Shown here piece by piece: positions 1-64,000 of a DNA stretch of 64,000 bases. Numbering within the stretch: the stretch's first letter is position 1; every line of letters starts with the position of its first letter. The notes under the pieces are model-generated. The model saw only the letters and a list, made by a program, of their open reading frames with translations, was not told the origin of the DNA and made no database searches. The DNA is taken from positions 111,136 to 175,135 of the IMG/VR virus record IMGVR_UViG_3300032287_003559, one strand, 5' to 3'. Source of the stretch: a virus. A program made the translations under genes and the position numbers.

Positions 1-774
1 TTCCCTGCTCTGAACAACCGTGCAACTCTGACCCTTGGTGCTAAGGTCCGTAACACCGAAATGGCTTGGTTGCCTACTGCATACAAGTCGGAAGTTCTTG
101 ACTTCTTTGCTGTTGCTGGTGCTCCTGGCGTTTATAACAAGGCAACTGGTGCTGGTTTCGGTGCTCTGTGGAGTCAAGGTAAGACTGGTTTCGTTGCTGG
201 TGTAAACTATGTTGCTCAAAAGGGTGACGACAGCGAAACTGGTGTCTTTGATGAAACCAGCGGTCTGAACACTCTGGCACAAATCGGTTACCGTGGTAAG
301 AACTGGGGTATCGGTGCTGGTTACCGTTATGGTACTGAAGGTACTCGTGTTCGCACCTACAACGGTCTGAATGGAGCTGGTGGTACTCTGGTTCCTGGTC
401 AAACCTCTAATGGTTATGCCGTGAACGCATACTGGCAACCTACTAAGTCTGGTATCGTTCCTTCCATCTCTGCTGGTTATGGTTGGAACACCGTGAGTGG
501 TACTGCAAGTGCTGCTACCGATAGTCAGTCGTGGTTTGCTGGTCTCCAGTGGGCAGATGTACTTGCTAAGGGCAACTCTGCTGGTATTGCTATCGGTCAA
601 GCACCTACGGGCGAAGACCTTGAGGCAGCAACGATGCTTGAAATCTTCTACAAGTATCAAGTTTCGGATAACATTAGTATCACTCCTGCGATCTTTTACG
701 CAAGTGATAATCAACGCCTGATTGGTGATGCCTCTAAGTGGGGTGGCGTGATCCAGACCAAGTTTACGTTCTGA
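1..774 (+). CDS. Cyanobacterial-type outer-membrane porin (SomA/OprB-like), 5'-truncated by the window edge
   Basis: Frame is open from base 1; amphipathic beta-strands; 'EIFYKYQVSDNISITPAIFY' and C-terminal 'TKFTF' ending in Phe are typical of cyanobacterial porins. Confidence 0.8.
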   Translation, partial: FPALNNRATLTLGAKVRNTEMAWLPTAYKSEVLDFFAVAGAPGVYNKATGAGFGALWSQGKTGFVAGVNYVAQKGDDSETGVFDETSGLNTLAQIGYRGKNWGIGAGYRYGTEGTRVRTYNGLNGAGGTLVPGQTSNGYAVNAYWQPTKSGIVPSISAGYGWNTVSGTASAATDSQSWFAGLQWADVLAKGNSAGIAIGQAPTGEDLEAATMLEIFYKYQVSDNISITPAIFYASDNQRLIGDASKWGGVIQTKFTF

Positions 775-777
775 TAA

Positions 778-2085
<1,308 letters not shown>

Positions 2086-2087
2086 AC

Positions 2088-2116
2088 CTTAACCAATTCT
2101 TAGTGGACTTTAATTT
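2088..2116 (+). promoter_or_regulatory. Putative Pho box upstream of pstS
   Basis: CTTAACCA (2088), CTTAGTGG (2099), TTTAATTT (2109): about 11-bp-spaced repeats resembling the cyanobacterial PyTTAAPyPy(T/A) consensus. Confidence 0.5.
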
Positions 2117-2168
2117 TTTTCTCTAGTAGAATTACTTACGAAGTCGTTACTTTTACTTCAAACTTTTT

Positions 2169-3134
2169 ATGAAACTCAAAAACTTTATTGCTATTGGTCT
2201 GGTTGCTGCTCCTGTTGGTGCTATTGCTGGACCTGCTTTGAATGGTGCAGGTGCCACCTTCCCTGCACCTCTTTATCAACGTTGGTTCCAAGATTATGCA
2301 CGAACTTCTGGGAGTAGGGTTAATTATCAGTCCGTTGGTTCTGGCGCTGGTATTCGTCAATTTGTTGCAGGCACAGTTGACTTCGCAGCAAGCGACGAAC
2401 CAATCAAACCCGCAGAAGCAGCAAAAGTGAAGCGTGGTGTCGTTCAGTTCCCTGCTGTGGGTGGAACGATCGCTGTTGCTTATAATAAACCCGGTTGCAC
2501 TCTGAAACTCACTCAGAAGCAGACTGTAGATATCTTTGCTGGACGCATTAAGGATTGGAACAAACTACCTAACTGTGGTAATGGTCCCATTCGCGTTGTT
2601 CATCGTTCTGATGGTTCTGGAACCACCTTTGCTTTCACTAACTCTCTGGAAGCATTTGGTGGTTGGACTTATGGCGTTGCAAAGGCAGTCAACTGGCCTA
2701 CTGGTGTTGGTGCAAAAGGTAATGAAGGTGTTTCTGGAACTATTCGTAACACTCCTGGTGCGATTGGTTATGTGAATACTGGATTTATAAAAGCAAACAA
2801 ACTTCAAGCAGCAGCAATTCAAAATAAGGCAGGGCAGTTTGTTCTTCCTTCTGCTAAGTCTGGTGCTGCTGCTCTGAATAGTATTTCTCTGGATAGCAAT
2901 CTTGCAGGAGAAAATCCTAATCCTGCAGGTGCTGGTGCATATCCTATCTCCACACTTACTTGGATTCTTGCTTATAAGACTGGTAATGGTGCTGAGACAG
3001 ATGACCTCCAGAAAACCTTTAACTATATTCTGAGCGGTAAGGCACAGATGATTGCTGATGATCTGGGTTATGTTCCTCTTGCAGGAAGCGTTCTAAACAA
3101 GTCTCGTATTGCTGTGAAGCGTATTGGTCAGTAA
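2169..3134 (+). CDS. pstS: Phosphate ABC transporter substrate-binding protein
   Basis: Signal peptide; GAGATFPAPLYQRW, NYQSVGSGAG, HRSDGSGTT, YPISTLTWIL. Confidence 0.96.
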   Translation: MKLKNFIAIGLVAAPVGAIAGPALNGAGATFPAPLYQRWFQDYARTSGSRVNYQSVGSGAGIRQFVAGTVDFAASDEPIKPAEAAKVKRGVVQFPAVGGTIAVAYNKPGCTLKLTQKQTVDIFAGRIKDWNKLPNCGNGPIRVVHRSDGSGTTFAFTNSLEAFGGWTYGVAKAVNWPTGVGAKGNEGVSGTIRNTPGAIGYVNTGFIKANKLQAAAIQNKAGQFVLPSAKSGAAALNSISLDSNLAGENPNPAGAGAYPISTLTWILAYKTGNGAETDDLQKTFNYILSGKAQMIADDLGYVPLAGSVLNKSRIAVKRIGQ

Positions 3135-3143
3135 ATGTTAACA

Positions 3144-3180
3144 GGAGGGGCTTGACGGTCCCTCTTTTTTTCTATATAAT
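3144..3180 (+). terminator. Terminator hairpin overlapping a sigma70-like promoter
   Basis: GGAGGGGC..GTCCCTCT plus T-run; TTGACG (3152) -17 bp- TATAAT (3175). Confidence 0.75.
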
Positions 3181-3207
3181 ACTGTAACAATTCGTAATAA
3201 AACGAAA

Positions 3208-3417
3208 ATGACTGTAACAAAAAATGAATTTGGTCAAATGAATATGTGGGCAAAAGAACCCTCTATGTATATGACAAAAGAAGATCTTGAGCGTTATGGA
3301 ATTGAACCATATGCTGAAAAGGCAGAAAAAATGAATGGTCGTTGGGCAATGATGGGATTTGTTGCTGGTGTTATTTCTTATGCTATCACTGGTAACTTCT
3401 TCTTTGGTGTATTCTGA
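3208..3417 (+). CDS. hli: High-light-inducible protein
   Basis: AEKMNGRWAMMGF chlorophyll-binding motif and C-terminal TGNFFFGVF. Confidence 0.92.
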   Translation: MTVTKNEFGQMNMWAKEPSMYMTKEDLERYGIEPYAEKAEKMNGRWAMMGFVAGVISYAITGNFFFGVF

Positions 3418-3503
3418 TGACTGAGTTTATTTTCACTTTCACTGGTATTGCATTTTTGGTTCTTCTGAGTTATTCTGTAGAGAAAGTTTGCGAAACATAC
3501 TAA
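3417..3503 (+). CDS. 28-aa hydrophobic peptide (MTEFIFTFTGIAFLVLLSYSVEKVCETY)
   Basis: Translated by hand; TGATG and TAATG overlaps couple it to both neighbours. Confidence 0.6.
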   Translation: MTEFIFTFTGIAFLVLLSYSVEKVCETY

Positions 3504-3778
3504 TGAGTGCTGATATGCTCGGGCAATTTTCAATTGCTCTTGAAAAACTTGGATGGTCTAATGATGATGTAATCTCAGTTGAAATTGGTGGTGTAGCAGT
3601 CACAGGAACTGCAACTCACTCAGATGCAAATCCAAAGTGGGCAAAGCCATACGGAACTGTAACTTATCAGAATGATGCATTTATTGTCATCAAAAATAAA
3701 ACCAGAAATCCTGTGGTTTCGTCCCAACCAAATCCTGAACTTAAACAACAACACCCTTATAAAGGAGAAAACAAATGA
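3503..3778 (+). CDS. Hypothetical protein
   Basis: ORF; ATG at 3503 overlaps the upstream stop. Confidence 0.7.
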   Translation: MSADMLGQFSIALEKLGWSNDDVISVEIGGVAVTGTATHSDANPKWAKPYGTVTYQNDAFIVIKNKTRNPVVSSQPNPELKQQHPYKGENK

Positions 3779-3894
3779 ACAAAATTTTTACTGAGCGCGC
3801 AGAGCGTATTAATGGATGGGCTGCAATGATCGGATTTGTTGCTGCTGCTGGTTCTTATCTGGTTACTGGGCAAATTATTCCCGGTGTATTTTGA
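3775..3894 (+). CDS. hli: Second high-light-inducible protein (39 aa, not in the ORF track)
   Basis: MNKIFTERAERINGWAAMIGFVAAAGSYLVTGQIIPGVF; AGGAG RBS. Confidence 0.92.
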   Translation: MNKIFTERAERINGWAAMIGFVAAAGSYLVTGQIIPGVF

Positions 3895-3905
3895 TGGAGG
3901 TTCCT

Positions 3906-4433
3906 ATGCGTAAAGAAGGTTATCAAATTCCTCAAGTTGAGTTTGTGTTCCGTGAAGCAGGTGAGTTTGTAACACGTACTTCTACCGAACTTTTCAATAG
4001 CAAGCGTGTTGTAATCTTCTCTCTTCCTGGTGCGTTTACTCCTACATGTAGTGCCTATCAACTTCCTGGTTTTGAGGAAAAGTTTGAAGACTTTAAAGCA
4101 CTTGGTATTGATGAGATTTATTGCATCTCTGTGAATGATGGTTTTGTAATGAATGCTTGGGCACAAGATCAAAATATTCAAAACGTAAAACTAATTCCCG
4201 ATGGAAATGCATATTTCACCCGTTCGATGGGTATGCTCGTCAATAAGTCGAACCTTGGGTTCGGTGAGCGTAGTTGGCGTTACGCTGCTGTGGTAAAAGA
4301 CGGTATTATTGAAAAACTGTTTGTTGAACCTGGAAAGCGTGATAATTCCCCAGAAGATCCTTATGGTGAAACAACTCCAGAAAATGTTTTGAATTATATT
4401 AGATCATCTGTATTAGAGATGGAACTTGTTTGA
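3906..4433 (+). CDS. Type II (Prx5-like) peroxiredoxin
   Basis: FSLPGAFTPTCS, SVNDGFVMNAW, RSWRYA; GGAGG RBS before ATG 3906. Confidence 0.92.
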   Translation: MRKEGYQIPQVEFVFREAGEFVTRTSTELFNSKRVVIFSLPGAFTPTCSAYQLPGFEEKFEDFKALGIDEIYCISVNDGFVMNAWAQDQNIQNVKLIPDGNAYFTRSMGMLVNKSNLGFGERSWRYAAVVKDGIIEKLFVEPGKRDNSPEDPYGETTPENVLNYIRSSVLEMELV

Positions 4434-4437
4434 TTTT

Positions 4438-4461
4438 AAGGAGGGTTTAACCCTCCTTTTT
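4438..4461 (+). terminator. Rho-independent terminator
   Basis: AAGGAGGGT-ttaa-CCCTCCTT plus T-run; late-promoter-like CTAAATA follows. Confidence 0.8.
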
Positions 4462-4492
4462 ACTAAATACATTTACTCTATGTTTGGGAAAG

Positions 4493-5188
4493 ATGAGAGT
4501 AGATCTTCATAACTTCTTTAAGCATTATGATGAAAATAATCCAAAACATGTTGCAGCAGTAGAGCAACTTGAAGTGGATCTTGCAAGTAAGAATCCAGAT
4601 TTGATCGATGATGCCTCAAACTGGGTTCGCATCTATAGAACAGTTCCTGCAGTTCCGGGAATTCTTCCAGTTCCTTATTATCCACAGACAGATAACTACA
4701 GAGACGCACAAAGAACCTGTAACTCATCTTCTTGTGCGATGTGTCTAGAATACTTTAAACCAGGCACGTTACAAGGGGCAAAGGGCGATGATGCCTATAT
4801 TCAAAAGGTATTTGCTATTGGTGATACAACTGATCACTCCGTCCAGACGAAAGTTCTGGAAGGTTATGGAGTTAAGTCACACTTCAGTTACAATCTTTCT
4901 TTCTCTGATCTTGATCGTGAGCTTGCCGCTGGGAGACCTGTCGTTATCGGGATTCTTCATAGGGGCACTTTATCTGCACCTACTGGTGGGCACATGGTTG
5001 TAGTCATCGGTAAAAAGGGTGAAGACTACGTAGTAAATGATCCGTATGGATCTTTGAATGATGGTTATACGGGAGCAGTAACCAACGGTAAAGGTGCTGT
5101 ATATAAGAAATCAGATCTGATGTATCGTTGGTTAGATCATGGTAAGGATAGAACTGGTTGGGGTCGTATTTTTGATATAAAAAAGTAG
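4493..5188 (+). CDS. C39-like (papain-fold) cysteine peptidase
   Basis: PYYPQ..RTCNSSSCAM (Cys), GGHMVVVIG (His), VVNDP (Asp); ends on A_AAA_AAG TAG. Confidence 0.85.
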   Translation: MRVDLHNFFKHYDENNPKHVAAVEQLEVDLASKNPDLIDDASNWVRIYRTVPAVPGILPVPYYPQTDNYRDAQRTCNSSSCAMCLEYFKPGTLQGAKGDDAYIQKVFAIGDTTDHSVQTKVLEGYGVKSHFSYNLSFSDLDRELAAGRPVVIGILHRGTLSAPTGGHMVVVIGKKGEDYVVNDPYGSLNDGYTGAVTNGKGAVYKKSDLMYRWLDHGKDRTGWGRIFDIKK

Positions 5189-5260
5189 AACCAACACCAC
5201 CACCAAAAAATGACATCCCTTTGTGTGGTGTTGAATTAATTAAATCTTTTGAGGGATGTC
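5179..5260 (+). other. Candidate -1 programmed ribosomal frameshift signal: A_AAA_AAG plus H-type pseudoknot
   Basis: Heptamer 5179-5185; stem 1 CAACACCAC (5192-5200)/GTGGTGTTG (5225-5233); stem 2 GACATCCCT (5212-5220)/AGGGATGTC (5252-5260). Confidence 0.8.
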
Positions 5261-5676
5261 GTTTAAATGCATATCCTGATCCATTAACCGGAGGTCTTCC
5301 AATCACAATCGGTTGGGGGAGTACAAAAGATTTTGATCGAACTCCTTTTAAGATGGGTAAAGTGATTACTCAAAAGTATGCAGACACTCTACTTGAGTTT
5401 GAGTTAAGAAATAGATACCTTCCTTCCCTACAAAAAATACCATATTGGGACGAAATGAATGAAAATCAAAGAGGGGCTTTGCTTTGCTTTGCTTACAATC
5501 TTGGTGCAGATTTTTATGGTAATTCTAACTTCAGTACTATTACAAGGATCTTAAAGAATAGGGAATGGAATAAAGTTCCTGATGCACTATACCTTTACCG
5601 TAATCCAGGAACTAAAGTTGAAGCAGGATTAGTAAGAAGAAGAGTTGCTGAAGGAAATCTTTGGTCTAGACCATAA
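5185..5676 (+). CDS. GH24 lysozyme (endolysin) domain in the -1 frame relative to the peptidase
   Basis: IKSFEGCRLNAYPD..ITIGWG, FAYNLG, GLVRRRVAE; frame open from 5176; only a TTG (5221) start before the catalytic motif and no obvious RBS. Confidence 0.88.
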   Translation, partial: VEPTPPPKNDIPLCGVELIKSFEGCRLNAYPDPLTGGLPITIGWGSTKDFDRTPFKMGKVITQKYADTLLEFELRNRYLPSLQKIPYWDEMNENQRGALLCFAYNLGADFYGNSNFSTITRILKNREWNKVPDALYLYRNPGTKVEAGLVRRRVAEGNLWSRP

Positions 5677-6007
5677 AAGGAACTGCTACACCTTCATTAA
5701 TCATTCTTTCATTTACCGTGACTGGATCTCCTACAAAATAAAGAGTTCCAAGTATTCTTCCGTACTTATCTTCTTTTGTAGTCTCAATAATCCATTCACC
5801 TTCTTTTGCGAGTTCTTTTTTTAACCATTCTTTTGCTGCAAGACCTCTTTCTTTTTCTTCTATGTCCAAAGTTCTTGTTTCTGCGGCATTAATACCTTTA
5901 AGGCGAACTCTTTGAGATAAGGTAATTCCAAATCCCAAATCAATATCAACGTCAACTGTATCACCATCAATGATTCTTTTGATTTTCTTTATTTTGTATT
6001 GATACAT
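5666..6007 (-). CDS. Thermonuclease (SNase-like) family nuclease
   Basis: IIDGDTVDVDIDLGF, RVRLKGINAAE, DKYGRILG. Confidence 0.85.
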   Translation of the reverse strand: MYQYKIKKIKRIIDGDTVDVDIDLGFGITLSQRVRLKGINAAETRTLDIEEKERGLAAKEWLKKELAKEGEWIIETTKEDKYGRILGTLYFVGDPVTVNERMINEGVAVPFMV

Positions 6008-6107
6008 TTTCTTGATTTGCAATGAGTAATATTTTATAAATGACCCAAGCGACTCCTATGAGTCCAATACCCAATAGTATATTTACACTCCAGACTACCT
6101 CTTTCAT
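5967..6107 (-). CDS. 46-aa single-pass membrane protein (MKEVVWSVNILLGIGLIGVAWVIYKILLIA...)
   Basis: Translated by hand; start overlaps the stop of 6104..6295. Confidence 0.6.
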   Translation of the reverse strand: MKEVVWSVNILLGIGLIGVAWVIYKILLIANQENVSIQNKENQKNH

Positions 6108-6295
6108 TTTCCCTCTTGGCGATGTATCCAAGTTTTAAGTTCATGTAAATATTGTCTAAGCATGTCTGCTTTTTGCAGATGCCAAGTATCGCCACTCTTA
6201 AAGTACTCTTGAGTGTGATTGTCTATTGCTTTAAGGATATTGTGGATGGGAGCATTCCAAGGAGCTCTTTCATCCGTGTTCCATTCTCTGGGCAT
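6104..6295 (-). CDS. Hypothetical protein
   Basis: 63-aa ORF in a tightly packed minus-strand cluster. Confidence 0.7.
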   Translation of the reverse strand: MPREWNTDERAPWNAPIHNILKAIDNHTQEYFKSGDTWHLQKADMLRQYLHELKTWIHRQEGK

Positions 6296-6298
6296 ATA

Positions 6299-6400
6299 TC
6301 ACTTTTTCTTACCTCCATTCTTTGCCTTTTTCGCAGTCGCATTACCTTGATTCTGCTTTGAAGGTCCTTTCTTGGACTTCTTGTTGGGCGACTTAGACAT
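6299..6400 (-). CDS. 33-aa Lys-rich basic peptide (MSKSPNKKSKKGPSKQNQGNATAKKAKNGGKKK)
   Basis: Translated by hand; minus-strand TAAATA late-promoter-like motifs lie upstream. Confidence 0.6.
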   Translation of the reverse strand: MSKSPNKKSKKGPSKQNQGNATAKKAKNGGKKK

Positions 6401-6468
6401 TTTAGTTTTTATATTTAAATATTTATGTTAGAATAAATATAGTAAAAGATAAGCAGATAGTATTATAA

Positions 6469-8829
6469 GTGGCACTCAAAAAACCGTCAGACCTATTTAA
6501 TAAAAAAGAATCTTCTGGAGTTTTCGATCGTTTAGAAGTATCTATGGATATTTCAGAAACTTATGATCGTTTTCGTGATAACTTAGATAGAGTTAATGTT
6601 TTATCTGAAAAAGTAGAAGAACTATCCAACCAACTATCTCAAAAATTGGATAGAGATGATCTTGAGAATGCAATGCTATCTCAGTTGATGATTCTTGATG
6701 AAAATTTTAAATCTTTTCAGAATCAAATTAAGGGATTAAACAAAGAAGATTTAAAAGAGTTTAAATCAACAGTTTTAAGTCTTACTGAAATTGTTGAAGA
6801 ACTTTTTGAAAAAGAACTTCCAAGATACAAAAAACAAGTTACCAATACAGATATTCGTATTGGCGAAAAGTTTGATGATCTAAAAAAAGAAGTAAAAGAA
6901 AATATTATTAGCATTAAAGAAGATGTAGATTCTAAGGTAGAAAATATCGCTGAAGTAATTGATAATAATTTAGAATATTTTAACCGACAACTTGAAGAAA
7001 CATCTTTAGAAGTTAAGGAGAATATTAAAGAAACCAAGGATAGTTATCATAAACTCTATGATCTTCAGAATAAATTAGAAACATCTGTTGATTTATCTTT
7101 AGATGATTATCGTAAAGAACTTTCTGTTGCGAAGGCAGATATTCTAATTAATGATCAGCACATCAAAAATGTAGATCGATATATTCAAGAATATCATCAA
7201 GAACTTATTGAACTTAAAGAAGAAGTTTTTGATGAACTTGAAAAACTTCCAGTTGGAAATATTCAAGAAAATATTAAAAGACTTGAAAAGAAGATTGACT
7301 ATATTAAAGAGACATATTCTAGAATTGAACCGGAAGTTATTGTAAAGGAAGTCATTAAGGAAGGACTTCTTAATGAACCGCCAGAAACACAAAATACTGA
7401 TTCATTAACGCCATTAAATAAAAACTTTGTTACCCTAGATCAGCTTCAGGAACACTATAGATTATTCATTAATCGTATTCAACAGCAACTCTCTACATTA
7501 GGTGGAGGTGGTGAGACTCGTCTTGAATTTTTAGATGATGTTGATAGAAACTCTGTAAATCAAAATGGTTATGTTCTTCAATATAATTCTGCTCAAGGAA
7601 AGTTCATTGGGACAAGTTATATTTCTGGAAGTGGAATAGGATCCTTTACTCAACTTCAAGTTGCTGGCGTATCTACCTTTACTGCTGGTCCAGTTTTAAT
7701 TGGATCTGGTACTTCTACAGGAACGGCAACACAGAGACTTCAAGTTACTGGTGGTGGTTATGTTTCTGGTAATCTTGGTATTGGGACCACAAATCCAATA
7801 CAAAAAGTCGAAGTTATTAGTACAGATACTGATATTGTTAGGATTAGAGGAGCAAGTTCTGGAGTTCGTTTTCAGTCCAATCCTAGTTCAATGGACATTA
7901 TTTCTCATAATGGAAGTGATACTGGTACTAGGAATTTATTTATTAGACAATACTCTCAATCGGTTGGAATATTATTAGATACAAATAATAATGTTGGTAT
8001 TGGGACTACAAATCCATTAGCACTTTTGCAAGTTGGTGCTGGAACATCTGCAGTTGTTGTAACTGGTATTGGATCTGTTGGTATTGGGACTACAACTCCC
8101 GGTGCAATGTTAAATGTGAATGCACCGAGTGCGTTTGTGGGGAACCTGCTGGATTTGCAGGTTAATGGGACGAGACAGGTAAGTGCGAATAGCTCAGGCG
8201 TGATACGGTTAAAGCAATTACAGGCATCAAGTGCAGTAAGCAATGCTTGCAGCGCCGTAAACCTTGATTATTTTGGGACCGGAAACGCTGTTGGCGTTGC
8301 ATTTGGCAGGGAAGACGGAACATACTACGCAGCCCTGGGCCAGTTTAGCTTTGGCGCGCCTACTTGGGCCTTTTCCAGCACCCTTCTGCTTTCGTGGACG
8401 AACGGCACGGCAACTGGGGGCACGGCCGATCTCACCATTACTCGCGACGCCGCCAACACCCTCGCCCAGCGCAACGGCACTAACGCACAAGTCTTCCGGG
8501 TCTATAACACATACACTTCAGCATCACAATACGAAAGAGCATATCTGGGTTGGAACAATAATATATTCCAAATAGGTGTTGATACTGCTGGTATTTCTAC
8601 AGCAAGACAAATGGAATTCCAGACTGATGGAATCACTAGAGTTGCTATTAGTACTATCGGTTCTGTTGGTATTGGGACTACAACACCAACATCAACACTT
8701 CAGGTAATCGGTGACGCTCGCATTGGAATCAATACCTCTCAAGGAATTATTTTAACTTCTCCAAATGGAACAAGATATCGTTTAATAGTTGATAATAGTG
8801 GAGTTATAAGTACAGTTCTTGCGCCCTAA
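6469..8829 (+). CDS. Long coiled-coil protein with C-terminal tail-fibre-like (VGIGT) repeats
   Basis: About 340 aa of E/K/L-rich heptads, then repeated GNLGIGTT/GSVGIGTT; ATAAATA upstream. Confidence 0.75.
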   Translation: MALKKPSDLFNKKESSGVFDRLEVSMDISETYDRFRDNLDRVNVLSEKVEELSNQLSQKLDRDDLENAMLSQLMILDENFKSFQNQIKGLNKEDLKEFKSTVLSLTEIVEELFEKELPRYKKQVTNTDIRIGEKFDDLKKEVKENIISIKEDVDSKVENIAEVIDNNLEYFNRQLEETSLEVKENIKETKDSYHKLYDLQNKLETSVDLSLDDYRKELSVAKADILINDQHIKNVDRYIQEYHQELIELKEEVFDELEKLPVGNIQENIKRLEKKIDYIKETYSRIEPEVIVKEVIKEGLLNEPPETQNTDSLTPLNKNFVTLDQLQEHYRLFINRIQQQLSTLGGGGETRLEFLDDVDRNSVNQNGYVLQYNSAQGKFIGTSYISGSGIGSFTQLQVAGVSTFTAGPVLIGSGTSTGTATQRLQVTGGGYVSGNLGIGTTNPIQKVEVISTDTDIVRIRGASSGVRFQSNPSSMDIISHNGSDTGTRNLFIRQYSQSVGILLDTNNNVGIGTTNPLALLQVGAGTSAVVVTGIGSVGIGTTTPGAMLNVNAPSAFVGNLLDLQVNGTRQVSANSSGVIRLKQLQASSAVSNACSAVNLDYFGTGNAVGVAFGREDGTYYAALGQFSFGAPTWAFSSTLLLSWTNGTATGGTADLTITRDAANTLAQRNGTNAQVFRVYNTYTSASQYERAYLGWNNNIFQIGVDTAGISTARQMEFQTDGITRVAISTIGSVGIGTTTPTSTLQVIGDARIGINTSQGIILTSPNGTRYRLIVDNSGVISTVLAP

Positions 8830-8834
8830 GGGGG

Positions 8835-8868
8835 TTGACAGATTCGTAAAGGACTGTTACAATAAATA
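8835..8868 (+). promoter_or_regulatory. psbA promoter: sigma70-like with overlapping T4-type late promoter
   Basis: TTGACA (8835) -17 bp- TACAAT (8858), overlapping ATAAATA (8862-8868). Confidence 0.75.
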
Positions 8869-8907
8869 CATCAACAAGTTAAGAAATGTAACTGTTCTTA
8901 ATGTTGT

Positions 8908-9009
8908 CCTCTTCCTAACCGAGACCTATGGGGAGGTTAAACACAGTCTCTCATATCCACACTGGAGGGTGGTGTGGAGCATACTGATACCTGTTCGTCC
9001 CCCCGAACT
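8908..9009 (+). ncRNA. Structured psbA 5' leader, PhotoRC-II-like motif
   Basis: CCTCTTCC/GGGGAGG crossing GAGAC (8921)/GTCTC (8946), then TCCACACT/GGTGTGGA hairpin; sits directly upstream of phage psbA. Confidence 0.65.
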
Positions 9010-9029
9010 TCTATCTAACACTCTTACAA

Positions 9030-10320
9030 ATGACTGCTTCAATTGCTCAACAACGACAACTTAATACTTGGGACCAGTTCTGTGACTGGGTTACTTCAAC
9101 GAACAACCGACTTTATGTTGGTTGGTCGGGAACTATTATGATTCCGTGTCTTCTTGCTGCTACTGCATGTTTTATTCTTGCATTTATCGCAGCACCGCCG
9201 ACAGACATTGATGGAATTAGGGAACCAGTTGCTGGTTCTCTTATGTGGGGAAACAATATTATCTCTGGTGCTGTTGTTCCTTCGTCCAATGCGATTGGAC
9301 TACACTTTTATCCAATCTGGGAAGCACAATCTCTAGATGAATGGGCATATAATGGAGGTGAATACCAACTCATTGTTTTCCACTTCCTTATTGGTATTTG
9401 GATGTATGCTATGCGAGAGTGGGAACTCTCTTATCGTCTTGGTATGCGTCCATGGATTTTTGTTGCCTATTCTGCTCCTGCTATTGCTGCAACTGCCGTA
9501 TTTCTCCTTTATCCAATTGGACAAGGAAGTTTTAGTGATGGTATGCCTCTTGGTATTTCTGGAACCTTTAACTTTATGCTTGTATTCCAAGCAGAGCACA
9601 ACATCTTGATGCACCCATTTCATATGATGGGAGTTGCGGGTGTATTTGGTGGTGCCTTTGCTGGAGCAATGCACGGTTCTTTGGTTACTTCTTCACTTGT
9701 TCGTGAGACGACTGAAACTGAATCTCAAAACTATGGATATAAGTTTGGTCAGGAAGAGGAAACATATAATATTGTTGCTGCACACGGATATTTCGGTCGT
9801 TTGATTTTTCAATACGCATCATTTAATAACTCCCGTTCTCTGCACTTCTTTCTTGCTGCACTTCCAGTAATTGGTATTTGGTTTACTTCTCTTGGTATTG
9901 CTACTATGAGTTATAATCTTAACGGATTTAATTTTGTTCAAAGTATTACTGATCACCAGGGACGAGTAATTAAAACCTGGGCAGATGTGCTAAATGGGGC
10001 AAATCTTGGAATAGAAGTAATGCATGAGCGTAGATTTGGGTATTGCGTTCTTTAAATCGGATGAATTGCTGGAAACCCCAAGTGGGCAATCAGCAGCCAA
10101 GTCCAAAGTACACTTTGGAAAGGTTCAGAGACTACCTGAGGAATAAAGTTTCCTTAATAACAGGCACGAGCGTCCGACACCAGAAATGGTGATGATATAG
10201 TCCAATCCTGGTAGTAATACCAGAAAACCAAAGGAATAAAAGAATGCCCATAATTTTCCTTTGGACCTTGCATCAGTTGAAGCAACTCCTGTTGCCTTGA
10301 CTGCTCCAACCATCGGGTGA
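9030..10320 (+). CDS. psbA: Photosystem II D1 protein, join(9030..10031,10243..10320), 359 aa
   Basis: D1 sequence to ...EVMHER (codon 334) resumes as [25 protein letters not shown] after a 211-nt insert. Confidence 0.97.
10032..10242 (+). mobile_element. Group I self-splicing intron (211 nt, no internal ORF)
   Basis: 5' exon ends in U and intron ends in G; IGS GCGTTC pairs with exon GAGCGT (P1); TGGGTATT pairs with 3' exon AATGCCCA (P10); core-like AATTGCTGGAAA, AATCAGCAG, GTTCAGAGACTA, GATATAGTCC. Confidence 0.95.
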
Positions 10321-10329
10321 TATAATAAA

Positions 10330-10364
10330 GGGGAACTCTTCGGAGTTCCTTTTTTTATAAATAA
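10330..10364 (+). terminator. psbA terminator followed by late promoter TATAAATA
   Basis: GGGGAACTC-ttcg-GAGTTCCT plus T-run, then TATAAATA. Confidence 0.85.
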
Positions 10365-10386
10365 TTATGCACGAAAGAAAACACGA

Positions 10387-10815
10387 ATGACTAAACTATA
10401 CTCTGAACTTTATAGAACTTGTATGACCTGCGGTAAAGAAAAACTTGCTACGGATTTTTATGTGAGAAATAAAGTTTCTATGGTTCGCCATTCATCTTGT
10501 AAAGAGTGTGATAAAATAAGAGTTAAAAAAAGACATCAAGATAATCCTGAACGCACAAGAAATAATGACCTAAAAAGGAATTATGGCATAACTCTCCAAG
10601 AACATCAGCAAATGTTTGAGGAACAAAAAGGAGTTTGTGCTATTTGTAAAGGTGAAGGTGATGGTAAGTGGAAAAAACTTTGTGTAGACCACGACCATAA
10701 AACTGGAAAGGTTCGTCAATTACTTTGTAGAAATTGTAATATGGTATTGGGTCAGGTTGGAGATAATATAAATCTCTTAGAAGAAATGATTAAATACCTA
10801 CAGAAACATCAATAA
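10387..10815 (+). CDS. Free-standing endonuclease VII-type homing endonuclease (F-CphI-like)
   Basis: CxxC pairs, YGITL..QKGVCAIC, VDHDH, LLCRNCN; immediately 3' of intron-containing psbA. Confidence 0.88.
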   Translation: MTKLYSELYRTCMTCGKEKLATDFYVRNKVSMVRHSSCKECDKIRVKKRHQDNPERTRNNDLKRNYGITLQEHQQMFEEQKGVCAICKGEGDGKWKKLCVDHDHKTGKVRQLLCRNCNMVLGQVGDNINLLEEMIKYLQKHQ

Positions 10816-10816
10816 A

Positions 10817-10891
10817 ATGTTCTTCATCTTAACAGTTTTCATACTTTTCGGTGTCTTTATGTTTATAATGTCTCTTACTCAAGATTTATAA
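10817..10891 (+). CDS. 24-aa hydrophobic peptide
   Basis: MFFILTVFILFGVFMFIMSLTQDL, translated by hand. Confidence 0.45.
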   Translation: MFFILTVFILFGVFMFIMSLTQDL

Positions 10892-10892
10892 T

Positions 10893-11012
10893 ATGTCTCA
10901 TAATAATCAACACGAACCTATGGAACCCTGGGTCTTTTGGGCTGGTATGGGTATTATGATGTTTACAGTTATTATTTTTGTTGTATTCACCCTTTCCATG
11001 ATGTATTGGTGA
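10893..11012 (+). CDS. 39-aa membrane peptide
   Basis: MSHNNQHEPMEPWVFWAGMGIMMFTVIIFVVFTLSMMYW, translated by hand. Confidence 0.55.
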   Translation: MSHNNQHEPMEPWVFWAGMGIMMFTVIIFVVFTLSMMYW

Positions 11013-11090
11013 TAATATGTTCGATTCATAACAAAATCTCACACTTAACCAAGAACTCATTATAATTAGCAATGAGTTCTTTCTTTTTGT

Positions 11091-11756
11091 ATGAAGATCT
11101 TTCTAGATACAGCAGACGTTTCACTTATCAGTTCAGCATACGACACGGGATTACTTGATGGAGTCACTACAAATCCCACTCTAATCCTCAAAAGTGGCAG
11201 ACAACTTCAAGAAGTTATTAATGAGATTGCAAATATATTCCCAGAGTTAGAAAGCATTTCGGCAGAAGTCGTTGCAGATACTGCAGAGGAAATGCTTACA
11301 GAAGCAAAGTATTATTACACAATTTCTCCAAGCGTTACTATCAAAGTTCCTTGTACTGTAGAAGGACTGAAGGCATGTAAGTTCCTATCAAAGCAAGGTA
11401 TTAAAACAAACGTAACCTTGGTGTTCTCAGTCGCACAGGCAATTCTTGCATCAAAAGCAGGAGCAACATTCATCTCACCATTCGTAGGTCGTTGGATGGA
11501 TAACTCAATTGATGGTATTGAGTTGATTAAAAATATTCGTAAGGTATTTGACCGTTCAGGTACAACCACACAGATTCTTGCAGCATCTCTTCGTGATGTA
11601 AGGCAGGTAGAACAATCTGCTCTTAATGGCGCAGATGTGGTTACAATTCCTCCAGTAGTATTCTGGGCAATGTATAAGAACATTATGACTGAAAAGGGAC
11701 TGGAGTTATTCCAAAGGGATTGGGAGGAAGTTCTTAAGTCTAAAGGGGAAAAATGA
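11091..11756 (+). CDS. talC: Transaldolase (TalC/FSA family)
   Basis: MKIFLDTAD, GVTTNPTL, TIKVP, NVTLVFS, ISPFVGR, ILAASLR. Confidence 0.95.
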   Translation: MKIFLDTADVSLISSAYDTGLLDGVTTNPTLILKSGRQLQEVINEIANIFPELESISAEVVADTAEEMLTEAKYYYTISPSVTIKVPCTVEGLKACKFLSKQGIKTNVTLVFSVAQAILASKAGATFISPFVGRWMDNSIDGIELIKNIRKVFDRSGTTTQILAASLRDVRQVEQSALNGADVVTIPPVVFWAMYKNIMTEKGLELFQRDWEEVLKSKGEK

Positions 11757-12253
11757 AAAAGTTTAACGATATAGTTTTATCGGTTACGATTGGAATCATA
11801 GATTTCCTGTATCGTAATCATCCAATACAAAGATTCTGGGTGCTTGAGACTATTGCACGAGCACCATACTTTGCATTTTTAAGTGTTCTTCATTTGAAAG
11901 AATCATTAGGATTAAGGGGAGAAGACCACTTATACCTTATGAAAGAACACTTTGCTCAGACAGTAAATGAAACTGAACATCTGGAGTATATGGAAAGCAT
12001 CGGTGGTGCTGATCGTTGGGTGGATCGTTTATTCGCTTGGCACTTGGTTCTGGTCTATTACTGGATTATGGTTGGTTACTATTTTGTTGATGCTGTGGAT
12101 GCTTACCATATAAATGCAGGTATTGAACTGCACGCAACTAAAACTTATCTAAATTACCTCTGGGAACATCCAGACGATAAAAAGATTGCTAGTATTGCCG
12201 CTGATGAAATGAATCACTATATTGAACTCACACGGGCTATGGAATTAGTTTGA
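11753..12253 (+). CDS. ptox: Plastoquinol terminal oxidase (alternative oxidase family)
   Basis: RFWVLETIARAPYF, ETEHL, ELHATKTY, DEMNH di-iron motifs. Confidence 0.92.
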   Translation: MKKFNDIVLSVTIGIIDFLYRNHPIQRFWVLETIARAPYFAFLSVLHLKESLGLRGEDHLYLMKEHFAQTVNETEHLEYMESIGGADRWVDRLFAWHLVLVYYWIMVGYYFVDAVDAYHINAGIELHATKTYLNYLWEHPDDKKIASIAADEMNHYIELTRAMELV

Positions 12254-13578
12254 TGAAAAATATAATAATCTTTGGTGCAACAGGAGACCTATGCCGTAGG
12301 AAACTAATTCCTGCTCTTTATGAGCTGCATAAGAAGAATCTACTTTCAGAAGATTTTGTGATTACTGGAGCATCCAGAACACAACACAGTAAGCAGAGTT
12401 GGTTACACACGCTTGGTTCTTATCCAGAAGATTTCATTAATCGCTTGGATTATGTTGTTTGTGATTTGTCTGATGCAGAAAGTCTAAAGAAACTGAATAT
12501 GGGAGAAGATGCAACATTCTTTCTCTCAGTTCCTCCAGAACGATATGGTGATGCAGTTCTCAGTTTGAAATCAACAGGTTTCATTGATGATCCGAAAACT
12601 AGTAGGATCATTATTGAAAAGCCTTTTGGATATAATCTACAATCTGCAGAAGAACTGCAAGTAATTGTAGAAGAAAATCTTCGTGAAAATCAGGTTTATC
12701 GTATTGACCATTATCTTGGAAAGGATACAGTCAATAACATTCTTGCTACAAGGTTCAGTAATATTCTTCTTGAACCTCTGTGGAATCGTGATTATGTTGA
12801 GGAGGTTCAAATCTTTGCAACTGAAACGATTGGTTGTGAAGGACGAGCACAGTATTATGAAACTGCTGGTGCTGTAAGAGATATGTTACAGAACCATATG
12901 CTTCAATTGCTTGCCCTGATTGCGATGGAAGCACCTTGTAAGAATAATGCAAAGGAGATTCGTAGAGAGAAGGTCAAAGTTCTTTCTGCAGCACGTCTTG
13001 GAACTAAACTGGTCTGCGGTCAGTATTCTGGATATAAGAATGAAAGTGGTGTAGACTACAACTCCCAGACTCCTACATTCGTTGCTGGTGATATTTACAT
13101 TGATAATTGGAGATGGCAGGGAGTTCCTTTCTACTTTATGACTGGTAAGAAACTACCAGTATCTTGCGTTGAGGTTGTAATCAAACTTAAAGCACCACCA
13201 GTTCGTTTATTTGGCGAACATCAATATAATGATCGTATTGTGATGAGGTTCCAACCAGATCCTCATTTTGATATTCAGATCGATATTAAATCTCCTGGAC
13301 TTGATGATAAGATTGAAACTGCTATCTTGAAACATAATTATCCTGAAGGTGCTATTGATGGATATGTAAAACTTTTTTATGATGCGGTCAATCAAGACCA
13401 ATCACATTTTGTTCATTCAGAAGAAGTGCTAGAATCCTGGAGAATTGTTGATGAACTTCTTTGTGTTGGGGATTCTTGTCCTATCAACACAAGACCTTAT
13501 TCTTATTCTGGAACTTGGGGTCCAGAGAAACAAATACAAAAAATTACTAAGTGGGATTATCCACTAAAACTTGTTTAG
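12253..13578 (+). CDS. zwf: Glucose-6-phosphate dehydrogenase
   Basis: IFGATGDL, EKPFG, YRIDHYLGK, RDMLQNH, RWQGVPF. Confidence 0.96.
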   Translation: MKNIIIFGATGDLCRRKLIPALYELHKKNLLSEDFVITGASRTQHSKQSWLHTLGSYPEDFINRLDYVVCDLSDAESLKKLNMGEDATFFLSVPPERYGDAVLSLKSTGFIDDPKTSRIIIEKPFGYNLQSAEELQVIVEENLRENQVYRIDHYLGKDTVNNILATRFSNILLEPLWNRDYVEEVQIFATETIGCEGRAQYYETAGAVRDMLQNHMLQLLALIAMEAPCKNNAKEIRREKVKVLSAARLGTKLVCGQYSGYKNESGVDYNSQTPTFVAGDIYIDNWRWQGVPFYFMTGKKLPVSCVEVVIKLKAPPVRLFGEHQYNDRIVMRFQPDPHFDIQIDIKSPGLDDKIETAILKHNYPEGAIDGYVKLFYDAVNQDQSHFVHSEEVLESWRIVDELLCVGDSCPINTRPYSYSGTWGPEKQIQKITKWDYPLKLV

Positions 13579-13587
13579 GAGAAAGTT

Positions 13588-14631
13588 ATGAGAGTAGGAT
13601 TAATTGGTTTAGGGCGGATGGGAGAAGGAATGTCCCGTCGTATGATGAAAGCAGGTATCGAAGTTTGGGGATATCGAAGGAATTATGAAAAAGCAAAAGA
13701 AGCATTTGAAAACGGATATGTTAACGGTGTTGCAGATTCTATTCAAAGCCTTGTTCAAATAGTTAAACATAAACAAAGTGGCGTGTCTGATGTATATGGG
13801 TCAGGTATCTTTATGATGGTTGTACCAGCAGAAACAGTAGAGGAAACAATCGATGAGTTACTACGATTTTGTGGTGAAGGAGATATTATTATTGATCATG
13901 GCAATAGCAATTTTAAAGACAGTCGGAAGAGAGCAGAACGTTTGGCAAAGATGGGTATCCAATATATTGATTGCGGTACTAGCGGTGGTGTTTATGGTCT
14001 GGATCGTGGATACTGTCTTATGGTTGGCGGTGGAAATACTGCAGTCGCCACTTGTAAAAGCATTTTTGATGCCCTCTCCCCAGATATTCACTCTGCCCCA
14101 AGGACTAACCCCTGCGACAACGTAACCTCTGCAGAGCACGGTTGGTTGCATTGTGGTGGTCCAGGAGCAGGACATTTTGTGAAGATGGTGCATAATGGTA
14201 TTGAGTATGGTATTATGCAGGCATATGCTGAAGGGTTCAACATTCTAAAGAGTGCAAACAATGGAGCACAATACGTCAAAGAAGGAGATGCAGAGGTCGC
14301 ACCTATGGCAGATCCAGAAAGTTACTGCTATGATATTGATGTTGCTGAAGTGGCTGAGTTATGGCGTCGCGGTAGCGTTGTTAGTAGCTGGTTACTTGAC
14401 CTTACTGCTGATGTGTTGCGCAGCAGCCCAGAGCTTAAACAATTCTCTGGTGGAGTATCCGACAGTGGTGAGGGTCGCTGGACTGTTACTGCCGCTGTGG
14501 ATCTGGGGGTTCCCGCTCCTGTCATCACCACTGCTCTTTATGAAAGATTTAATTCACGCAATCTGGGCACTTTCGCTGCCAAGATTCTAAATGGTATGAG
14601 ATATATGTTTGGGGGACACCACGTTAGATGA
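13588..14631 (+). CDS. gnd: 6-phosphogluconate dehydrogenase (decarboxylating)
   Basis: GLIGLGRMG, DHGNS, GAGHFVKMVHNGIEYG, DSGEGRW, FGGH. Confidence 0.95.
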   Translation: MRVGLIGLGRMGEGMSRRMMKAGIEVWGYRRNYEKAKEAFENGYVNGVADSIQSLVQIVKHKQSGVSDVYGSGIFMMVVPAETVEETIDELLRFCGEGDIIIDHGNSNFKDSRKRAERLAKMGIQYIDCGTSGGVYGLDRGYCLMVGGGNTAVATCKSIFDALSPDIHSAPRTNPCDNVTSAEHGWLHCGGPGAGHFVKMVHNGIEYGIMQAYAEGFNILKSANNGAQYVKEGDAEVAPMADPESYCYDIDVAEVAELWRRGSVVSSWLLDLTADVLRSSPELKQFSGGVSDSGEGRWTVTAAVDLGVPAPVITTALYERFNSRNLGTFAAKILNGMRYMFGGHHVR

Positions 14632-14756
14632 TTAGTTCGGAGACATCTTATAAACTGGCTGAGATCATTCGTGATACTTGGCCAGGTCTTTACAGGAACT
14701 CAAAAGTATCGTATAATAAAACACCTTCCATAAATAATTTTCAAAACTTAAATCAT

Positions 14757-14996
14757 ATGAAATTCACAGTATATTCGAAAGATGGTTGCCCCTATTGCAG
14801 TAAAATCGAACAGGTGCTACAGTTATCCAATCTTGAGCATGTAGTGTATAAGCTTGGAACTGATTTTAATCGAGATCAATTTTATGCTGAATTTGGAGAA
14901 GGATCTACATTTCCACAAGTGATTTTAAATGATCAAGAACATATTGGTGGTTGTACTGATACTGTTCAATATTTAAAGGAGCAAAATCTGGTTTAA
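14757..14996 (+). CDS. Glutaredoxin (frame also open from 14628)
   Basis: YSKDGCPYC, STFPQV, IGGCTD; ATAAATA at 14730. Confidence 0.9.
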   Translation: MKFTVYSKDGCPYCSKIEQVLQLSNLEHVVYKLGTDFNRDQFYAEFGEGSTFPQVILNDQEHIGGCTDTVQYLKEQNLV

Positions 14997-15355
14997 TGGA
15001 AAACACTTTTCACGAAGTTTATTTTGATGTAGAAAAGGCAATTGATCTTGCCTTTAATGGACAATTTGTTTTAAAATTTTATGATTATTTAAAAATTCGC
15101 AAAACACTTAGGCGTGAAGTAGAGGAATTTATTGAAAGTTCTACTGCATCTAATATAAGTAACGTTGTTATGGATTTGGATGAATATCTTGAAGGTGGAT
15201 CAGATAATGCTCATAAACAACTTCGTGAAGGTTATGGTCATATTTCAAAACCTCAAGCAAGAAAAATAAGAAACTATCTTTATAGTATTCTTGAAGATGC
15301 CTGGAGATACAGCGATGACAAAAGACCAGGAAGGAGAAAAAAGAAAACTAAATAA
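14996..15355 (+). CDS. Hypothetical phage protein
   Basis: ORF coupled to the upstream gene via TAATG. Confidence 0.75.
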   Translation: MENTFHEVYFDVEKAIDLAFNGQFVLKFYDYLKIRKTLRREVEEFIESSTASNISNVVMDLDEYLEGGSDNAHKQLREGYGHISKPQARKIRNYLYSILEDAWRYSDDKRPGRRKKKTK

Positions 15356-15521
15356 CTCAGAGCCTCAGATTAATCGAGGTGTTGAATTATTATTACGGAA
15401 TAGGAGGAAGAGAGCATCAGAACCAAAAACTTTTCAAATGAAGTTTGGTAAAATGATCTCTCTATTCCGTAGAGAGTTTCATTTCTTTATAGAATTTCAT
15501 TTTGATATTAAGAAAAAATAA
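15291..15521 (+). CDS. Hypothetical protein (start uncertain)
   Basis: ORF filling the gap between neighbours. Confidence 0.55.
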   Translation: MKMPGDTAMTKDQEGEKRKLNNSEPQINRGVELLLRNRRKRASEPKTFQMKFGKMISLFRREFHFFIEFHFDIKKK

Positions 15522-15539
15522 ACTCTCTGGAGAGAACAA

Positions 15540-15773
15540 ATGGGAACAGCATATGTAATAACATTCATAGTAATGTTCACTTTGCTTTTTTTTATGGTTG
15601 GAGGTATAATTGGCTGGTTAGTTTATAGACATCTGTTAGAAAATAAACCTCCTTATTTACATCCAGAGTTTTTTGATGAGAATGGTCAGATAATACCTGA
15701 CGAAATAGTATCTGTAAGATTTGAAAATAGCGATTACGATTATGAGTACGACGAAGACGAGGAAGAAGACTGA
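15540..15773 (+). CDS. Small membrane protein with acidic tail
   Basis: One transmembrane helix, HPEFFDENG, GGAG RBS. Confidence 0.75.
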   Translation: MGTAYVITFIVMFTLLFFMVGGIIGWLVYRHLLENKPPYLHPEFFDENGQIIPDEIVSVRFENSDYDYEYDEDEEED

Positions 15774-16308
15774 AGATAATATCGAATCTCTTCCCACAAA
15801 TCCTTTTGTGTTTGAAGTTTTAGAACTTGCTTCAAAACAAAGATCAAATGTTAAAAAGGTTGAAGTTCTTAAAGCATATGAACATGATTCTCTTAAAACA
15901 ATTTTTGTTTGGAATTTTGATGAATCTGTAATCTCAATGCTTCCAGAGGGCGATGTTCCTTATGCTGATACAAATGAGCAAACAATTTATTCTGGAACTC
16001 TGTCTGAAAATTTAAAAAGAGAAACTGACGGTGGAGAGTCTGCAACAGGTCAAGATCTTGATGGGAGAGGTAAGACTTCCCTAAGAAAAGAGTATCAAAA
16101 TCTCTATCATTATGTAAAGGGTGGAAATGACTCCCTTACAAATATTCGCAGGGAGATGATGTTTATTAATCTTTTAAGAGGACTTCATTCTAAAGAAGCA
16201 GAGATTTTGATTCTAGTTAAGGATAAAAACCTTACGGATAAATATAAAATAACTCAAGAAATTGTTAAACAAGCCTACCCCGATATTACTTGGGGAGGTC
16301 GTTCGTGA
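15742..16308 (+). CDS. Conserved hypothetical T4-like phage protein
   Basis: ORF with SMLPEGDVPY and RREMMFINLLRGLH..EAEIL. Confidence 0.75.
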   Translation: MSTTKTRKKTEDNIESLPTNPFVFEVLELASKQRSNVKKVEVLKAYEHDSLKTIFVWNFDESVISMLPEGDVPYADTNEQTIYSGTLSENLKRETDGGESATGQDLDGRGKTSLRKEYQNLYHYVKGGNDSLTNIRREMMFINLLRGLHSKEAEILILVKDKNLTDKYKITQEIVKQAYPDITWGGRS

Positions 16309-16349
16309 ATTCTATGAGAAGTTTAATTGATAGAGTAAAGGGAGAAAAT

Positions 16350-16658
16350 ATGACTGAATCTGACAGAAAAGAAAAGCAAGTTCTCCCTCATGAATATGGA
16401 TGTCAGATTCTCTTAGAAAAAACATCAATTGAAAAAGTAAAGGATCCTTCATTTCCAAACGATGCTTATTTAATCTGGTATATTGTTGATGGTAATCAAC
16501 ATATGGACCTAACACGTTGTAGTAGGAAAGTAAATTTATTTGATATGTATTATGATAAGTATGGTCCAGGTGCAGTTCAAAAAATTGATTTTGGTTATGG
16601 AAGAGTGAATCCCCGACTTTGGGGATATAAACAACCTGAGAAAAAGAAAAGAAAATGA
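16350..16658 (+). CDS. Hypothetical protein
   Basis: GGAG RBS before ATG 16350. Confidence 0.7.
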   Translation: MTESDRKEKQVLPHEYGCQILLEKTSIEKVKDPSFPNDAYLIWYIVDGNQHMDLTRCSRKVNLFDMYYDKYGPGAVQKIDFGYGRVNPRLWGYKQPEKKKRK

Positions 16659-16867
16659 GTGCTGGATTTGGTGGTCAAGGAAAAGAAAATAGAATCGGTA
16701 AAGATGCTAGCATTACTATTGACCTAGATAATATAGATATTGTTCTAAAACAATATAAAAAAATTAAAAAGTATCAAAAATCATCTCTGTACGCTATCAA
16801 AACAATGGACGGAACAGAAGATATTGTGAGTTCATTGATAAAGGAAGCGGAGGAAAATCCACTGTAA
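16655..16867 (+). CDS. Hypothetical protein
   Basis: ATGA overlap with the upstream gene. Confidence 0.65.
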   Translation: MSAGFGGQGKENRIGKDASITIDLDNIDIVLKQYKKIKKYQKSSLYAIKTMDGTEDIVSSLIKEAEENPL

Positions 16868-17194
16868 ATGGGGAAGCATTATCTACTCAATTTGTATGGA
16901 TGCTCGTTTGTTCTTTTGGACGACGAGCGTTGTCTTATAGACTTACTAGAAAACGCAGCGATAGCGAGCGGAGCAACTGTAGTTCAAACAATTTCAAAAA
17001 AGTTTGATCCACAGGGAGTTACTGTTATTTGTTTATTATCGGAAAGTCATATAAGCATTCATACATGGCCTGAGGAAGGTAAAGCAGCAGTGGATGTGTA
17101 CACTTGTGGGGATTGTAATCCAAAGATTGGTTGTGATATAATCATTCAGCAACTCTATGCATCCAACCATACATTGAGTTACATAGAACGGTAA
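16868..17194 (+). CDS. speD: S-adenosylmethionine decarboxylase proenzyme
   Basis: GKHYLL, PQGVT, LLSESHISIHTWPE, DVYTCG. Confidence 0.95.
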   Translation: MGKHYLLNLYGCSFVLLDDERCLIDLLENAAIASGATVVQTISKKFDPQGVTVICLLSESHISIHTWPEEGKAAVDVYTCGDCNPKIGCDIIIQQLYASNHTLSYIER

Positions 17195-17229
17195 CAAAAG
17201 TTACACAATAAAAATCTAATATATTAATA

Positions 17230-17325
17230 CGTTCATCGCTTATTGCGACGGAAGTAAGTTGACGCGGAACGGATCGTTCATTCGCTATTCGCAAATAGCG
17301 AACGCAAACGCCGACTGAAGGAACG
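17230..17325 (+). ncRNA. Tandem glutamine riboswitch (glnA-motif-like) aptamers
   Basis: Two CGTTCA...GGAACG-closed units (17230-17271, 17275-17325) with internal hairpins (TCGC/GCGA; TTCGCTATT/AATAGCGAA), upstream of a YRGVxY ORF. Confidence 0.8.
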
Positions 17326-17358
17326 CTCTTTAACCTAAAAAACTAAGGAGAAAACCTA

Positions 17359-17520
17359 ATGTCAAAAGTAGTCTATCGTGGTGTCGAATATGATACCTCA
17401 GATCGTCCTAATCAAACATTTAAGCGTGAACCACGAGTAGAAATCTATCGTGGGTCTATGTTTTATGTTGATGAGAATGGAAACAAACTCTCTATGCAAA
17501 AAGCAGGAGGGCAAAAATGA
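17359..17520 (+). CDS. DUF4278-like small protein (MSKVVYRGVEYDT...)
   Basis: Two YRG motifs, AAGGAG RBS, directly downstream of the aptamers; not in the ORF track. Confidence 0.8.
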   Translation: MSKVVYRGVEYDTSDRPNQTFKREPRVEIYRGSMFYVDENGNKLSMQKAGGQK

Positions 17521-17618
17521 ATACTTACTTCGTTCGTTACCTTAAAAGAAAGGCAAAGAAGGAGAAACTTCTCAAAGACGCACAACTGAATATGGCTAAG
17601 CAACCACAAGTTGCTTGA
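17517..17618 (+). CDS. 33-aa basic peptide
   Basis: MNTYFVRYLKRKAKKEKLLKDAQLNMAKQPQVA; AGGAGG RBS and ATGA overlap. Confidence 0.6.
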   Translation: MNTYFVRYLKRKAKKEKLLKDAQLNMAKQPQVA

Positions 17619-17622
17619 TTCT

Positions 17623-17661
17623 AGAGAGGGACTTGACTCCCTCTCTTTTTTTATCTATAAT
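17623..17661 (+). terminator. Terminator hairpin overlapping a sigma70-like promoter
   Basis: AGAGAGGGA..TCCCTCTCT plus T-run; TTGACT (17633) -17 bp- TATAAT (17656). Confidence 0.75.
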
Positions 17662-17684
17662 TATTTGTGTGAGGGTTTATAAAA

Positions 17685-17927
17685 ATGGATAAAGAAAAAC
17701 TTAAATTCATAGTAAGAAATCTTGAGTCTCTTGTTGACTGTCTTAAGTCGGAAATTTACTCTGATGTTGATGTGAATTCATACAAGCAAGAATTTCAATA
17801 CGAAGAAATTGCCCCTTATATCGATGATTATGATGAAGTTTTTTATGATGAGGAAGATGATAATGAAAAATATGAATCAGTAAAAATTAATAAAAAAAAT
17901 ACAAATAATGATGGAGATGGACTGTGA
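17685..17927 (+). CDS. Acidic hypothetical protein
   Basis: ORF downstream of the promoter. Confidence 0.7.
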   Translation: MDKEKLKFIVRNLESLVDCLKSEIYSDVDVNSYKQEFQYEEIAPYIDDYDEVFYDEEDDNEKYESVKINKKNTNNDGDGL

Positions 17928-18646
17928 AGGAACTCAACGAAGAATTCGAATTCATGAAACCAGAAGTAAAACTTGTTTCAGTAACACCAGATGCAGAAAA
18001 GCATATGGCATACTGTGCAAGAGTAAGTAACCCAAAGAATCAAGACAATGAAAGTTTTGATGGATTGCTCAAGTATTGTATTAAACATCAGCACTGGAGC
18101 ATCTTTGAGCAAGCAACGATGACTGTAGAGATTAATACTACAAGAGGTATCGCGGCTCAGATTTTACGTCACCGTTCTTTTACATATCAAGAATTTTCAC
18201 AACGATATGCAGATACTAATCTTCTGAATCAAACTATCCCTCTTCCAGAACTTCGTCGGCAGGATGATAAGAATCGCCAGAATAGTATCGACGATATTCC
18301 TGACTATTTGAAACTCACTCTACTAGAAGACATCAGAATGCATTTTGAGCAGTCTCAGAGACTCTACAACCGCCTTCTAGACAAGGGAGTAGCAAAGGAG
18401 TGTGCAAGGTTTGTACTGCCCTTAGCGACGCCCACACGCCTCTATATGACCGGTTCTGTAAGGTCATGGATACACTACATTGATTTGCGTTCTGCACATG
18501 GTACACAGAAAGAACATATGGAGATTGCAGAAGCAGTTCGTTGTATTTTTACTTGTAAATTTCCAGCAGTGTCTGCTGCTCTTGGTTGGACTCGGGATAA
18601 TTGTGATGATTGTGAAAGTATTCAACCCTCAATTCGTATAGACTAA
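17924..18646 (+). CDS. thyX: Flavin-dependent thymidylate synthase
   Basis: HWSIFEQ, QILRHRSFTYQEFSQRY, ARFVLP, TQKEH. Confidence 0.95.
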   Translation: MKELNEEFEFMKPEVKLVSVTPDAEKHMAYCARVSNPKNQDNESFDGLLKYCIKHQHWSIFEQATMTVEINTTRGIAAQILRHRSFTYQEFSQRYADTNLLNQTIPLPELRRQDDKNRQNSIDDIPDYLKLTLLEDIRMHFEQSQRLYNRLLDKGVAKECARFVLPLATPTRLYMTGSVRSWIHYIDLRSAHGTQKEHMEIAEAVRCIFTCKFPAVSAALGWTRDNCDDCESIQPSIRID

Positions 18647-18675
18647 ATATTCTCATATAAAATGGAGGAGTAAAC

Positions 18676-18918
18676 TTGGCGATTTATCCGATTATTCATA
18701 AAGAAACTGGTGAGAAAAAAGTTATTGAAATGAGTGTCCATGACATTCAACAATGGTATAAAGACAATCCCGAATGGCAAAGGGATTGGTCTGAAGGGTG
18801 TGCATCTCCAGGAGAAGTTGGAGAATGGCAAAATAAACTCATCCAGAAAAACCCTGGATGGAATGATGTTTTAGGTCGTGCGGCAAAGATGCCGGGTTCA
18901 AAAGTCAAAAAAATCTAA
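18676..18918 (+). CDS. Conserved hypothetical protein preceding phoH
   Basis: GGAGG RBS with TTG start. Confidence 0.7.
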   Translation: MAIYPIIHKETGEKKVIEMSVHDIQQWYKDNPEWQRDWSEGCASPGEVGEWQNKLIQKNPGWNDVLGRAAKMPGSKVKKI

Positions 18919-18924
18919 CTTTAT

Positions 18925-19677
18925 ATGGCAAGAAGAAAAAGAGAAGACCAACCAATCGGAGTTGGAATGACTACAAAGCAAATGAAGCGTAAGAAGCCAA
19001 TCAATCTTGATTTGATGAGAGAGATTGAACCTCTCACTGAAAATCAAAAACTTTTATATAAAGCATATGAAAAAAATCAAAACATCGTTGCTTATGGATG
19101 TGCAGGAACAGGTAAAACATTTATTACATTGTACAATGCACTTCAAGATGTTTTAGATGAAAGAAGTCCTTATGAAAAAATTTACATCGTAAGGTCTCTT
19201 GTTGCTACTCGCGAGATTGGTTTTCTTCCAGGAGACCATGAAGATAAATCGTCACTTTATCAAATTCCTTATAAGAATATGGTAAAGTATATGTTCCAAA
19301 TGCCCGATGATGCATCTTTCGAAATGCTCTATGGAAACCTCAAAACTCAAGGAACTATTAGTTTTTGGTCTACTTCTTTTATTCGCGGAACTACTTTGGA
19401 TAATTCAATTATCATAGTAGACGAATTTCAAAATCTGAACTATCATGAACTTGATAGTATCATCACTCGTGTTGGTGAAAATAGTAAGATTATGTTCTGT
19501 GGTGATGCTACTCAAAGCGATCTTATTAAGACCAATGAAAAGAATGGAATTATTGACTTTATGAAAGTTCTTCGTATTATGCCTTCAATTGATATTGTTG
19601 AATTTGGAGTTGATGATATTGTTCGCTCAGGTCTAGTTAAGGAGTATATTTTGGCTAAAATGGAAGTCGGTGTATGA
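18925..19677 (+). CDS. phoH: PhoH-family ATPase
   Basis: GCAGTGKT, IGFLPG, RGTTL, VDEFQN, CGDATQSD, DIVRSG. Confidence 0.94.
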   Translation: MARRKREDQPIGVGMTTKQMKRKKPINLDLMREIEPLTENQKLLYKAYEKNQNIVAYGCAGTGKTFITLYNALQDVLDERSPYEKIYIVRSLVATREIGFLPGDHEDKSSLYQIPYKNMVKYMFQMPDDASFEMLYGNLKTQGTISFWSTSFIRGTTLDNSIIIVDEFQNLNYHELDSIITRVGENSKIMFCGDATQSDLIKTNEKNGIIDFMKVLRIMPSIDIVEFGVDDIVRSGLVKEYILAKMEVGV

Positions 19678-20354
19678 CATTTATTCATCATAATTACTTG
19701 GGTGATCTTGAATTAGAAAAGAAAGAAACAAACGGCACTCGCTTTTACCATCTTCCTGATGGGCAGTGGGTGCCTTCAATTACCTCAGTTACCTCATTTT
19801 ACAATCGTCAAATTTTTGTTGATTGGAGAAAGCGTGTTGGTATTGAGGAAGCAAATCGTATTACAAAAAAAGCAACTTCAAGAGGAACAGATTTTCACCA
19901 AGTATGTCAGGATTATCTAGAAAATAAAGAACTTGACTGGAATAATTATCAACTCCTAACAAAACATATGTTTTATCATGCTAAATCAGAGCTTGATAAG
20001 ATAAATAATATTCACGCGATTGAAAGAACTCTCTATTCAGAATATCTTGGACTTGCAGGAAGAGTTGATTGTATCGCAGAATATGATGGAGAACTAGCAG
20101 TTATTGACTTTAAAACCTCAGAAAAAATTAAACCAGAAGCGTGGATTGAAAATTATTTTGTTCAAGAAACATTCTATGCAGCTGCTTACTACGAACTAAC
20201 AGGAAAGGTTGTAAAAAAACTTATTACATTGATGGTTACTCCTGGAGGAGAAGTCAAGGTATTTGACAAAAGGAATAAAGGGGACTATATTAAGTTATTA
20301 GTTCGCTATATTAAAGAATTTGTACATCACAATACTAGGCCAGATGGAGAATGA
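19674..20354 (+). CDS. PD-(D/E)XK exonuclease
   Basis: PSITSV, RGTDFH, AGRVDCIA..IDFKTS, Q...Y. Confidence 0.85.
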   Translation: MTFIHHNYLGDLELEKKETNGTRFYHLPDGQWVPSITSVTSFYNRQIFVDWRKRVGIEEANRITKKATSRGTDFHQVCQDYLENKELDWNNYQLLTKHMFYHAKSELDKINNIHAIERTLYSEYLGLAGRVDCIAEYDGELAVIDFKTSEKIKPEAWIENYFVQETFYAAAYYELTGKVVKKLITLMVTPGGEVKVFDKRNKGDYIKLLVRYIKEFVHHNTRPDGE

Positions 20355-20601
20355 ATTAGAAAAAGTATTAGAAAATAAGTTCTTCTGCCCATCACGTTTT
20401 GCACAAGAGATCGAAAATCTTGTGCAAATAAATGTTGATATGAATTATATTGATGCTATTATTTACTTCTGTGAACAAAATAGTATTGACTTAGAATCGG
20501 TTCCAAAACTTATTTCAAAACCACTGAAAGAAAAAATTAAGTACGAAGCAATGGAACTGAACTTTTTGAAAAAAACATCGCGTGCAAAATTAATTTTTTA
20601 A
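20344..20601 (+). CDS. gp33: Late transcription co-activator gp33
   Basis: NYIDAII.FCE, KLISKPLKEKIKYEA..LNFL; position before gp59 and gp32. Confidence 0.88.
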   Translation: MENELEKVLENKFFCPSRFAQEIENLVQINVDMNYIDAIIYFCEQNSIDLESVPKLISKPLKEKIKYEAMELNFLKKTSRAKLIF

Positions 20602-21198
20602 ATGGCTCCCTTTGATGCTTATAAATGTTATCTGTCTTTGAAAAATCATTTTACCAAAGACAGTTATGATTACTTTAAATATTGCGGAAAATCAAGAGCA
20701 ACTGTTCAATCATTTTATAAAAGAAAAGATAGATTTTGGTTTGAAAAAGTATCAAGACAAAAATCAGATCAAGAAGTTATAGATTTTTTTGTTGCTAATT
20801 TTGTATCTTGTCCAGATCCAGAAACACTTTGGATTGGAGAAATGATCAAAGAGGGAGAGGAAAGATACCAAAACTGGCAGAAGAAAATTCAATCACTTTC
20901 TTATGTCTTCAAGGAAGAAAGTCAATCTTTATTTGAAGAAAATAAATTTCAGGATGTTTTTAAATGTTCTAAAGGACATCCAGTTCTTTTAAAGAAATTT
21001 TTAAGTGGTAAAGTTTCTTTGGAAACAATGGTTCTTCTTGATAGAGTATTTGCATATTCGAATAACTTTGATAAAAAACTGCAAGATCCTGTGTGGAAAA
21101 CCGTCAGTCGTAGAATTAAAAAATACAGCCCTTTCATAAATACTGACGTATTTCGTTATAAAAAAATTTTGAAAGAAATTATTCTGGAGGATCAATGA
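20602..21198 (+). CDS. gp59: Helicase loader gp59
   Basis: YLSLKNHF..YDYFKY, FYKRKDRFWFEK, SLETM; synteny. Confidence 0.88.
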   Translation: MAPFDAYKCYLSLKNHFTKDSYDYFKYCGKSRATVQSFYKRKDRFWFEKVSRQKSDQEVIDFFVANFVSCPDPETLWIGEMIKEGEERYQNWQKKIQSLSYVFKEESQSLFEENKFQDVFKCSKGHPVLLKKFLSGKVSLETMVLLDRVFAYSNNFDKKLQDPVWKTVSRRIKKYSPFINTDVFRYKKILKEIILEDQ

Positions 21199-21539
21199 GT
21201 TTTTTTAGTTCCGAAGTCGTTCGTGCAGAGATGACGGAAATTGCAGAACTTCAAGAACAAATTTACGGAAACATTTTTAAGTTTCCAACAATGAGTAAAG
21301 AAGAAAAGCTTGAGCATGTTGAAGTTTTAGAAAAACTTTTGGATAAGCAAAAAATTCTCTACACAAGAATGAGTTTGTCTGATGATCCCGAAGCAATTGA
21401 AATGAAAGAACGTATCGTTCGGTCTGCAGTTATGATGGGAATGCCCCCAGGAACTGATATGAATATCATTCTTAATAATATGTCTAAGATGCTTGATGTA
21501 ATGAAAGAAAAAATTGACAAGACAGGTTCTGACCTGTAG
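21195..21539 (+). CDS. DUF1825-like conserved cyanophage protein
   Basis: MSFFSSEVVRAEM, RMSLSDDPEA. Confidence 0.7.
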   Translation: MSFFSSEVVRAEMTEIAELQEQIYGNIFKFPTMSKEEKLEHVEVLEKLLDKQKILYTRMSLSDDPEAIEMKERIVRSAVMMGMPPGTDMNIILNNMSKMLDVMKEKIDKTGSDL

Positions 21540-21542
21540 AAT
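21514..21542 (+). promoter_or_regulatory. Sigma70-like promoter for gp32
   Basis: TTGACA -17 bp- TAGAAT. Confidence 0.7.
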
Positions 21543-21587
21543 AACGAAGTACACAAAAGCCAAATCCTATTAATACGGAGTAATCTA

Positions 21588-22535
21588 ATGTCTTTCGAAA
21601 ATCTCAAGAAACAATCCAAACTGGGTTCTCTGACTTCTAAACTGGTAAAAGAAGTAGAGAAAATGAGCACTACTTCTGGAGGTGCTGATGAGCGTCTCTG
21701 GAAACCAGAGATGGATAAAACAGGTAACGGTTTCGCAGTAATTCGTTTTCTTCCTGCTCCTGAAGGAGAGGAACTTCCTTGGGCAAAGATGTATTCACAT
21801 GCTTTCCAAGGACCTGGTGGATGGTATATTGAAAACTCTCTGACCACAATCGGTCAAAAAGATCCTCTTGGAGAATACAACCGAGAGCTGTGGAATACTG
21901 GTACTGAATCTAATAAAGAAATTGTACGTAAGCAAAAGCGTAAACTATCTTATTACAGCAACATCTATATTGTAAAGGATCCTGTAAATCCTCAGAATGA
22001 AGGTAAAGTCTTTCTGTTTAAGTATGGTAAGAAAATCTTCGATAAGATCATGGAAGCAATGCAACCTGAGTTTGAGGATGAAACTCCTATCAATCCTTTT
22101 GATTTCTGGCAGGGTGCTAATTTCAAACTCAAGATCGTAAAGAAAGATGGATACTGGAATTACGATAAGTCCGAATTTGGTTCCATTGAACCACTACTGG
22201 ACGATGATGATGCGATGGAAGCAATCTGGAAGAAGCAGTATTCTCTGACTGCAATCACTGCTCCCGATCAGTTCAAGTCATATGAAGATCTTGAGCGTCG
22301 TATGAATATGGTTCTGGGCATCAAAAATTCTTCTCCTGCTCGCTCCCGTGCTGTGGTTGAACAGGAAGATGACCTAGAAGAGTTCTCTCAAACCCCTACT
22401 GTTCAAGATCGTGTAGTGGAAGAACTGGAACAATCTTATGCTCGTTCTAAGTCTCCTTCTCTTCCCAAAATTGCAACGGAAGATGAAGATGAAGATGATG
22501 CTCTTGCATATTTCTCACGTCTTGCTGAAGAATGA
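21588..22535 (+). CDS. gp32: Single-stranded DNA-binding protein gp32
   Basis: DERLWKP..GNGFAVIRFLP, WYIENSLTT, GANFKLK, NYDKSEF; acidic tail. Confidence 0.95.
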   Translation: MSFENLKKQSKLGSLTSKLVKEVEKMSTTSGGADERLWKPEMDKTGNGFAVIRFLPAPEGEELPWAKMYSHAFQGPGGWYIENSLTTIGQKDPLGEYNRELWNTGTESNKEIVRKQKRKLSYYSNIYIVKDPVNPQNEGKVFLFKYGKKIFDKIMEAMQPEFEDETPINPFDFWQGANFKLKIVKKDGYWNYDKSEFGSIEPLLDDDDAMEAIWKKQYSLTAITAPDQFKSYEDLERRMNMVLGIKNSSPARSRAVVEQEDDLEEFSQTPTVQDRVVEELEQSYARSKSPSLPKIATEDEDEDDALAYFSRLAEE

Positions 22536-23207
22536 TTAGCTAGTTAATTTTATATTATCTCCTCTCTTAAGGGTCTCGCTAACATATTGCGAAGACCCTT
22601 TTTTATATTCCATAAGATCGCTCATGTTATCTAATATAATACTTAGATATTCTTTTTTAATTACATAAATGTTTCTCTTATCATTTTCTATTTTATCTTC
22701 ATATTCATAATTTGTTACTTCTAATGTTATATCTCCAGTATCAATCTGCTCATCAGTAAAGTAATCATAATAACTTACAGAATATCCTGATGGAACTTCA
22801 AGACCTGCAGGTACAATTATAACTCCTTGACTATTTTTAACTTCTGTAGTTTCATAATGATGAATTCCACTGTAAAGAGTTTCATAATCACCATACTTAT
22901 TCATCAGATAACTATCAAAGGAATCTTGAGTTAATGGCCACTCTGTTTGAATATTGACTATATTGTTACAGATAAGAACTAACCAGTCTAATGTTGAATC
23001 ACCATAAACATCAAAAGCGACATTATCTGGGCGATCATTTCCTCTAATTTTATATCTTTCAAAGAAAGTTAAATCTTGAAAAATATCTTCACGAAGTTTA
23101 CCTCTTTTAAAGATATTTTTTACTTGAATATAATCCCCAATATTACTGTTTGGTAGTCTATTAACATAGTCAAAGTTTGGGACTTGGCGGAAGTATGGAT
23201 TAGACAT
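22536..23207 (-). CDS. gp53: Baseplate wedge protein gp53
   Basis: RPDNVAFDVYGD..LDWLVL..NNI, IHHYET, TNYEYE..N..KR.I. Confidence 0.88.
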   Translation of the reverse strand: MSNPYFRQVPNFDYVNRLPNSNIGDYIQVKNIFKRGKLREDIFQDLTFFERYKIRGNDRPDNVAFDVYGDSTLDWLVLICNNIVNIQTEWPLTQDSFDSYLMNKYGDYETLYSGIHHYETTEVKNSQGVIIVPAGLEVPSGYSVSYYDYFTDEQIDTGDITLEVTNYEYEDKIENDKRNIYVIKKEYLSIILDNMSDLMEYKKGSSQYVSETLKRGDNIKLTS

Positions 23208-23208
23208 T

Positions 23209-24591
23209 TTAGTAACCTATGAAGTTATCTTGATCTTTATCTAGATCTGTGTAATCATCATTAAAGATTGGTTCTAGTTCTTGGAATTGTAATTGCAATT
23301 CATAAGAAGTCATAGATGGTTCTCCTGCGTAAGTCATATATTGACCATCTGGAGTGTAATTAACATTGCATTGGGTTAATGCACACTCTTTAAATGTATT
23401 TAAGTATGGGTGCTTTTTTTTACCTGCGGTTAAATATTCTATACCAAAAGTATTTGGTGCTTTTAAAAGAAGAATAGATTGGCTCCTTTGAACAGACATT
23501 GCTTGTTTAAAATATCTAATAATTGTTCTAACAATTTTTGCTTCACTTGCACTTCTTGGAGATAATCTAAATGAAAAACTAAAACTTCTTAATTGAGGTC
23601 CCGTGAATAATAACTCTGAATTTGGGTTTAATACCTGACCATATGCTCTTGAAAGCACATTTGTTCCCGTTACTGCTTGATTAGTTTTTACTGCTACAAT
23701 AGAAGCAAGAGTTTTTTTATCAGTTGCATTTATAGCACCGATTGTATTTTGTGCTGAGGCAGTACCTGCTTCTACACCACCAGAAACAAAACTAGTAATA
23801 AAGTCCGAAATTCCTTGAGTTGCAAGATCTAAATCATCTCTCTGCCAATCGGCACTGTTTGAGTCGCTAATTCCTCCAGGAATAGGTAAAAAAATAGTTC
23901 CTATTGGAGTCTTGTTCTTTAATCTTCTTCTATCGTAATTTTCCGTAAAACTCAATCCTCTTGCCTCATAATTAAAAATTGTAAATTTTATACAATCTTG
24001 GTGTTCAAGTTGAAGATTTTCTGGATATCTTATGTTTGTTGATGCTTCGTTATATTTTTTTCTTGCTATTGCTTCTTTTTTAGATTCTTCATCAAGTGCA
24101 GTAAGATCTTCTTTCTTTATGCCTGATGCGTTTGGAGATTCTTCTTGTTGTTGTGGAGTATTATTAAGTGCTGCTTCTGTCTGTACTGGAGTTGCTCCTT
24201 GCTTCGGTAATGCTGCTCTTACAGATCCAACCACTGCTTTATTTAAAGAACCTCCAGGTTTAATAGAGCTAATTTCCTCAGCAGTAAGATTGGTATTAGA
24301 TGTTGTTATTGGTTGATTTTCATTTGTCCCTCTTCCTGAACCTGGAGTAAACCAAGTTTTTCCACCATCTCTAGTAACAGCAGTATCTGGATAATCTGGA
24401 GTGCTTCCTCTCCCTTCAACTGCTTTTTGAATCCTAACTTCAGAACTTATTACCTTACCATCTTTTAGAGTTGCTACTGTTTCTGTTCTATACTTAATAC
24501 CATTTAAAATAAATGGTTCGCTAATAGTATTTCTCTGCCCACTGGCTCCACCAGGATTTCCACCAGATTGGTATGTTTGTGAAGACGGCAC
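23209..24591 (-). CDS. gp48: Baseplate tail-tube cap gp48
   Basis: LPIP..ISD, LNPNSELLFTGPQLRSFSFSF, CALT..NVNYTPDG, LQFQELE. Confidence 0.85.
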   Translation of the reverse strand: MPSSQTYQSGGNPGGASGQRNTISEPFILNGIKYRTETVATLKDGKVISSEVRIQKAVEGRGSTPDYPDTAVTRDGGKTWFTPGSGRGTNENQPITTSNTNLTAEEISSIKPGGSLNKAVVGSVRAALPKQGATPVQTEAALNNTPQQQEESPNASGIKKEDLTALDEESKKEAIARKKYNEASTNIRYPENLQLEHQDCIKFTIFNYEARGLSFTENYDRRRLKNKTPIGTIFLPIPGGISDSNSADWQRDDLDLATQGISDFITSFVSGGVEAGTASAQNTIGAINATDKKTLASIVAVKTNQAVTGTNVLSRAYGQVLNPNSELLFTGPQLRSFSFSFRLSPRSASEAKIVRTIIRYFKQAMSVQRSQSILLLKAPNTFGIEYLTAGKKKHPYLNTFKECALTQCNVNYTPDGQYMTYAGEPSMTSYELQLQFQELEPIFNDDYTDLDKDQDNFIGY

Positions 24592-24606
24592 TTTTACACG
24601 TAGTTT

Positions 24607-24999
24607 TTATTTATTTAGACGGAATTTTGCATATTGAAGAGATAGAAGTTCATCAAGTTCTTCATACTTAACTACATGCAGTTGTCCTGCTATCTCTTCC
24701 CAAGTATAATTTCTAGGTTGTCTCCAGTGAAAATTAATTGCTTTAAATCCCCATTTTTGTATTTCTGTACAAGCAATTAGTGGATGTTGATCATAATCAA
24801 TTCCTGGAGTTTTGGGATTGTAGATAAAAGTATAAAACTTTCCCACCTCTGGTATCCAAGTCTTTTCAGTAAAAAATTGCATAATTAAAATCATTATATC
24901 TTCTGGATCTTTTATACCCAACCTTTCAACTTCCTGCTTGAGTTTTTTAACTCTTGCAGTTGAACCAGAAGAAACATATTGTCCAAATCCTCCTGCCAT
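24607..24999 (-). CDS. gp2-like (DNA end protector-like) protein
   Basis: FIYNPKT..YDQHPL..INFHW resembles the gp2 core; adjacent to gp4. Confidence 0.5.
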   Translation of the reverse strand: MAGGFGQYVSSGSTARVKKLKQEVERLGIKDPEDIMILIMQFFTEKTWIPEVGKFYTFIYNPKTPGIDYDQHPLIACTEIQKWGFKAINFHWRQPRNYTWEEIAGQLHVVKYEELDELLSLQYAKFRLNK

Positions 25000-25442
25000 T
25001 ATTTTATACCCAATTGATCTTCTGTGATAACTTTGAACTCTATAAGTCTATCCTTACAAAACTCATCTGCTGCTTTCCACTTTGCTTGATTTATTGCATA
25101 TGTTTTTGCTTCATAAAGATATGATTTAGTTATTCTTGATTTTTTTTGTGGAGGAATTGTTTGTTTTTTTGGCTTCACTTCAATAACATAAGTTTTTATT
25201 TCTCCAGTTTGTTCTTTGACTTTAACTATAAAATCTGGAAAATACCTATGTATCTTATTATCAACTGGCGATCTATATGGAATTGAAAATTCCTCACTTC
25301 CCCACTCTAAAATATTTTCATTGTGATCGCACCAATAGCAAAATTTCCTTTCCCAGCTACTTCTGCAAATAATATTATTTGCATCACCTTTATATTTTTG
25401 GGGAAATGATGGTTTGTATTTGCTTTTAATACTTTCTGCCAT
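24999..25442 (-). CDS. gp4: Head completion nuclease gp4
   Basis: KYKGD, RSSWE, WGSEE, HRYFPDF, IEVKP, NQAKW. Confidence 0.92.
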   Translation of the reverse strand: MAESIKSKYKPSFPQKYKGDANNIICRSSWERKFCYWCDHNENILEWGSEEFSIPYRSPVDNKIHRYFPDFIVKVKEQTGEIKTYVIEVKPKKQTIPPQKKSRITKSYLYEAKTYAINQAKWKAADEFCKDRLIEFKVITEDQLGIK

Positions 25443-25483
25443 TATCTTTACTACATAATATATCAGTCAAAAAATATTTATAA

Positions 25484-26278
25484 ATGCCTACCAAAAGGAC
25501 AGTAGATCAAATTAAAGCAAATTTACTTCGTCCAGCACTTACTTCTTATTTTGAAGTTGAGATTCCAAAAATATCATCTAGAACTGGTGAATTTGAATCA
25601 TTCTTAAGTAATAATGGCGTTTTATTCAATCAAGAAAAACTTAATTTACTATGCTCCGAAACTTCTCTTCCAGGTTCTTCACTTGCCACCCATGAAATCA
25701 ATAATGATTATATGGGAGTAACTGAAAGACATGCATATAGAAGAATATATGATGATCGTATTGATTTTTCTTTTTATGTAGATGCTGAAAATTATTTACC
25801 CATCAGATATTTTGAGTCATGGATAAAGTGGATTGTGGATGAGAGTATTGCATCTGGAGATAAAGGTCCTGTAGGAGTACTGAATAAATCATATTTTTAT
25901 AGAATGAAATATCCTGATGATTATGTTTGTGATAGTGGATTAAAAATTACAAAATTTGAAAGGGATCATACTAATAGATCATTGGAGTATGAATTTGTAA
26001 GAGCATATCCAATATCTATTACATCAATGCCAGTTTCGTATGATACATCATCTCTTCTAAAATGCACAGTTTCATTTACATATCTAAGATACGTTCTTAA
26101 ACCTTCAAACGGAAATAGAGATAATGTATCCTCTATTCAGAGAGAAATAAAATCTGGAGATCCTTCATCGCCAGTAACACAAGCAGCAATAAATGGATCA
26201 TATTATGGTCCTGCCTTTCAAACGAATGAAGAAGCAAATAGGCAGGCTGCAATTTTAAGAGGGGAGAATGTGCAATAA
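25484..26278 (+). CDS. Tail-tube-like / baseplate tail-tube initiator protein (gp19/gp54 family)
   Basis: LLCSETSLPG, RAYPISI, CTVSFTY; synteny with gp26. Confidence 0.7.
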   Translation: MPTKRTVDQIKANLLRPALTSYFEVEIPKISSRTGEFESFLSNNGVLFNQEKLNLLCSETSLPGSSLATHEINNDYMGVTERHAYRRIYDDRIDFSFYVDAENYLPIRYFESWIKWIVDESIASGDKGPVGVLNKSYFYRMKYPDDYVCDSGLKITKFERDHTNRSLEYEFVRAYPISITSMPVSYDTSSLLKCTVSFTYLRYVLKPSNGNRDNVSSIQREIKSGDPSSPVTQAAINGSYYGPAFQTNEEANRQAAILRGENVQ

Positions 26279-26310
26279 ATAATCACACCTGAATTTTTCT
26301 ATAGGTCATT

Positions 26311-27030
26311 ATGCCTTTACCTAAAATTGCTACTCCAATATATCAACTTGAATTGCCATCAACAGGAGAGTCAATTCAATATAGACCATTTTTAGTAAAA
26401 GAAGAAAAAGTATTAGTAATTGCTTTGGAAAGTGAAGATACTAAGCAAATTACTACTGCGATTAAAACAGTAATCAAAAATTGTATTCTTACCAAAGGGA
26501 TCAAGGTAGAATCTCTTCCAACCTTTGATATTGAATATTTGTTTTTGAATATTCGTGGTAAGTCTGTTGGGGAAGAAATTGAAGTAAACGTTATTTGTCC
26601 TGATGACCAAGAGACAAATGTTTCTATAAAAATTGATTTAGATTCTATCAAAGTAGAAAAGAGTGAGAATCATACAAATAAAATTAAAGTAGATCCAAAA
26701 ATTATGATGGAGATGAAATATCCATCATTGGATCAGTTTATTAAAACAAACTTTGATTTTAAAAATGATAATGCAATGGATCAATCATTTGAATTGATTG
26801 CATCATGTATTGATAAAATTTATACTGAAGATGAGGTGTGGGTTGCAGCGGATGTGACTAAAAAAGAACTGATTGAATTTTTGGAACAAATGAATTCATC
26901 TCAGTTTAAGGAAATTGAGAAATTTTTTGAAACAATGCCAAGACTTTCGCATAAAATTTCAGTAACAAATCCAAAAACAAAAGTTGAAAGTGAAGTTGTT
27001 CTGGAAGGGTTAGCATCTTTTTTCGCATAG
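26311..27030 (+). CDS. gp26: Baseplate hub assembly protein gp26
   Basis: MPLPKI, YRPFLVKEEK, FDIEYLFLNIRGKSVGE, LEGLASFFA. Confidence 0.9.
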   Translation: MPLPKIATPIYQLELPSTGESIQYRPFLVKEEKVLVIALESEDTKQITTAIKTVIKNCILTKGIKVESLPTFDIEYLFLNIRGKSVGEEIEVNVICPDDQETNVSIKIDLDSIKVEKSENHTNKIKVDPKIMMEMKYPSLDQFIKTNFDFKNDNAMDQSFELIASCIDKIYTEDEVWVAADVTKKELIEFLEQMNSSQFKEIEKFFETMPRLSHKISVTNPKTKVESEVVLEGLASFFA

Positions 27031-27041
27031 CCCTGGTCCAT

Positions 27042-27218
27042 ATGGACCTTGAGAATTACTTTAGACTTAATTTTGCTTTGATTCAGTACCATAAATATTC
27101 ACTATGGGAGATTGAAAACATGATTCCCTGGGAAAGGGATATTTACGTTGAGTTATTAAAGCAACATTTAGAAGAAGAAAAACTAAAACAACAATCAAAT
27201 GGCGGTCAATCCTTCTAA
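27042..27218 (+). CDS. gp51: gp51-like baseplate hub assembly protein (not in the ORF track); lies in the -1 frame of gp26
   Basis: MDLENYFRLNFALIQYHKYSLWEIENMIPWERDIYVELL; frame is open across the gp26 slippery site. Confidence 0.85.
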   Translation: MDLENYFRLNFALIQYHKYSLWEIENMIPWERDIYVELLKQHLEEEKLKQQSNGGQSF

Positions 27219-29373
27219 AAATTTGAATGCCTTAGTTCCATATAAGGGAAAAGGAGGGACTGATCTTGTTAGTGAAAAAATAGATGAAAGAATATTAAGA
27301 CTTCTTGGTCTAGAGGATGTATTTGATATCGATTATGATACTTATATTTCTCTTCTTAGAGAAAGAATGGCTTCTGCTAGAATGTCTAAACAATCCATTC
27401 CAACAGAAGAAGTTGAATTAATAACTGAAGAATGGAAAAGAATAAAGAAAAAAAATGGTAGGTTTAGAATAAAAAAAATTACTGCAGAGAGTTTTAAAAA
27501 AGGTAGTTCTGTAGGAATTCAGTTAGGAAAGCAAAAGTTTCTTAATGGTCTATCTATATCATCTAAGAAATTAGCATTACCTCCAGCAATTAATAAAATG
27601 TCTGGTGGGAATGATATTGAAGATATTAAAAATGCTCTCGCAGAAATTATTAGCAATTTAACCATACAGAATAAAGATCAGAAAAAAATATTAGAAAGAC
27701 AAAGATTTGATAGTGAAAAAGAAAGAAGAGCATCTAGAGAGGCACTTTTAGAAAAAGGTTTTTCTAAAGCAATAAGTGCTGCTCAAAAGATGTTAGCACC
27801 TGTTAAATCTTTGCTTGATAAAATTATTGATGCGATTGTTGCTATTTTTATTGGAAGATCTATTGTAAAACTTATTGAATGGTTTTCTAATCCAGACAAT
27901 AAAGAAAAAGTAAAGAGCATTTTCAAATTTCTTGGAGAACATTGGCCAAAACTTCTTGCTCTGTATTTGAGATTTGGAACAGGTCTTGGAAGATTTATTG
28001 GTGGATTATCATCACTCCTAATTAAAGGTACGTTAAGACTTGTTCAGGTAGCAGCAAGACTAGCAGCAAGGGCAGGATTAAAAGGTGCTGGTAAAGTTGC
28101 TGGATTTTTAGGTGGTCGTGGTGGAAAATTTCTAGGTGCTGGACTAGAAGTTGCTGCCACCGTTGGATCAACAATGGCATTGAGTAAAGGTATAGAAAAT
28201 TTTAGTGGATTTAAATTTGCTGGAGGAGGATTAGCAAACTTTAAAAAGTTTTTTGGATTTTCTGGTGGTGGGACTAGACCTGGATATATCAGTGGACAGA
28301 AAGGAATAGATAAAATTCCTGCTATGTTAAGTGATGGTGAATTTGTTATGTCTCGTGGTGCTGTTGAAAAGTATGGTACAGATACCTTAGAAGCAATGAA
28401 CGCTGCTGGTGGTGGAACTAATAGACCACGAATGATTAGTGGGACAACTTATGCTGCTGGTGGAGGGCAAATTGGAACTCGTAGTGTTGCGCCTTCATTA
28501 TCTGGGAATGAAAAAATTGCTTATAATCAATTGCAAATGAATTTCCCAACAGCAAAACCTTATCATATTGCTGCTGCTCTTGGAAACTTTTCAGTTGAAG
28601 CTCCTGGATTAAAACCAAATACTGCTCAATACGGTGGAGGTCCTGGTAGAGGAGTGGCGCAATGGGAAACTCCTGGAAGATGGGATACTGCTGTAAAGAG
28701 ATACGGTCCAGGAATTTTTAACAGCTTAAGTCAGCAAATGGATTATGTTAAGTATGAAATGGATACTGGTAATCCAGATTCTCAAGGAAGACCTCAACTT
28801 CCATGGGGAAGAAATGCAAAGAGCTCTTGGTTAGGTTCTAAAAACTTAATTGAAGCAACCAAAAATTTTATGATCGGATACGAGGCACCTGGTGTTCCAC
28901 ACGAATCTGAGAGAATAGCATCTGCTAAAAGAATATTAAATTCAGGATCTCCAGCATCTTCAAATATTGCAGCGAATCCAAAGGTTCAACCGACACAGAA
29001 ACCAAATATATTCCAGAGATTGGGATCTGGAGTTGCATCTATATTTGGTCTTAATCAACCAGCAAAAGCAGAACCAATTATTAAATCAAAACCAAAACCA
29101 AGATTTGCGGGAGGACTTGCACCAGATTCTTCACAAAGAAAATCATCATCAATTCCAACATTGACTTTTTCTGCATCAAAGTCTAGGGCATCTCAAAGAA
29201 ATATTTCTGCTCCAATGAATTTAATGCCTGAAATTGTATATGAAGTTGTTGCACCTAGCACAACAAAACCATCTGGAGGTGGAACTGGTGGTTCTCCTCA
29301 AATACCTTCATTTAGTAATGTTCATGCATCTAATAATGCAGGTAGAAATGCAAAGTTACTTGGAGTAAGATAA
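27199..29373 (+). CDS. Tape-measure/hub-like virion protein with phage-tail lysozyme domain
   Basis: Helical N-terminal half; DKIPAMLSDGEFV; AAALGNFSVE..GRGVAQW. Confidence 0.7.
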   Translation: MAVNPSKNLNALVPYKGKGGTDLVSEKIDERILRLLGLEDVFDIDYDTYISLLRERMASARMSKQSIPTEEVELITEEWKRIKKKNGRFRIKKITAESFKKGSSVGIQLGKQKFLNGLSISSKKLALPPAINKMSGGNDIEDIKNALAEIISNLTIQNKDQKKILERQRFDSEKERRASREALLEKGFSKAISAAQKMLAPVKSLLDKIIDAIVAIFIGRSIVKLIEWFSNPDNKEKVKSIFKFLGEHWPKLLALYLRFGTGLGRFIGGLSSLLIKGTLRLVQVAARLAARAGLKGAGKVAGFLGGRGGKFLGAGLEVAATVGSTMALSKGIENFSGFKFAGGGLANFKKFFGFSGGGTRPGYISGQKGIDKIPAMLSDGEFVMSRGAVEKYGTDTLEAMNAAGGGTNRPRMISGTTYAAGGGQIGTRSVAPSLSGNEKIAYNQLQMNFPTAKPYHIAAALGNFSVEAPGLKPNTAQYGGGPGRGVAQWETPGRWDTAVKRYGPGIFNSLSQQMDYVKYEMDTGNPDSQGRPQLPWGRNAKSSWLGSKNLIEATKNFMIGYEAPGVPHESERIASAKRILNSGSPASSNIAANPKVQPTQKPNIFQRLGSGVASIFGLNQPAKAEPIIKSKPKPRFAGGLAPDSSQRKSSSIPTLTFSASKSRASQRNISAPMNLMPEIVYEVVAPSTTKPSGGGTGGSPQIPSFSNVHASNNAGRNAKLLGVR

Positions 29374-29377
29374 GTAG

Positions 29378-32206
29378 ATGGAACCAAAAGCATTAGCACC
29401 TGCAAAAATAAATCCAACAAAACTTTTAGGTGGTTCTATTTTTTCTACTAAAAAAATTAATACATCTAATCTTATAGATGATACTGTTACAATTCGAAGA
29501 AGTGATTTATCAATCATTAAAGGTCAAGTTATAGAAGTAAAAAACTTGATTAAAAGTTCTACTTTATTAAAACAAGCAGAATTGGAAAGGAAAAGAAAGG
29601 AAAAAGAAAAAGATAAATTTACAAAAAAAGAAACAGGACTTGAAGCAAAGAAAGAAGAACCTGGTGCAAATAAAGTTAAAGTTCCTGGACTTCCTAAATT
29701 AGGATTTTTAGATAGAATTAAAAATATTATCTTTACTGTTTTGCTTGGAAGATTTATTGTTAAGATGCTTCCAAATCTTCCAAAACTGGTTGGAATTGTA
29801 AAAGCAGTTAGTACTGGAGTAGAATTTGCTGCTGATTTTGCTGTAGGTTTGATTAATGCCTTAGGTACTTTTATTCAAAAAGCAGATGAGGCATCTATAC
29901 AAACTCGTAAGTTTCTTAAAACTGTAGGTGGTGATAATACTGTTAAACTTTTTGATGGATTTACTAGTGCAATAGACAAAGTTATTGAAGCAAGTATTAT
30001 TGCTGCTCTTGCTGTTGCTGATTTGGGTGGTGATGGTAAAGAAGTATCAATTAAAAGAGGATTTGATCGATATGGGAGAAAGGTTGGAACAGAAGTGCAA
30101 GAAAGATATCTGCAAAGATATGGTGAAAAACAATTTGTAGGGAGATTCGGGCAAAAGGCACTCCAAAGAGTTGCTACAAGAGGAGCAGGACAAACAATAG
30201 AAAAAGGATTATTAAAAACTCTTGTTAAGAGAATACCAATAGTTGGAGGATTGCTTGACTTTGCACTTAATTATTTTGTTTTTAAAGAACCTCTTGGAGA
30301 ATCTGCATTTAGAGCAGCTGGTTCAACATTAGTCAGTGTTCTTGGAGGAGCGATAGGAAGTATTTTTCCTGGTCCAGGAACTATTGTTGGTGCAGCACTT
30401 GGAGGAGTTGCGGGTGATGCACTTGCATCCACATTATATGATATGATTTTTAAAAATAAAGTACCGACCCAAAAGAAAGTTCAAGGTCGTGCTCAAGGTG
30501 GTCCTGTAACTAGAGGTGGAAAACTTGTTGGAGGTCCTGCAAAAAGAGGAGTTTCTAAAACCAAAAAGAGAGGAGTAACTGCTCAACCAACAAAATTAAA
30601 ACCGGGTGTTGATATTGGTGGTCAAAAAAATATTGAAAAAGTCTTTCCATCACCAACTGGTAAAGATAAAGATAAACAAGTAAACCCTCTTGAATATATT
30701 AAAAAGAGTTATGATAGAGTTAGTAAGGCACCATTCTTTGGTCCTTTATTATCATTAACTACTAAGGCATTATCAGGTCAAAAACCATCACAGTTAGATT
30801 ATTTTATTGCTGCTCAGGGAATTAATAACTGGATGAATATAACATTTAGTTCTGGTGTCTTAAGAACTGGAGGCGCATTTGCTGGGGGAGGGGAGGCAAA
30901 TGCTGAAATGTTCTTAAAAGGTGAAGATCTTACTCAAGTAATTGCAAAATCTTTAGAGGATAATGCATCGCAACAACTTGAAGGAAGTATTCAAGATTTG
31001 ATGAAGCAGATGATGTTGAAACCGAGTGAGGAATCAAAGAAAGAACCTAGCACAGGACAACCTAGTGTTGGTGGAGAATATTCTCCAGAGGGAATTCAGG
31101 GTGAGATATATCAATATCTTCTTTCCAAAGGTCTGGATGATAATAAGGCACTTGGTATTATGGCGAACATATTTCGTGAAAGTGGATTTAGACCCGGAGT
31201 TTCTGAATCTGGTGGTCCTGGAGTTGGTTTATTCCAATATTCAAGTGCGGGAAGAAAGGATGCATTCTTAAAAGCAGTACCAGACTACGCTACGAATTGG
31301 AAAGGGCAAATTGATTTTGCATTAAAAGACGATGTAGCTCCACAATATTTACAAAAACAGTTTTCTTCTCCACAAGAAGCTGCAGACTGGTGGATGAGAG
31401 AATGGGAAAGACCTGCGGAATATATTCAAAATACAGAAGGACCAAGAATACACAGAGAATATCTTGCAAGTCTTGAAAAATATAGAACTAAAAAAGGATA
31501 TGAACTCCCTACCGGAGTTGCAAAAGGTTTTGATGGATATATTACTGGAGATCCGTCAAGTCCTAACTATGATCCATCTCATGGTGGTGGTAATTATCAT
31601 GATCATTTATCATTTAAAGATAGAGCAACTGCCGAAAGAGCATATAAATTTTTTACATCTAAGGGATTTAAAGTTACTGAATTTAAAGGATATGGTGCTG
31701 GGGTTACTGGACCACACAGCGGAGCTGGTTCTTTACATCATTCTGGACTTGCATTTGATATTCCTGGATATCAGTGGGGAGGTGTTGGTGCTATAGGACA
31801 AAAAGAATACAGTGGTTCAGCAAAAGTTAGAGAAGCACTATCACAATTTAGATCAGGAAAATCTTTATTTGGTGGTGGTCTAACTGGAAAGGGTGGACTT
31901 ACCATGACACATCCTGGAGAATATATTATTGATAAAGATTCTGTAGATGCTTTTGGAATTGATTTCTTTGATATCATTAATCAAACTGAAAGTGTTGCAC
32001 AAAGAAAAAATTCAGCAAAACAACTGATGAGTATTCTTCAGTTCTATGCTGGTTATGAGGCAGGTGGAAGACAAAAAATTAAAGTGAAAGTTCCTGCTCC
32101 ACAAGTATCATATGTTACTGTACCCGTTCCTATTGGTGGAGGAATGGTGATGACTGGTAGTTCTTCTGTAGACTCTGATTATGATTCGACATATGCTGGA
32201 CATTAA
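29378..32206 (+). CDS. Tape-measure/hub-like virion protein with tail lysozyme and M15-like peptidase domains
   Basis: GIMANIFRESG..GVGLFQY; SLHHSGLAFD; HPGEYII. Confidence 0.7.
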   Translation: MEPKALAPAKINPTKLLGGSIFSTKKINTSNLIDDTVTIRRSDLSIIKGQVIEVKNLIKSSTLLKQAELERKRKEKEKDKFTKKETGLEAKKEEPGANKVKVPGLPKLGFLDRIKNIIFTVLLGRFIVKMLPNLPKLVGIVKAVSTGVEFAADFAVGLINALGTFIQKADEASIQTRKFLKTVGGDNTVKLFDGFTSAIDKVIEASIIAALAVADLGGDGKEVSIKRGFDRYGRKVGTEVQERYLQRYGEKQFVGRFGQKALQRVATRGAGQTIEKGLLKTLVKRIPIVGGLLDFALNYFVFKEPLGESAFRAAGSTLVSVLGGAIGSIFPGPGTIVGAALGGVAGDALASTLYDMIFKNKVPTQKKVQGRAQGGPVTRGGKLVGGPAKRGVSKTKKRGVTAQPTKLKPGVDIGGQKNIEKVFPSPTGKDKDKQVNPLEYIKKSYDRVSKAPFFGPLLSLTTKALSGQKPSQLDYFIAAQGINNWMNITFSSGVLRTGGAFAGGGEANAEMFLKGEDLTQVIAKSLEDNASQQLEGSIQDLMKQMMLKPSEESKKEPSTGQPSVGGEYSPEGIQGEIYQYLLSKGLDDNKALGIMANIFRESGFRPGVSESGGPGVGLFQYSSAGRKDAFLKAVPDYATNWKGQIDFALKDDVAPQYLQKQFSSPQEAADWWMREWERPAEYIQNTEGPRIHREYLASLEKYRTKKGYELPTGVAKGFDGYITGDPSSPNYDPSHGGGNYHDHLSFKDRATAERAYKFFTSKGFKVTEFKGYGAGVTGPHSGAGSLHHSGLAFDIPGYQWGGVGAIGQKEYSGSAKVREALSQFRSGKSLFGGGLTGKGGLTMTHPGEYIIDKDSVDAFGIDFFDIINQTESVAQRKNSAKQLMSILQFYAGYEAGGRQKIKVKVPAPQVSYVTVPVPIGGGMVMTGSSSVDSDYDSTYAGH

Positions 32207-32228
32207 ATAGTGTAGGAAGTAAAGTCTT

Positions 32229-33578
32229 ATGAATAATCAAGTATTAACTACAAGAGATATTAGAAGTATTGATGTTCCCACTATCAATATTCTTTCAAAC
32301 GATCAGAAAACAAATTCTGATATTAAAAATGTTTGGACAGATCTCTATTATTATGAAAGCGTTTTGCAAGAAACCATTAGAGCATCTGTGATGTATGTTG
32401 ATGCAGGTACTTCTATCGAAAAGGAAGGCAAACAAAAAACAATTCTTGAAGGATTGCCTATTGTTGGTCAGGAAAAAGTTTCATTAAAAATGAAAGATGC
32501 GAATAATATTGAATTGAACTTAAACTTATACGTCAATAAAATAACACCAGTAAAACAAGATACTACAAAATCTTTTGTCGGTCTTGATTTGGTTTCTAAA
32601 GAAGGAATTTTAAATCATCAAATAAGACTCAACAGTAGATTTGATGGAAAGATATCGGATCATATTAGAAGAGTATTGACCGATTCAAAGTATTTGAATA
32701 CTGATAAAAATATTGATATTGAAGAGACTGATAATAATTATAATTTTATTGGTAACAATAAGAAACCTTTTTATACTGCTATTTGGTTATCAAAAAAAGC
32801 AGTTCCCAAAGGAGTTCAACCTGGAAATACTGCAGGTTACTTTTTTTATGAGACTTCTGATGGGTTTAAATTTAAATCTGTGGATAATCTTTTATCTGAG
32901 GTAGACTTAAATACGGGTAAAAAAAAGAATTATAAAAGTTTGATTTATACACAAACTCCTGATGGAGCAGGAAAAAATATTCCACTAGGATATTCTGCAA
33001 AAATACTGGAGCATAATGTAGATGATGTAAGTGGAAACATGCAATCAAAACTTGAGATCGGATCTTATTCAACAAAGACAATACTTTTCGATCCATTTAA
33101 TTGTTATTATGAAGTTGTGTTACCAAAAACAGAACTTACTGAAAAGAAACTTAAATTAGCCGCAAAAGAACTTCCAAAGTTTAATCTAGAATTTAAAAAT
33201 AGTTTTACAAGAACTCAATACATGCTGATTGATACTGGAACACTTCCTACAGGTGATACAAAACAACAGATAGAAAAATCAAAGGAAAAAAACTTTGACC
33301 CAAAAAATATTTTGAATCAATCTACAATGAGATATAATCAGTTGTTTAGTACAAGAACGACTATTACAATCGTTGCAGACTTTAGTTTACATGCAGGTGA
33401 TTTAGTTTTTATTGATGCTGGTGTACCTGGACAAGAATTAGGAACTCTTCATAGTGGACTTTATCTTATTGCCGATTTGTGTCATTATATTAATAAAAAA
33501 GAAGGTGGGTGGACAAAATTAACTTTAGTTAGAGATTCTATAGGTAAAAAAGGATCTCCAACATATAATGCAATTTAA
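32229..33578 (+). CDS. Baseplate hub protein (gp27-like)
   Basis: YYESV, GLPIVGQE, YFFYET.DGFKFKS, SGLYLI..LCH; position before gp5. Confidence 0.65.
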   Translation: MNNQVLTTRDIRSIDVPTINILSNDQKTNSDIKNVWTDLYYYESVLQETIRASVMYVDAGTSIEKEGKQKTILEGLPIVGQEKVSLKMKDANNIELNLNLYVNKITPVKQDTTKSFVGLDLVSKEGILNHQIRLNSRFDGKISDHIRRVLTDSKYLNTDKNIDIEETDNNYNFIGNNKKPFYTAIWLSKKAVPKGVQPGNTAGYFFYETSDGFKFKSVDNLLSEVDLNTGKKKNYKSLIYTQTPDGAGKNIPLGYSAKILEHNVDDVSGNMQSKLEIGSYSTKTILFDPFNCYYEVVLPKTELTEKKLKLAAKELPKFNLEFKNSFTRTQYMLIDTGTLPTGDTKQQIEKSKEKNFDPKNILNQSTMRYNQLFSTRTTITIVADFSLHAGDLVFIDAGVPGQELGTLHSGLYLIADLCHYINKKEGGWTKLTLVRDSIGKKGSPTYNAI

Positions 33579-33611
33579 TCTGTTAAATAGTAATACTATA
33601 CAGGCACTAAA

Positions 33612-33824
33612 ATGGATAGTGTAGAAAAGCATATAGAACACGACAAAAGCATACTTGATGATCCACTAATCTCTCCACAATCTCGTCGTCATACTGAACA
33701 AGAATTAGTAGCGTTGGAGAATTGGGTCAAGAATCATCCAGAGGATCATCGCGATCCATCACCGCTAGAACTATACTGTGATAGTAATCCAGAAGCACCC
33801 GAATGTAGAATATATGAGGATTGA
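33612..33824 (+). CDS. cp12: CP12 Calvin-cycle inhibitor
   Basis: C-terminal LELYCDSNPEAPECRIYED; no N-terminal Cys pair. Confidence 0.9.
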   Translation: MDSVEKHIEHDKSILDDPLISPQSRRHTEQELVALENWVKNHPEDHRDPSPLELYCDSNPEAPECRIYED

Positions 33825-35581
33825 TGACTGAAGGAACTTTATTTAACTCAGGTTTTCTTGGAGCACATTTTAATTGGTGGATCGGTCAGATCGCTAGTGA
33901 TTCAACTTGGCGAGATAATATTTTGCCAGGAAAATTTGAAAGTAAAGATCAAATTCCAGGATGGGGATATAGGTACAAAGTTAGAATCATAGGTCTCCAT
34001 GATCTTGGAGAGACTGAGATTAGTTCTGATCAACTGCCTTGGGCACAAATAATGTATCCTGTTACTGCAGGTGGTGGTCAAGCAAACGCAAGTGCTACTG
34101 CAAACCTAAGGCAGGGAATGTTTGTCTTTGGATTCTTTTTGGACGGGCAGGATCAACAAGTTCCTGTTATTATGGGAGTTATTGGAAACAATTCACAAAC
34201 AGATCTTGCAACAAAGATTGGCGATAATCGTGTAACAAATACTCAACCTGGAAGTCTAGCAACAAGTGGTTATGCAACTCCTGCAGATGGAAATAAAGAC
34301 ACAAACATAAAAGTTCCTGATGAAGGACTTAGAATTAATAAACCAACATCAAAAAATCAATCTGAAGAGTGCGCTCCAATACCACCAGGAACAACTCTTG
34401 ACAAATATGGTCTTCCTTATGGAAAAGCTAATTCGTTTCAATTAAAAGATATACAAAGTGCTTCTGCTGAAGCAATAGCAAGAAATTTAACAGGAACTGC
34501 TTTTGATGACTTTGTTAAAAATGCAGTCCAAAATGGTATTAAAGCAAGATGCGAAGCAGCAAATTCTCCGATTTCTCCTTCTCAACCTGGAGCAACAAAA
34601 GAAAATGATGCTGTACATGAGCAAACAAAAGCAGACGTTGTTAGGAATGATTACTACAGCAGAAAAACTGTTTTAATGTCTCCATGCGATGCTGTTAAAT
34701 CTGCTCTTAAAGCAATTCAAACTGAATTGGAAAATCTAACAAAAGATATTGATAAAGTTCTTAATGCTGCCCAATCATACGTGGATGCAGTTTCAAATTT
34801 ACTTGGAAGTATTCAAGATTTGATTGCAGATTTTGCATGTAAAATTGCAAAATATATGAAAATAGTTTTCAACAAAATTATGGAATATATCTTAAAGCAA
34901 ATCAATAAAGGACTAGCACCAACAATAGAACAACTTCCACCAAATCAAAGACATAGATATTTTGATATCAAGACATCTATTACAGAATTAATTACTTGTT
35001 TATACAATAAGATATCAAATAATTTGTGTGGTCTGATACAAGATATTTTAAATAAACAAATTACAAAAGAACTCCCTGAAGAAGTCGTAAAGGAAAAGAA
35101 AATAAGAATTCCTACTACTCCAATTTGTTCTGTTGAAATACTAACTGGAAATGTAATCGCATTAAATATGAACGATATGAATACTGGAATTAATGGAATT
35201 TTAGATAATGTAAATAATTTTTTAAATGATATTCAATCAGAATTGGGGATGGTTACTGATATAATAGAAGGAACGAAAAGTTTAGTTGATGGAATTAGTG
35301 GAAGTATTACGTCTGCTCTTAGTTTTGAAAATATAAAACTTAATGTTTTTGGATGTGACTTAAAACCAAACTGTGCCGCGTCAGATTATTATACGATTCA
35401 AAACGGAAGTGGTGCTGCGGAAGATCCACAACAACCAAGAGTTGCAGAAGTTGATAAAGCATCTCAAAAGAACATAACTGCAACTCAAATAACTGAAAAA
35501 CCATATGCCCAACCTGGACAGAATCAGCCAGATATTCTTACTACCGTAAATCAAACTACAGATTTTATAAGATCAATATAA
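33824..35581 (+). CDS. gp5: Baseplate hub/spike protein with gp5 N-terminal OB domain
   Basis: WWIGQI, RYKVRIIGLH, LPWA, VFGFFLDG..QVPVIMG. Confidence 0.8.
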   Translation: MTEGTLFNSGFLGAHFNWWIGQIASDSTWRDNILPGKFESKDQIPGWGYRYKVRIIGLHDLGETEISSDQLPWAQIMYPVTAGGGQANASATANLRQGMFVFGFFLDGQDQQVPVIMGVIGNNSQTDLATKIGDNRVTNTQPGSLATSGYATPADGNKDTNIKVPDEGLRINKPTSKNQSEECAPIPPGTTLDKYGLPYGKANSFQLKDIQSASAEAIARNLTGTAFDDFVKNAVQNGIKARCEAANSPISPSQPGATKENDAVHEQTKADVVRNDYYSRKTVLMSPCDAVKSALKAIQTELENLTKDIDKVLNAAQSYVDAVSNLLGSIQDLIADFACKIAKYMKIVFNKIMEYILKQINKGLAPTIEQLPPNQRHRYFDIKTSITELITCLYNKISNNLCGLIQDILNKQITKELPEEVVKEKKIRIPTTPICSVEILTGNVIALNMNDMNTGINGILDNVNNFLNDIQSELGMVTDIIEGTKSLVDGISGSITSALSFENIKLNVFGCDLKPNCAASDYYTIQNGSGAAEDPQQPRVAEVDKASQKNITATQITEKPYAQPGQNQPDILTTVNQTTDFIRSI

Positions 35582-35612
35582 GAACAATAAATATCAGTAG
35601 TCAAAAAGAGAT

Positions 35613-38600
35613 ATGTCTTTTAATTTATTTGCTTCACCATCTAAAGACGATATCAGTGTTGGATACATTGATCCAACACTTGGATATGTTGATGGAGTTT
35701 CTATATGCGAAGCAAATAATTACGCAAAAGATAATCCAGGAACAACATTCATTTTTGTAGATGGAGATAATAATATTCAGTATTTGAATATTAATGAAGT
35801 AAATCGTCTTACAACAAACAATCTTGTTTCTACAGCAACTACTTGTGCAGGGATTCAAGCATATAAGGAGTGTGGTCCACCGAGGATTCAATTTTTTGGA
35901 GGGGGTGGAATAGGAGCAGTTGGAAACCCTGTAATTGGTAAAGACGGTGCTTTACTTGCAGTTGATCTTGTATATGGAGGTAATGGATATCAGTATCCTC
36001 CAATAGTAGCAGCTAAAGATGACTGTCAGTTTGGTAATGGTGCAGTTCTCACTGCAATTCTTGGCGAAACTGCTGACGAAATAGAAGTTTATGAGGGTGA
36101 AGATGATTTTGAAGAATATGAGTTATGTGAAGATACTGATGTTGGATATGGAACTGTCTATGGAAGAGATGGGGAAGAGATAGGACCTTGGGAACCAAAA
36201 ACATATACTAAAATTGGCGAAGATCCTATTAAAAGAGAAATAGAAATATATCAAAGAGCATTAGAAAATCCTTTCTGGACTACAAGAAAAACTCAACCTG
36301 ATAGAATCATCGCTCTCGGAGAAGAGTATTCTAATTCATATAACGCAACTCATCCCGAATGGGGTGAGTTTATGAATCAATATGCTATTTCTCCAGTGAA
36401 ACCATCAGATTTAGTAGGATCTGACGAAGCTGGTAAGGTTTTTACTCTTGAATGGGAACAAAATTTTCCAATCAGCGGAGAATATATTTTTAGAGGTGTC
36501 TGCGATAACTCAGCTCAAGTTTATATTGATAATAGTTTAATCGGAGATTTGCTTTCATTTAAACAAAATCCTTCTCCTTTACAGAAAACAATTAGAGAAG
36601 GAAATCATATTATTCGTATTGATCTATTCAATGCTCCGATTGAAGAGAACGTATCAAAAACTACAACTACTTCAACAGCAACAAATCTAAATGCAAAGTT
36701 CGTTCAAAAAGGATCTAATTTTTATCTTCAGGTTGATGGATCTGGAACAGGTGAAATATCATTTGTAATGGATGTAAATGATGCCTCTTACATTGCAGGG
36801 CTTGCTGCTAAAGAAGTTAGAATACCTTCAGATAATGGAAAGGTTGCATTTAAAAGGACAACATTTCAATATAGTAATATAACAAATCTTATTCCTGAGG
36901 CACTCACTGAAGAAACTATAAAGAAATCAGGAACATTTAGTGGTGGTAAAACCTATGGTCCTATCGAAATTATAGGAGCAGCACCTGGGGCAAGAGGACC
37001 TATACCTATAAAAAACAGTTCTAATAAGTTAGCACTCAGAGATGCTGATGGTGATGATGCAAATATTAAAATTACCATCACTAAAGTATCATCAACCAGC
37101 TCTACATCTACAACCACCACAGAAAAAATAATTTCTTCAAAGTCTTGGAATCAAAATCCAGTAGGTGTTTCTATGTTGATTGAGGCACCTACACCAATTA
37201 TTCCTCAAGAGCAACCACCAATACAAACTGGAAGGTGTCCGCCCAATCCTATTTGGTCTACAAGATTTCCAGGATCAGTTCAAAAATGGTATCCAGTTAG
37301 ATTTACTAAAAATAATGCTTGGAGTACCTTTATGAATAGGTACGCAATTTCACCAGTTCCACCTCTTAATACTCCGGGAAGTGATACTTCCGGATCTACA
37401 TTCTCAAATTCTTGGGATGTTGATTTACCTTATGCTGGATATTATGGTGTTAAAGGAACTAGAGATAATAGAGGCAGAATATTAATCGATGGAAAAGAAA
37501 TATCGACGTTAGATGGATTCAATACAAATAATCCAAAATTAACAAAAGTATATCTAACGAAAGGTAAACATACGATTACAGTAGAAGTTTATAACATTCC
37601 TATTGAAACAAATTCTTCAGTAGATACTAAAATTTTTAGTACTCAAGATTGGAGAGTTCCTGCTCCTTTATCTTCAGGATCTTTATCAGCAAAATTTATT
37701 CAAGAAGGAACAAACTTTTATTTGAAGGTTGATGGATCTGGAACTGGTAAAATATCATTTGTAATGGATGTAAATGATGCTTCTTATATTGCAGGGCTTG
37801 CTGCTAAAGAAGTTCAGATTCCTTCCGATTCGGGTAAAGTAAAGTTGCAGAGAACAATATTTCAATATAGCGATATAACAAATCTTATTCCTGATGCACT
37901 CACTAAAGAAACCATAAAGGGATCTGGAACTTTTACAGGTGGAAAAAAATACGGACCTATTCAAATTATAGGAGCAGCACCTGGGGCAAGAGGACCTATA
38001 CCTATAAAAAATGGTTCTAATAAACTTGCACTTAGAGATGCTGACGGTGATGATGAGAATATTAAGATTACTATTAGCAATGTTTCAGCAAGTTCTGTTA
38101 ACAACGCTGTTACAAATACTTCACAGAGTCCAACAAAGAATGGAGTTAATTATGATGGACCTGAATTATTTGGATATGTTGATAGCAGGTGGAGTAAATT
38201 TATGAATGATTATTCAGTTTCTCCAAAGGTATTTACTTCTATCAACTCACCTGATGAAAGAGTAGTTGGAAAATATATATTAACTTGGAAAAATATAAAT
38301 TTCCCACAAGATGGAATTTATAAATTTAATTTTCAATCAGACAATATTGCAACACTAAAAGTTGGTGGAAAAGAAATTTATAAAACATCTGATTTTAATG
38401 GCGATAAAGTTCAATATACATTTAATGCATCTGCAGGAACATATGATATTGTAATTGAGTTGGAAAATATAAGATCTTCAACAAATAAGGGAAAAGATAC
38501 TACATTCTCTATTAATCCTATGGGAGTAGCCCTTTATATAAGTAAAGATGTTACTTTCTCTGATTCAAATAAAACGCCTTGGACTGATAATCCAATGGCA

Positions 38601-39278
38601 ATATCTGCTATTTTAATCCCACCTCCATGTGCTAAAAAAATTGGAGGAAAGGGAGTTGTTAATAGGGTTATTGTAGAGGACCCAGGAAATGGATATCTGC
38701 CTGTCGAAAAACCTGGTACTGGATATCCAGTTACTCTTGTTTTAGATCAAGTAATTGTAGAAAGTCCTGGAATTAATTATCGTTGTGGGGAGGATCAAAT
38801 TCAAATCACTCCCAATAATGGAGCTGCCTTAGATTACACATGTGATTCTTTTGGAAGAATCACTGAAGTTAAAGTATTAAATTCTGGAGTTGGATTTAAT
38901 GCTTATCCACAAATAAGTATGCCTTCCGAAACAGGAGTAAATGCATCATTCCGTCCAGTATTTCGTATCGTTAGAGATCCTCTTCTTCCACCAGAAAAAA
39001 TAATTCAGGTTACTGATCTCGTTGGTCTTAAGCAAACTGGATATGTGGATGGAAGATCATATTATGGTGCTGTTTATTATGATCAAGGTATAAGATATGC
39101 TGGATACTATAAGACTATAGGAACTCAGATTAGAGTTTATGATACTCTACAGGAGAGCATTACTGCGAAAGTTACTACAACCCCAAGTGCTATTCAGAGA
39201 TCTGGTACTGATATTACAAGTAATGATCCTACACTTAACATTCCAGGAACTCCCCAATCAGCAACAGAGCAACCTTAA
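35613..39278 (+). CDS. Large virion protein with PA14-like domains and an internal duplication
   Basis: Repeated (G.Y.F...DN...IDG..G.H.I.VE) modules and G.GY motifs. Confidence 0.65.
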   Translation: MSFNLFASPSKDDISVGYIDPTLGYVDGVSICEANNYAKDNPGTTFIFVDGDNNIQYLNINEVNRLTTNNLVSTATTCAGIQAYKECGPPRIQFFGGGGIGAVGNPVIGKDGALLAVDLVYGGNGYQYPPIVAAKDDCQFGNGAVLTAILGETADEIEVYEGEDDFEEYELCEDTDVGYGTVYGRDGEEIGPWEPKTYTKIGEDPIKREIEIYQRALENPFWTTRKTQPDRIIALGEEYSNSYNATHPEWGEFMNQYAISPVKPSDLVGSDEAGKVFTLEWEQNFPISGEYIFRGVCDNSAQVYIDNSLIGDLLSFKQNPSPLQKTIREGNHIIRIDLFNAPIEENVSKTTTTSTATNLNAKFVQKGSNFYLQVDGSGTGEISFVMDVNDASYIAGLAAKEVRIPSDNGKVAFKRTTFQYSNITNLIPEALTEETIKKSGTFSGGKTYGPIEIIGAAPGARGPIPIKNSSNKLALRDADGDDANIKITITKVSSTSSTSTTTTEKIISSKSWNQNPVGVSMLIEAPTPIIPQEQPPIQTGRCPPNPIWSTRFPGSVQKWYPVRFTKNNAWSTFMNRYAISPVPPLNTPGSDTSGSTFSNSWDVDLPYAGYYGVKGTRDNRGRILIDGKEISTLDGFNTNNPKLTKVYLTKGKHTITVEVYNIPIETNSSVDTKIFSTQDWRVPAPLSSGSLSAKFIQEGTNFYLKVDGSGTGKISFVMDVNDASYIAGLAAKEVQIPSDSGKVKLQRTIFQYSDITNLIPDALTKETIKGSGTFTGGKKYGPIQIIGAAPGARGPIPIKNGSNKLALRDADGDDENIKITISNVSASSVNNAVTNTSQSPTKNGVNYDGPELFGYVDSRWSKFMNDYSVSPKVFTSINSPDERVVGKYILTWKNINFPQDGIYKFNFQSDNIATLKVGGKEIYKTSDFNGDKVQYTFNASAGTYDIVIELENIRSSTNKGKDTTFSINPMGVALYISKDVTFSDSNKTPWTDNPMAISAILIPPPCAKKIGGKGVVNRVIVEDPGNGYLPVEKPGTGYPVTLVLDQVIVESPGINYRCGEDQIQITPNNGAALDYTCDSFGRITEVKVLNSGVGFNAYPQISMPSETGVNASFRPVFRIVRDPLLPPEKIIQVTDLVGLKQTGYVDGRSYYGAVYYDQGIRYAGYYKTIGTQIRVYDTLQESITAKVTTTPSAIQRSGTDITSNDPTLNIPGTPQSATEQP
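36693..38076 (+). repeat. About 390-bp direct duplication (approx. 36693-37080 and 37689-38076)
   Basis: Near-identical AKFxQxGxNFYLxVDGSGTG...KLALRDADGDDxNIKITI with long identical DNA stretches. Confidence 0.9.
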
Positions 39279-39314
39279 AATTCTATTAAATAGTACTATA
39301 TTGAATTTTCAATA

Positions 39315-39959
39315 ATGGCTACAGCCCAAAACAGTAACAATACAAAATTAACAGTTCCTTTAGGTAAAGAAGGAACATCTATTAATCAAACTGCAAAACA
39401 AAATTATACTGCTATTCGCTATGGAAATGATCATGGTTCAATTAGTTTTGGGCATATTCATAAACAAGCTGACGTAGTTGCTGATGTGATGCTTCAGGCA
39501 TCTGACGGTAGACATTCTATTATTCTTGATAAAGATGGACCAAGAAAAGGATGTACTCAAATTACTTCTCCTGGACGCATATCAATCGAATCTGGGATTG
39601 ATAAGAAGGAAGCAGAAGATACTCTATTCATTCATTCGTATAATGGTAACATAGATATTATTGCATCAAATGGAAAAATAAGACTTCAAGGAACTGATAT
39701 TGAATTAAATGCTGTTGGTGAAGGTGGATCAAAAGGAAATATTAGAATAAATGCATCTCAAAATATTGCATTGGATGCTACAGAGATTACCATCAATGCT
39801 AAATCTTATTATAAACTAGCAACTCCAGGTACTGCAGAAATTGCTGCAAATGCTGGAATGTCTTTATATGCTTCACTCATTCGTGGAGTAAGTGATGCTG
39901 TTTGTAATAAAGATTCAAAAGTTGGTGGAAGATCAATTCAAAAGAAAAATACAAAATAA
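39315..39959 (+). CDS. Virion structural protein (spike/beta-helix-like)
   Basis: Beta-strand repeats (NIDIIA.NGKIRL, NIRINA); late promoter upstream. Confidence 0.55.
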   Translation: MATAQNSNNTKLTVPLGKEGTSINQTAKQNYTAIRYGNDHGSISFGHIHKQADVVADVMLQASDGRHSIILDKDGPRKGCTQITSPGRISIESGIDKKEAEDTLFIHSYNGNIDIIASNGKIRLQGTDIELNAVGEGGSKGNIRINASQNIALDATEITINAKSYYKLATPGTAEIAANAGMSLYASLIRGVSDAVCNKDSKVGGRSIQKKNTK

Positions 39960-39970
39960 GGAGAAAAATC

Positions 39971-40633
39971 ATGGCGTTTTTAATGGATGATAATGCAGTA
40001 GGTGGACAGATGATGGTTGGTGCTGGAACACCAAAAGCACTTGGTATTGGACCAGCAAAAATTAATGGGTCTGCATATGTTGAGGGTCCATTACAAACTG
40101 GTGCTGCAGGTGAACATAACACTTGTAAAGCAACTTTAATGGTTGGACAATTAAGGAATAAAGATGCAAAGACAATTCCATTATATTCTTTGTGGGTAAG
40201 ACTTTATTCAAGGTTTCAAAGTTTTGTAAGAGTTGATTTACTTCTTAAGTCAACTTATATTGAAGCAAAAGTTATAAGAACTAAAATTCTTCAGGCATCT
40301 ATTAAAAATTTTGTAATTGATCACCCAACTAAAGAGGGTAAAAAATTAGTCCATACTTGTCTCGAAGGTCCAGAAAACGGAGTTTATGTTCGCGGAAGAT
40401 TGTTAAATAGGACTGAAATTGAACTACCTGAGTATTGGACTGGACTAGTTGATGAAACAACCATCACAGTATCAATTACTCCTATAGGAGCTCATCAAGA
40501 CATTATTGTTAAAAGGATAGGAGATAATAAAGTTTATCTTCAAGCAAAACCTGGAGTTCCTATTAACTGTTTTTATCATATTTTTGGAACGAGAAAAGAT
40601 GTACCTAGATTAATTACGGAGATTGAGGAATAA
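39971..40633 (+). CDS. Virion protein with FxIxHP..LxHxCLEGPE C-terminal domain
   Basis: KNFVIDHP..LVHTCLEGPENGVYVRG; paralogous to the next gene. Confidence 0.65.
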   Translation: MAFLMDDNAVGGQMMVGAGTPKALGIGPAKINGSAYVEGPLQTGAAGEHNTCKATLMVGQLRNKDAKTIPLYSLWVRLYSRFQSFVRVDLLLKSTYIEAKVIRTKILQASIKNFVIDHPTKEGKKLVHTCLEGPENGVYVRGRLLNRTEIELPEYWTGLVDETTITVSITPIGAHQDIIVKRIGDNKVYLQAKPGVPINCFYHIFGTRKDVPRLITEIEE

Positions 40634-41352
40634 TGGCTTATACATTTGAAAAGTACGGAACTTTTGCTGGTCCAGGAGTCAGTATTGAATATAGAGATAA
40701 TGATGATTTCTCGGTAGAACCATTTGAGGGTTACTTTAATTTAAGTGATGTATCAATGGTTCTCGTAAATACTTCGGAATCTCCCTCAGATTATGTTTAC
40801 ATGCACTTAAATGGAACCAGCACATCAACCGTTACTTTGGAGAGAAACTCTGGGACTATACCAAATTTTATTGTAAATGCTGATAATTCCACTTTTAGTG
40901 GTGAAGTAAAATCGAATGGTGGAGTGCATAAACTTTCCAACAAGAAAAACTTTGATATCCCACATCCAAATAAACCTGGATGGAGACTTCGCCATACCTG
41001 TCTAGAAGGTCCTGAGAATGCTGTATATTTTAGAGGAAAGTTAAAAGATACTAATATAATAGAATTTCCAGAATATTGGAAAGGATTTGTTGACCCAGAA
41101 AGTATTACAGTTACTCTAACTCAAATAGGAACATCTCAGGATTTAATTATTGAAAAAATTGAGTTAGAGACTGGTATTAGTATAAAATCCGGAAATGCTT
41201 CAAGTATTAATTGTTATTATCTAGTACACGGAACTCGTTCGGATGGGGAAAACTTAATTGTTGAGTATGAGGGTAATTCTCCAGCAGATTATCCTGGAGA
41301 TAATAGTGAATATTCTGTTGCTGGATATCATTATGATACCAAAGGGAGATAA
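40633..41352 (+). CDS. Paralogous virion protein with FxIxHP..LxHxCLEGPE domain
   Basis: KNFDIPHP..LRHTCLEGPENAVYFRG. Confidence 0.65.
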   Translation: MAYTFEKYGTFAGPGVSIEYRDNDDFSVEPFEGYFNLSDVSMVLVNTSESPSDYVYMHLNGTSTSTVTLERNSGTIPNFIVNADNSTFSGEVKSNGGVHKLSNKKNFDIPHPNKPGWRLRHTCLEGPENAVYFRGKLKDTNIIEFPEYWKGFVDPESITVTLTQIGTSQDLIIEKIELETGISIKSGNASSINCYYLVHGTRSDGENLIVEYEGNSPADYPGDNSEYSVAGYHYDTKGR

Positions 41353-41355
41353 TAA

Positions 41356-41715
41356 ATGCCGATAAACATATTATATAAGACTGGTTCGCCTGGAATCGTT
41401 ACCGTAGGAACTTATACTACAAATACTGATCCAACATATGATACTTATTATTCTACACAGAATATTGATGTAGGAATTACTACCGCAACATCTGTAAATG
41501 TTTCTGGAATGATAACTTCCAGCTCTTTGAACGTTTCTGGAATGATAACTTCAAGTTCTTTGGTTGTTTCTGGAATAACAACTGTTGGACTCGGAACAAC
41601 TTCATCTCCTCTAAATTCTCAACTATCATTTGAACTTACTAGTAATACTAATTTGAGAATTAAAGTTCGTGGAAGTGATGGAATTTTGAGATCTGCAAAC
41701 ATTACCCTCGCATGA
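41356..41715 (+). CDS. Small fibre-like protein with 11-aa tandem repeats
   Basis: NVSGMITSSSL about 2.5 times (33-bp unit, approx. 41497-41580). Confidence 0.65.
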   Translation: MPINILYKTGSPGIVTVGTYTTNTDPTYDTYYSTQNIDVGITTATSVNVSGMITSSSLNVSGMITSSSLVVSGITTVGLGTTSSPLNSQLSFELTSNTNLRIKVRGSDGILRSANITLA

Positions 41716-41718
41716 CCC

Positions 41719-41747
41719 TTGACTTTGGGGGATGGACCTGCTATGAT
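41719..41747 (+). promoter_or_regulatory. Sigma70-like promoter
   Basis: TTGACT -17 bp- TATGAT. Confidence 0.6.
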
Positions 41748-41772
41748 ACCTAGGTAATCAAGAAACGAACCA

Positions 41773-41955
41773 ATGCAAGACGAGTACCTGACACGATGCG
41801 TGGTCGATCCCCTGAAGCGTACTGTTTATCTGTATTCTAATGAAGGTGGAGAAAAGCAAGTGTCCTGTGATACTGTTGAAGAGTTTATGAACGTGCTAGA
41901 CTTTGTTCGTGCTACAGTGGATGAAGAGACTCTCTCATACGCAAATCCACTTTGA
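41773..41955 (+). CDS. Hypothetical protein
   Basis: 60-aa ORF after the promoter. Confidence 0.7.
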   Translation: MQDEYLTRCVVDPLKRTVYLYSNEGGEKQVSCDTVEEFMNVLDFVRATVDEETLSYANPL

Positions 41956-42018
41956 GTTCCATTTTTGGTCGAAAAAAATCCCGGCAAATTTTCTCACACG
42001 ATACTTTTTTGAAAAAGT

Positions 42019-42225
42019 ATGAATTTACACAAAATCTCATATAAAAACCTCAAAGAGGAACCAGTCAAAACAACACCAGAAAATGTAAAAGAGGCAAATG
42101 AATCCCTCTTTACTGCAAAATGGAATCTTCCTCAAGCAGCAAAACACTGCGGAATGTCACAAAAAGAAATGAAGTTGACATTCTGGGAGTATCTCAAGTA
42201 TAATCCTATCACCTATAAAGGGTGA
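42019..42225 (+). CDS. Hypothetical protein (possible HTH)
   Basis: WNLPQAAKHCGMSQKEM. Confidence 0.65.
   Translation: MNLHKISYKNLKEEPVKTTPENVKEANESLFTAKWNLPQAAKHCGMSQKEMKLTFWEYLKYNPITYKG
42175..42204 (+). promoter_or_regulatory. Sigma70-like promoter for the tRNA
   Basis: TTGACA -18 bp- TATAAT, about 30 nt upstream of tRNA-Leu. Confidence 0.6.
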
Positions 42226-42233
42226 TTTTTCTT

Positions 42234-42308
42234 GGGCGGGTAGTCCAACTGGCAGGAGACACCAAACTTAAAATTTGTACAGTGCGGGTTCGAATCCCGC
42301 TCCGCCTA
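42234..42308 (+). tRNA. tRNA-Leu(UAA), short variable loop, CCA not encoded
   Basis: Acceptor GGGCGGG/TCCGCCT-A; anticodon loop CT-TAA-AA (TAA 42269-42271); T arm GCGGG-TTCGAAT-CCCGC. Confidence 0.85.
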
Positions 42309-42339
42309 TTAGGAGACATTATTATAAATAACTATGGTT

Positions 42340-42813
42340 ATGTCTTCTAAAATGATACGAAACGCATATAAATCTACCGATGCTGAATTTATTCAAGCAG
42401 TAAAATCTTCTAATTCTATTAGAGAAGCACTGATGAAATTAAATTTAAAAGCAGCAGGAGGAAATTATGAATGCTTTCATAAAAGAGTTAAAGAGTTAAA
42501 TCTTTCGATAAAACACTTTACAGATCCTAAAGCGTGGAACAAAGGTAAAAAATTTGGTCCAAAAAGATCATTAGAAGAATATTTAAGTGGAGTTCCAATT
42601 CAATCTCATAAACTTAAGTTAAGACTTATCGCTGAAGGAATAAAGGAACATAAATGCGAAGATTGTGGTATAATTGAATGGAGAGGAAATCCAACTCCAA
42701 TCGAATTAGATCATATAAATGGTAATCATCACGATAATCGTTTAGAAAATCTCCGTTTGTTATGTCCCAACTGCCACGCACAGACACCAACCTATCGTGG
42801 TAGAAATAAATAA
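42340..42813 (+). CDS. HNH homing endonuclease
   Basis: HKCEDC, LDHINGNHHDNRLENLRLLCPNCH; TATAAATA late promoter at 42323. Confidence 0.9.
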   Translation: MSSKMIRNAYKSTDAEFIQAVKSSNSIREALMKLNLKAAGGNYECFHKRVKELNLSIKHFTDPKAWNKGKKFGPKRSLEEYLSGVPIQSHKLKLRLIAEGIKEHKCEDCGIIEWRGNPTPIELDHINGNHHDNRLENLRLLCPNCHAQTPTYRGRNK

Positions 42814-42832
42814 TCAAAAGTAGGAACATCCT

Positions 42833-43102
42833 ATGAAGTACCGTATTGATGCAAGATATTGCTGGTACAATAGAGGAACTCAATTAGTTCTGATGTACTT
42901 TATAAATCAGGTTCCTTTTACTTTTGATGATCTTCCAGATAGTTATTTGTACGATTTGGAACTCATAGAATTAGCAGACAAAGAAAGACGCTTCGAACCA
43001 GAGGACTTATATAGATCATCATTCTATTTGATTGATGAAGAGTGTCATCCAATGTTATTTGAAGTTGAACTGGAAAACCCAGAAATGATGCCTGCTGATT
43101 AA
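42833..43102 (+). CDS. Hypothetical protein
   Basis: 89-aa ORF with AGGA RBS. Confidence 0.7.
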   Translation: MKYRIDARYCWYNRGTQLVLMYFINQVPFTFDDLPDSYLYDLELIELADKERRFEPEDLYRSSFYLIDEECHPMLFEVELENPEMMPAD

Positions 43103-43103
43103 T

Positions 43104-43175
43104 GCCCTTGTAGCTCAGTGGTAGAGCAACGGTTTTGTAAACCGTTGGTCGCTGGTTCAAATCCGGTCGGGGGCT
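43104..43175 (+). tRNA. tRNA-Thr(UGU)
   Basis: GCCCTTG/CGGGGGC acceptor; ACGGT-TT-TGT-AA-ACCGT anticodon arm; GGTTCAAATCC T arm. Confidence 0.93.
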
Positions 43176-43197
43176 TTAGTTCTTATAAAACTATAAA

Positions 43198-43371
43198 ATG
43201 AAAATCAATCTTTGGTACTGTGAATCTATGCAACAATGGCGTTGGACTTTATCTGACGACTCACGACCGATTGTGAAACAAGAATCAGGGCAGCAACCAT
43301 TTCTTCGTGATGCTATGAATGATGTAGCAAATACGGTGGAATATATGTTAAAATGCAAACAAAGTGAGTAA
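43198..43371 (+). CDS. 57-aa hypothetical protein (MKINLWYCESMQQWRWTL...)
   Basis: Translated by hand; below the ORF-track cut-off. Confidence 0.65.
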   Translation: MKINLWYCESMQQWRWTLSDDSRPIVKQESGQQPFLRDAMNDVANTVEYMLKCKQSE

Positions 43372-43462
43372 TTGGAGGCAGCAACTAGTGTCTTGGCGGA
43401 TTTAGTTGTGTAAGACCTCCTTTTATAGTATAATAAATATTATTAGTCAACGCCAAGACACG

Positions 43463-44134
43463 ATGAACGAATATTATACATACGCATATCTGCGTGAAAA
43501 CGGAACTCCCTATTACATTGGTAAAGGTAAAGGAAGAAGAGTCTATAGAAAAGATAGAAGAATAAAACCACCAATAGATAAATCAAGGATTATTTTTCTC
43601 AAACAAAATCTCACTGAAGAGAAAGCATTTAAGCACGAAATTTATATGATTTCTGTGTTTGGAAGAAAAGATTTAGCAACCGGAATACTTCAAAATAGAA
43701 CAAACGGTGGAGAAGGAACTTCTGGTTCTCCGAGAGTTATTAGTGATGAGCACAAAGAGAAATTGAGAAAAATTGCAAAAGGAAGAAAAGTTGGAGAAGA
43801 AACTAGAAGAAAATTAAGAGAAATTCATAAAAATAAAAAATTTTCCGAAGAATCTAGGAAAAAAATGAGTGATAGTAAAGTCGGTAGTAAATTATCAGAA
43901 GAACATAAAAATAATATATCAAAATCTCAAAAAAATAGAAATAATGAACTTTACAGAAAATATGTTTATACTTTTACTTCTCCTTCTGGCGAAACTATAA
44001 TTACCACAGAAATATCAGATTTTTGTTTTAAACATAATTTAACATACTCTAAAGTTAATTATGTTGCTAGAGGGATTTATAGTCAACATAAAGGATGGAA
44101 AGTAACCAGAAAATTAAAAGATGTCAGCAAATAA
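43463..44134 (+). CDS. GIY-YIG homing endonuclease with NUMOD3 repeats
   Basis: YYTYAYLRENGTPYYIGKG, NRTNGGEG, repeated SEE(H/S)(K/R)xK(I/M)S. Confidence 0.88.
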   Translation: MNEYYTYAYLRENGTPYYIGKGKGRRVYRKDRRIKPPIDKSRIIFLKQNLTEEKAFKHEIYMISVFGRKDLATGILQNRTNGGEGTSGSPRVISDEHKEKLRKIAKGRKVGEETRRKLREIHKNKKFSEESRKKMSDSKVGSKLSEEHKNNISKSQKNRNNELYRKYVYTFTSPSGETIITTEISDFCFKHNLTYSKVNYVARGIYSQHKGWKVTRKLKDVSK

Positions 44135-44152
44135 GCACAAATACTCATTTTT

Positions 44153-44773
44153 ATGAAAAGTCAGTACTACATAGAACGGGTGACAAAAAAAGAACTTGAA
44201 TCACTCTTTTTAACTCATCATTACCTTAAGGATGAAAGTAAAACTTTTAAGTCTTGGTATAATTATGGACTTTTCAAACATACTGACTGGGAATGCCCTC
44301 TTAATATTGGCGGCTGTCTTGGTGGGATTGTTTTCACTAGTCTCCCAGTTCCAGAAATTGCCGTAGGTGCGTTTGGTTTAGAAAGAAATCAGCAGGAAGG
44401 AATATATGAGTTATCAAGACTTTGTATTCATCCTGATATTCAAAAAGAAGAATACAATATTACTTCTTGGTTCGTTAGTCGTTGCATAAGGAGATTTAGG
44501 AAAGATGCCACAGTTCGTGCTATTCTTAGTTACGCTGACTCTAATCACCACTCTGGAATTATATACAGAGCTTGTAATTTTCAATACTACGGTTTAACAG
44601 ATTCTAAGAAAGATTTCTATTATGCCGATGGTACAAAACACTCTAGAGGGTCTGTAAAGGGTGTTGACGGTGAATGGAGATCTCGTAGCAGAAAACATAG
44701 ATACTTAATGATTTTTGATAAAGAACTTCAAAAAAAGTTGACTTGGAAGGAAGAGAAGTGGTATAATAATTAG
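44153..44773 (+). CDS. Mom-like (GNAT-fold) DNA modification protein
   Basis: HHYL, YELSRLCI, ILSYADS..HSGIIYRACNF.YYG, KHRY. Confidence 0.7.
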   Translation: MKSQYYIERVTKKELESLFLTHHYLKDESKTFKSWYNYGLFKHTDWECPLNIGGCLGGIVFTSLPVPEIAVGAFGLERNQQEGIYELSRLCIHPDIQKEEYNITSWFVSRCIRRFRKDATVRAILSYADSNHHSGIIYRACNFQYYGLTDSKKDFYYADGTKHSRGSVKGVDGEWRSRSRKHRYLMIFDKELQKKLTWKEEKWYNN

Positions 44774-44792
44774 GTGTGAAGGAAGTACGCTG

Positions 44793-44824
44793 AAGAGACT
44801 GAGATTAATCTCAGTCTCTTTTTT
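44793..44824 (+). terminator. Rho-independent terminator
   Basis: AAGAGACTGAGAT/ATCTCAGTCTCTT plus T-run. Confidence 0.85.
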
Positions 44825-44868
44825 CTTGTAATAAATAACTTATAACGGAAACTATAAGTGCTAATAAG

Positions 44869-47800
44869 ATGGGTCTCTCACGTCTAGATAATTTTTTAAA
44901 GTCAGTTCGCGGAACGATTCTCTACGTTGATCCAAATAGTCTTGATGCTACAGACAGTATCGAAAATCAAGGAAATTCTCTAACTCGTCCGTTTAAGACG
45001 ATTCAAAGAGCATTAATCGAGGCAGCAAGATTTTCATATCAAAGAGGATTGAATAACGATAGATTTGGTAAAACAACCATCCTTCTTTATCCTGGAGACC
45101 ATGTTGTTGATAATCGTCCTGGATGGATTCCAGACGGATCAAATAATTTTAGATTGAGAAATGGTTCAACTTCTAATGATTTTCCGCCATTTGATCTAAT
45201 AACAAATTTTGATGTTACTACACAAGACAATCAACTTTATAAGCTTAATAGCATTTATGGCGGTGTAATAGTTCCCCGTGGTACTTCTATTGTTGGATTG
45301 GATTTAAGAAAGACAAAGATTCGTCCAAAATACGTACCAGACCCAACAAATAATAGTATCGAAAGATCGACCATTTTTAGAATTACTGGTGGATGTTATT
45401 TCTGGCAGTTTTCTATGTTCGATGCTGATCCAAATGGACAGTGTTATATTGATTACACGAGTAACTTATTTGTTCCCAATTTTTCTCACCATAAGCTTAC
45501 ATGTTTTGAATATGCTGACGGCGTAAACAATGTAAGTATTAATGATGACTTTATTTCAGGATATACATCAGATCGTACTGATCTTGATATGTATTATGAA
45601 AAGGTTGGTCTTGCCTATGGGCAATCTTCTGGTCGAGCAATTGAACCAGATTATCCATCAACTGGACTTGATATTCAACCTAAGATTGATGAATATAGAA
45701 TTGTTGGTCCAACAGGAGGTTCTGTAGGAATCACAAGCATTAAGGCAGGTAATGGTGTAACTCCTACGACAATAGTCACAGTAACAACATCTTCTTCGGT
45801 TGATGGTTTAGATGTAGATACTTCATTCCGTATTCAAGGAATTTCTGTAACTGGATATAATGGGCAATTTACAGTTTCTGAAAAATTAAGTGATACGCAA
45901 TTTACATATCAAGTTCAGAATGCACCAGCATCTGCATTACCAAGTGTAGCAGGAGCAACGTTATCTCTAAGTTCAGATACAGTTGCTTCAGCATCTCCAT
46001 ACATTTTCAATATTTCTTTACGTTCTGTTTATGGAATGTGTGGTGTTCTTGCTGATGGTGATAAAGCTTCTGGATTTAAATCAGTTGTTATTGCGCAATT
46101 CACTGGAATTGGATTGCAAAAAGATGATAATGCTTTTGTAGTTTATAACTCAAGCACTGGACAGTATGATGATACTACAGTTGCTGGAAATGAGACAATC
46201 AGTAATAACTCAAGAGCAATCTTTAAACCTTCATATCGAAATTTCCATATTAAAGCAATTAATGATGCATTTATTCAGAATGTTTCTATCTTCGCAATTG
46301 GATATGCAGAACATTTTGCGGTAGAAAGTGGTGGAGACTTTTCCGTAACTAACTCAAACTCAAACTTTGGCGCAAAGGCACTTGTTGCAACAGGTTTCAG
46401 AAGAAATGCTTTCCCACAAGACGATCAAGGATATATTACTCACATTATTCCGCCAAAAGAAGTTTCAATAACAGAAACCGCGATTGAATTTAATTCGATT
46501 GATGTAAGCAGAACTGTTGGCGTTGCATCAACTGGAAATCTTTATCTTTATAACCAAACAAACTTTGATGTTCCACCTGAAAATGTTTTAGAAGGATATC
46601 GAATTGGTGCGAGAGAAAATGACCAGTTAAAAGTTTTAATTTCAACTGCTGGAATTGTAACTGAATTCACTTCTCGTATCGTAATGCCTGGTTCTCAATC
46701 CAGTTCTGAGAAAAGATTTTATGTAAACAGAAATGCTGTTGGTATTAATAGTATTAGTAATAATACCTTCACATTAACACAAAATCATACTCTATTCAAT
46801 GGAGAATCAATTCGTATTATAAGTGATACCGGACAAATTCCCGATGGATTATCTCCAAATACTGTTTACTATGCAATTACAAGTGATAATACTTCAAGTG
46901 GACTAACAACTACTTCTCAAATTAAAGTTGCAAAAACAAAAAATGATGCAGTAAATGCTACTGCGATTTCAGTTAACAACAAAGGTGGTCTTTTAAGTAT
47001 TGTAAGTAGAGTTTCTGATAAAGATTCTGGTGATATTGGACACCCAATTCAATATGATTCCACTAATTCTCAATGGTATATTAAGGTAGCAGCTGCAGCA
47101 ACTGAAAACTCAATATATTCTCGTGTTGTAAGTCTAGGAACAGCATTGCTCGGAGCAGCAACACCAAGAACCTATATTACACGTAAACAAGATAATAGAA
47201 GTTCAACAGACACTATCTACCGTGTTAGATATGTAATTCCACAATCCACAGGTTCGGTTGCCGCAAGACCTCCGAGTGATGGATTTATTCTTCAAGAATC
47301 TAATACATCAATTGGATCAACAAACGGAGAAATTCAAACATACTTCGGCAGTGGATCTATTACAAATGTAAATCAACAAAGAAACTTTAGATTTATTGCT
47401 GGAGCAAACTGGTCTGGTTCTGTTGCAAATATAACCACAGAACTTCCACACAATTTATCTGTTGGTTCTATTGTTGAACTTGTAAATGTTAAAAGTTCAA
47501 CAAACCCAACAGCAGCAAGCAATTCTGGATTCAACGGAACTTATGTTGTTAGCGGAATTAGTAGTTCAAAGAATTTCTCTGTAGGACTTACTACAAATCC
47601 AGGAACATTTTCTAACGATACTTCTTCAAGGACAACTGCTCTTCCATATTTTAAGAGAAAGAATTATAAAAATACATACTATGTTTATAGAAATCAAGAA
47701 GCACAAAAGTATATTAGTGGGCAGCAAGACGGTATCTATTACCTAACTCTTGTTAATTCATCAAATTCACCAATAGTTACACCATTTACTCAAGAAAAAT

Positions 47801-50706
47801 ATGCACAACCAGTAAAAGAACTTTATCCACAAATTAATCGCGACAATCCAGTTTCTGATCCAGACGAAACAACTTGTTTTGCATCATCATCGACAATCGG
47901 AGAAGTTGTTGTTGATGATGTCCGTAAGAGTGTCACGAAAGAAACTCTTTCTAAAGTTCTAAAAGATATTGATGTTGGAGTTGGAATTACAAATATTGTT
48001 ACAGGAACTGCAACAACTCATACAATCTACACTGCGATTGATCATGGTCTTAATAGAATTACCACAGTCAGTATCGGAAATAGTGGTGCTGGATATGGTT
48101 CTGGTTCTGGAGGTACTCTTTATAATGCCAGACTTGTAGGATTTGCAGGTTCTACAACAGGATTTAACGCAACCGCAAAATTAACCTTAAATGCATCAGG
48201 AAATATTACTGATGTTAAGATTATGGACGGTGGTAGTGCATATGGTATTGGTAATACTCTTGCTGTTGTTGGGGTTGCAACCACAACTGGTTATTCGCAA
48301 GCATATGTAACGGTTACTCAAGTTTATAATAATGTTGGAGATACAGTCAGAGTTTCTGGAGTATCTTCAATTGCATATCAACCATTTAATGATCTTTACA
48401 GAATTACAAACGTTGCTGTAGGTGCCGCAAATAGTTTCACAGTATCCTCAGCATCTTCAATTTCAGTTGGTTCTGCAACAGGAATTGGCGCAACGATTAC
48501 ATCAAATGCATTTGTTTATCTTACAGGAGAAGCAATTCGTATTAGTGCATTAACTTATGATAGAAACGCTGGAATTGCAACTGTTACTACAGTAAACAGA
48601 CATGGATTAAAGGTTGATAATAAAGTTCGCTTTACTGGCGCAAATGAAAGTGTTTATAATGGCGATTTTGTTGTTAAACAAAACATTAGCTTGAATTCAT
48701 TCTCTGTTACTGTTGGTGTCGGCACAACTGCACCTGCAGCAACAGGAACACTATATGCATATAGAGGTGGTGTAACATCCAATAGTGGAGTGATTACCAG
48801 AGAAGATGAAAATCTGAATGGTAGAATGATCACAAATTATGCAGGAATTACTACTACACTATCCGCACTTATTGCCGATGCAACCATAGATCAAATTAAC
48901 ATTCAAGGAGTTGGTAACCTTGATATTAATATTGGAGATTACTTGCAGATTGATGATGAAATTGTAAGAGTAAAAACAACTGTACCAAGCACACCAACAA
49001 ACCCAATTTATGTTTTCCGTGGAGTTCTTGGAACTAGGGCAGTTGCGCACGTAATCAACTCTGTTGTAAGAAGAATCGCAGTAAATCCAGTCGAACTTCG
49101 TAGACATTCAATTATTCGTGCATCAGGTCACACTTTTGAATACGTTGGATTTGGTCCAGGAAACTATTCCACTGCATTCCCAGACAAGCAAGATCGTCAG
49201 ATTTCTGCTACGGAAGAACTTTTGGCTCAATCAACCAGAAGAGATGGTGGAATTAATTTCTATACTGGAATGAATGATAAGGGTATTTCATACTCTGGTA
49301 ATAAGAAGCTAAGCACAGTCACAGGTCAAGAAGAGATTTTTGATACTCCCATTCAAACAATTACTGGTGAAGATATTGGTTCCTTACCATCTCTGAATGT
49401 TATCAATCCTGTTGAAGGATCATTTAGTCGTTCAATTCGTGTTGAAGGTGGTTCTGATAACAAATCAATTTCGGAATTTAATGGTCCTGTAGTATTCAGT
49501 AACAAGGTAACTTCAACTGCATCTGGCGGTATTGAAGCAAATGTAATTTTCTTGCAGGGAGATTCAACTGTTTCCAGAAGATATACTGTTGGAATCTCAA
49601 CACCTTCTCTCGCAGGTAACCCAGGAGACGTAATTTATTATGAAAGACCAACTAGAGGTGGTTATCTTGGATGGGTCTATACGGCAGATAATGATTGGTA
49701 TCGTTTCGGTCCTGTAAGTCTTGATAAGAACTCAAATATTGGTTTATTTGATCAAGTTGGAATTGCAACCACAGGTCCTGCAACAAATCGTCTTCAAATT
49801 GGATCAGGATCTTCTCTTGTTGCGATTACTACAACTGGTGGTGTTGGTATTGCGACTACTGCAAACCAATTTAAACTTCATGTAAATGGTAACACTAATA
49901 TTATAGGTACGTGCTATGCATCTTATTTTGCTGGAGATGGAAGTGCTTTAACAAACCTAAATGCAAGCGCGACTGGTTGGACTAACATATCTGGTGGACT
50001 TTATAACACTAATTTAAATAACGTTGGTATAGGTACATCAGTTCCAAGATTTAACTTGGAAGTTGGTGCAGTTGGATCTTCTTCCACAACATTATATGTA
50101 AATGGTAGAGCAGTATTTGCGGGAATTGTTACTGCGAATAATGCATTTGTAAGTGGAATGTTAACTGCGACTGCATTTGATCTTAAAGCAGCTGCTGGAC
50201 AAATTACTGCTGGTATAGTCACTGCCACTACATTATCTGTTGGTAGTAATGGAATTACTCTCACAACTAGTGGTGCATCAGTTGGTGTAGGTACACTCTC
50301 ACCAAGAACAAAATTTGATGTTGAGGGATTAACAAGACTAAAAACATATGCAGAATCAGTTCAAACTGTTTCAAGTTCTTTCAATGTTGTTACTTTAGAC
50401 CTTTCACAATCACAAACATTTAATCTGACTGTGACTGAAGCGATTAATCAATTTACAATTACAAACCCACCAGCAGATTCAAGTTCATTCACGATTAAAA
50501 TCACACAAAATGCGACTGGTGGATATGCGGTTGGAATTGATACATTTAAAACTTCTGGAGGTGTAGATATTCCGGTTTACTGGCCAGCTGGTGGGGTTTT
50601 ACCAATCGTAACACCAACAGCAAACAGATCAGATATCTATTCATTCAAGACATTTGATAGTGGTTCAACATGGTACGGAGTGGTTGTTGGACAAAACTTT
50701 AACTAA
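44869..50706 (+). CDS. Very large virion structural / tail fibre protein (1945 aa)
   Basis: MGLSRLDNFL..PFKTIQRAL N-terminus, beta-rich repeats, VGIGT repeats; ATAAATA upstream. Confidence 0.8.
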   Translation: MGLSRLDNFLKSVRGTILYVDPNSLDATDSIENQGNSLTRPFKTIQRALIEAARFSYQRGLNNDRFGKTTILLYPGDHVVDNRPGWIPDGSNNFRLRNGSTSNDFPPFDLITNFDVTTQDNQLYKLNSIYGGVIVPRGTSIVGLDLRKTKIRPKYVPDPTNNSIERSTIFRITGGCYFWQFSMFDADPNGQCYIDYTSNLFVPNFSHHKLTCFEYADGVNNVSINDDFISGYTSDRTDLDMYYEKVGLAYGQSSGRAIEPDYPSTGLDIQPKIDEYRIVGPTGGSVGITSIKAGNGVTPTTIVTVTTSSSVDGLDVDTSFRIQGISVTGYNGQFTVSEKLSDTQFTYQVQNAPASALPSVAGATLSLSSDTVASASPYIFNISLRSVYGMCGVLADGDKASGFKSVVIAQFTGIGLQKDDNAFVVYNSSTGQYDDTTVAGNETISNNSRAIFKPSYRNFHIKAINDAFIQNVSIFAIGYAEHFAVESGGDFSVTNSNSNFGAKALVATGFRRNAFPQDDQGYITHIIPPKEVSITETAIEFNSIDVSRTVGVASTGNLYLYNQTNFDVPPENVLEGYRIGARENDQLKVLISTAGIVTEFTSRIVMPGSQSSSEKRFYVNRNAVGINSISNNTFTLTQNHTLFNGESIRIISDTGQIPDGLSPNTVYYAITSDNTSSGLTTTSQIKVAKTKNDAVNATAISVNNKGGLLSIVSRVSDKDSGDIGHPIQYDSTNSQWYIKVAAAATENSIYSRVVSLGTALLGAATPRTYITRKQDNRSSTDTIYRVRYVIPQSTGSVAARPPSDGFILQESNTSIGSTNGEIQTYFGSGSITNVNQQRNFRFIAGANWSGSVANITTELPHNLSVGSIVELVNVKSSTNPTAASNSGFNGTYVVSGISSSKNFSVGLTTNPGTFSNDTSSRTTALPYFKRKNYKNTYYVYRNQEAQKYISGQQDGIYYLTLVNSSNSPIVTPFTQEKYAQPVKELYPQINRDNPVSDPDETTCFASSSTIGEVVVDDVRKSVTKETLSKVLKDIDVGVGITNIVTGTATTHTIYTAIDHGLNRITTVSIGNSGAGYGSGSGGTLYNARLVGFAGSTTGFNATAKLTLNASGNITDVKIMDGGSAYGIGNTLAVVGVATTTGYSQAYVTVTQVYNNVGDTVRVSGVSSIAYQPFNDLYRITNVAVGAANSFTVSSASSISVGSATGIGATITSNAFVYLTGEAIRISALTYDRNAGIATVTTVNRHGLKVDNKVRFTGANESVYNGDFVVKQNISLNSFSVTVGVGTTAPAATGTLYAYRGGVTSNSGVITREDENLNGRMITNYAGITTTLSALIADATIDQINIQGVGNLDINIGDYLQIDDEIVRVKTTVPSTPTNPIYVFRGVLGTRAVAHVINSVVRRIAVNPVELRRHSIIRASGHTFEYVGFGPGNYSTAFPDKQDRQISATEELLAQSTRRDGGINFYTGMNDKGISYSGNKKLSTVTGQEEIFDTPIQTITGEDIGSLPSLNVINPVEGSFSRSIRVEGGSDNKSISEFNGPVVFSNKVTSTASGGIEANVIFLQGDSTVSRRYTVGISTPSLAGNPGDVIYYERPTRGGYLGWVYTADNDWYRFGPVSLDKNSNIGLFDQVGIATTGPATNRLQIGSGSSLVAITTTGGVGIATTANQFKLHVNGNTNIIGTCYASYFAGDGSALTNLNASATGWTNISGGLYNTNLNNVGIGTSVPRFNLEVGAVGSSSTTLYVNGRAVFAGIVTANNAFVSGMLTATAFDLKAAAGQITAGIVTATTLSVGSNGITLTTSGASVGVGTLSPRTKFDVEGLTRLKTYAESVQTVSSSFNVVTLDLSQSQTFNLTVTEAINQFTITNPPADSSSFTIKITQNATGGYAVGIDTFKTSGGVDIPVYWPAGGVLPIVTPTANRSDIYSFKTFDSGSTWYGVVVGQNFN

Positions 50707-50717
50707 AGGAGTTTAAG

Positions 50718-52343
50718 ATGTTAAGCAAACAAACTACATTAGATCTTAACGGTCCTTTTCTATCGTTTGTCCAACAACCAACTTCAGTATCTGTTGCAAA
50801 CTCTGGAATTGCAACGTTTATTGGAGTTGCAACAGCAACATTTCCAACTCAATCTCCAATAAATCCAGCATCAAACAGTGGATATATTTCTTATCAATGG
50901 TACGAATCAGATCAAGCATTAACAGATAATGCAAATATAACTGGTTCTGCTACAACAACTCTTACGGTTTCTAACATCGTAAGTCCAACTGATAATGGTC
51001 GGTCATTCTATCTGCAAGCAGACTATGTTGCTTCTGCATATGGACAATCACCAATTACAGTTGGAACTGCAAGGTCTACAGGTAACGCAGTAAATGACCC
51101 TATCAGCACAAATTCTGTTTCATTAACAGTTTATCCTTTAGTTTCAGTTACAACACAACCAACATCACAAACTGCATCTCAAACAAGAACTGCAACATTT
51201 ACTGTAAGTGGAACGTCAAATGATGGATCTGCCGTCACATACCAATGGTATATTAATAACGTTGCAGTTAATAATGGATCAAACTCTATTAGTGGAGCAA
51301 TTTTCACTGTTTCTGGAGCAACATCACAAACTCTCTCTGCATCTGGAGATACTATAGGAACATATAATATTACCGCAAAAATCTTCCATCCAACAGCAAG
51401 TAATTCTCCAGTAACAAGTAACACTGCGATCTTTTCAGTTGTTTCTGCAAGGCAAATTATTAGTGTAGAACTTGTTCCAGGAAATGGTGGTAATGCAACA
51501 TTATATACATGGAATCTTTTTAGTCAAGGGCAATTTAGCATTGGTCCCGGAGAAGTACCTGCACCAAATATCATGTCTTTTTATGCTTCAGAAACTGATC
51601 TTGACGTTTTTATTGATATTTCTGCAAATGCTGGATCAGATTATGGTAGTTATAAAGGTGGGCACGGTGGAATGTCTACGATTAGACTAACACTTCAAAA
51701 AAATATAGAATATGTGATCACCTCTATAGCTCAGGTTAATGCTGGAAGTGGAATTTTCTTCTACAGAAAATCGAGATTAATTGCATGTGTTGGTGGTGGA
51801 GGGAATGCTGGATCTGCAGGAAATGGTGGCGATGGTGGTGGAGTGAATGTCGCAGGTGCAGATGGTTCTGGTAGAGGTGCTGGAACTGGTGGTTCGCTAT
51901 ATCTTCCAGGCACATTACCTTCCAATGGTATTTTTGGATCTATTACTGCTATTACTCCTAAAGCAGGAGACACTCAAGCATCTGCTCCTAATGGTGGTAG
52001 ATGTATTCCTTGTCCTAGGGGAGATTATTGGTATAATCTTGGATATAGTGCTTGTTCTGATCTTGGTGATATTCAGTTTCGTGTTGCGAATGGTAGTCTA
52101 AGCTCAAATACTGCAGTTGTATCCAGAGGATTTAAAGCGGGTTATGGTATTCGTAATACTGCAGGTGCTGGTTTAAGTGGTGGTGGAAATGGTGGAAATG
52201 GTGCTACTGGTGGAAATGGCGGAAATGGTGGTGGAGGAGGTGGAGGAGGATCTGGATATACTGATGGATCTGTGACTGTAGTTTCTACTCGCCAAGGTGG
52301 AAATACAACCACAGGAAGAATTATAATTAGAAGTGCTATCTAA
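50718..52343 (+). CDS. Adhesin-like protein with Ig-like domains and a glycine-rich C-terminus
   Basis: QQP.S...ATF..SYQW twice; GGGGGSGY glycine-rich domain. Confidence 0.75.
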   Translation: MLSKQTTLDLNGPFLSFVQQPTSVSVANSGIATFIGVATATFPTQSPINPASNSGYISYQWYESDQALTDNANITGSATTTLTVSNIVSPTDNGRSFYLQADYVASAYGQSPITVGTARSTGNAVNDPISTNSVSLTVYPLVSVTTQPTSQTASQTRTATFTVSGTSNDGSAVTYQWYINNVAVNNGSNSISGAIFTVSGATSQTLSASGDTIGTYNITAKIFHPTASNSPVTSNTAIFSVVSARQIISVELVPGNGGNATLYTWNLFSQGQFSIGPGEVPAPNIMSFYASETDLDVFIDISANAGSDYGSYKGGHGGMSTIRLTLQKNIEYVITSIAQVNAGSGIFFYRKSRLIACVGGGGNAGSAGNGGDGGGVNVAGADGSGRGAGTGGSLYLPGTLPSNGIFGSITAITPKAGDTQASAPNGGRCIPCPRGDYWYNLGYSACSDLGDIQFRVANGSLSSNTAVVSRGFKAGYGIRNTAGAGLSGGGNGGNGATGGNGGNGGGGGGGGSGYTDGSVTVVSTRQGGNTTTGRIIIRSAI

Positions 52344-52381
52344 CTAAATAATAATAACTAACAGGTTGGCGCTCTCCACCT

Positions 52382-53884
52382 ATGGCTATTAATAAGGCTT
52401 TTGTAGTCAAGAATTCTTTAGAGGTTAATCAGAAACTTATCCTTGCCGATGCTACAACTGGTAGAGTAGGTATCGGCACTTCTCAACCAAAGTATTTGCT
52501 TGATGTTGCAGGTGGTATTGGTGTAACTGATATTTACGCAGTAGGTGTTGCGACATTTACTGGAAGATTAAATGTAGGAACTGGTGGAACAGTAATAACT
52601 GCATTAGGTACTGGTTTAATCGGTGTTGGAACAATAAATCCAGTTTATCTATTAGATGTTCGTTCTCCAGTTTCTATAGGGCAAACTGCACTTTATGTTA
52701 GAGGTGATGCAAGAATTACTGGAGATTTAGTCGTTGAAGATGATTTAATTCTTGATGAAATTACAACACGCAATATTAATGTTACTGGTGTTTCAACATT
52801 TAGTGCTGGACCGGTAATTATTGGTGCTGCTACATCAACAGGAACCGCATCACAAACACTTCAAGTTACTGGTGGTGGTTATGTTTCTGGTTCTGTTGGT
52901 ATTGGTGTTACTAATCCAGTGGCAACATTAGATGTTGGTGGAAATATAAAACTTGGTGCTAATAATGTTATTTGGGGACTAAATCAAAGCACTAATTATT
53001 TACGTTTATATAACACTTCAACTAATGGGGTTGATTTATTTTCATCTAGTGTATTAACTTTCAATACTAATTCACTAGAAAGAGCAAGATTTGATGCTGG
53101 TGGCAATTTCTTAGTTGGCTCAGCAAGCACAACAGGAACAGCATCACAACCACTTCAAGTCACTGGTGGTGGTTATATTTCTGGTTCTGTTGGTATTGGA
53201 ACCACAAACCCACAAGGAAAACTTCATGTTCAGGATGGAACTATTGTATCATACAATGGTCCATTAGGAGGAATAACGACTGCAATACAATTATTTCCAT
53301 CTACATTATCCAATACTTCTGGAACTGGACAAAGAATTGAATTTAGAACTGATGTACTTTCTGGTTATATTGAAGGTGTAAGGGATACTGCAGGTGGTCC
53401 CACCGTGTCTATGAGACTTGGAACCTATGGTGGTGAAGCAATAAGAATTTTAGGAACAGGTAATGTTGGTATTGGATCTACTATACCCCAAGTTAGATTA
53501 GATGTTGTAGGAAATGCTGCAATTAGTGGATTTGCAACAATTTCTGCATTAGGAGTTAGTGGAATAACCACTACAAGAAATCTTCAAGTAATTGGCGTAT
53601 CAACATTAGGAACTGTTCAAGTTTCTTCAGGAATTGTTACGGCATCTGCAGGTATTGTTACATATTATGGTGATGGATCTAAATTAACAGGTGTAATTGC
53701 ATCTGGTGGAGGTACAATCGGTGTTCGTTCTGAGGGTTCTTATGTTGGTGGTGGAGTTACAACTCTTGATTTTAAAACAACAACAGGAACAAACGTCGCA
53801 GTAAGTGCGCCAGTTTCTGGTGTTTCAACTGTTACAATACAACCCGGGGTATCACTTGGACTTGCAATCGCTTTAGGCGGTTAA
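52382..53884 (+). CDS. Tail-fibre-like protein
   Basis: Many GxVGIGxTxP repeats; ends LAIALGG. Confidence 0.75.
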   Translation: MAINKAFVVKNSLEVNQKLILADATTGRVGIGTSQPKYLLDVAGGIGVTDIYAVGVATFTGRLNVGTGGTVITALGTGLIGVGTINPVYLLDVRSPVSIGQTALYVRGDARITGDLVVEDDLILDEITTRNINVTGVSTFSAGPVIIGAATSTGTASQTLQVTGGGYVSGSVGIGVTNPVATLDVGGNIKLGANNVIWGLNQSTNYLRLYNTSTNGVDLFSSSVLTFNTNSLERARFDAGGNFLVGSASTTGTASQPLQVTGGGYISGSVGIGTTNPQGKLHVQDGTIVSYNGPLGGITTAIQLFPSTLSNTSGTGQRIEFRTDVLSGYIEGVRDTAGGPTVSMRLGTYGGEAIRILGTGNVGIGSTIPQVRLDVVGNAAISGFATISALGVSGITTTRNLQVIGVSTLGTVQVSSGIVTASAGIVTYYGDGSKLTGVIASGGGTIGVRSEGSYVGGGVTTLDFKTTTGTNVAVSAPVSGVSTVTIQPGVSLGLAIALGG

Positions 53885-53910
53885 TAAATAACACTAACAC
53901 ATAAAGAACA

Positions 53911-54441
53911 ATGGCAGAGTCATTTACAAACGCACTTAGAAAAGCAGTAGGAGTGGTAACAACCAGTTCTTCAGGTTCAATTGGTGTCAATGCAACAACA
54001 ATTACTGGAATTTCAACCGCAGGAGTTGCAGTTGGATACCTTGTAGATAATGGAAACTTTATTGGTGGATCAAGAGTTTCTGTAGTTGGGGTATCTCAAG
54101 TTACTGTTGATAGCACTTCAACAAATACTACAGCAACATCTTCACAGGTAGTTAATTTTGTTGGTCTTACTACAGTTTATGCATCAACGGGACAGAAGAG
54201 TATTTTGATTGGTGGTACTTTAGCAAACAATACAACTAATCAGGTTTCTGCGACTGTTCAAATATCAAGTGGTTCAACAAGTTATAACTTACTTTATAAA
54301 GTTCCTATACCTGCAGGAAGTTCTGTTGTTATTAGTGATGCTGGTAAAACACTTTTAGCTTCAAATGATGAAATTCGTGTCGGATCAAGTGTCGCAAGTT
54401 CTCTTGATGTGACTCTTGCGATTTTACAAGGAGTTAGCTAA
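53911..54441 (+). CDS. Virion structural protein
   Basis: S/T/V-rich; LYKVPIPAGSS..LDVTLAIL. Confidence 0.65.
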   Translation: MAESFTNALRKAVGVVTTSSSGSIGVNATTITGISTAGVAVGYLVDNGNFIGGSRVSVVGVSQVTVDSTSTNTTATSSQVVNFVGLTTVYASTGQKSILIGGTLANNTTNQVSATVQISSGSTSYNLLYKVPIPAGSSVVISDAGKTLLASNDEIRVGSSVASSLDVTLAILQGVS

Positions 54442-56174
54442 TGACTGCAAAATACGGTTATATTGGATACGGTCCCGATACATCTCCAATTGTTGTTGCA
54501 AAACAAGTATTTTCTCCAACAGGAGTTCAGACGAATTTCACATTCGCTGCAGGATATCAAATTGGATATATTGATTTATATTTGAATGGCGCAAAGCAGA
54601 TTGAAGGTCAAGATTTTAATGCAACCGATACTTCAACGGTAAGTTTAATATCTCCAGCTCAAAGTGGTGATGTTGTTGAATTAGTAGCATATAAAGCATA
54701 CAATCTTGCTGCTCCAAGTTCTGTTGGTAATTTTACTGTTGGCGGAAATCTTACTGTTACTGGTAATGAAACAGTAACAACACTTGCAGCAACAAGTTCT
54801 GTTGGTATCGGTACTACTTTCACTGTATTTTCAACACCACCATATCAATTAACAGTTACTGCTCCAGGTGCAATACCAACACCAGCACTTTCTTATTGTG
54901 TTGCTGATTTTACAAATAATATTAATGGATATTCTCAGGTTAATATCCGAAATGCAAATACAAGTTTTAATGCATCCGGTGATTTAGTAATTACAACTGA
55001 TAATGGTACTGATACTACTAACTTTATTGATTTAGGTATTAATAATACCGGTTTTAATACTTCAACATGGACAGTGAATGGTGCATTAGACGGATACTTA
55101 TATTCCTCAAATACTAACTTTTCAATCGGTGTAGGACTACCAAACCGCTATCTTTCATTCTTTACTGGTGGAACACTAGCAGCAAACGAAAGAATGCGAA
55201 TTACTGATACTGGTGTTAGTATAGGTTCAACAACTACAACAGGAACAGCATCACAACCACTTCAAGTTACTGGTGGTGCTTATTTTTCTGGAGTTGGAAC
55301 CACTCCTGGAAGTATTGGTGTAGGCATTACTCTTCCTCAAGGTGGTATTGATATTCGTACTTCTCCGCAATGGAGTACTTTTAACTATGGTGCAAATCTT
55401 ATTCTTGGTGGATCAAGAAATAATGGACTTGGTATTTTAGATTTTAGTAATAGTAATCCATGGGCAATTGTTAATGGAAGTGGTACATTAGTAATTGCCG
55501 CAATGCCTTCTTTGGGAGATACTACTAGTGCTGCTAATAGTGGAATTTTCAATATTCAAAGAAACGGAAATATATTAATAGGGACTGGTTCTTCAACAGG
55601 AACCGCATCACAACCACTTCAAGTTACTGGTGGTGCTTATGTAAGTGGTAATGTTGGAGTTGGAACCACAAATCCAACATCAACTCTACAAATTACTGGA
55701 GGAGATTCAAGATTTGGTGGTGTTATAGAGACCGTTTCAACAGCAACGACATATACTTCTACATCTGGTGCATTAGTTGTTGAGATGGATGTGAGAAGGG
55801 CAACAACTTATACGTATACAATACCAACTAATGCTAATATTGGTATTGTTTCATTCAGGAATATGCCTGCACAAACAAATAATCCAAGCGGAACAACTAT
55901 TACATTAATTGCCACTCAAAATGCTGCAGGAAGTGCAAATACAACTGCTGGAACAGGTATTGGAACAAATATTACTGTTAATGGTTATGAAAATGGTGTA
56001 GCAGTCGCAGGTATTTCAACTAGAGCACTTGTGAGTGCTGGGTCTACTATTACACTTTCGACATCTGGTAGTGATAGAGATTTTATTTCTTTCTTTATCA
56101 ATTATACGGGCGGTACAAATACAAGTGCTGCAAGTTATCAAGTTTATGCTACGAGAAATGGTGGATTTAGGTAA
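54441..56174 (+). CDS. Tail-fibre-like protein
   Basis: DLYLNGAK..GDVVE N-terminal module; TGTASQPLQVTGG repeats. Confidence 0.75.
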   Translation: MTAKYGYIGYGPDTSPIVVAKQVFSPTGVQTNFTFAAGYQIGYIDLYLNGAKQIEGQDFNATDTSTVSLISPAQSGDVVELVAYKAYNLAAPSSVGNFTVGGNLTVTGNETVTTLAATSSVGIGTTFTVFSTPPYQLTVTAPGAIPTPALSYCVADFTNNINGYSQVNIRNANTSFNASGDLVITTDNGTDTTNFIDLGINNTGFNTSTWTVNGALDGYLYSSNTNFSIGVGLPNRYLSFFTGGTLAANERMRITDTGVSIGSTTTTGTASQPLQVTGGAYFSGVGTTPGSIGVGITLPQGGIDIRTSPQWSTFNYGANLILGGSRNNGLGILDFSNSNPWAIVNGSGTLVIAAMPSLGDTTSAANSGIFNIQRNGNILIGTGSSTGTASQPLQVTGGAYVSGNVGVGTTNPTSTLQITGGDSRFGGVIETVSTATTYTSTSGALVVEMDVRRATTYTYTIPTNANIGIVSFRNMPAQTNNPSGTTITLIATQNAAGSANTTAGTGIGTNITVNGYENGVAVAGISTRALVSAGSTITLSTSGSDRDFISFFINYTGGTNTSAASYQVYATRNGGFR

Positions 56175-56184
56175 GGGGTAAGTT

Positions 56185-56883
56185 ATGTCTCCAATTTTTA
56201 CTGGATCAAAGATTGGATTTAGTCGAAATCCTATCACACCATTTGGTCTCACTTCACCCACAACAATTTACACATTTGATAATACAGATGTTGCAACTAT
56301 TGGAAGTTTTGGAACTTTATCAGTTTCTGGGACATATACAGCAACCTCTTCAACTGGAGCAAATGCATCAAACACTTATTTGAGAAGCAATGCAGTATAC
56401 TTTACATATTCAGCACCTTCGGTAATTACAGTTGAACAAACTTTATATGTAACTGGAAATTTAAGAGGATCAACTGCCTCATATGTTGATGCTGGATGGG
56501 CAATGGGAATATCAAATAGTCTAGGATCTACTACAGGTGTTATAGCAGCAGCAGTTCAACTTTGCAGTAATGGTATTATATTTTGGGTTAATGGTTTAGA
56601 ATCACATACTTTATCGAAAACAATAAATTTAAATGATCCTATCGCAATCAGAATAGAAAAAAACGGAACTAGTTATACTGCTAGATATGCATTTTCTGAT
56701 GGAACAACCAGTAAAACTACCACCTCTACTAGTGCTACAGCAGCATCGTATCTTTCATTTGGTGGGTATGGTCCAGTTTATAGTAGTGTAACTGGATATT
56801 GGGGACAATCTGCGGCAAAAAATACTGCTTCAATTGATGACCCAATGCAATTGATTAATAAAAGATTTATTAATTATATTTAA
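56185..56883 (+). CDS. Putative receptor-binding/lectin-like protein
   Basis: Starts MSPIFTG; beta-rich; follows a fibre gene. Confidence 0.55.
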   Translation: MSPIFTGSKIGFSRNPITPFGLTSPTTIYTFDNTDVATIGSFGTLSVSGTYTATSSTGANASNTYLRSNAVYFTYSAPSVITVEQTLYVTGNLRGSTASYVDAGWAMGISNSLGSTTGVIAAAVQLCSNGIIFWVNGLESHTLSKTINLNDPIAIRIEKNGTSYTARYAFSDGTTSKTTTSTSATAASYLSFGGYGPVYSSVTGYWGQSAAKNTASIDDPMQLINKRFINYI

Positions 56884-56939
56884 ATTGATTTTTTAATCTC
56901 TTATTTATTTTTACCATAAATAACTAAAAAAGTAATACT

Positions 56940-57530
56940 ATGGCAATAGGTAATCCCGTATCACTCACGGGTAATATTTCATCAAAATCTATAAGTGTTA
57001 CTGCTACTGCTGGACAAACTCTCTTTATCGTTACTGGTGGATATAGAGTTAATCAGTTAGAAGTATATAAAAATGGTGTTTGTTTAATTGATAGTTCAGA
57101 TTATAGTGCTCGTGATGGATCATCTGTAACTTTACTCTCTGCAGCAAATGCAGGAGACGTGATTGAATTTCGTATTTTCGATACATTCCGCGCTGCTGAT
57201 GTAGTTAGTGCGAACGATCCAAGTGTAAATTTTGCAGGAAATCTTGGTGTTGGTGGAACTGTAACAGCAAGTAATTTTTCAGGCAATGGTTCAAGTCTTA
57301 CCAATGTTAACTCTGGTTTTGGTATTCCTGTAAATGATGCAGATAGATTATTCAATTATGTTTCAGCATCATCCACAGTAACTGCAAATCTTGTTCTAGA
57401 TACAACTAATGCAGGATTAAGTAGTTCGTATGTTTTTACAGTGTCTCCAACTATTACTGTTGCATCTGGTATTGGAGTCACCGTACAAACTGGCAAAACT
57501 CTTATAATTGATGTACTAAAAATAGAATAG
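56940..57530 (+). CDS. Virion structural protein
   Basis: ATAGQT, EVYKNGV, AGDVIE module. Confidence 0.65.
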   Translation: MAIGNPVSLTGNISSKSISVTATAGQTLFIVTGGYRVNQLEVYKNGVCLIDSSDYSARDGSSVTLLSAANAGDVIEFRIFDTFRAADVVSANDPSVNFAGNLGVGGTVTASNFSGNGSSLTNVNSGFGIPVNDADRLFNYVSASSTVTANLVLDTTNAGLSSSYVFTVSPTITVASGIGVTVQTGKTLIIDVLKIE

Positions 57531-57540
57531 GAGATACTTA

Positions 57541-58230
57541 ATGTCAAAAATTACTGCAAGTTCTATTACTGGACTAACAGGAGCACCTAATTTTACAAAT
57601 GGAGCAGTAGTAACTGGTGTTATTACTTCCACTACTTTTAGTGGTATTACAACATCGCTTAATGTAACAAATCCAAGCATCGGAATTGGTTTTACAACTA
57701 CACCATCCGATACTTTTGCAGATGGTGATGGAATTGTAATTTATGGAACAACTAATAAAACTTTAACGTATAGTAATACGAAAAAAGCATTTGAGTCAAA
57801 TATTCCTTTTGCAACAAATGAAAGTAGATTTATTACTGGCGCAGAAAAGATAACATTAATTAGCGGAAACACTGTAAATTTAAGTTATAATTCATCTTCA
57901 TCGAATGTAGGATATTGTAGCAATCCAACAGGAGATATTACATTAAATGTAACTGGTATTCCAACAACATCCGACTTTGATAATCATGCAGTTACTTTTA
58001 CTGTGATTGTTAATTCTACAGGAACTGCAAGAACTTGCACCGCAGTTAATTTGAACGGAGTTTCAAGACCTATTCGTTGGTATAATGGTTCTCTTTCTGC
58101 ATCTCTTTCTGGAGTTGCAAATACAATAGCGCAAACAATCTTCAGTTTTACTGGAATTAATACAGTTGGATCTGCATCAACAACTTCTAATTATATTGTT
58201 CTAGGTAACATTAGTGGGGGATATTGGTAA
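57541..58230 (+). CDS. Short fibre/adaptor protein
   Basis: ADGDGIVIYGTTNKTL; C-terminal domain ending SGGYW. Confidence 0.65.
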   Translation: MSKITASSITGLTGAPNFTNGAVVTGVITSTTFSGITTSLNVTNPSIGIGFTTTPSDTFADGDGIVIYGTTNKTLTYSNTKKAFESNIPFATNESRFITGAEKITLISGNTVNLSYNSSSSNVGYCSNPTGDITLNVTGIPTTSDFDNHAVTFTVIVNSTGTARTCTAVNLNGVSRPIRWYNGSLSASLSGVANTIAQTIFSFTGINTVGSASTTSNYIVLGNISGGYW

Positions 58231-58232
58231 TT

Positions 58233-59111
58233 ATGGCTCCTATATTATCAAGGTTCTCTAATATTGGCGGTGGTACTGGTGGATTTGGATTTGGAAACAT
58301 AAAAAGCAACTTTTCAGTATTTGCAACAGGATCTTATGCAACTTCCATTCCAGGAAATGGGTATATTTATTATTTTTTTACAGGACCTGGAAGTTTTAAT
58401 GTAACTTCTGGTGCGAGGTCTGTTGATTATGTTGTTGTTGGTGGTGGTGGAGGTGCTGGAAGTACATTTGATAATTGGGCTGGTGGTGGAGGTGGAGCGG
58501 GTGGATTTAGAACAGGAAATATGTTTCTCCTAGTTGGTACTTATCCAGTTACTGTTGGTGCTGGAAGTGCATCAAATACTCCAGGAAATCCTTCCACATT
58601 TAATAATATAACTTCTACTGGTGGTGGAAACGGAGGTCCTGGAACTGCAAGTCCCACCCCCGGAGGGTCTGGAGGATGTGGTGGTGGAGGTGCTACTAGT
58701 GGTTCAGGAGGGATAGGAAATACTCCAGCAACTACTCCCAGTCAAGGTAATCCAGGATTTTCTTGCGTAACTCCCGGAACTGGATGGCCAAGTGGTGGTG
58801 GAGGTGGTGCAGGAACAGGAGGACCTGCTACCCAAACTCCCGGTGGAAATGGTTTAGCAGCATTTTCTGGAGATACTGGTGTTCCAGCTTCTTATGGATC
58901 TCCAGGACCAACTCCAGGCAGATGGTTTGCTGGTGGAGGTTCTGGGTATCCTGGAACTGGCGGTGTTGGTGGTGGTGGAAATAGTCCTGGTGTAAGTGGA
59001 TCCACCAATACAGGAGGTGGTGGAGGTAGTGCGTGGCCGAGTGGAGCAGGAGCCACCATACCTGGAGGATCTGGTGGTCCTGGAATAGTTATCATTCGTT
59101 ACTTAGCATAA
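58233..59111 (+). CDS. Glycine-rich adhesin-like protein
   Basis: VDYVVVGGGGGAG, GGGGAGG, GGSGGPGIVIIRY. Confidence 0.8.
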   Translation: MAPILSRFSNIGGGTGGFGFGNIKSNFSVFATGSYATSIPGNGYIYYFFTGPGSFNVTSGARSVDYVVVGGGGGAGSTFDNWAGGGGGAGGFRTGNMFLLVGTYPVTVGAGSASNTPGNPSTFNNITSTGGGNGGPGTASPTPGGSGGCGGGGATSGSGGIGNTPATTPSQGNPGFSCVTPGTGWPSGGGGGAGTGGPATQTPGGNGLAAFSGDTGVPASYGSPGPTPGRWFAGGGSGYPGTGGVGGGGNSPGVSGSTNTGGGGGSAWPSGAGATIPGGSGGPGIVIIRYLA

Positions 59112-59132
59112 ATATTTAAAAACTATACGAAA

Positions 59133-59315
59133 ATGTCGCAACTACAAGTTGACAGAATTATTAACAATGCAGGAACTGGTGCTCCAACTTGCCCTAGTGG
59201 ATTAGTTGTATCAAGCGCATCAACTGTCGGATTTGCTTTAACAGTGACTGGTAATTTAAACGTAACAGGAAGTATTCCTAAAGCAGTTGCGTTTTCTATC
59301 GCATTAGGAGTATAA
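59133..59315 (+). CDS. 60-aa virion-like protein
   Basis: MSQLQVDRI..AGTGAP resembles the N-terminus of 62591; ends AFSIALGV; ATAAATA upstream. Confidence 0.65.
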   Translation: MSQLQVDRIINNAGTGAPTCPSGLVVSSASTVGFALTVTGNLNVTGSIPKAVAFSIALGV

Positions 59316-59319
59316 AAAA

Positions 59320-59517
59320 ATGGTATCCACAAATACAACATATAGAATTTTTACTGAAAAAATGGGAGCAACCGATCCAACACTTTTTGTTGGAGATGAA
59401 GGAGAGATTTTTTATAATCCTTTAGATGGAAATATTAGATATTCCAATGGAGTAATTCCTGGTGGAATAAACAAGCAAACATCAATGATTGCATTTTCTG
59501 TTGCTTTTGGTATATAA
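59320..59517 (+). CDS. 65-aa virion-like protein
   Basis: FVGDEGEIFY..YSNGVIPGG; ends AFSVAFGI. Confidence 0.65.
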   Translation: MVSTNTTYRIFTEKMGATDPTLFVGDEGEIFYNPLDGNIRYSNGVIPGGINKQTSMIAFSVAFGI

Positions 59518-59562
59518 ACCAATAAAGAGAATAAATAACCTTAACGAACAAAGTTTTCTCAG

Positions 59563-62500
59563 ATGGCAAAAAAATTAAGATATAACTACACATTTACTCC
59601 AGCAACTAATACAGTTGTATTAAATGGGTATACTGATGCGAAAAGATTGCTATTAATTACGAATACAAAAAATAATACAATCATTTATAATTTTGCAGAT
59701 ACTTCTTTAACTGCGACTTCGGTATCATATAGTGCAGTAACAGATACTACAACTATTGTATTATCATATAACTGCTCTTCAATGCTTTCTACTGATCCTC
59801 TACAAATCTTTACAGAAGAGGATTCAGTAGCATTTTCTCCAGGAGAAGTTCTTCAAGATCCTGTTAATAAATTCCGCACATCACAGCCACAGGCACTGAT
59901 TGATACTGACTTTGAATATGGAATTCAGACAACTAAGTGGGAAAACTTAGCAGCAGTCAATAATCGCCCATTTGCATTCCCTTCTTCATTTGGTATTGTA
60001 CCTGTTAATACCATTACCATTCCAACAAACTCAAGAACAGTAACTGTTGGATTAGCAACTGCTGCACCAGGTATTGGATCAGCAATCTATGTTCAGGATG
60101 CGATCTTAAATATTGCAAATGGAAATTTTGTTGTAGAAAGCAATAGTGGCGCAGGAAACACAATTTTTACATATACTGCGAGAGCAACCAATACTACAGC
60201 AATCACTAACATATTTGATCCAACTAAAACGGGTATTTACTCAGGCACAACTTACACTGGTGCTGCGATTGGAGGTGCTCCAACATTCGTTACGACTACA
60301 GTTGGAACTGCGGTTACGGTTACCACAACTATTCCACATGGTCTAGCACTTGGAAGTGAAGTTGCTATTGTTGGATCTTCAAGAACAGAAGCTAATGGTT
60401 CATTTGTTGTTTCCACAATCAATAACAACACCACGTTTACATGTTACTCAAACTTTGCACCAGCAGCAAACCCAACTGGCGGTCTTGTTTATGTAAGACC
60501 AAGAGCTCAATTCTTACATCGTCCATTTGATGGTGGAGTTATTTTCTCATCTAATGCAGTTGCTAACTATGAAACAGCAACAAGACAGACCAGAAGATAT
60601 TTCCGTTATCAATCAGGTAAAGGTATTCAGATCAGTTCAGGTACAATTCTGAAGCCAAACCTACAAATTGATAGCCTAACTTCATCAGGAACGACAGTTA
60701 CTGTTCAAACAAAAGAGCAACACAATATTCAAGCAGCAATTCCAGGAACAACAGTCACAATTTCTGGTGCAAATGAGTCTGCATATAATGGTACTTTTGC
60801 TATTACATCCGTCACAGGATATAATACCTTCCAATATACTGCACTAACTACTCCTTCATCATCTGTTGCATCGGGCATGTATTATTGCTCAGTCTCCGGT
60901 TGGTATGGGTGTTCTAATCGTTTGGGTGCATTTGATTCTCAGAATGGAGTATTCTTTGAATTTGATGGACAAACTCTTTATGCAGTTCGTCGCTCTTCTA
61001 CTTTCCAAATTGCAGGTAAAGTTTCAGTCACAAATGGATCCGCAACAGTCACTCAAACAAATGCAGCATTCCCAACATATTTTACCAAACAATTAAATAT
61101 TGGTGATTATATTGTTCTTCGTGGTCAATCATATCGTATTGCTGATATTGCAAGCGATACTTCACTAACTATCACTCCAGGATATCGTGGAACATCTGCA
61201 GATTATGTGATTGCTTCAGAAACAGTTGATGTTAGAATTCCACAATCGCAATGGAATCTTGATAGATGTGATGGAACTGGTCCATCTGGATTTAATTTGG
61301 ATCTCACCAAGATGCAAATGTTTTATATTGATTATTCTTGGTATGGTGCAGGATTTATTCGTTGGGGATTTAGAGGAACGAATGGAGATGTTATTTACTG
61401 CCATAAGGCACCAAATAACAATGTTAATACAGAAGCATACATGCGTTCTGGTAACTTACCAGCACGTTACGAAAGCGAAAGTCGCCCTCCAATAACATAT
61501 CTAACTTCAACGCTCAGCAATACTGCTACAACTGTTGGCGTTGCATCTACTGCAGGATTCCCAACTTCGGGAACACTTGTTATTCGTAATGCTGGTACTT
61601 ATGAATATGTCAATTATTCAGGACTTACTACAAATAGTTTCACAGGACTGACAAGAGCAAGATCCGGAATTTTAACTTCATTACCTTTAACTGTTGCAGC
61701 TGGTTCAAACGTAGCAATTGGAAGCACTGCTAATCTTCAAGTCGGTCAAAGAATTATTAATGGATTCCCTAACGGAACTTATATTAGTTTTATTGGGAAT
61801 GGTACAATTACTGCAAGTCAGGCAGCAACATCAACAAACCCATCAGTAATTGTTCCTCCGATGGGTGCAGTTGGTCTTGGAACAACATTTACATATTCTG
61901 CTTCCGACCCAGTAGCGATTGAACTTGCATATCCAACCTATGGTCCTTCAATTTCTCACTGGGGAACATCAGTTATTATGGATGGAAGATTTGATGACGA
62001 CAAATCTCTGATCTTTACTTATGGTCAGACAGGTACAACTAACATTGCATCTGGTGCATCAAGAGCACTTTTCTCCATTCGTGTCGCACCTTCAATTGAT
62101 AATGGCGTTACTGGTGCATTTGGTGCTAGAGAACTGATTAACAGAATGCAATTGAAGTTAGTTGCACTTGATATTTCTGTTGTTGGTGTTACTACTGGTT
62201 CTCTACTTGTTCGTGCATATCTAAACGGATCTCCATCATCAGCAACCAACTGGACAAATGCTGTCGGCAACGCAGCAAACAGTGTAAATTCATCTCTTGC
62301 ACAAATTGCCGACTATGGTGGTGGTAGCACTACCATTTCTGGTGGTGAGGTCACTGCTGGATTCTTCGTTGGTTCAGGTGCAAACTCTATTGATCTTTCT
62401 AACGTTCGTGATTTGGGTAACAGTATTCTCGGTGGAGGTGGTGCAACCGCAAATACTCAAATTTATCCTGATGGACCAGACACACTTACGATTGTTGCTA

Positions 62501-62565
62501 CAAACTTAAGTGCTGGATCAGTTAATGTTGCGGGAAGATTGTCCTGGACTGAAGCACAAGCATAA
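59563..62565 (+). CDS. Large virion structural protein (1000 aa)
   Basis: FRTSQPQALIDTDFEYG, RQTRRYFRYQSGKG, IDYSWYGAG; late promoter upstream. Confidence 0.75.
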   Translation: MAKKLRYNYTFTPATNTVVLNGYTDAKRLLLITNTKNNTIIYNFADTSLTATSVSYSAVTDTTTIVLSYNCSSMLSTDPLQIFTEEDSVAFSPGEVLQDPVNKFRTSQPQALIDTDFEYGIQTTKWENLAAVNNRPFAFPSSFGIVPVNTITIPTNSRTVTVGLATAAPGIGSAIYVQDAILNIANGNFVVESNSGAGNTIFTYTARATNTTAITNIFDPTKTGIYSGTTYTGAAIGGAPTFVTTTVGTAVTVTTTIPHGLALGSEVAIVGSSRTEANGSFVVSTINNNTTFTCYSNFAPAANPTGGLVYVRPRAQFLHRPFDGGVIFSSNAVANYETATRQTRRYFRYQSGKGIQISSGTILKPNLQIDSLTSSGTTVTVQTKEQHNIQAAIPGTTVTISGANESAYNGTFAITSVTGYNTFQYTALTTPSSSVASGMYYCSVSGWYGCSNRLGAFDSQNGVFFEFDGQTLYAVRRSSTFQIAGKVSVTNGSATVTQTNAAFPTYFTKQLNIGDYIVLRGQSYRIADIASDTSLTITPGYRGTSADYVIASETVDVRIPQSQWNLDRCDGTGPSGFNLDLTKMQMFYIDYSWYGAGFIRWGFRGTNGDVIYCHKAPNNNVNTEAYMRSGNLPARYESESRPPITYLTSTLSNTATTVGVASTAGFPTSGTLVIRNAGTYEYVNYSGLTTNSFTGLTRARSGILTSLPLTVAAGSNVAIGSTANLQVGQRIINGFPNGTYISFIGNGTITASQAATSTNPSVIVPPMGAVGLGTTFTYSASDPVAIELAYPTYGPSISHWGTSVIMDGRFDDDKSLIFTYGQTGTTNIASGASRALFSIRVAPSIDNGVTGAFGARELINRMQLKLVALDISVVGVTTGSLLVRAYLNGSPSSATNWTNAVGNAANSVNSSLAQIADYGGGSTTISGGEVTAGFFVGSGANSIDLSNVRDLGNSILGGGGATANTQIYPDGPDTLTIVATNLSAGSVNVAGRLSWTEAQA

Positions 62566-62590
62566 TAAATACTAAAAAGTATCCAGAGAT

Positions 62591-63355
62591 ATGTCACAGT
62601 TAAATGTTGATTTAATCAAAAACAGAGCAGGAACTGGTGGTCCAACTCTTTCTGCTTTAACTGTGACTGATGGTGTGGTTGTTGGTGGTGCATTGACTGT
62701 AACTGGAAACCTTACAGTCAATGGTACGCAAACGATTGTTAATACTACTGTACTGGATGTAAAAGATACCAATATTGGTATTGGATCTACATCCAGTCCA
62801 AATGATGCATGGATCAATGGTGGTGGTTTAACATTTTATGGGACCACCAATAAAACTATTACATGGAATCAAAGCTCTGATGATTTTACGTTTAGTAATG
62901 GTATTGATATTAAAGGTGCTGTAGAAACAGTATCAGTTGCTACTACAATTGGTATTGCAGGAACAAATAGAATTGTATTGGAATGTGATGCAAGAAATGG
63001 TACTGTTTTTACTCATGATCTAACAAATGGAATTGTTGGAATTACCTCTCTTAAGAATTTTCCAGTAACCAAAAATTCAGCAACTACATATACAGTTATT
63101 TTCACGCAAAATGCAACAGGAACTGGAAATACAACTGCAGCAACTGGAATTACAACAAATATATTTCTAACTCCTTATGGAGTATCTGGATTCACAACAA
63201 CCTCTAAAGTTTCGGCAGCATCTACAATTACTCTCTCATCAGTTTCTCTTGATGTTGATATTGTAAGCTTTATGGTTCATTACAATGGTTCTGGTACTGG
63301 TAATGTAAATAACTACAAGGTTTATGCAACAAATAGTGGATTCTTTAGGTATTGA
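62591..63355 (+). CDS. Short fibre/adaptor protein
   Basis: LTVTGNLTVNGT; C-terminal domain similar to the C-terminus of 54441. Confidence 0.7.
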   Translation: MSQLNVDLIKNRAGTGGPTLSALTVTDGVVVGGALTVTGNLTVNGTQTIVNTTVLDVKDTNIGIGSTSSPNDAWINGGGLTFYGTTNKTITWNQSSDDFTFSNGIDIKGAVETVSVATTIGIAGTNRIVLECDARNGTVFTHDLTNGIVGITSLKNFPVTKNSATTYTVIFTQNATGTGNTTAATGITTNIFLTPYGVSGFTTTSKVSAASTITLSSVSLDVDIVSFMVHYNGSGTGNVNNYKVYATNSGFFRY

Positions 63356-63376
63356 TAAGAATTAGGAGAAATTATT

Positions 63377-64000
63377 GTGGCACCATTTTTTACTGGGGTT
63401 TCGAGAAGTCTAAGTAGTTTTGCATCTAATAATTCATTTGTTGCAACTGGTGGAAATGTTGTAGAAATTTTTACTGATGTTAATGGCGTAAGATGGAAGG
63501 TTCATATTTTCACTTCTTCTGGAAATTTTACCATAGTTTCATTAGGAATTTCTGGAGTAACTAGACCTACTTCGCTCACATCTTTAGTTGTTGCTGGAGG
63601 AGGAGGTGGTGGTAGAGATGGTGGTGCAGGTGGTGGTGGCGGTGGAGTAATAGAAACAGTACATCCAATATCATCAATATCTCCATACTTAGGAACTAGA
63701 ATTCCAATCACTGTTGGTTCTGGAGGAGTAGGTGGAGGAGCAAATCCCGGTCAAGGAGTAAATGGAAATCCATCATCGTTTGGATCACTTATAACTTCTG
63801 CTGGTGGTGGAGGTGGTGGATCTCTCAATAAAGCTGACCCAACAACACAAACTTCAAATGCAGGATCGCCCGGAGGCTCTGGCGGTGGAGGTGGAGCTGG
63901 ATTTCGTCAAGGTTCTGGGGGAGGAACGGGAAATACTCCACCAGTTGCACCTCCGCAAGGAAATCCCGGAGGAACTGGAACATTTTCTTTTGATGTAAAC
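63377..64000 (+). CDS. Glycine-rich adhesin-like protein, 3'-truncated (not in the ORF track)
   Basis: AGGAG RBS, GTG start; MAPFFTG..KVHIFTSSGNF..LVVAGGGGGG..GGAGGGGGG; open to the window end. Confidence 0.8.
   Translation, partial: MAPFFTGVSRSLSSFASNNSFVATGGNVVEIFTDVNGVRWKVHIFTSSGNFTIVSLGISGVTRPTSLTSLVVAGGGGGGRDGGAGGGGGGVIETVHPISSISPYLGTRIPITVGSGGVGGGANPGQGVNGNPSSFGSLITSAGGGGGGSLNKADPTTQTSNAGSPGGSGGGGGAGFRQGSGGGTGNTPPVAPPQGNPGGTGTFSFDVN

Follow-up and report, generated by a model that had tools for sequence, protein, structure and literature searches.

The locus comprises two reading frames, one for a predicted cysteine peptidase and one for a lysozyme, which meet at a slippery heptamer. 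Positions are those of the window, by which we mean the whole 64,000-nucleotide stretch of viral DNA that was analysed. The features are as follows.

4493 to 5188, plus strand: zero-frame peptidase ORF of 231 aa, taken from the ORF list and matching Pfam PF13529 (53.7 bits, cut-off 24)
5173 to 5175, plus strand: -1-frame stop TGA, which bounds the shift window on its upstream side, read from the sequence
5179 to 5185, plus strand: slippery heptamer A_AAA_AAG in zero-frame phase, read from the sequence
5186 to 5188, plus strand: zero-frame stop TAG directly 3' of the heptamer, read from the sequence
5192 to 5233, plus strand: predicted stem 1 hairpin with arms at 5192-5200 and 5225-5233, from folding and covariation
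5208 to 5264, plus strand: candidate stem 2 with core arms at 5212-5220 and 5252-5260, interleaved with stem 1, from duplex energy and a codon null
5185 to 5676, plus strand: -1-frame continuation, a Pro-rich linker (about 5185-5223) followed by a GH24 lysozyme (PF00959) and TAA at 5674-5676
5221 to 5223, plus strand: TTG, read as Leu in the -1 frame, the sole conceivable internal start, read from the sequence and not conserved

The peptidase ORF begins at ATG 4493 (or TTG 4484) and ends ATA AAA AAG TAG at 5188, and its zero-frame codons ATA AAA AAG place the heptamer in X_XXY_YYZ phase. The -1 frame runs without a stop from 5176 to the TAA at 5674-5676. Because it is closed upstream by the TGA at 5173-5175, only 10 nt, with the heptamer inside them, permit the joining of both ORFs, and this upstream stop arrangement is common to almost all relatives. 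Before the catalytic Glu of the lysozyme the window holds no ATG, and TTG 5221 is the only ATG, GTG or TTG codon. Codon counting gives 231 aa for the peptidase and 394 aa for a trans-frame fusion. An earlier reading of this DNA from its letters alone (the sequence-only reading) had described a heptamer in the correct phase at the end of the peptidase gene, a GH24 lysozyme without an ATG before its catalytic motif, products of about 231 and 394 aa, and two perfect, interleaved 9-bp stems after a 6-nt spacer; when checked against the sequence and the ORF listing, all of its sequence statements proved correct. A GGGG run at 5160-5163, 15 nt upstream, recalls the upstream Shine-Dalgarno-like enhancer that is specific to E. 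coli dnaX; as it codes for part of the invariant motif Gly-Trp-Gly, selection acting on the RNA and on the protein are inseparable at this point. Elsewhere in the window, a convergent 118-aa ORF (5666-6022, minus strand) overlaps the final 11 nt of the lysozyme ORF, and there are phage genes for tRNA-Leu(TAA) at 42233-42309 and tRNA-Thr(TGT) at 43104-43175; tRNA-Lys is absent from the window.

The first ORF matches the Pfam family Peptidase_C39_2 with an E-value of 4.4e-14, and its 231-aa product consists of an N-terminal helical segment of about 55 aa followed by a C39-like papain-fold cysteine peptidase domain. Its start, Met-Arg-Val-Asp-Leu-His, is kept in 16 relatives, and the Cys and His columns are invariant in the peptidase alignment. 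A sequence search against solved structures gave no match for the peptidase. An AlphaFold model of the 231-aa protein (pLDDT 78.8) was matched by Foldseek to the C39-like peptidase 3erv, the peptidase domains of PCAT1 and ComA, and PeiR, a pseudomurein endoisopeptidase, with E-values from 9e-7 to 3e-4. The profile score above the cut-off and the papain-like fold of the model together identify the 231-aa product as a predicted C39-like papain-fold cysteine peptidase.

The second ORF matches Phage_lysozyme (PF00959) at 9.3e-23 (81.4 bits against a cut-off of 22.3). Solved GH24 lysozymes align to this domain from the Gly-Val-Glu-Leu-Ile-Lys segment on, and in the alignment with the solved lysozyme 9kbq the Glu of Phe-Glu-Gly, the Asp of Tyr-Pro-Asp and the Thr of Thr-Ile-Gly fall in matching columns, which we take to be the catalytic positions by comparison with T4 lysozyme. 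On these sequence matches the second domain is a GH24 lysozyme of the T4/P22 type, and it is the only PF00959 match in the whole 175-kb virus record (82% complete). Homologues of the C39-like peptidase occur widely among the myo-, podo- and siphoviruses of cyanobacteria, frequently under the annotation endolysin; the labels carried by relatives are 'endolysin' or 'lysin'. In the 64-kb window, neither a holin nor another neighbouring lysis gene was identified. The host cell wall would presumably be the target of both products, and lysis, not entry, the stage at which they act. Synechococcus phage MA01 and its relatives (L207 783-2051) encode a 422-aa 'endolysin' with an N-terminal C39-like peptidase of 40% identity, the C-terminal half of which has no match to the window lysozyme by tblastn.

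The arrangement of the two domains was compared across 80 viral contigs with 79-91% peptidase identity and six isolates, a protein-based sample that was selected without regard to the junction. Here 56 loci have the heptamer and a -1-frame lysozyme with no ATG, and at 21 the heptamer is absent and the lysozyme gene starts at an ATG of its own within an ATGA overlap. The domains lie in separate genes at three loci, form an in-frame fusion of 405 aa at one (ACG-2014f), occur in reversed order within a single ORF at another (S-CREM1), and at four loci there is no lysozyme nearby. The peptidase tree implies that the architecture switched at least three times, on well-supported branches. At 18 of the ATGA-overlap loci (for example L053 2190-2351) the lysozyme is extended at its N-terminus by a conserved segment of about 50 aa; the idea that this is a copy of the peptidase N-terminus was dropped, as BLASTP found nothing and a profile comparison gave 1.7% probability over 14 columns. 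Two related contigs (L019 3520-3615 and L034 3369-3462) carry a PhotoRC-II RNA motif (Rfam RF01717, 81-84 bits) downstream, some 1.2 kb from the lysin locus.

Within this sample, the heptamer is in phase at every one of the 56 junctions where a start-less -1-frame lysozyme directly adjoins the peptidase, and an adjoining start-less lysozyme without the heptamer was found at none of the loci in the 80 contigs and six isolates. Conservation of the heptamer and of the -1 phase across homologues had been put forward as a check by the sequence-only reading, and it is borne out here, with the caveat that AAA AAG also encodes Lys-Lys in the protein. An added pattern scan brought the total to 89 distinct heptamer junction types; the heptamer was a requirement of that scan, which is informative only for sequence downstream of it, and heptamer conservation rests on the protein-based set. 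Across the 89 types the zero-frame stop lies directly 3' of the heptamer in 78 and one codon later in the other 11. The linker read in the -1 frame is highly variable in sequence, spans 12-28 codons and contains no stops. The isolate S-PM2 has the same cassette: its peptidase gene ends GCA AAA AAG TAA, and the lysozyme follows in the -1 frame with no ATG and a covarying stem, although it is annotated as a 72-aa 'putative lysin' fragment.

Downstream of the heptamer, after a 6-nt spacer, CAACACCAC at 5192-5200 pairs with its complement at 5225-5233 in a perfect 9-bp Watson-Crick helix. The predicted fold of this stem 1 has an energy of -14.0 kcal/mol (z -3.3), and none of 200 shuffles was as good. 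A hairpin follows the heptamer in the 83 junction types without an ATG (-7.9 to -32 kcal/mol, median -16), whereas the five types with both the heptamer and an ATG directly after it, including S-SRM01, reach only 0 to -4.6 kcal/mol. Across junction types the hairpin starts 4-8 nt downstream of the heptamer. Its 5' arm lies in the linker, and its 3' arm is always formed by the opening codons of the lysozyme domain. The arms are wholly different between clades yet complementary at the same place, as in AGTTCTATTC/GAATAGAACT, GCCAACTAAC/GTTGGTTGGC and, in S-PM2, AGCTCTACT/AGTAGAGCT.

Types differ by one codon in the register of the helix, and formal covariation counts were therefore confined to the window's type. 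In the alignment of this type (A2, 29 junction types) 91.4% of stem-1 cells are paired and five pairs are changed on both sides, and the RNAalifold consensus of the 29 relatives consists of stem 1 only, with four pairs changed on both sides. Against a null of synonymous codons, stem 1 reached p<=0.05 in only 60 of the 89 junction types; this null is weak for stem 1 because the linker residues themselves track the pairing. The comparisons establish stem 1 as a conserved, covarying structure downstream of the heptamer, and the compensatory change that the sequence-only reading had proposed as a check is present in this stem, both as these four to five pairs and as the differing arms of other clades.

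The same comparisons bear on the possibility that these are two ordinary genes, in which translation of the lysozyme would begin at TTG 5221 or some non-canonical codon and the hairpin would serve in translational coupling or mRNA stability. TTG 5221 is in frame and upstream of the catalytic Glu, cyanobacterial genes often lack clear ribosome-binding sites, and the ATGA-overlap relatives show that a free lysozyme can work. Nonetheless, the nearest relatives have CTT at this codon, and in 45 of the 89 junction types the stretch from the heptamer to the catalytic Glu is free of ATG, GTG and TTG codons alike. Furthermore, TTG 5221 is located between the two stems, and the hairpin is absent where an ATG is present. 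Independent initiation fails for want of a conserved start, and we regard it as very unlikely.

A fusion of identical sequence could also be produced by transcriptional slippage, in which the polymerase adds one A within the A6 run, placing part of the mRNA in frame. The homopolymer run is located exactly at the junction, as this explanation would have it. Against it, the run is exactly six A followed by G in 89 of 89 junction types and is never longer, and neither the phase of the heptamer nor the A in the last position of the preceding codon varies. Ribosomal slippage, moreover, needs a structure such as the conserved, covarying hairpin that lies 4-8 nt downstream, and polymerase slippage does not. 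Polymerase slippage is therefore an improbable source of the fusion, also when extended to one added U in the U8 run of S-CAM7, which is long enough for it.

In S-CAM7 (KU686212; L206 1493-1538) and two contigs, the peptidase, which is 55% identical to that of the window in S-CAM7, has the 3' end GTT TTT TTT CCA CAG TAG. The junction contains U_UUU_UUU in phase, followed after 5 nt by a predicted 8-bp hairpin, GTAGAACC/GGTTCTAC. The lysozyme is in the -1 frame, which opens just 3 nt before the U run, and the lysin is annotated as a 90-aa fragment; sister contigs of this type are in-frame fusions. The presence of two different canonical slippery sequences at one junction is hard to explain except by recoding.

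Homopolymers are error-prone, and misassembly of the A run, or a gene pair in decay, could in principle give the same picture. One contig, L108, keeps the heptamer and stem, yet its ORFs are fused in frame; it had been considered as a counter-example on account of -1-frame stops and was dropped as such once recognised as an in-frame fusion. Against an error or decay, the same arrangement of frames recurs in over 100 contigs that were assembled independently, as well as in two isolates, S-PM2 and S-CAM7, and both domains are intact and conserved. We give this explanation a negligible probability.

The locus has an in-phase heptamer, an overlapping -1 ORF without a conserved start and a covarying structure 6 nt downstream. 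Our main reading, to which we assign a probability of roughly 0.85, is that it represents a programmed -1 ribosomal frameshift cassette producing a 231-aa peptidase and a 394-aa peptidase-lysozyme fusion. Several observations support this: the in-phase heptamer at all 56 start-less -1-frame junctions; a hairpin that is present where the ATG is absent and weak or absent where the lysozyme is provided with an ATG; the occurrence in nature of in-frame peptidase-lysozyme fusions; and the recurrence of the cassette in S-PM2, together with U_UUU_UUU and a hairpin at the S-CAM7 junction. The central proposal of the sequence-only reading, a -1 slip at A_AAA_AAG yielding peptidase and fusion, thus finds strong support in the comparison with relatives. 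From sequence comparison, the -1 slip is most likely the sole route to the lysozyme in this T4-like cyanophage, as well as in the model phage S-PM2 and in about ninety distinct relatives.

Under this model, most ribosomes translating the peptidase ORF would terminate at TAG 5186 and release the 231-aa C39-like cysteine peptidase. A fraction, carrying Lys-tRNAs on AAA-AAG, would pause as they meet the stem-1 hairpin, which lies 6 nt further on and would resist unwinding; in the window's lineage, stem 2 may lock this hairpin into a pseudoknot. The paused ribosomes would slip back by one base and read on through the Pro-rich linker into the GH24 lysozyme, giving the 394-aa fusion. A fixed ratio of the two products, with which recoding would set the muramidase dose, as suggested by the sequence-only reading, would be a possible consequence. 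The occurrence and rate of the slip, as well as the formation of stem 2, are what we infer from the sequence.

The candidate stem 2 pairs GACATCCCT at 5212-5220 with its complement at 5252-5260, again as a perfect 9-bp Watson-Crick helix, and can be extended to 14 bp (5208-5221 with 5251-5264). The 64-kb window contains three places at which two perfect 9-bp stems interleave, compared with 0.07 expected under a second-order Markov model, and only four of 100 Markov simulations contained any such pair; of the three, only the one at 5192-5260 sits after a slippery heptamer. The other two lie at 40716-40812 (ORF 40633-41352) and 50791-50863 (ORF 50718-52343), with no heptamer beside them. The duplex energy of stem 2 is -17.7 kcal/mol, which makes it as strong as stem 1 in the window, and a rough estimate for the pseudoknot with a standard penalty is -24 kcal/mol, compared with -20.9 kcal/mol for the best nested fold. 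With 9-bp stems the loops measure 11, 4 and 18 nt (overall ranges 7-11, 3-4 and 17-18 nt), lengths that should suffice for an H-type fold.

Comparison with relatives gives a narrower distribution for stem 2 than for stem 1. A strong stem 2 is seen in only four junction types, those of the window's group, three close types sharing 10-14 bp. About 17 neighbouring junction types have a shared stem-2 core with the register shifted toward the 3' side, and the two groups extend this core in opposite directions. In most other clades the stem-1 loops are 5-10 nt long, there is no downstream partner and stem 2 cannot form. In the 29-type alignment 76.7% of stem-2 cells are paired, one of 12 pairs is compensatory and five pairs depart solely through unpaired cells. 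Each arm falls within the codons of a conserved peptide motif (Asp-Ile-Pro or Glu-Gly-Cys), and the Ile-Pro motif is kept at the protein level in clades without stem 2.

It is possible, and to our minds only slightly short of an even chance, that the frameshift is real with the stem-1 hairpin as its sole stimulator, and that stem 2 is a by-product of codon choice in these two peptide motifs. The short loops of most clades, the single compensatory pair and incomplete pairing, an RNAalifold consensus restricted to stem 1 and the retention of Ile-Pro in proteins where stem 2 is absent are all in keeping with a hairpin acting alone. Codon usage in the window points the other way: only one of 500 synonymous-codon resamples paired as well as stem 2 (p 0.002), and its arms use GAC, ATC, GAG and GGA, each of them a minority codon (16-27%) in the window's genes. 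Additionally, GAG at the Glu codon co-occurs with a complementary CCCT or CCTC in the linker (odds ratio 9.8, p 9e-6, calculated over rows that are not independent). The extension of the shared core in opposite directions by two groups, and the loop lengths, which appear adequate for an H-type fold, likewise speak against the hairpin as sole stimulator. We put a functional pseudoknot in the window's lineage at about even odds; on sequence grounds it is plausible and confined to that lineage, and is not a feature of the family. The H-type pseudoknot originally proposed for this site is therefore upheld in one half: stem 1 is conserved and covarying, whereas stem 2 is limited to a subclade and a shifted neighbour. 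Likewise, the compensatory change to be checked in both stems was found in four to five pairs of stem 1, but in only one of the 12 pairs of stem 2.

Mechanistically, the proposed cassette resembles known systems. In E. coli dnaX, which encodes tau and gamma, an in-phase A_AAA_AAG with a stem-loop about 6 nt downstream yields two proteins in a ratio set by slippage. The locus described here shares the heptamer, the phase, the downstream stem-loop at about 6 nt and the derivation of two proteins from one gene. In dnaX, however, the shifted product is the shorter one, owing to an immediate stop in the -1 frame, whereas the shift in the window would add a whole enzyme domain. OrfA-OrfB of the IS3 family, including IS911, uses A_AAA_AAG and a downstream hairpin or pseudoknot, and the long fusion arises only through a -1 slip. 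The likeness to these elements extends to the short upstream product, the slip-only long fusion and a downstream ORF without its own start. They encode transposases of mobile elements, however, while the window encodes a phage cell-wall hydrolase pair without transposase homology.

Among phages, tail-assembly chaperones of the lambda G/GT type use a -1 frameshift to set the ratio of a short to a long protein. They are alike in being a conserved phage -1 frameshift that fixes this ratio, and differ in gene class, in their heptamers and in usually lacking a strong downstream structure. The in-frame two-domain ORFs of cyanophages (ACG-2014f with 405 aa, contigs L210-L218 and L108) have the same domains in the same order with a short linker; as single ORFs they give the fusion only, whereas the window's type could also release the peptidase alone. 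Rfam matched no known frameshift element at the junction. A match to the Rfam family IMES-3 (16 bits against a gathering score of 55) was set aside as chance, as it failed to recur at the junctions of 12 relatives. In full-text literature searches, no account of frameshifting in S-PM2 or in any cyanophage lysin came up, in agreement with the sequence-only reading, which knew of none in a cyanophage lysin. The mechanism would be of a known, dnaX/IS3-like kind in a new gene class.

The junction may also be a site of recombination. The window peptidase is closest to that of one group of relatives (L008, 91%), the lysozyme of which is only 62% identical to the window's, and the window lysozyme (85%) and junction match another group (L031). 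These identities point to an exchange of modules close to or at the frameshift site. The 5' arm of stem 1 doubles as coding sequence for the linker, and the linker residues would accordingly be dictated by pairing to the first lysozyme codons. A broader reading joins these points: lineages would tune the peptidase-to-muramidase ratio via RNA structure, with the plain hairpin, the pseudoknot of the window, the different heptamer, the lysozyme's own ATG and the full fusion as its states, pairing would dictate the linker residues, and the junction would be the joint at which modules are swapped. We put this forward tentatively and consider it rather doubtful as a whole.

The implications of the proposed cassette extend to a whole group of cyanophage genomes, the annotation of which would need correction: the lysin is annotated as a truncated fragment of 72-90 aa in S-PM2 and S-CAM7, and elsewhere as two 'endolysins'. 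Programmed recoding would also be placed in phage lysis enzymes, a gene class in which we found no published case. Hairpin, candidate pseudoknot, other heptamer, own start and in-frame fusion form a natural series in which RNA structure can be related to the ratio of two enzymes, and S-PM2 on Synechococcus WH7803 provides a culturable system. For picocyanobacteria, the amount and form of lysin may bear on the timing of the burst.
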